Shown here: piece after piece, positions 1 through 32,000 of the stretch
Layout: the number at the start of each line of letters is the position of its first letter
Position numbering within the stretch: position 1 is the first letter of the stretch
Assembly: GCF_000092105.1 (NCBI RefSeq)
Contig: NC_014148.1
Location: forward strand, 1,830,001-1,862,000
Source: Planctopirus limnophila DSM 3776
GTDB taxonomy: Bacteria > Planctomycetota > Planctomycetia > Planctomycetales > Planctomycetaceae
DNA: 32,000 nt
Reading direction: 5' to 3'
The notes under the pieces: generated by a model
The model's input: the letters and a program-made list of their open reading frames with translations, nothing else
Told to the model about the DNA's origin: nothing
Database searches by the model: none
Translations under genes and position numbers: made by a program

Positions 1-245
1 GGAATTTCATCCAGTCCCTGATCGAGGTCTGCCTGAATGACGGGAACGCCTTTCGAGATGGCTGCAATCACAGCTTTGGGATCGCGCTCCACTCCCTGGA
101 TTGAAGCACCCATTTCATCCCTGAGTCGGCAGAGCAGGCGACCATCACCACACCCCAGATCCAGCACGCGGCTGCCAGCCGGGATTTGATCCATAATGAT
201 CCGGTCAATCAGCGCGGCAGCATGATCGGCAAGGAGATATTTCAT
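1..245 (-). CDS. metW: Methionine biosynthesis protein MetW (SAM-methyltransferase fold). Only the N-terminal ~81 codons are in the window.
   Basis: The reverse-complement translation starts MKYLLADHAAALIDRIIMDQIPAGSRVLDLGCGDGRLLCRL... It carries the VLDLGCGDG SAM-binding motif I and a later ...GVPVIQADLDQGL segment typical of MetW. Its ATG (245-243) overlaps the metX stop (244-242) as ATGA, the usual metX-metW operon arrangement. Confidence 0.8.
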   Translation of the reverse strand, partial: MKYLLADHAAALIDRIIMDQIPAGSRVLDLGCGDGRLLCRLRDEMGASIQGVERDPKAVIAAISKGVPVIQADLDQGLDEI

Positions 246-1453
246 CGATGACTTCCCCCGGAACGTGTGGAGGCGAGAGTCATCACTTCCGAAGAAATGG
301 AATTAAGAAACGGCTTGAGCAGTGATTCGAGTTCTTCCAGCTCTAACAGAAATGAATCGTGGCCTTTAACACTTTCCAACTCCAGGTAAGTCACATTTTT
401 TCCCGCTCCCAGGAGTGCTGTCACAATCTCCCGACTCTGCGAAGGAGGAAACAGCCAATCGCTACTGTAAGAACAGAGAAAGAAGCGAGCCGCTGTCTGG
501 CCGAGTGCGGCACCAATGGAACCATATTTCTGAGAAATGTCGAAGTAGTCCATCGCCCGTGTCAGATACAGGTAACAGTTCGCATCGAATCGCTCGACAA
601 ACCTTTGCCCCTGATAATGCAGGTAGCTCTCGACCTGAAATTCGATCTCTTGTTGAAGCACATAGCCAAGCTGATCACTGTTTTGGAGCTTGCGACCGAA
701 CTTTCTTTCAATGGATGTTTCTGAAAGATAAGTGATGTGAGCAATCATCCGTGCCAGAGCCAGGCCAAATTTCGGGCCTTCACCTTCGTAATAGTCACCA
801 TTCTTGTAATTGGGGTCGGCGTAGATCGCACGTCGGCCAACAGCATTGAAGGCAATCCCTTGTGCGGTGAGTCGCGCCGATGTTGCCAGGCCGACGATCG
901 CATGCGCCATATCTGGAAATCGAGCGGCCCAGTCGAGTGCCATCATGCCACCCAGACTTCCCCCCACAACGGCCAGAAGTTTACGAATGCCTAATGACCG
1001 CACCAGTTGAGCATGAACTTCCACCATGTCACCAATGGTGATAAACGGGAATGTGGACCCCCAGGGCTTACCAGTCGCGGGATTGGTGGAGCAGGGGCCT
1101 GTTGTTCCCTTACAACCACCCAGAACATTCGAGCAGATGACAAAGAATCGGTTGGTATCGAAGGTCTTGCCTGGCCCAACCATCCCATCCCACCAGCCGG
1201 CCTTTTTACTCTCCGGGCTGTGCTTACCGGCCACATTTGCGTCACCAGTGAGTGCATGGCAGATGTAAATGGCGTTGGAGGCATCTTCATTGAGTTGCCC
1301 GTAGGTCTCATAAGCCACGCGAACGGGCCCAAGTTCCACACCGCTTTCAAGTTTCAGCGGAGACTCGGCAGAGAATAAATCGATCATGTTTGTCGAGACG
1401 ATCCCAACCGAGCGATCGTCTCTCGGAAGTGGTGGTGCAGACGCGAGTGTCAT
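242..1453 (-). CDS. metX: Homoserine O-acetyltransferase MetX
   Basis: 403-aa ORF with an ATG start. It has alpha/beta-hydrolase MetX hallmarks: ...NAIYICHALTGD..., GWWDGMVGPGK, FFVICSNVLGGCKGTTGP, and the nucleophile elbow VVGGSLGGM. It is followed by metW with a 4-nt overlap. Confidence 0.9.
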   Translation of the reverse strand: MTLASAPPLPRDDRSVGIVSTNMIDLFSAESPLKLESGVELGPVRVAYETYGQLNEDASNAIYICHALTGDANVAGKHSPESKKAGWWDGMVGPGKTFDTNRFFVICSNVLGGCKGTTGPCSTNPATGKPWGSTFPFITIGDMVEVHAQLVRSLGIRKLLAVVGGSLGGMMALDWAARFPDMAHAIVGLATSARLTAQGIAFNAVGRRAIYADPNYKNGDYYEGEGPKFGLALARMIAHITYLSETSIERKFGRKLQNSDQLGYVLQQEIEFQVESYLHYQGQRFVERFDANCYLYLTRAMDYFDISQKYGSIGAALGQTAARFFLCSYSSDWLFPPSQSREIVTALLGAGKNVTYLELESVKGHDSFLLELEELESLLKPFLNSISSEVMTLASTRSGGSHR

Positions 1454-2019
1454 ATCGACCGATCATCCAACCGTCACTTGCTGATTTGACTGAACTTACG
1501 GGATCTGTATCCGTCTGAGTTCGAAGTCACAACTCCGCCTGACAAAACCCAGAATGTTCCCGCAATTCATTTTGAGTGCTTCTGTGAGCACTGCAAGTTG
1601 ATGAATCATAAAGAAATCAATTGGACAAGTCGAGCGGCGGCAAAACGAGCCGTACGAACAATTCAAAGTGAGGCACAACACGAGGCGATCGACTTCGAGC
1701 CGTGAACTTTGCTGAAGACTGTCATTTGGTACTCAGGCGGCGGGGCTTTGGAGTTCAGATTTCGGGAGAAAAGCGGCTTCCACTCAATCGCTGCTGATGT
1801 TGCAGGACTGCTGGATTTCGTGAGGTTCCCTACCATTGCTGATTTCGTCACATCGTAAATCGTCACCAGCCTGATAGAATTATTCGTCGTCAGGATAAAA
1901 GTTCGTTTTGAACTCGCTTCTTGTCGCTGGGCAGGATTAATGATCGAAATCTGAAACTGACTCTCAAGTCAAACTTCTCTGTGTCAACCCTCTGGGAAAT
2001 CGCAGCAAGCAGGTCAATC

Positions 2020-2355
2020 ATGGAAACTTCCGTCATCGAAGCGTCGTCCCTCAAATTGGACGATCTGCATCATATTGCCATTTCAGTGACTGATGTCGCT
2101 CAATCGGTCGAGTGGTACACCTCTCACTTTCAGTGTCGGATTGCCTATCAGGATAGTACCTGGGCCTTGCTGAAATTTGGAAATCTCAGCCTGGCTCTGG
2201 TGATTCCTGAGCAACACCCACCACACATCGCCTTCACGAGTGATCGGGCCGGAGAGTATGGCTCTTTAAAGACGCATCGAGACGGAACAAGATCCTGTTA
2301 TATCCAGGATCCTTCCGGAAATTCGGTCGAATTGATGGATCCCACCAGTCTGTAA
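2020..2355 (+). CDS. VOC / glyoxalase-bleomycin resistance family protein
   Basis: The ORF-track ORF 1921-2355 begins at a TTG. The first ATG (2020, METSVIEASS...) gives a ~111-aa protein with LHHIAISVTDVAQSVEWY...G..LAL and ...DPSGNSVELM, a single-module VOC pattern. Confidence 0.7.
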   Translation: METSVIEASSLKLDDLHHIAISVTDVAQSVEWYTSHFQCRIAYQDSTWALLKFGNLSLALVIPEQHPPHIAFTSDRAGEYGSLKTHRDGTRSCYIQDPSGNSVELMDPTSL

Positions 2356-2400
2356 ACAGTTTCAAATCCTCCACGTTTTCCTGTGTCAGTGGAAAATGTC

Positions 2401-2919
2401 ATGCTCAGATCGTCTGCGGTAACCTGTCTGATGTTTTTGGGCCTTGGGCTGTGCCTGTGGGCTCAGGAGAATCAACCCGATCTGAAACTCCGATTTTCCA
2501 GATTCCAGCATGCCGAGGATTTAGCCGAATCTCAGTTTGACGCAGGAGTTCTGCGGGTAACGATTCTCTCCAGCCGTGGGATTGGACGTTGTACGATCAC
2601 TCCGGAAGAAAACAACTGGCCTGATCGCGTCGAGATTTTTTTTGCCGGGTTGACTGAACTGGAAAGTCTGCAAGTGGAATCGGGGCGGTTTTCCACTTCA
2701 GGCAGTCGTCGGCAATCGGGACAATTCCCTTTTGTGCTATTAGCTCCGGCACCTGCCGCTCGCAATCACAAGGCAGGCGATAAACCACCGTTGCCAGCAG
2801 GCGTTCTGGATATCAGGGTTCGTCAGTCAGAAGGCGGAGTTCTCGTTGTTCTGCCTGATCGGTTTCTTGCGGAGAAGGAAGCTCTCAACCTGGCTTGGAT
2901 CGATTGGCTGAGAATTTAA
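2401..2919 (+). CDS. Hypothetical secreted protein
   Basis: The ORF is 2383-2919. The ATG at 2401 gives MLRSSAVTCLMFLGLGLCLWAQE, a signal-peptide-like N-terminus. I recognise no family. It lies 45 nt downstream of the VOC gene, so it is probably co-transcribed. Confidence 0.5.
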   Translation: MLRSSAVTCLMFLGLGLCLWAQENQPDLKLRFSRFQHAEDLAESQFDAGVLRVTILSSRGIGRCTITPEENNWPDRVEIFFAGLTELESLQVESGRFSTSGSRRQSGQFPFVLLAPAPAARNHKAGDKPPLPAGVLDIRVRQSEGGVLVVLPDRFLAEKEALNLAWIDWLRI

Positions 2920-3094
2920 TGGGTGCTCGCTGAAAATGGAGCATTCGGTTGAATAAAGCACTCCGATTTTCTGAAGCGACTGATGCCAAAGCATGCCGTG
3001 ACCGGGCATATGCCACACTGATACCTGGCGAGTGCATCGAGAATGGGTTGAGCTTTGGATCCTTCGCCACTTGGCTTCGAGGCACTACACTTCA

Positions 3095-3127
3095 GGGTTG
3101 TGGCTCAATTTAACCACCCGGTTTTTT
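3095..3127 (+). terminator. Possible intrinsic terminator downstream of 2401-2919
   Basis: GGG-TT-GTGG (3095-3103), a 10-nt loop, then CCAC-CCC (3114-3119), followed by GG and TTTTTT (3122-3127). The stem has a 2-nt bulge, so this is only moderately convincing. Confidence 0.35.
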
Positions 3128-3150
3128 CATTCGATAAGACGGTCATCTCC

Positions 3151-4632
3151 ATGGCGCTTGTTCCCGAAGCTCCCTCAAGTCGTGTTCGGCAACTCAATTC
3201 CTGTCCTTTGAAAAAGAGCGGACGGTATGTGCTTTACTGGATGATTTCGGCCCGGCGGCTCCAATGGAATTTCGGGTTGCAGCAGGCCGTTCACAGGGCA
3301 CAAACGTTAAATCTTCCACTGGTCATTCTGGAGCCCATTGGCTGCCGGGCGAAATGGTCGTCTGTACGGTTTCATCATTTTGTCATTGAAGGGATGGCTG
3401 AGCACCATGCTCTCTGTCAAGAGAGGGGGATCGCCTATCATCCTTATGTCGAACCCGAACCCGGGCATGGCGTTGGTCTCGTTGAAGCTTATGCTCAAAA
3501 AGCAGCAGCAGTGATTACCGATGACTTTCCCTGCTATTTCCTGCCCAGAATGGTTCAAACTTTAGGGCAGAGAATCGATGTCCCACTGGAGTGTGTCGAC
3601 AGCAACGGGATATTCCCGATGCGAGCGACCGATCAGGTTTTTACTACAGCTCATGCTTTCCGGCGCTTCCTGCAAAAGAATATCAAACCTTATCTTTCCG
3701 AGTTCCCTGTGGCCGATTCCCTGGCAGGCCCGATTCTCTCGATGGAAATTCCTGGTCAGATTGCCAGAAAGTGGTCGCCAGCGACCCCTGGATTGCTCAA
3801 TCGGGATGCCAGTGCTCTCGCTCAACTGCCCATCGATCAGACCGTTCAACCTGCTGCGTTTCGTGGTGGGCTCAAGGCTGCTCAGGAAGCTGTCGCACGG
3901 TTCTTCAAATCGCGTTTGCCACGATATGCCGATGATCGGAACAACCCTGAACAAGAAGCGGCCAGCGGATTATCGCCTTATCTTCACTTTGGACATGTCT
4001 CTGCCCATGAGGTCTTTTCGCGACTTGCGGCCAAGGAATCATGGAAGCCGGAGCATCTCCCGGAGAAAGCTTCAGGTAGTCGGGAAGGCTGGTGGCAGAT
4101 GTCCCCTGCGGCAGAGGCTTTTCTCGACGAATTGATCACGTGGCGAGAAGTGGGCTACAACTTCACTTCGCATCGGGAAGATTATGATCAATATGAGTCA
4201 TTGCCGGCCTGGGCAAGGCAATCTTTAGAAAAGCATGCGGGTGATCATCGCCCATCCCTCTATGATCTGCATCAGCTTGAGATAGCACAGACTCATGATG
4301 AACTCTGGAATGCCGCCCAGCGACAACTCGTCCGCGAGGGACGAATGCATAATTATCTGCGGATGCTCTGGGGCAAAAAAGTTCTCGAATGGTCGCTCAC
4401 ACCGCAGCAGGCTGTTGAGACGCTCATTCACCTGAACAATAAATATGCTGTCGACGGACGAAATCCGAATTCCTATTCGGGAATTTTCTGGGTCTTTGGT
4501 CGATACGACCGAGCCTGGGGGCCGGAACGTCCAATATTTGGTACGATCCGGTACATGAGCTCCGATAATACGGCTCGCAAACTTCCCGTAAAGGACTATC
4601 TCAAACGCTATGCCGCATCCTCGGGAAAATAG
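3151..4632 (+). CDS. phr: Deoxyribodipyrimidine photolyase, class II (CPD photolyase)
   Basis: N-terminus ...GRYVLYWMISARRLQWNFGLQ. C-terminal FAD-binding region GLSPYLHFGHVSAHEV, ELITWREVGYNF, GRMHNYLRMLWGKKVLEW and NKYAVDGRNPNSYSGIFWVFGRYDRAW. These are class II photolyase signatures. I placed the start at ATG 3151; the ORF-track start at 3055 is a TTG. Confidence 0.85.
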   Translation: MALVPEAPSSRVRQLNSCPLKKSGRYVLYWMISARRLQWNFGLQQAVHRAQTLNLPLVILEPIGCRAKWSSVRFHHFVIEGMAEHHALCQERGIAYHPYVEPEPGHGVGLVEAYAQKAAAVITDDFPCYFLPRMVQTLGQRIDVPLECVDSNGIFPMRATDQVFTTAHAFRRFLQKNIKPYLSEFPVADSLAGPILSMEIPGQIARKWSPATPGLLNRDASALAQLPIDQTVQPAAFRGGLKAAQEAVARFFKSRLPRYADDRNNPEQEAASGLSPYLHFGHVSAHEVFSRLAAKESWKPEHLPEKASGSREGWWQMSPAAEAFLDELITWREVGYNFTSHREDYDQYESLPAWARQSLEKHAGDHRPSLYDLHQLEIAQTHDELWNAAQRQLVREGRMHNYLRMLWGKKVLEWSLTPQQAVETLIHLNNKYAVDGRNPNSYSGIFWVFGRYDRAWGPERPIFGTIRYMSSDNTARKLPVKDYLKRYAASSGK

Positions 4633-4637
4633 AGGAG

Positions 4638-6455
4638 TTACTCACGATGGTTGGTATGGATCGATCCCATGATCTGTTGAGATGTCAGCATCCCCAGATA
4701 GTGGTTAGCGGCGTCAGGATCGATTACGGGGATCACTCCATCCGCATTTTTCGCCAGATCACTGATGGCCTGCGCCAGCGGGGTTTCAAGAGTTAAGGTC
4801 ATGGCAAAAGGCAGGGATAGATCGCGGGCGAAAGTGTTTGGCCAACTGGTTTGATCTTCCAGTCGGGGCAGAAGTTGATCGAGTGAAATTCTGCCCACAA
4901 GCGCACCATGGTGATCCACCACGGGAAAAACACTCTGATGCGATGTCGTCAGCAGATGCATGATCCGGGTTAAAGGCTCATCGACCCGCAAAACCTGAGT
5001 ATGCGTAAGTTTGATGTCTTTGATGAACTTTTCTGCGAGTTGCGATGGAACCCAATCGTACTGATGGACTGGTGACTCACTCCTCGATTCGACCTGGCAA
5101 TGGTAGAGCGTCCAGCCTCTGCAGAGTACGAAACAAAGCGAAGAAACCCAGAGTGTGGGCAATAGCAGGCCATAATCGCCGGTAATCTCCGAGACCATCA
5201 GCACTGTGGATATTGGGGCTCGGGCAGAACCTGCAAAAAAGCCAGCCATCCCGACAATCGCAAAGAGTTCCGGTTGTTTGACAATGCCTGGAAAAAAGTG
5301 ATGAAAAAAGAGTCCGCAGGCAGCTCCCAGACAACCTCCAATCACCATGGATGGGCCGAAAACGCCACCCGAACCACCACTGCTGATGGTTAAGGATGTC
5401 GTGATGATCTTGGCGAAGGCGACGGCGCACAACAGGCCTATGCCTGCAGTCGAGGCATTCGATAAGGCTACTTCCAGTGTACCGTAGCCAGTCGCCAGGA
5501 CACCCAATGCGAGAATGTTCCGATCAAACAGAAAGTAAAGTCCAATACCGATCAGAGCGGCCAAACCTGCACCAATCGCAGGTTTAAAATGTGGAGGAAG
5601 TGGAAGTTGATGTGTCAGACGGACTGTCCCATAAAATGTGCGGACATAAAACCATGAAGCGCCCGACAGCACGAGAGCCATCAATCCCAGGGGGATCAAC
5701 TCCCACAGGCTTGACATCACGTAGACGGTCTGGTTGCCAAATAAGGGCTGATTCTGAAATTCAACGGGCAGAAACTGGGAAAAGGTGGCATATCCAATAA
5801 TCGAGGCGATGGCGGAAGGAACAATGACATCGCTTTCGATATCCGCATCTCGATACATGATTTCTGCAGAGAACATGGCTCCTGCCAGGGGAGCACGAAA
5901 GATCGAGCCAATCCCGGCTCCCATCCCTGCAGCCATCAGGATGCGTCGCTCACGAACGGAGAGCCGTAGCAGACGCGCCATGTTCGAACCGAATGCCGCT
6001 CCAATCTGCGCAATCGGGCCTTCTCGTCCTCCGGAGCCACCTGTCCCGATCGTGATGGCTGAGGCCAGCAGTTTGACCAGTGGAACCCGGGCTCGGATCA
6101 AACCTCGCCCGTGGTGAAAGGCCGCAATCACGTTGTCAGTTCCGTGCCCTTCCGCTTCCGGAGCAATGCAGAAGACCAATAGCCCGGAGATCAGACCTCC
6201 AATTGTCGTAATCAGAACCAACATCCAGGGGACAAATGTGTGGCTTCCCGGCGGAAACAGTCGAGGTTCTCCGGTGGGTTCAGGAGCAGAGTACCCCGCC
6301 CACGTTTCTAATGTTCCCCAGGTCACAAACTGACATAATGTCTGAAACAGAGCCGCTCCTAAACCAGCGACAACTCCCACAATCACGGAAAGAATTAAGA
6401 TTCTCACCGTCGCATGACTGTAGAATGCTGTAATTCTGGGATGCCATGCAGACAC
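4638..6455 (-). CDS. ClC-family voltage-gated chloride channel / H+-Cl- antiporter with a C-terminal CBS pair
   Basis: 605-aa polytopic protein with ClC selectivity-filter motifs GTGGSGGREGP and GGSGGVFGPS. The soluble C-terminal ~140 aa (..HQSVFPVVDHHGALVGRISLDQLL.. and ..DGVIPVIDPDAANHYLGMLTSQQIM) has CBS-domain character. The start is a GTG and is uncertain. It converges on phr with a 5-nt gap. Confidence 0.9.
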   Translation of the reverse strand: MSAWHPRITAFYSHATVRILILSVIVGVVAGLGAALFQTLCQFVTWGTLETWAGYSAPEPTGEPRLFPPGSHTFVPWMLVLITTIGGLISGLLVFCIAPEAEGHGTDNVIAAFHHGRGLIRARVPLVKLLASAITIGTGGSGGREGPIAQIGAAFGSNMARLLRLSVRERRILMAAGMGAGIGSIFRAPLAGAMFSAEIMYRDADIESDVIVPSAIASIIGYATFSQFLPVEFQNQPLFGNQTVYVMSSLWELIPLGLMALVLSGASWFYVRTFYGTVRLTHQLPLPPHFKPAIGAGLAALIGIGLYFLFDRNILALGVLATGYGTLEVALSNASTAGIGLLCAVAFAKIITTSLTISSGGSGGVFGPSMVIGGCLGAACGLFFHHFFPGIVKQPELFAIVGMAGFFAGSARAPISTVLMVSEITGDYGLLLPTLWVSSLCFVLCRGWTLYHCQVESRSESPVHQYDWVPSQLAEKFIKDIKLTHTQVLRVDEPLTRIMHLLTTSHQSVFPVVDHHGALVGRISLDQLLPRLEDQTSWPNTFARDLSLPFAMTLTLETPLAQAISDLAKNADGVIPVIDPDAANHYLGMLTSQQIMGSIHTNHRE

Positions 6456-6732
6456 TCGGAACGCCTTTCGTTGATGAAATCGAACTTCTTTTTGGGTCGA
6501 GGGTTCATTCGCCCCTTTTCGAGGGAGCGAAAACAGATGGTCATCACAGAATTTCGAAGAAAGTCCGGAACTGGTTCGTTATCGTGACAATTTGTGTGGA
6601 TATCCAACAAGAGCTTGAGGATGGTTTCTCCCCGCAGGTTGACCATAATCTCTAAAAATTGACAGTGTTGGCTAAATGCCGTGCCATTCATCAGGTTGTT
6701 TTGATTTTTTCCGCTGCTGTAAAAGATGTTGT

Positions 6733-7299
6733 ATGGCTGAATCTCTGCGAGGAAAATTGCTCGTTGCTTCGAAGCAATTGAAGGATTCTAACTTTTACAA
6801 GACTGTCGTTCTGATTGTGGAAGACAACGAGAATGGTTCGATGGGGTTGGTTCTCAACCGGCCTTCATCGATTCTGGTCAACCACGCCCTCAGTGAGCAC
6901 TTCCAATTGCCGGAATCTGCCGAGCTGGTGCATGTGGGCGGGCCCGTCGAACCTGCTGCACTTTTCATACTGCACAATCTGGAAGAATTGAGTCATGAGG
7001 GCACGGGAGTGATTCCCGGGGTGTGGTTAGGAAATTCGGGAGAGGCCTTCGAAGATGTGCTCAGATCCTCAGATCCTCACCAGCCTGGGGTTCGTTTCCG
7101 TGTCTTTTGCGGATGTGCCGGATGGTCTCCGGGTCAATTAGAGGGTGAACTTGCCCATGGCGACTGGCATGTCGCACCTGCCATAAAATCGATTGTATTT
7201 GCCGAAGATCCTTATGAAATCTATGAGCAAATGCTTCAGGCCGTGTTTGAATCTCACCGGATTGTGCCCCATACATCGCCTAATCCACAGTGGAATTAA
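6733..7299 (+). CDS. YqgE/AlgH family protein (UPF0301)
   Basis: From ATG 6733: MAESLRGKLLVASKQLKDSNFYKTVVLIVEDNENGSMGLVLNRP ... GGPVEP..LFILH ... FRVFCGCAGWSPGQLEGEL..GDW, the characteristic YqgE/AlgH pattern. Confidence 0.8.
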   Translation: MAESLRGKLLVASKQLKDSNFYKTVVLIVEDNENGSMGLVLNRPSSILVNHALSEHFQLPESAELVHVGGPVEPAALFILHNLEELSHEGTGVIPGVWLGNSGEAFEDVLRSSDPHQPGVRFRVFCGCAGWSPGQLEGELAHGDWHVAPAIKSIVFAEDPYEIYEQMLQAVFESHRIVPHTSPNPQWN

Positions 7300-7624
7300 G
7301 GGAGTGGAATTGAGGCAGTAGAATCAAGACAGTGGAGTTAAGTCTGCTGATCATCCCGTTTCCGACGCAACATCTTGATCCTGAGGCGAGTCACCTATGC
7401 GTTTCGAGCAGGAAATCGCTGCTCGATTGCGTTAATCTCTCGAACAGGTGCCAGTGAAAGGTCTGTCTCCTGACTGGCAGGGCACTGCATGAAGAAATCA
7501 GCGATCAGTATCCTGAGGAGATCTTGTGGTGTATTGGGGATGTACCCATCACGGATCTGATTCTTCAATCGAACAACTGACGTTTGACTCGACAATTCTG
7601 ATTCTACAACGGGGATAATCTGTC

Positions 7625-8623
7625 ATGCATTTGATGATCAGCAATGCCGCACTTCTGGCTAGAGGCGTGTTAGCCATTCTCTCGGTGATGGTCTGTTCGG
7701 CTGCCACGAGTACAGCCGGTTTTGAGTGGAAGACCAATGCCGCGGGAACCGAAACGGATCTCACTCTGGATGGTCAACCCGTGCTGAAATATATGCACGC
7801 CTATGACCCCTCGACACCCGAGCGTAATGCCGAAACCTATAAAGTCTTTCATCATGTGTTCGGCCCCGGAACAGGAGATCTGATTACCAAAGGCCCGGGA
7901 GGCACGTTTCCCCATCATCGCGGCATGTATGTCGCCTGGAATAAGACACAAACCGACAAAGGCTCCTACGATTTCTGGCACTGTACGAAAGGTGCCCATC
8001 AGAAACATATCAAATTTCTCAAGCAGGAGGCCAATGATGTCGAAGCCACTGCCACCGCTGAGATTCACTGGGAAGATGCCGACAACAAGCCTGTGATCCG
8101 CGAAGAACGAACTGTCACAGTAAAGAAGTTGCCACTCGGAGATGGTAAGTTTGGCTGGCAGATCGACTGGTCGACAGTGCTGCATTCCGAGCGTGGGAAG
8201 ATTCGCCTGACTGGCGATCGCCAGCATGCGGGTTTTCAGTTCCGTGCGCCACAGTCGGTCGCCGACGCGAACTCGGCTCGCTACATCCGCCCCGCAAACT
8301 TTCCCCAACAGCCGGAAGCTGTTCAGGAAAACGATGGCCCGGCAGAACCCAAGCATGCCAATCTCGACTGGTGCGCGATGACGTATCCCGTGAACGACAA
8401 CAAGTACACCATTGCCTACTTCGAAGATCCTTCACTGCCTAAGCCCAGACGCTTTTCCGAACGACCTTATGGACGCTTTGGTTCATTTTTTGAAACCGAT
8501 CTGTTGCCAGACGAGCCTCTCAAAATGACTTACCGGATTCTCGTCTTCCCTGACAATTCCCAGACTTCTGAAAGTCTGCAGAAAGCCTATGACCAGTTCA
8601 CAGCGACTCTCAAAAAATCATGA
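7625..8623 (+). CDS. Secreted protein, probably PmoA-like / DUF6807 family
   Basis: 332 aa with an ATG start and a signal-like N-terminus (MHLMISNAALLARGVLAILSVMVCSAA). The central ...GGTFPHHRGMYVAWNKT...YDFWHC... and ...DRQHAGFQFRA... resemble the PmoA-like family common in Planctomycetes. The CDS call is solid; the family call is tentative. Confidence 0.55.
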   Translation: MHLMISNAALLARGVLAILSVMVCSAATSTAGFEWKTNAAGTETDLTLDGQPVLKYMHAYDPSTPERNAETYKVFHHVFGPGTGDLITKGPGGTFPHHRGMYVAWNKTQTDKGSYDFWHCTKGAHQKHIKFLKQEANDVEATATAEIHWEDADNKPVIREERTVTVKKLPLGDGKFGWQIDWSTVLHSERGKIRLTGDRQHAGFQFRAPQSVADANSARYIRPANFPQQPEAVQENDGPAEPKHANLDWCAMTYPVNDNKYTIAYFEDPSLPKPRRFSERPYGRFGSFFETDLLPDEPLKMTYRILVFPDNSQTSESLQKAYDQFTATLKKS

Positions 8624-8752
8624 GGTTCTTCACTTCCTCAAATAAAATTTCCAAGGCGAGCGTGACAGATTTGGAAAGGCACAATCCCAACCGAATGCTG
8701 GGGAGCATTCATCCCGAGTGACGATTGGTCTCCATCGAAAACAAAGAATGCG

Positions 8753-8812
8753 GCAGATTTCCATGGGTAGCTCCTCAGAGTTTACCCGGGGAAATCCTGC
8801 TGCTTTTTTTAT
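8753..8812 (+). terminator. Possible intrinsic terminator after 7625-8623
   Basis: GCAGATTTCC (8753-8762) pairs with GGAAAT-CCTGC (8790-8800). An inner GGGTA/TACCC stem is present, followed by TGCTTTTTTTATTTT. Confidence 0.45.
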
Positions 8813-9046
8813 TTTGGCGAAACCTTCAGTGGAAATCTTGGTTTGAGAGATGAGTGATTCTGTGACATTCTCGGACTGTGGAAGGAGCTGCGGAGGCTCT
8901 CTAAGGCATTCTCAGATTGTTGAATGTCCCTGCGGCACTGGAGTCCATTCGTTTGTGAGCTAAGCGCGTCGGCATGCTGCCCGTAAGATCCGCAGTCGTT
9001 TCTTATGGACGGTGGCGAGTTAATTTCGTGATTGGGAGAGTGAAAT

Positions 9047-9931
9047 ATGAAATGGATCGCTTGCTCAATTCTGACTGCTTTCTGTGTTTGGGGGATTTTG
9101 TTTTGTCTACCTCCCAATAGAGCCCTCGCCGCCGATCTTCAACCGGTCATGGATGTTCCCTATCGGGAAAAGATGCGAAATGAGCGCACGACCCTGGATG
9201 TTTATCCTGGTCCGACAGCGAATGCACCGGTTGTTGTATGGGTTCATGGCGGTGCCTGGGAAATTGGCTCCAAAACTCCAGGGGCAAGGGAAAAGGCCGA
9301 TTTTCTTTTCAAGCAGGGGTGGGGCATGGTCTCTATCAACTACCGCATGCACCCTGAGGTCAAATGGTCGGAAATGGCCAGTGATGTCGCCCATGCAATC
9401 GCCTGGGTCGTGAATGCCAATCGTCCTGAGATCAAGTCTCCTGCATCGATTGTGCTGATGGGGCATTCAGCCGGGGCTCATCTGGCGGCTTTGGTGGCCA
9501 CCGATCCCAGATATTTGAAGGCGGCAGATGTTCAGTTGAATCTCCTGTCTGGCGTCATCCTTCTCGACGGTGCCGGGTACGATATTCCTGAACAGATTCG
9601 TATCGCGAGGCTTCCTCGAATGAAGGAAATGTACGAGAAGATCTTTTCGGCTGACGAAGCCACTCAGAAGGAGGCAAGCCCGACACTTGCTGTCCAGAAG
9701 GGAATCGGAATTCCACCATTTCTCATCCTCTATGTGGCCTCGCGGGCCGACAGCAGGCAGCAAGCCATGAAACTGCAAGAGGCATTGAAGCGAGCGGATG
9801 TATCGGCTGCAGTCGAAGGACTTTCGGGAAAGAATCACGCGACGATCAATCGTGAACTTCCTATCGAGGGGGATTCGGGCGGAGTATTGGTGCGCAAGTT
9901 CCTCAGTGAGCTTTCTCCATCGAAAAACTGA
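9047..9931 (+). CDS. Secreted alpha/beta hydrolase (esterase/lipase-type, HGG class)
   Basis: GGGAGAG lies upstream of ATG 9047. Signal peptide MKWIACSILTAFCVWGILFCLPPNRALAA. Oxyanion-hole motif VVVWVHGGAW and nucleophile elbow LMGHSAGAH. Confidence 0.85.
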   Translation: MKWIACSILTAFCVWGILFCLPPNRALAADLQPVMDVPYREKMRNERTTLDVYPGPTANAPVVVWVHGGAWEIGSKTPGAREKADFLFKQGWGMVSINYRMHPEVKWSEMASDVAHAIAWVVNANRPEIKSPASIVLMGHSAGAHLAALVATDPRYLKAADVQLNLLSGVILLDGAGYDIPEQIRIARLPRMKEMYEKIFSADEATQKEASPTLAVQKGIGIPPFLILYVASRADSRQQAMKLQEALKRADVSAAVEGLSGKNHATINRELPIEGDSGGVLVRKFLSELSPSKN

Positions 9932-10160
9932 ACGTCCAGTCATTCCGAGTACGACATTCCTGTCGATTGTGAGATCACGCTCGAATTTTTGGGACTAAAT
10001 CACAGGCAAAATTTCAAGACAATCTTCTAAAATCTTGGTAGAATCAAAGATTCTTGTGATCTCTTTCTACATACGAATTGCGGAAGCAAGTCTGACTGGT
10101 CTTTGAACGAGTCAAACGACGGCTTCCTGCCTATTCGGATTCTCTTGAGGACTGGTGAAA

Positions 10161-10742
10161 ATGATTTTTGAAAAGGGCATGCTCGATCTGTCGAAGCAGG
10201 CGCCCCGTTTGCTCCCATCAACTGAACTGCCTGCTTACACCTTCATTCCGGGAAGTGATGCTCCGCATCCCTATCGCGACCCCCGCGGACACAGTTACCA
10301 GAAGCGTCATCCCCCCTCGCGTCCATTGATTCCTGCATCGTGGGCTGAGAATCGCAATTATCTGCTGGCCATGGATTACTTCAACTACGGCTACTACTGG
10401 GAATCTCACGAAGAGTGGGAACGCCTGTGGCGAGTTTCAACACCTGATTCGCTGGTTGGTCGATTCCTGAAGGGGCTCGTCAAGCTGGCTGCTGCGGGTG
10501 TCAAGGTGCGTGAAAACAGTATTCATGGCGTTCGCCGGCATTCCGCTTCGGCCGGTGAAATCTTCGCTGATGTGGCTGCTGAAGTTGATGCAGAGTTCTT
10601 CTGCGGACTGGAATTCACGGTTCTCCAATTTGCTTCGGATCGTGCTGCCCAGTTGGGCTTCCGCGAGAAAGTTGTGGGTTCGACGCCTGTTCGAATTTTC
10701 CCATTCGTCCTTGTTCCGGAACCCATGCCCCTGGCTGGCTGA
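10161..10742 (+). CDS. DUF309 domain-containing protein
   Basis: Contains [18 protein letters not shown], the DUF309 signature (F-N-x-G-x-Y-W-E-x-H-E-x-W-E). The start is either ATG 10161 or GTG 10155. Confidence 0.75.
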
Positions 10743-10790
10743 TTACTGAACTCGCTGATCTAAAAGTTGAGACAAGTCGCTGCTCATGCC

Positions 10791-10836
10791 AACACCCATG
10801 AAGAGTCGAAGGACTCGACATGGGTGTTTGTTTTAA
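10791..10836 (+). terminator. Intrinsic terminator between convergent genes
   Basis: Perfect 10-bp stem AACACCCATG (10791-10800) / CATGGGTGTT (10819-10828). It encloses a second 5-bp stem GAGTC/GACTC with a GAAG loop, followed by TGTTTTAATT. The T-tract overlaps the stop codon (10835-10833) of the minus-strand gene. Confidence 0.7.
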
Positions 10837-13800
10837 TTGGCAACACCTTCTGTGACAGTTTTCGTCACTTTGGAAGCTCTTAAGTTCTGTAGGAACGTCA
10901 TGAGGTCGGCAAACTCTTGTGCTGTGAGCGGCTGCTCGAGCCCGTTGGGCATTGCGGAAACCCTGCCCACAGCGACTTCTTCGATTTCGTTGCGTCGAAT
11001 CATCTTTTCGACGGGTTTATTGTCCTGAATCGTGGTGAGGATGAACTCCTCTGTCGTTTCTTTCCCTGCCAAACCTGTCCAGACTCGTCCGTCCTGTAAG
11101 GTAACAACAATCGGTTCGAACCCCCGGGCAAAACTCGCACTGGGAAAAAGAATCGCTTCGAGAAGTTCACGCCGGGTGCGAATTTCGCCAATGGCAGCAA
11201 GATCAGGCCCGATCTTCGCTGGAGAGTTCACTTTATCCTGGGAATCTGTTACGTGACACAAATGGCATTGAGCCTTGTTCATAAAGAGCAATCGACCTCG
11301 CTCGCTGTCACCCTTATGTCCCTCGATTCGCTGTTCCCATTCGTTCAGTCGAATGAGTTGGTCATTCTTCAATTTTCTCAGTCGCTCAAGAAGAGGTGCC
11401 GCATCACGTTGTACTTCCTCTCCGTGTGGTTTCAGAATTTGCTCAATCATGTCGAGTGTTGGAGTGGCTGAAGAGACTTCAAGGGCCTCAACTAACTGTT
11501 CGATTATCTCTTTGTTCGTGCAATTCACATAGGCAGCCAATAGATAGGGCAACTCCACCGGATTGGCAACTTTCACGAATGGAAGCAATTGAGACAATCG
11601 CTGTTCATCGTGTGTAGTATTGGCAATAACGTCGAGTGCCGTGATGCGTTCCCGGATGGGTGTCTCAGCCGAAAGTCTTGAAACGAGATACTCAAATTCA
11701 GAGTCACTGAGTCTCTTGTCGAGAGTCGTTAATGTTCGTAGCGCTTTCAGTCGAAGTTGTGGCTCCCTGGCAGGTTCTTGAGCTATCCGGCGTATTGATC
11801 TCTCCAAAGGTAGCAGCGAAAGTTTCCCGACCGCATCAAGCGCTGCCATGCATATCTCTGTATCCTCCGCTGCGAGCGACTCCTCAATTCCGTTAAGCCA
11901 TCCTTGAGGTATGTTCGCTTTTTCAAGTTTTGAAACGGCAATAAGCAGTGCTCGACGTGATGTTTTCGAGCGCAACTGCTGTTCTTGAAAATTCCGGCTG
12001 ATGGTTTCCTGCATTTGTGGCTCATGCTGAAGTGTGCGCACAAATCCTGCGATGATCTGGACTCGATCTTCATTGATCTGGTCACTTTTGAACCATTCAT
12101 CAATCAGCGCGATGGATTCAGCAGTCCATTGGGGATGTCGTGATAAAACCTGGATGGCCGCCTGTCTGAGAGGTGTATTGCCAGAACTTAAAAGTGGCGT
12201 CAGATCTTTCGCATCAAGTATTGTTAATGGCATTTGATCGAGTGCGATCAGAGTGATTCGCTGCACATCCGCAGAATGAGACAACAAGCCGGCACGAGTC
12301 GATTCTGCATGATTGATCTGGATGAGCGCAAAGGTAATGGCATGCTCCAGAAATCGATCAGCAGTCACCCGTTGTGAAACTTGTTGTGGTTCTAGGCTTT
12401 TGAGAAGAGCCGGGATGGATTCCTTCTGTTGAAGTCTGCCCAGGGCATTGGCAGCTTCTCGTCGAACTCCTGATGATTCATCAACGAGTAGCGCTTCCAG
12501 CGTTTGACGTGCCGATCGATCACGGTGAAGACCTGCCGAGTAGGCAGCTGCTTGTCGTACACTGTGGCTGGGATCTCTGAAGGCCAGCCGAGTCGCTGCC
12601 CGTGCCGCATTGTCATCCATGCGGCAAAGCGCCCAAACCGCTCCTGTTCGCTGCCTGAAACTGGATTGTGGCGATGTCAGAAGAGTTGCCAAGGCGTCGG
12701 TCATCCGTTGTTCTCGTCGAGCCACTTCGATGATGGCACGCTCCTGCACCATGACCCGCGAATCATCAAGCCGAGCCAACAGATCGTCAGTAGGTAAAGA
12801 CTTCCATGGAATGAGATTGCCATAGGGATCCTGAACCTTCGTCGCGGCATTGCGAAGGATTCGAAAAATTGATCCTTTGACTGTTGGCTGGCTCGAACCG
12901 GAGGCAGGGCAACAGGCAATAAACCAACCTCCCGTATCGACAATCAACAGACTTCCATCAGCATCTTCCAGAACATCAGTGAAATGAACGGTTCCTTGTG
13001 GTGCTGTGATAAACTCTTCCGTTTCGCAACGATATGTTGCACTTTCAGCCTTGAGTCGATGACGCAGAATCTTGCCTGTATTAAAGTGTGAAGAAAACAG
13101 GTTCTCTTGAAACTCGTCTCCCCAGGAGGAGCTCCGATAACTCGTCAAGCCACTGGGGGCTGTCGCCGTTAGAGGGACAAGTGCGGGAAGATAATCCCCG
13201 GTTCGTATTCGGTCGGAATAGTCGCGATCTCGAACCGAGTACTCACCGCCTGCGACAGCGTGAATCAGGCCATCCCTCAGTCCACCGGGCGCTGAGGATT
13301 TCGCCCAGAATGTCCCCTGAATAAATGAATCACCATTGGGGAGAAAAGCCACTTCGACGGGATTTCCTACTGCACCAGAGACAAACTCGACATCACTTCC
13401 ATCCGGTCGGCAGCGCATCAGCCACGGGCCAACACCATCTCGTAGAGGCGTACCGTCCTTCAGGCGGACTTTATGGTGAAATCGACCAGGTAAAAAATAG
13501 ATTCGACCATCTGGCCCCACAGTCGTGCCATGCAGATCATCAGTACAACTTTGATTGAAAGCAAATCCAGTCACGAGCTCTACACGCTGATCGGCAATTC
13601 CGTCGCCAGTGGTATCTTCAAACCTCCAGAGGCTGGGTGGAGATGTGATGAATACGGCTCCATCGTGGCAGGCAATCCCTGTGCCAAACACGATTTTATC
13701 AGCAAAAATTGTGCTTTGATCGTAGATACCGTCGCCATTGGTATCCGTCAGGCGACGAATGACATCGGTGGGGTTTTTCAATCGATCTCCACCATTCGAT

Positions 13801-14009
13801 CCACCCGAATCAAGAACATAGAGATGTCCTGACTGATCAAGTGCTGCAAACATTGGGCGTTCGACGAGCGGAAAACTGGCCGCCTGTCGAATGTCAAAGC
13901 CTTCGGGCACTGTGATGGAATAGCGTTCGGATTCAGCCCAGGCCGGTTGAATCATCAGAAGAACTGTCAGGCACGGTGCCAGAAGAACGTCAAACTCTAT
14001 GCGCTGCAT
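10833..14009 (-). CDS. PVC-type multidomain protein: N-terminal 'membrane-bound dehydrogenase'-like beta-propeller, HEAT repeats, and a C-terminal c-type heme-binding domain
   Basis: 1058 aa with signal peptide ...LLMIQPAWAESE. The propeller region contains ...DADGSLLIVDTGGWF... HEAT/PBS-like repeats are present (VRQAAAYSAGL, VRREAANALGRL). The C-terminal domain has GRLLFMNKAQCHLCH...GPDLAAIG...LLEAILFPSA...VSAMPNGL...LTAQEFADLMTFL. This matches the Pirellula/Verrucomicrobium-type heme-binding domain architecture. Confidence 0.85.
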   Translation of the reverse strand: MQRIEFDVLLAPCLTVLLMIQPAWAESERYSITVPEGFDIRQAASFPLVERPMFAALDQSGHLYVLDSGGSNGGDRLKNPTDVIRRLTDTNGDGIYDQSTIFADKIVFGTGIACHDGAVFITSPPSLWRFEDTTGDGIADQRVELVTGFAFNQSCTDDLHGTTVGPDGRIYFLPGRFHHKVRLKDGTPLRDGVGPWLMRCRPDGSDVEFVSGAVGNPVEVAFLPNGDSFIQGTFWAKSSAPGGLRDGLIHAVAGGEYSVRDRDYSDRIRTGDYLPALVPLTATAPSGLTSYRSSSWGDEFQENLFSSHFNTGKILRHRLKAESATYRCETEEFITAPQGTVHFTDVLEDADGSLLIVDTGGWFIACCPASGSSQPTVKGSIFRILRNAATKVQDPYGNLIPWKSLPTDDLLARLDDSRVMVQERAIIEVARREQRMTDALATLLTSPQSSFRQRTGAVWALCRMDDNAARAATRLAFRDPSHSVRQAAAYSAGLHRDRSARQTLEALLVDESSGVRREAANALGRLQQKESIPALLKSLEPQQVSQRVTADRFLEHAITFALIQINHAESTRAGLLSHSADVQRITLIALDQMPLTILDAKDLTPLLSSGNTPLRQAAIQVLSRHPQWTAESIALIDEWFKSDQINEDRVQIIAGFVRTLQHEPQMQETISRNFQEQQLRSKTSRRALLIAVSKLEKANIPQGWLNGIEESLAAEDTEICMAALDAVGKLSLLPLERSIRRIAQEPAREPQLRLKALRTLTTLDKRLSDSEFEYLVSRLSAETPIRERITALDVIANTTHDEQRLSQLLPFVKVANPVELPYLLAAYVNCTNKEIIEQLVEALEVSSATPTLDMIEQILKPHGEEVQRDAAPLLERLRKLKNDQLIRLNEWEQRIEGHKGDSERGRLLFMNKAQCHLCHVTDSQDKVNSPAKIGPDLAAIGEIRTRRELLEAILFPSASFARGFEPIVVTLQDGRVWTGLAGKETTEEFILTTIQDNKPVEKMIRRNEIEEVAVGRVSAMPNGLEQPLTAQEFADLMTFLQNLRASKVTKTVTEGVAN

Positions 14010-14446
14010 CGATAGGCCGCTTTCATTGAAGACATTGAAAACGAGTATTGAAATGAAAAAGGATGTCGTATCATTGAGTTCTACTATGGCCAGTACTCAG
14101 GGTGAGTAAAGATGTTGTATATATCTACTAATCGATTGTTTCGAACCAAAGGTGGAGAAACATTCTTGATATCCTATATTTCTGGTTCATCGATTGTCTG
14201 TCAAAGTTAAGCCAAAGTCGGTTGACTCAACCAGAACTCGTTGAGCCCAAAGCTCCCTGTTCTCGCAAGAAGCGATCGTACCTTGAGGTATTTCCCTCAG
14301 GTTCAGCATGATCCCCCAGAAATCAGGAGGATTACAGACTAGTGGATAAGTATTTCCCGATGTGATCTGCAAAATTGAAAAAAACAGATTGAAATTGGAG
14401 AAAAATCGCCACATTGTATTTTGCGTGGTGAAAACAATTCGGCTCC

Positions 14447-15730
14447 ATGACGAACCTTTCGAGATTTGCCCAAATGCTGTTTGTCAGAATTTTGCTGTGC
14501 CAGCTTGCGTTGATGGCTGTCAGTTCATGGACACTTCAGATTGCCTGCGCGGAAGGGAAGCCACTGAAAGTGTTTATTCTTGCGGGGCAATCCAATATGG
14601 AGGGGCACGCACGCGTTGAAACTTTCGACTACATCGGTGACGACCCTGTCACGCTGCCGCTGTTGAAGAAAATGCGTGGCGCTGATGGCAAACCTGTGGT
14701 TTGTGAAGGAGTGTGGATTTCCTACTTCACAGGGAGTGGCGACAAGAACGGAGAAGGCTTTGGCCCTTTGACTGCGGGGTATGGATCTCGCCGCAATCCT
14801 CAAGAGGATGGTGGAAAAATCGGGCCTGAGTTCACTTTCGGGATCGCCATGGATGCCGCTTTTGAGGAGCCCGTCCTCCTAATCAAAACGGCCTGGGGTG
14901 GAAAAAGTCTCAATACCGATTTTCGTCCGCCAAGTGCCGGCCCCTACGTCTTTAATGAAAAGCAGCTCAGCGATTTCCGCAAGCAAGGCAAAGATATTGA
15001 ATCGATTCAGAAGGCAAAAGCCGAAGAGACAGGGCACTACTATCGCTTGATGGTCGATCATGTGAAGCACGTATTGAGTGATATTCCACGTGTCTGCCCG
15101 CAGTACGATGAGAAGCAGGGGTATGAACTCTCCGGTTTTGTCTGGATGCAGGGTTGGAATGACCTCGTTGATACCGGAACCTACCCCAATAGATCAGAGC
15201 CAAATGGATATGCTGCTTATAGTGAGGTAATGGCACATTTTATTCGCGATGTCCGCAAGGATCTCAATGCTCCACAGATGCCATTTGTGATTGGTGTCCT
15301 GGGAGTCGATGGTGGAAAACGCAATCTTCAAACCGCAAACTTTCGTGCGGCCATGGCTGCACCAGCCATGCTTCCTGAGTTTCGTGGAAACGTTGCTGCT
15401 GTTGAGACCGCTCCTTATTGGGCGGAAGAGCTGGGAGCAATCGCTCAGAAGTACGATCAAGTGCGGCAGATGAATTATTTCCTGAATTCAAAGCATAAAG
15501 ATCATGCCAATGCAGATGGTTCGATGACGGAAGAGCAGAAGCGGGCATATCTCAAGCAGTACGAAGAGAAACTGATTTCCCCAGCAGAGGTGACTCTATG
15601 GAAACGGGGTGCCTCCAATGCCGGGTATCATTACCTGGGCTGTGCGAAGACGTTTGCTCAAATCGGCAATGCATTTGCGGAGGCCAATCTGAAGTTACTG
15701 AATGAGGAAAATCGTAAGTCGTCGCGATAG
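14447..15730 (+). CDS. Secreted sialate O-acetylesterase-like carbohydrate esterase (DUF303 / SGNH-type)
   Basis: 427 aa with a signal-like N-terminus. It has the hallmark KVFILAGQSNMEGH motif plus LIKTAWGGKSL and FVWMQGWND, as in the 9-O-acetylesterase/DUF303 family. Confidence 0.8.
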   Translation: MTNLSRFAQMLFVRILLCQLALMAVSSWTLQIACAEGKPLKVFILAGQSNMEGHARVETFDYIGDDPVTLPLLKKMRGADGKPVVCEGVWISYFTGSGDKNGEGFGPLTAGYGSRRNPQEDGGKIGPEFTFGIAMDAAFEEPVLLIKTAWGGKSLNTDFRPPSAGPYVFNEKQLSDFRKQGKDIESIQKAKAEETGHYYRLMVDHVKHVLSDIPRVCPQYDEKQGYELSGFVWMQGWNDLVDTGTYPNRSEPNGYAAYSEVMAHFIRDVRKDLNAPQMPFVIGVLGVDGGKRNLQTANFRAAMAAPAMLPEFRGNVAAVETAPYWAEELGAIAQKYDQVRQMNYFLNSKHKDHANADGSMTEEQKRAYLKQYEEKLISPAEVTLWKRGASNAGYHYLGCAKTFAQIGNAFAEANLKLLNEENRKSSR

Positions 15731-15790
15731 TGGATGAGTTTGAAGTATTTGTGTCGATGTATGGTGTGTTAGTGAATCGGAATTCTCAAG

Positions 15791-18277
15791 GTGGGGCAAT
15801 TCGAGGTGATCGGATCAAAGAATGGCACTCAATTGTTAAAGACCCATCAGCAGGTATCATGGCGCTTCATTTTTGTAAATCTCATCGTGTTATGGGCTAT
15901 GCAATGGGGTGCTGCTAAGCCTGCCTTATCGGCCGAAACCGAGAGTGCAGCCTGGCCTGGCCTGCATCCACTTACTGCAGCACAAGTGGGTAGTCTGCTG
16001 ATTCATGAGTTGAAGTGCGGAGCCTGTCATACTGGGGTTGAGAGCGGAAGGATCTCCGAAAAGACCGCTCCCGATTTGACGAACGTGGGGGGGCGAGTCT
16101 CCCCAAAGTATCTCCAGGAGTTCATCGCACATCCCGCTCAAAAGCATCCCGGGACAACGATGCCTGATCTCCTGGCATCGCGACCTGAAACTGATCGCAC
16201 AGCGATCGCAGAGGCTATTACCCAATTTCTGGTGGATCAATCCAAAGAAAAGTCTCTGCCAGCAGCAGGCAGCCAGTTCGATCAACTGCGTGGAAAAACT
16301 CTCTATCACTCCATAGGTTGTGTTGCCTGTCATGGCCCTCGGGAGGTCTTCGAGCAAGTCTCTGAGAAACCGAAGGAAACGGATGACGATTTCGATGATG
16401 AGCCCGAAGATCATCGTGAAAAGCGAGTCCAGCCAGTCGCTTTCGGTCTTGATCATGTCCGAGAGAAATACAACGTCGCTTCGCTGAGTCAATTCCTGTT
16501 TGCACCGCTGCATGTTCGTCAGTCAGGGCGCATGCCTGATATGAAACTGAAACCCGACGAAGCTTTGTCGATAGCGGCCTATCTGGTCGGAGATAGTAAG
16601 GTCGACGAATCGTTAAAAACCGACGAACGTCTGGTGCACCGTGGACGACAATATTTTCAAGAGCTGAATTGTGCGGCTTGTCACTCTCTCCCTGGTATCA
16701 CTGCAGCCAAGCGAGTGAATCGTCTATCAGAAACCAGCCTTTCCCGTGGTTGTTTGACGGGCAAGGGCGGGAAATCTCCACGATATGCTGTGAGTCGGGA
16801 GCAGCGTCTTGCCATGGAGTTGTTCATCAAGGAGTCTACAAAAAGCGATTCTCCTCCTGTCATTGATACGGATCAGGTCGCCATTGCAAAGACACTTGCG
16901 ACATTTCACTGCATTGCGTGCCATACCCGCGATGATTTCGGAGGGGTACCTGATATCTACAATATGTTTTTCACGGGGAACGACTTGAAGCTGGGGGACG
17001 ATGGGCGGATTCCACCGCCACTCACTCATGTGGGTGCAAAGTTACGGCCTGCCTGGCTCAAAAAAGTCCTTTTCGATGGTGAGAGTGTGCGTCCTTATAT
17101 GGTGACCCGCATGCCTCAGTATGGAGAGCTGAATATCGGCCATTTGCCCGAGATGTTTGCCAGTGTGGATCATCTTCAAGGGAAAGACCTCACGATTCCT
17201 GATGTCGAGGGAGCTAAGCCACAGGACCGAGAACGGGAGAAACTTTTGCGACAGGCTGGTCGGGAGTTGTTAGGAGATAAAGGTCTCAACTGTATTGCCT
17301 GCCACAGCTTTAATGGACGATCTTCTCAGGGAAGCCAGGGAATTGATCTGCTCACAAGTTATCAGCGGCTCCAGCCACAGTATTTTGATAGCTATTTAAG
17401 AAATCCAGGCTCCTTTCGTCCTCGAACCGTCATGCCTACGGCGTGGCCGAATGGAGTTGCGACGTTTACCACCATTCTTGACGGAGAGACAGACCACCAG
17501 ATTGAAGCGATCTGGTACTATTTGTCACTGGGAACCTCTGCCGCGGACCCATCAGGTTTGCGAAGTGTTAACACAAAGTTGGTTGTGGATGGTTCAAAGG
17601 CCCAGATTCATCGTGGCAGGAGTCGTATCGCCGGTTATCGCGGCATTGCTGTCGGCTTGCCAGAAAGGTGGAACTACGCATTCAATGCAGAAACAGGGAC
17701 GATTTCCGGAATCTGGAAAGGGGACTATATTCAGGTGAACTGGAGTGGCCAGGGATCGGGTGATTTTCAACCTGCGACTGAAGCCGTCACCCTCCCGCAG
17801 GATGTCTCTTTTCTGCAATTCGAAGGCGAACCAACTGTCTGGCCCAGAATGCCTGTCATGACGAAAGAGGCTCGCACAAACCCTGATCCACTCTATCCGA
17901 AGAACGTCGGTTATCAATTTCGAGGCTATACTTTAGATGAAGATCACATTCCTACATTCTCATATCGATCTGGTGCCGTTGATATCTTTGATCGCACACA
18001 GATACTGGGAGATCCTGGTAACGAACGCTTGCAGCGGATCTTCCGGTTTGAATCGCCGACGACTCAAACGTTGTGGTTTCGCGGGTTGGCAGGGAAAATC
18101 ACCAAGGAGGATTCGCAAACCTTTCGTTTGGGAAACCTTCGATTGTCTATTCCTGAGATCCCATTCCGACTGCGAGAAATACCAGATCAAGCCGGCGAAG
18201 TCGAACTCCTGATACCACTTCAAATTTCTCAAGGCCAATCGACTTTGGAGGTGAATTATGAATTACTTTCAAAGTAG
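15791..18277 (+). CDS. Membrane-anchored or secreted multiheme c-type cytochrome (5 CxxCH) with an uncharacterised C-terminal domain
   Basis: 828-aa ORF with five heme-binding motifs: CGACH, CVACH, CAACH, CIACH, CIACH. Hydrophobic N-terminal segment WRFIFVNLIVLWAMQWGAA. The ~250-aa C-terminal region has no motif I recognise. The start is a GTG and uncertain. It lies 60 nt after the esterase gene. Confidence 0.8.
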   Translation: MGQFEVIGSKNGTQLLKTHQQVSWRFIFVNLIVLWAMQWGAAKPALSAETESAAWPGLHPLTAAQVGSLLIHELKCGACHTGVESGRISEKTAPDLTNVGGRVSPKYLQEFIAHPAQKHPGTTMPDLLASRPETDRTAIAEAITQFLVDQSKEKSLPAAGSQFDQLRGKTLYHSIGCVACHGPREVFEQVSEKPKETDDDFDDEPEDHREKRVQPVAFGLDHVREKYNVASLSQFLFAPLHVRQSGRMPDMKLKPDEALSIAAYLVGDSKVDESLKTDERLVHRGRQYFQELNCAACHSLPGITAAKRVNRLSETSLSRGCLTGKGGKSPRYAVSREQRLAMELFIKESTKSDSPPVIDTDQVAIAKTLATFHCIACHTRDDFGGVPDIYNMFFTGNDLKLGDDGRIPPPLTHVGAKLRPAWLKKVLFDGESVRPYMVTRMPQYGELNIGHLPEMFASVDHLQGKDLTIPDVEGAKPQDREREKLLRQAGRELLGDKGLNCIACHSFNGRSSQGSQGIDLLTSYQRLQPQYFDSYLRNPGSFRPRTVMPTAWPNGVATFTTILDGETDHQIEAIWYYLSLGTSAADPSGLRSVNTKLVVDGSKAQIHRGRSRIAGYRGIAVGLPERWNYAFNAETGTISGIWKGDYIQVNWSGQGSGDFQPATEAVTLPQDVSFLQFEGEPTVWPRMPVMTKEARTNPDPLYPKNVGYQFRGYTLDEDHIPTFSYRSGAVDIFDRTQILGDPGNERLQRIFRFESPTTQTLWFRGLAGKITKEDSQTFRLGNLRLSIPEIPFRLREIPDQAGEVELLIPLQISQGQSTLEVNYELLSK

Positions 18278-19787
18278 TTCCTCGATGATTATCGTCGCTT
18301 TGTTGACGATCGGATTTTCATATGTTCACTCAGTTTCTGCAGAGGAAGTTGGTGAACGCTGGGGCACGGAAGAGCGAGAGCGGGCCTATTATCCCATTGT
18401 CAATATTCCACTCCCCAAAGAGACCGTTATCGAAGCCGGGGCCTTTGCGACACTACCTGATGGTCGTGTCGCCGTTGGAACACGCCATGGCGAGATCTAT
18501 ATCATTGACGGTATTGACGATGAAAAGCCGAATCCAAGGTTTCACCGTTTCGCCTCGGGGTTGGATGAAATTTTCGGGCTCTCTTGGAAAGACCAGTCTC
18601 TTCTCGTCACCCAAAGCTGCGAACTGACTCGTGTGAGTGATTCCGATGGCGATAGAATCGCTGATCGTTTTGAGACGATTTCTGATGCCTGGGGCTATGC
18701 GAATTATCACGAGTATGCATTTGGTTCGAAGCCGGATTCCGCGGGAAATCTGTTTATCGCTCTTGGACTTTCGGAGTCTTACCACTCTTATGCACTCAAT
18801 CGCGGTTTCATTATGAAGGTGGCTCCTGATGGAGCGACGACAGCTTTCGCCAGCGGTTTGCGAAGTCCCGGCGGAATTGGTCATGATGAGCATGGGGCAT
18901 TGTTTTATATTGAAAGTCAGGGTCCCTGGAACTGCTCATGCAGCTTGAAGGCGGTTACCAAGGGGAGCTTTCACGGGCATCCGGCGAGTTTTCCGTGGTA
19001 TAAGACGGCTCCAGAACTGGGCCCTGTCCCAGTGATGCCTACTTCTGGTACAAGAGTCGTTACTGAACGTCAACGCGTAGCACAACTTGCCCCCTACGCC
19101 GTGATTTTTCCGTATATTCGCATGGGCCGGTCGATTACCGCTTTCACGGTCAATCAGACTCGAGGAAAATTCGGCCCATTTGAAAACCAGTTATTTCTCG
19201 GTGACTACACACAATCAATCGTCATGCGGGCCACGACGGAACAGGTCAAAGGAGTATGGCAAGGAGCCTGCTATCCCTTCCGGGAAGGCTTATCGACGGG
19301 GATTCTCAGCGTCGAATTTACGCCTCAAGGCAAGCTGTTAACTGGTGGTACCAATCGCGGCTGGCCTGTTCGAGGTATCAAACCTTTCGCTTTGGAGCGA
19401 ATTGAGTGGAATGGGAAAATGCCATTCGAAATTGAACGGGTGACGATCGAGCCTGAAGGGTTCAAACTGACGTTTACAAAACCTCTTAGTCAAGAAGTCG
19501 GACAACTGCCAGAATCTTATAAAGTCTTCGGTTTCACGCATCCTTACCATGCTGGCTATGGAGGACCGGAAATCGAAAAACATCAGCCAATGATGCAATC
19601 AGTTGAAATTTCCCCAGACGGCAGTTCTGCGAAAATAAAAATTGATCGACTTCAACCTGGATTTGTGTATGAGTTAGATTGTTCAAGGCTACGTTCAATC
19701 GATGACGAATCTCTTCTTCATCACCATGCCTTTTATACAGTGAATGAAATCCCCGATAAGGTCGGTGATGTTGTGAATGGGAAATAG
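18258..19787 (+). CDS. Secreted beta-propeller protein related to the sugar-dehydrogenase/'membrane-bound dehydrogenase' fold
   Basis: GGAGG lies 6 nt upstream of ATG 18258. Signal peptide ...LLTIGFSYVHSVSAEE. Repeated propeller-like blades are present (GLRSPGGIGHDEHGALFYIESQGPW, DSDGDRIAD). It overlaps the upstream cytochrome gene by 20 nt, so it is likely translationally coupled. Confidence 0.7.
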   Translation: MNYFQSSSSMIIVALLTIGFSYVHSVSAEEVGERWGTEERERAYYPIVNIPLPKETVIEAGAFATLPDGRVAVGTRHGEIYIIDGIDDEKPNPRFHRFASGLDEIFGLSWKDQSLLVTQSCELTRVSDSDGDRIADRFETISDAWGYANYHEYAFGSKPDSAGNLFIALGLSESYHSYALNRGFIMKVAPDGATTAFASGLRSPGGIGHDEHGALFYIESQGPWNCSCSLKAVTKGSFHGHPASFPWYKTAPELGPVPVMPTSGTRVVTERQRVAQLAPYAVIFPYIRMGRSITAFTVNQTRGKFGPFENQLFLGDYTQSIVMRATTEQVKGVWQGACYPFREGLSTGILSVEFTPQGKLLTGGTNRGWPVRGIKPFALERIEWNGKMPFEIERVTIEPEGFKLTFTKPLSQEVGQLPESYKVFGFTHPYHAGYGGPEIEKHQPMMQSVEISPDGSSAKIKIDRLQPGFVYELDCSRLRSIDDESLLHHHAFYTVNEIPDKVGDVVNGK

Positions 19788-19843
19788 TCAAGCATTACCA
19801 TCTGGGAAATGTTCGGTAGAGTAACGGAGAATGATAAGTACGT

Positions 19844-21259
19844 TCCTCAGCGGGGCCGCGCTTGGTTAGCGCGGAAGACGCCATGGATCAGAGCTTCAGC
19901 CAAGAATGTTCAATCGCTTCAATGGGGCCGCGCTTGGTTAGCGCGGAAGACTTCCCGATCCGCAACCCGCCAGCGCCAAGAGGAAGAGGCTTCAATGGGG
20001 CCGCGCTTGGTTAGCGCGGAAGACACGACCGTAGCAATCGCAACGCATGACAATGCAAAGCTTCAATGGGGCCGCGCTTGGTTAGCGCGGAAGACTCGAT
20101 CAATGCGGCGTAAACGACATCTCCTTGCCGCGCTTCAATGGGGCCGCGCTTGGTTAGCGCGGAAGACGTTGTCGATCTCATACACTTCCACCAGCGAGAA
20201 TGGCGGCTTCAATGGGGCCGCGCTTGGTTAGCGCGGAAGACCGCGCGATCCGGCAGAGGAATCCATGTTTTTCAGAGAGTGCTTCAATGGGGCCGCGCTT
20301 GGTTAGCGCGGAAGACTGCCCTGTCGGGCCGAATATCCAGCCGAATGGGGTGCTTCAATGGGGCCGCGCTTGGTTAGCGCGGAAGACCGGAGGTTTGATG
20401 CTGCGGCAATCCATTTTAGTTCAGTGCTTCAATGGGGCCGCGCTTGGTTAGCGCGGAAGACACCGCTTTGATCGAAGCGCCTGTGGCTGTCACATCTGCG
20501 CTTCAATGGGGCCGCGCTTGGTTAGCGCGGAAGACTTTGCAAACTATCTGTCATGTGTGAAGACCAGATTTTGCTTCAATGGGGCCGCGCTTGGTTAGCG
20601 CGGAAGACCTGTCGTTCTGCAGAAACTGATGAGGCATGCCGACATGCTTCAATGGGGCCGCGCTTGGTTAGCGCGGAAGACGTCATGCTTCCACAGCTTA
20701 CGGATGCCCTGCTGACGCTTCAATGGGGCCGCGCTTGGTTAGCGCGGAAGACGTTGCTGCGGTTCCGGTTGCGGTGCGGGCAGCCACCGCTTCAATGGGG
20801 CCGCGCTTGGTTAGCGCGGAAGACGCAGTTCTCAACGTGATTGCAGCATCTGTCCAATTACGCTTCAATGGGGCCGCGCTTGGTTAGCGCGGAAGACCCT
20901 ATTTGCTGGCTATGCTTCAAGCTGTAGAAACTATGCTTCAATGGGGCCGCGCTTGGTTAGCGCGGAAGACACTCTCGGTCGACGCCGCTTAGGTCAGGAG
21001 TCACCAGGCTTCAATGGGGCCGCGCTTGGTTAGCGCGGAAGACCCGGCCCGACAATCGCACCGCTGGCGTCGATTGTTAGCTTCAATGGGGCCGCGCTTG
21101 GTTAGCGCGGAAGACATCAACAGCCAAAAATCATCATCTCTAGTCTTTACGAGCTTCAATGGGGCCGCGCTTGGTTAGCGCGGAAGACACGATCACGAAT
21201 TCACCATCTACATCAGCAATCTCGCTTCAATGGGGCCGCGCTTGGTTAGCGCGGAAGAC
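19844..21259 (-). CRISPR. CRISPR array with 20 repeats and 19 spacers
   Basis: The 36-nt repeat on the plus strand is GCTTCAATGGGGCCGCGCTTGGTTAGCGCGGAAGAC. By my reading there are 19 identical copies, starting at 19916, 19989, 20060, 20132, 20206, 20281, 20352, 20426, 20500, 20573, 20646, 20717, 20789, 20862, 20935, 21008, 21080, 21153 and 21224. One degenerate copy at 19844-19879 has TCCTCAGC as its first 8 nt instead of GCTTCAAT. Spacers are 35-39 nt and all different. On the minus strand the repeat reads GTCTT-CCGCGCT-AACCA-AGCGCGG-CCCCATTGAAGC: a 7-bp hairpin followed by an ATTGAAGC 3' end. The cas genes are on the minus strand and the degenerate repeat is at the far end, so I infer minus-strand transcription. 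Confidence 0.97.
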
Positions 21260-21637
21260 CGCCCGTGTTCCAAGTCGCGGAGAGTAAAGACTTTAAGAGG
21301 CCTGTTTCGAGAGGTAGCATTTCTAGAGAACTTAAAATGTCCGTTATGATGTGATTGATTTTATAACTCCTTATACCAGAGCCGGTTAACTGTTGCGAGC
21401 GATTCCGGGGTTTTTCGTGGCACTGAACCTCTCGATTCAGAGATTGTGAAAAAAACTTGGGGAAATCAGAGAAAGGTCATCTCGCGTTTGCAGAGCATTC
21501 ATGGGTATGCGCGTGAAATTGTCGCCGGATGTTTGGAAAAAGATCGTTTCAACGTATCCGCGTTTTGTATCAGAATGAACCAGCTTCGAAAACAGAATTA
21601 TATTCTTGTTCCAGAAAAACATTTACTAAATCAAACG
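21260..21637 (-). promoter_or_regulatory. Putative CRISPR leader
   Basis: 378-bp non-coding gap between the cas2 stop (21638) and the newest-end repeat (21259). It contains an AT-rich stretch (about 21290-21400) directly adjoining the first repeat. The leader role is inferred from position only. Confidence 0.6.
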
Positions 21638-21967
21638 CTAAATCACAAAGGCCTTTCGTTCGGGAATTTCGGTTCTTGGATTGCCCCAGAACTCGACGCA
21701 ATCGTCGCCGCGAGCGCCTGCCGGTCCAAGATCGACCACCATCACTCGATCTTCCACAAGATTGAGGATTTCCCACAAACCCTCTTTCAGCGACATCAGC
21801 TGAAGCTTTGAAAGTTCGCATCGAAAAACAGAGTATTGCAATGAAGTGCCAAATCCGCAGAGTTTACGATGAGTTAAACGTAATCTCTTGGCATCGGAAA
21901 CATCGTACGAAATCAAATAGACATTTTTCATTGGTGTTCTCTCTGAGAAGCCAGTCAAGCGGATCAT
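21638..21967 (-). CDS. cas2: CRISPR-associated endoribonuclease Cas2
   Basis: ...MKNVYLISYDVSDAKRLRLTHRKLCGFGTSLQYSVFRCELSKLQLMSLKEGLWEILNLVEDRVMVVDLGP... is a typical Cas2 ferredoxin-fold pattern (YDV/I near the N-terminus, QxSVF). The ATG at 21967 overlaps the cas4-cas1 stop by 1 nt (TAATG). The true start could instead be the internal MKNVYL 12 codons later. Confidence 0.9.
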   Translation of the reverse strand: MIRLTGFSERTPMKNVYLISYDVSDAKRLRLTHRKLCGFGTSLQYSVFRCELSKLQLMSLKEGLWEILNLVEDRVMVVDLGPAGARGDDCVEFWGNPRTEIPERKAFVI

Positions 21968-23811
21968 TAACGAGTGCAGAAGCCAGGATATTTATCGAGT
22001 TCGCCAAGTAGAACTCGGGAAAGTAAGCGAGCCTGGACTTCAAAAAGCCGGCGGTAGCTGATCTTGTAGCCGAAGATGGGGTGCGTAATCTCGGTTTCCA
22101 TCCGCCGCTCATAAGCGGCAATGACGGCTTTGCGACCTGTTTCTGTCAAAGCGACGCTTCCTGCACGACGGATAAAGCTTTTTGGGCTGACTTCCTCGTT
22201 GTTAATGAGCGTAAGCACTGTTGAGTCTCCCACGAGCGGACGGAACTCTTCGGCAAGATCAAGTGCTAAAGAAGGTCTGCCATAGCGAGGCTGGTGCAGA
22301 AATCCGAGGAATGGATCGAAGCCGACAGCTTGTGTCGTGATCGTCAACTCTTTGGTTAACAGCGAATAGACAAAAGATAGAAGCGCATTGACGGGATCGG
22401 TCGGAGGGCGGCGATTACGCCCTTCGAGATTGAACTCATCTCCACCTCTAAGCAATCTGGAAAATCCTGCAAAATAGGTCTTCGCAGCCATTCCCTCCAG
22501 GCCCATGAGAGAATTCAAATTATCGACCTGCTCGACTTTCTGAATGTAATCAGCAAGGCGGTCGAGATCGCTTCTATGCTTGTCGTCAGCGTGTCGCCTT
22601 AACAGTGTGCGTGAGTTTTTGATCTTTGCAGAAATGAAACCACGCGCTATCGACAGGGCGGCCTGAGGATCAAAAGCCGCCTTCGACTGGGCCATGCGCA
22701 ACTCGACGTTTTTGTGGCACATTCCCGAAGTGAGTGCCGTGAACCATCCGCCGTAGGAAAAGTAACTGATGGGGATATTGCGGTCCGCCAGTTCTCGAAT
22801 TGCAGCGGCTGTGACCTGCACATTCCCCATCAGGCAAACTTGTGAAACTTGAATGAGTGGAATGAACAGTGGAGAGGATTTCGCGGGAGTCAGTTTCAGA
22901 CGCTCGCCATCTTTGCCTATATAGGTTCCTTGATCCTGAACATAAATTGGCAGTGCATCGTCACGGGCGGGAACAAGTTTGCGGATACTTTCCGAGCTCT
23001 CTGGAGCCGAATCTTCCCTGGTGCTATTTCTAAGGCAATTGGTTTCATCGGGGAGGCAAATGCTGACAAGAGAACATTTCGGACATTTGGGGCTATCAAC
23101 AAGCGGGGCGGGAATCTGGCGTGTGGAGGCCATGTGCCGCATTTCGCGAACCAGTTCGCGCGTGCGGGCAATCAGGGTGTCGTCAAATTGAACACGAATC
23201 CGGCGTCGGGATTCGATGTAATACAATTCGCCATAGTCGCATTCGTAGCCATTGGCCTTCAGAATCAAGCCTTGAGCACAAAGTTGAACCCGTTCTGGTT
23301 CCCAAGCCTGGTGAGGAACATCGGGAACGTTCCCTCTTTTGTAGTCGATCGGGACTGCTTTCGAACCTTTCAGTTCAATCAGATCAAGTTTGGCCAGCAA
23401 TCCTTCAGAGGGTGCAGAGAGCATCAAAGCCCGAGCCGCCAAGCTGTCGGCTGTGATCTCCTGGATTGCAGAACCTTCACTGACATGGTGAGAAGATTCG
23501 TCTGGGTTTTCATCAGGAGCATCGAATGATTTTTTGGTGGGGATATCCACATTTCGATGTCCGAATGTCCCTTCTTTGGTCTCGATGTTGTCTCGAAACT
23601 CACCTTGCACCCATTCAAGGTAAGCCAGTCTGGGGCAGTAGGTGAATTCGTTGAGCATACGAGCGGGAATAAGATCATCAGCCGACTGTGACTGATTTTC
23701 TCCTTCCCCTGTGAAGAGCGCTTCGAGATCGAGAGAAGGTGGGCCGGGGACAGGGCTAATCATGATACGACGCCTACTGAAGAAGGAATCGTCCATGACG
23801 AACGCTAGCAA
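21967..23811 (-). CDS. cas4/cas1: Cas4-Cas1 fusion protein (RecB-like nuclease with a 4Fe-4S cluster, plus Cas1 integrase)
   Basis: The N-terminal Cas4 part has NEFTYCPRLAYLEW (first cluster Cys), the nuclease core KLDLIEL...PIDYKRG, and CPKCSLVSIC (C-x2-C-x5-C). The Cas1 part has LPIYVQDQGTYIGKDGERLKL, GLEGMAAKTYFAGF, NRRPPTDPVNALLSFVYSLL and GFLHQPRYGRPSLALDLAEEFRP. The ORF-track start at 23811 is a TTG. ATG candidates lie at 23796 and 23763. Confidence 0.92.
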   Translation of the reverse strand: MLAFVMDDSFFSRRRIMISPVPGPPSLDLEALFTGEGENQSQSADDLIPARMLNEFTYCPRLAYLEWVQGEFRDNIETKEGTFGHRNVDIPTKKSFDAPDENPDESSHHVSEGSAIQEITADSLAARALMLSAPSEGLLAKLDLIELKGSKAVPIDYKRGNVPDVPHQAWEPERVQLCAQGLILKANGYECDYGELYYIESRRRIRVQFDDTLIARTRELVREMRHMASTRQIPAPLVDSPKCPKCSLVSICLPDETNCLRNSTREDSAPESSESIRKLVPARDDALPIYVQDQGTYIGKDGERLKLTPAKSSPLFIPLIQVSQVCLMGNVQVTAAAIRELADRNIPISYFSYGGWFTALTSGMCHKNVELRMAQSKAAFDPQAALSIARGFISAKIKNSRTLLRRHADDKHRSDLDRLADYIQKVEQVDNLNSLMGLEGMAAKTYFAGFSRLLRGGDEFNLEGRNRRPPTDPVNALLSFVYSLLTKELTITTQAVGFDPFLGFLHQPRYGRPSLALDLAEEFRPLVGDSTVLTLINNEEVSPKSFIRRAGSVALTETGRKAVIAAYERRMETEITHPIFGYKISYRRLFEVQARLLSRVLLGELDKYPGFCTR

Positions 23812-24063
23812 CCGCCGAAAGCCGGGCGGCCCCCGAACTTCAACCAGATTATCAAAGAGCAGATGTTGCCCTGGACTACTGGCGAAAAATCAGTAGGTAC
23901 AGTATGGGCAGTCAGTAACCAGCGTTGTAAAGATCAGAAAGTGAAAAATCAATAAACTTTTCTCAGACCGTCAACTTTATGTGTGGTTGGTGGAAATGAA
24001 TTCAGTATTAAGATCGCTAAATGTTTTTGGTTTAGGCTCCTCTGTCGCTGGTCACTACAAGAT

Positions 24064-25047
24064 TCAGTGCAGTGATCTCGCGGAGACTTGTGAGGCTTTG
24101 ACAAAGCTCTCGCCTCTACTGGATATTGCCCGCGCTATGGCCTGCTGCACACTCATGGGATTGATCGAAAAGACTTTCAAAGCTTGAGTGTCTTGAACCA
24201 CAGTAGGGTTCTTCAATCCTTCAATGAGATGGCGACCAACTTCGTAGGTGGCCGGGGTGACGAGGGCGAGCCAGAGACCGGAAAGATAAGGCGTCAAGAT
24301 TGGCACAAAGATCAGCCATCGATGCAGGCCTTGTTGCCGGGCGTACTCGCGGATCAAGTCGCCATAAGTAACAATATCGGGACTGCCAATCTCGAAGATG
24401 CGGCTATCGCCTGTTGGCAAGTCTTTCGCGGCGGAAAGATAAGCCAGTACGTCGTCAATCGCGATGGGTTGAGTGGGAGTGGCCAGCCAGCGAGGGCAGA
24501 TCATGACAGGGAGTCGATCTGTTAACGATTTCATCAACTGGAAGGACAGACTCCCCGCTCCGATGACCATCCCGGCTCGAAATTCAATCGTTTCGATACC
24601 CGACGCCTGTAAGATCTCGCCCACCTCGTGACGACTCCGCAGGTGCGGAGAGAGTTTGTGGTCGTTGTCGTCACCGAGCCCGCCAAGATAGATAATTCGC
24701 TTGACGCCGGTTCGCCTGGCAGCGTCCGCGAAGTTTTGAGCTGCCTGGCGGTCTAGCTGCTCGAAGTTAGCCGATCCCGACATGAGATGTACGAGATAGT
24801 AAGCTGTGTGAACGCCTTCAAGGGCTGCATCTAAAGAAGCGGGATTCAGGACATCGCCTGGAACAATCTCAGTCGTATGCTTGATGAGAGGTCGTAATTT
24901 GGCTGGGTTGCGTGCCAGACACCTCAGAGTTAAGGGTTGTGCCTCAAGCAGCGGGAGCAGTCGCCCGCCGACATACCCAGACGCTCCCGTCAGCAGAACG
25001 GTATTCTCAGAAACGACTTGAGGCTTGTTGACTTCGGTGGACGGCAT
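24064..25047 (-). CDS. NAD(P)H-binding atypical SDR / NmrA-like family oxidoreductase
   Basis: 327 aa with an ATG start. Rossmann motif VLLTGASGYVGGRLL near the N-terminus, then ...AYYLVH...RIIYLGGLG..., as in NDUFA9-like atypical SDRs. Confidence 0.8.
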   Translation of the reverse strand: MPSTEVNKPQVVSENTVLLTGASGYVGGRLLPLLEAQPLTLRCLARNPAKLRPLIKHTTEIVPGDVLNPASLDAALEGVHTAYYLVHLMSGSANFEQLDRQAAQNFADAARRTGVKRIIYLGGLGDDNDHKLSPHLRSRHEVGEILQASGIETIEFRAGMVIGAGSLSFQLMKSLTDRLPVMICPRWLATPTQPIAIDDVLAYLSAAKDLPTGDSRIFEIGSPDIVTYGDLIREYARQQGLHRWLIFVPILTPYLSGLWLALVTPATYEVGRHLIEGLKNPTVVQDTQALKVFSINPMSVQQAIARAISSRGESFVKASQVSARSLH

Positions 25048-25161
25048 GAGTGGCTGTTAAATTCTCAGTTGGGCAACGGTTCACATAATGCCTATCATTC
25101 ACAATTCCAGTTTACCATTTTAAGGGCTGAGAAAAATACTCGGCGGCAGGATGTTGAAAAA

Positions 25162-25797
25162 ATGCGAATGTTGTACCTTCACAAACCGAGTGCAGATATT
25201 CTGGCTCGGTTCGTGGAGCAACAGAGGAAGCTGGATTTCAATTATTCTGCTGTAGGAGCCACTGCTTTGACGCCGCCCTCCGGGTATACAGTTGACGGCA
25301 CTCGGATTGAACTGGGAACCGGGGAAGAGGTTTTTGACGCCGCAAAGCTTGCACTTCTGAACTGGCAGCAATTTCGACTGGGCTGGGTGGATGTGTGGTC
25401 GGCAGAAACTCCACTCGAAATCGGTCAAGTTGTGGCCATTATGGGGCAGGCGGTAGGGCTGTGGTGGCTGAACGCCTGTCGAATTGTTTACACCATCGAT
25501 GAGTCTGGCCCGATCAGTCGTTTCGGCTTTGCCTATGGAACGCTGCCAGGCCATGTAGAAAGTGGCGAAGAGCGTTTTCTGATTGAGTGGGATCAAGATA
25601 CTGACCGGGTGACTTACGAGATTCTGGCGTTCTCAAAGCCGAATCACATCCTGACTCGGCTCGGCTATCCGCTGGTACGACGTAGTCAGAAGCGCTTTGG
25701 TCGAGATTCCGCCGCATCGATGTTCCGGGCGGTCAACGAAGCGCAGATAGTGCCCAAAGTGTATCAACACACAGGACTCATGAGTCAGGCTTCTTGA
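25162..25797 (+). CDS. DUF1990 (UPF0548) family protein
   Basis: From ATG 25162: ...FNYSAVGAT...PSGYTVD..R.ELGTGEEVFDAAKLALLNWQ...RFGFAYGTLPGHVESGEERFLIEWD...VTYEILAFSKP... matches the DUF1990 pattern. The longer ORF-track start (24937) would overlap the divergent SDR gene, so I discount it. Confidence 0.8.
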   Translation: MRMLYLHKPSADILARFVEQQRKLDFNYSAVGATALTPPSGYTVDGTRIELGTGEEVFDAAKLALLNWQQFRLGWVDVWSAETPLEIGQVVAIMGQAVGLWWLNACRIVYTIDESGPISRFGFAYGTLPGHVESGEERFLIEWDQDTDRVTYEILAFSKPNHILTRLGYPLVRRSQKRFGRDSAASMFRAVNEAQIVPKVYQHTGLMSQAS

Positions 25798-25922
25798 CGC
25801 ATGTCGATACCCCACTGGCTGGAGCAGACCAGCGGGGCAATGAAACGGTCGCTGGTGGGACGTTTGTCAGGAACACCTTCAAAAAGGTGGTTTCACTGCA
25901 GCAGTCCTAGAAGTTTCGGACC

Positions 25923-25980
25923 GCAGGGTGGCCCCGGTTGAAAGTCTGATTTCTACCGGGGTGGCTTCACCACAGGAGGG
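25923..25980. repeat. Direct repeat, copy A (upstream of the toxin-like gene)
   Basis: GCAGGGTGGCCCCGGTTGAAAGTCTGATTTCTACCGGGGTGGCTTCACCACAGGAGGG matches 29921-29977 with only 3-4 mismatches. It contains an internal inverted repeat CCCCGGT (16-nt loop) ACCGGGG. Confidence 0.85.
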
Positions 25981-26138
25981 CATTGGCAGAACCTTATCTC
26001 AGGCAGAGTTCTTTCTGAGATCCTCAGAAACTCACATGGCAGTTCTTTCGGCAGCAAGACCTCCACTGCCTGCGGCACACAGGTAGCCCGCCGACGGCCA
26101 AACTGTATCAGAATGCGATCTTCAATCCCGAGACCGGG

Positions 26139-32000: not shown

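Follow-up and report, generated by a model that had tools for sequence, protein, structure and literature searches.

A type I-G CRISPR-Cas system in Planctopirus limnophila, probably divided between two distant chromosomal sites

What does a CRISPR array serve when the only cas genes beside it are those for spacer acquisition? The question is raised by a locus of Planctopirus limnophila DSM 3776, which was analysed within a 32-kb stretch of the chromosome (NC_014148.1, positions 1,830,001 to 1,862,000; hereafter the window, to whose positions coordinates refer unless a contig is named). A first-pass annotation had described an adaptation module only, consisting of cas2 and a cas4-cas1 fusion, and we likewise found no effector gene anywhere within the 32-kb window. 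We consider it highly probable that the array and its adaptation genes, together with a distant effector operon, constitute one type I-G system located at two chromosomal sites, because array, adaptation set and effector set each occur once in the complete genome.

The array (19844–21259, minus strand) consists of 20 repeats of 36 nt and 19 spacers, all unique and 35–39 nt long. Nineteen of the repeats are identical copies of GTCTTCCGCGCTAACCAAGCGCGGCCCCATTGAAGC, in agreement with the 19 identical repeats and 19 unique spacers first annotated, to which we add a degenerate 20th repeat at the trailer end (19844–19879, minus strand) with four mismatches to the consensus, all within its last 8 nt. 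The same degenerate terminal repeat and downstream flank occur in a sister species (G003). A leader of 378 bp (21260–21637, minus strand) extends from cas2 to the first repeat, and its final 60 nt ahead of repeat 1 are near-identical across P. limnophila, G003 and a further sister species (G001). Neither the leader nor the region ahead of cas4/cas1 showed a sigma-70 consensus promoter in a simple scan, by which planctomycete promoters are poorly covered. The repeat is predicted to fold into a 7-bp stem (nt 6–24, -12.3 kcal/mol, z = -2.8), after which come CCCC and the 8-nt AUUGAAGC, a fold that bears out the earlier description of a 7-bp hairpin with a class 1-like 8-nt handle. This predicted geometry (36 nt, 7-bp stem, 4 nt, 8-nt 5' handle) is that of type I-G repeats. 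Four low-depth contigs from a DNA run (X1) cover parts of the cas4/cas1 region at ~98–99% identity, and none covers the array.

Both adaptation genes lie on the minus strand. The cas2 gene (21638–21931; 97 aa) scores 52.8 bits against PF09827 and 31 bits against TIGR01573 and encodes the only Cas2 in the genome. The cas4g/cas1g fusion (21967–23811), which supplies the only Cas1, scores 757 bits against NF049935 (cas4g_cas1g, cut-off 560) and aligns along its entire length with the Geobacter sulfurreducens Cas4/Cas1 fusion (PDB 7MI4, 537 bits). Both results place it in the I-G clade of such fusions, the subtype that had been guessed from the fusion itself. The open reading frame begins at a TTG at 23811; the true start is likely a downstream ATG, because homology begins only at about residue 45. 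In the 7MI4 alignment the Cas4 motifs (Cys, D/E/K and CxxC...C) and the Cas1 motifs (E...H...E) are conserved, so the lesions in Cas1 catalytic residues that would have marked a relic are absent. The adaptation half is bounded at present by a gap of 252 bp upstream of the fusion (23812–24063), in which neither csb2 homology nor a dispersed repeat was found; beyond the gap follows an NmrA/SDR-like gene (24064–25047, minus strand). On the other side, past the array's distal end, an open reading frame (18258–19787, plus strand) encodes a DUF7133-like, propeller-type protein of 509 aa. Gap and flanking genes correspond closely to the ~250 bp, SDR oxidoreductase and propeller protein annotated before. 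The neighbours of the array are ordinary genes, namely those for cytochromes, the DUF7133 protein, the SDR and a polymorphic toxin.

The assembly is 100% complete in two contigs (G000), and across this genome of 5.46 Mb the array described above is the sole CRISPR array, as in the published genome table, where the entry reads 'CRISPR repeats 1' (PMC3035269). Ten other k-mer clusters were noted: the four largest, which were the ones inspected, are tandem repeats with periods of 18, 51/102, 89 and 95 and no unique spacers, and the remaining six are single 3-copy clusters. Whole-genome tests were made with models for Cas1, Cas2, cas3_core, Cas7g, RAMP and Csm1. The RAMP family gave zero matches in the genome, the Csm1/Cas10 match is merely an 85-aa Cas10-like scrap, and the generic cas3_core matches are ordinary helicases under the cut-off, save for one Cas3g gene.

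That gene belongs to an intact operon without an array, WYL-cas3g-cas8g2-cas7g-csb2 (contig C1, 4,068,905–4,076,349, plus strand), 2.22 Mb from the array. The cas3g gene (C1, 4,070,047–4,072,749, plus strand; TIGR02621, 637 bits, cut-off 400) retains motifs I, II and VI (GLGKT, DEAH and QRFGRVNR) and a C-terminal HD region, as in I-G. The three genes of the effector subunits, on the same strand, are full length and stop-free: cas8g2 (TIGR04106, 424 bits, cut-off 125), cas7g (TIGR02570, 170–172 bits, cut-off 38; the only Cas7g in the genome) and csb2 (TIGR02165, 497 bits, cut-off 45). Sequence comparison of this Csb2 with solved structures gave no match; the catalytic residue published for a Csb2 is His503. 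A gene for an HTH-WYL-WCX regulator lies 44 nt upstream of cas3g, and the operon has no internal stops. The genome-wide search with Cas profiles and for further arrays, proposed with the annotation, thus returned one I-G effector set and zero additional arrays. This supports the first of the annotation's explanations, that interference is supplied in trans by a distant operon, and an I-G effector operon elsewhere in the genome makes this, in its words, merely a split locus.

The spacers point to phage-plasmids as targets. Spacer 1 (21189–21223, minus strand), which is leader-proximal and hence the newest, agrees at 34/35 nt with the 37-kb "plasmid" carried by this strain, in fact a phage-plasmid (contig C2, 17735–17769), with a mismatch at spacer position 7 and a 5' flank of TTC. 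Spacer 4 (20971–21007, minus strand) matches a related phage-plasmid of the sister species G003 over 35/37 nt (G003 contig C124, 31338–31374; 5' flank TTG). The examination of targets that had been suggested thereby yielded a PAM: all five independent protospacers, located on these two related phage-plasmids, have 5'-TTN (TTC, TTT, TTC, TTC and TTG), the I-G PAM as given in one report (PMC9638904, citing Almendros 2019). No spacer matched the INPHARED phage collection, matches in PLSDB plasmids were only at chance level (Rhizobium), IMG/VR relatives of the phage-plasmid terminase were at most 48% identical and carried no protospacer, and 120 genomes of the family yielded related repeats only, with zero further protospacers. 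The newest spacer thus coexists with a near-perfect target in the same cell. Interference could be off, through WYL repression or an anti-CRISPR; alternatively, the target may evade it by way of the mismatch at position 7.

In two complete genomes from other genera of the same family (G005 and G009), the genes cas3g-cas8g2-cas7g-csb2-cas4/1-cas2 and the array are contiguous, with a WYL gene upstream only in G005. Their proteins are 65% (Cas7g) and 57% (Cas4/1) identical to those of P. limnophila. The repeats of these loci differ from that of P. limnophila mainly by compensatory changes in the stem and share its 3' end, ATTGAAGC; the P. limnophila repeat belongs to a family used by canonical I-G loci of related genera. 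The two contiguous loci are in unrelated genomic contexts, and in both the end of csb2 is 0.3–0.5 kb upstream of cas4/cas1. A single inversion from the junction of csb2 with cas4/cas1 to the junction of the SDR gene with a 1069-aa gene would restore a contiguous one-strand locus in P. limnophila. A symmetric inversion is not supported as the origin of the split, since the midpoint (2.97 Mb) is close to neither the GC-skew maximum (2.08 Mb) nor the minimum (~4.2–5.1 Mb). No repeat or mobile element is shared by the two split junctions.

The repeat geometry, the repeat family of the contiguous relatives and the TTN PAM are evidence that the two halves fit together. In the proposed mechanism, Cas4/Cas1-Cas2 would select prespacers beside a 5'-TTN PAM and add them to the array at its leader end; transcription of the array would proceed on the minus strand. 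Csb2, encoded 2.22 Mb away, would use its Cas6-like domain to cleave the pre-crRNA 4 nt past the 7-bp stem, leaving the 8-nt handle AUUGAAGC. Csb2, Cas7g, Cas8g2 and Cas3g may then form an I-G Cascade that finds and degrades TTN-flanked targets. We infer both the processing of this array by Csb2 and an interference that is active at present.

The locus is a known kind of system in an unusual layout. In G. sulfurreducens I-G (formerly I-U; GSU0051-0058 type) the order is cas3g-cas8g2-cas7g/csb1-csb2-cas4/cas1-cas2-array. The P. limnophila genes belong to the same families (TIGR02621, TIGR04106, TIGR02570, TIGR02165 and NF049935, all over cut-off), with the same TTN PAM and a Cas4/Cas1 that aligns to 7MI4 from end to end, but the series is broken precisely at the junction of csb2 with cas4/cas1, leaving the parts 2.22 Mb apart on opposite strands. 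The I-G system of Thioalkalivibrio sulfidiphilus has a 36-nt repeat in which cleavage by Csb2, 4 nt beyond the 3' side of a 7-bp stem, produces an 8-nt handle (Shangguan et al. 2022, PMC9638904), and the predicted fold in P. limnophila matches that cleavage. There, five genes are inserted between csb2 and cas4/cas1, a separation of a few kb as opposed to 2.2 Mb, and Cas8g is of the Csx17 type, whereas P. limnophila has the short Cas8g2 (Csx17 occurs in the sister species G001). Many type III loci, III-G and IV-A3 have effector modules that draw in trans on arrays or adaptation genes (Makarova et al. 2025, PMC12669027). These resemble the present case in having an effector operon without its own array or cas1/cas2 and a distant array with an adaptation module; however, one type usually borrows from another in those systems, whereas here a single subtype is divided and there is no second system.

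The split is old and maintained, given the same sites in sister species, the turnover of spacers and purifying selection. In G001 and G003, both halves occur in the same two genomic contexts as in P. limnophila; they are on different contigs there, and their separation is read from synteny with P. limnophila. The split layout is thus kept in three species, in which the repeat is identical and no spacer is common to any pair. The G001 array has grown to 59 repeats with the 36-nt repeat still 100% identical. Purifying selection acts on both halves (dN/dS 0–0.23): against the sister species, dN/dS is 0–0.03 for cas2 and 0.06–0.07 for cas4/1, at dS up to 0.5, and 0.07–0.23 for the effector genes. 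In another sister species, G002, the two halves have been deleted separately, with remnants at both sites; the empty array site retains one decayed solo repeat. Their joint loss suggests that each is retained only along with the other.

The effector cassette itself varies among these species. It is of the Cas8g2 type in P. limnophila and G003 and of the Csx17 type in G001, where it sits between the WYL and downstream genes that also border the Cas8g2 type. The two types share 27% identity in Cas3g, and Cas8, Cas7 and Csb2 gave no tblastn match between them at E ≤ 1e-5, although a C-terminal HYGLGLF motif is conserved in both types of Csb2. The recombination ends of the cassette fall within the terminal ~50 nt of two genes, WYL on one side and csb2 on the other.

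Among the alternatives, the one that survives best holds that the halves are related by descent and do not cooperate now, acquisition continuing while interference is off, whether repressed through WYL or otherwise inactive; at least in this strain, the array would then record invaders that are not attacked. The presence of the 34/35-nt target of spacer 1, with its TTC PAM, in the same cell and the position of the WYL regulator 44 nt upstream of cas3g are consistent with this. Nonetheless, the effector genes are intact and selectively constrained (dN/dS 0.07–0.23), and the loss of both halves in G002 suggests that neither is kept alone. Coexistence is, moreover, also expected from escape from an active system, because the sole mismatch is at position 7, which belongs to the seed in the well-studied type I-E. 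We regard this alternative as unlikely.

Far less probable is a decaying relic, that is, an adaptation module and array left after effector loss and before mutations have accumulated, which the annotation had listed as a decaying locus caught early. The 32 kb without an effector and the deletion of the array locus in G002 would suit such a relic. It is contradicted by the perfect repeats, the intact catalytic motifs, dN/dS values of 0–0.07 at dS 0.5, the matching effector operon in the genome and the persistence of the split in three species, in which the spacer sets differ wholly while leader and repeat are identical. Neither mark of an orphan or degenerate locus, a missing cognate effector or decayed repeats and cas genes, was found. 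The annotation had itself taken the identical repeats to speak against a long-dead relic. Its remaining suggestion, an unrecognised effector nearby or elsewhere, can be virtually dismissed as unneeded, since nothing specific beyond the effector-free flanks speaks for it, whereas the neighbours are ordinary genes, related genera use the same repeat family in their canonical I-G loci, the PAM is that of I-G and the cognate I-G operon is present.

The array with its adaptation genes and the distant operon are thus to be read as one I-G system, although automated pipelines would list an 'orphan array with adaptation genes only' and, separately, a 'stand-alone effector operon'. More tentatively, the Planctopirus array and Cas4/1-Cas2 could represent a fixed 'memory' locus serving interchangeable I-G effector cassettes at a second, WYL-controlled site. 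If so, the effector could be swapped, for example to escape anti-CRISPRs, with the stored spacers kept, and a single repeat would be readable by two highly divergent Csb2 proteins. The P. limnophila strain is genetically tractable (PMC4910669) and carries its own targeted phage-plasmid, which makes function in trans, escape through the seed and cross-compatibility of effectors directly testable. From contiguous loci in neighbouring genera to a stable split in three species, a cassette swap in one and joint loss in one, the Planctopirus series illustrates how independently adaptation and interference modules evolve.

The adaptation half of a subtype I-G CRISPR-Cas system lies within the window. 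The array (window positions 19844-21259, minus strand) consists of 19 identical 36-nt repeats and 19 unique spacers of 35-39 nt, as the first-pass annotation had counted, plus a degenerate terminal repeat (19844-19879, minus strand) whose four mismatches all fall within its last 8 nt. Between the array and cas2 (21638-21931; 97 aa) lies a leader of 378 bp (21260-21637), and a cas4/cas1 fusion (21967-23811) is found upstream of cas2. The fusion scores 757 bits against the NCBIfam Cas4g/Cas1g model (cut-off 560) and can be aligned over its full length to the Geobacter sulfurreducens Cas4/Cas1 fusion of known structure (7MI4; 537 bits), with the cysteine and D/E/K motifs of Cas4 and the Glu, His, Glu motifs of Cas1 conserved. 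Upstream, the fusion is separated by 252 bp from an NmrA/SDR-like gene, matching the gap of about 250 bp and the SDR gene described at first pass, and the trailer end of the array is flanked by a DUF7133-type protein. No further cas-like genes were identified in the 32-kb window, so the earlier reading of an adaptation-only locus without flanking effectors is locally correct. It does not extend to the genome, which encodes an intact I-G effector operon 2.22 Mb away.

Two other features of the window were recorded. A 997-aa protein (26139-29132, plus strand) combines a pretoxin-HINT domain with a C-terminal domain resembling the HopBF1 kinase (NF035942, 51 bits, below cut-off), and looks like a polymorphic toxin. 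An element of ~185 nt (25921-26107) is repeated dozens of times in the genomes of the sister species G002 and G004.

The genome is complete (5,460,085 bp, two replicons, the second of 37,010 bp), and the window covers positions 1,830,001-1,862,000 of its chromosome. Whole-genome searches identified one array, one Cas1 and one Cas2, and the published genome table for the strain lists one CRISPR (PMC3035269). The single match to Cas7g (172 bits, chromosome position 4,073,676) lies in an operon on the plus strand (4,068,905-4,076,349) that encodes an HTH-WYL-WCX regulator (from Pfam domains), Cas3g (TIGR02621, 637 bits, cut-off 400), Cas8g2 (TIGR04106, 424 bits, cut-off 125), Cas7g/Csb1 (TIGR02570, 170 bits, cut-off 38) and Csb2 (TIGR02165, 497 bits, cut-off 45). 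The operon has no internal stops, there is no array in the 20 kb examined, and helicase motifs I, II and VI as well as a C-terminal HD region are present in Cas3g. By this whole-genome inventory, the genome holds one adaptation set with its array and one effector set, of the same subtype and on opposite strands. The first-pass suggestion that interference is supplied in trans by a distant operon is borne out to this extent. The whole-genome search returned no RAMP-family proteins. An 85-aa open frame (chromosome 161963-162133, plus strand) resembles positions 228-282 of the Cas10/Csm1 model (38 bits, below cut-off), and no other type III components were found in the genome. The gap just 3' of csb2 (locus L018, 16350-16790; chromosome 4,076,350-4,076,790) contains a large inverted repeat, the 18-bp arms of which fall into a dispersed family of short REP-like sequences that has ~35 short chromosomal matches and many copies in the sister species G002.

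The two halves fit each other by three lines of evidence: relatives, repeat geometry and PAM. Two complete genomes from other genera of the family (G005 and G009) encode a contiguous cas3g-cas8g2-cas7g-csb2-cas4/1-cas2-array locus, with a WYL gene ahead of it in G005, and their proteins are 35-66% identical to those of both P. limnophila halves. Their repeats differ from that of P. limnophila mostly by compensatory stem changes and share the end ATTGAAGC. The P. limnophila repeat has a 7-bp stem followed by CCCC and then AUUGAAGC. This is the geometry cleaved by the Csb2 of the T. sulfidiphilus I-G system, which cuts 4 nt 3' of a 7-bp stem to leave an 8-nt handle (PMC9638904); the hairpin and handle-like end had been seen at first pass. 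Deriving a PAM from spacer matches, as had been proposed, gave 5'-TTN on the spacer-sense strand in all five protospacers found (TTC, TTT, TTC, TTC, TTG), which confirms the direction of array transcription; PMC9638904, citing Almendros et al. 2019, reports TTN as the I-G PAM.

Most of these protospacers lie on the second replicon (37 kb), which had been described as a plasmid (PMC3035269). This replicon (37,010 bp; loci L036 and L037) is a phage-plasmid, given its genes for a large terminase, portal, major head, tape-measure and ParB-like proteins and the location of nearly all its genes on one strand. A relative in the sister species G003 (contig C124, 38,083 bp) is ~85% identical over ~30 kb and is matched by P. 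limnophila spacer 4 (35/37 nt); spacers 8, 19 and 29 of the sister species G001 match the P. limnophila element. The newest P. limnophila spacer, spacer 1, matches the resident element at 34/35 nt with a TTC PAM. Only spacer position 7 is mismatched; in the target it corresponds to the third base of codon 11 in a 74-aa ORF. In type I-E systems position 7 falls within the seed, and such coexistence is then expected of an escape variant under an active system. To our knowledge the I-G seed has not been mapped, and one random mismatch would fall in such a seed about 1 time in 5, so seed escape is only suggestive here. Spacer 1 and its TTC-flanked target could also coexist if interference were switched off.

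The division into two sites is long-standing and has been maintained. In G003 (94-95% nucleotide identity) the array, cas2, cas4/1 and SDR side is colinear with P. limnophila, as is the side with vWA, WYL, cas3g to csb2 and the downstream gene, and proteins on both sides are 92-100% identical. The adaptation side is likewise conserved in G001 (85-92% nucleotide identity; Cas4/1 94% and Cas2 97% identical), with 59 occurrences of an identical repeat. The halves are on separate contigs in both species, and their separation there is deduced from synteny with P. limnophila. No spacer is shared by any two of P. limnophila (19), G003 (4 visible) and G001 (58), and the leader end and repeat are identical across the three. 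The complete genome of G002, with flanks 93-94% identical, is without either half. At the adaptation site its flanking genes are only ~300 bp apart, and what is left between them includes one decayed repeat and 109 nt from the 5' end of cas4/1. The WYL gene is still present at the effector site, followed by P. limnophila-type scraps of the Cas3g N-terminus and Csb2 C-terminus. The remnants at both sites indicate that the halves were deleted independently in the sole lineage losing the system.

Both halves are under purifying selection, with dN/dS of 0-0.03 for cas2, 0.06-0.07 for cas4/1 (dS up to 0.51), 0.07 for cas7g, 0.13 for cas8g2, 0.20 for cas3g and 0.23 for csb2. Between the P. limnophila and G003 effector operons (L018 and L021) dS is mosaic (cas3g and cas7g, 0.22-0.23; cas8g2 and csb2, 0.04-0.06), and it is 0.05-0.08 for cas2 and cas4/1 and 0.15-0.24 for flanking genes. 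This suggests recent inter-lineage recombination of parts of the system.

The G001 effector site retains the WYL gene and both flanks, with a different I-G cassette in between: Cas3g (796 bits), Csx17/Cas8g1 (710 bits), Cas7g and Csb2. Its Cas3g is 27% identical to that of P. limnophila, and its Cas8, Cas7g and Csb2 have no tblastn match at E <= 1e-5. DNA identity breaks off in the 3'-terminal ~50 nt of the WYL gene and returns in the 3'-terminal ~50 nt of csb2. Csx17-type loci in other genera (G013 and G036) are contiguous with cas4/1, and their repeats also have the ATTGAAGC handle, after CCCC in G013 and after CTCC in G036, so a swap of this kind could plausibly leave the array usable.

The opposite orientation of the two halves fits one inversion with an end point in the csb2-cas4/1 interval. 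Judged from skew, it would be off-centre relative to the terminus or origin, and no repeat is common to both junctions. Interruptions at the csb2-cas4/1 junction, a known weak point, are seen elsewhere: T. sulfidiphilus carries five extra genes there (PMC9638904), and G013, G023, G035 and G036 have insertions of 2-8 kb. In a genome of the same class (G037, two contigs; loci C1:723400-726192, C1:2672647-2674323 and C1:3687774-3689342) the cas4g/cas1g gene is adjoined by a partial csb2 match only, with more csb2 copies 1.9 and 2.9 Mb off; this may be another split or a multiple I-G arrangement.

We infer that Csb2 of the distant operon would process the array and that a Cascade-Cas3g complex would interfere with TTN-flanked targets. 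The cas4/1-cas2 genes may have a promoter of their own or depend on read-through from the SDR gene; a simple sigma-70 scan identified no promoter for them. Semi-independent adaptation and effector modules, and arrays used in trans, are established ideas (PMC12669027), and the Planctopirus locus is a member of subtype I-G with an unusual but understandable layout, in which the adaptation genes and array of the effector operon sit at 1.85 Mb. Of greatest interest is that effector cassettes appear to have been exchanged at a fixed site under WYL control, with the memory locus remaining in place.
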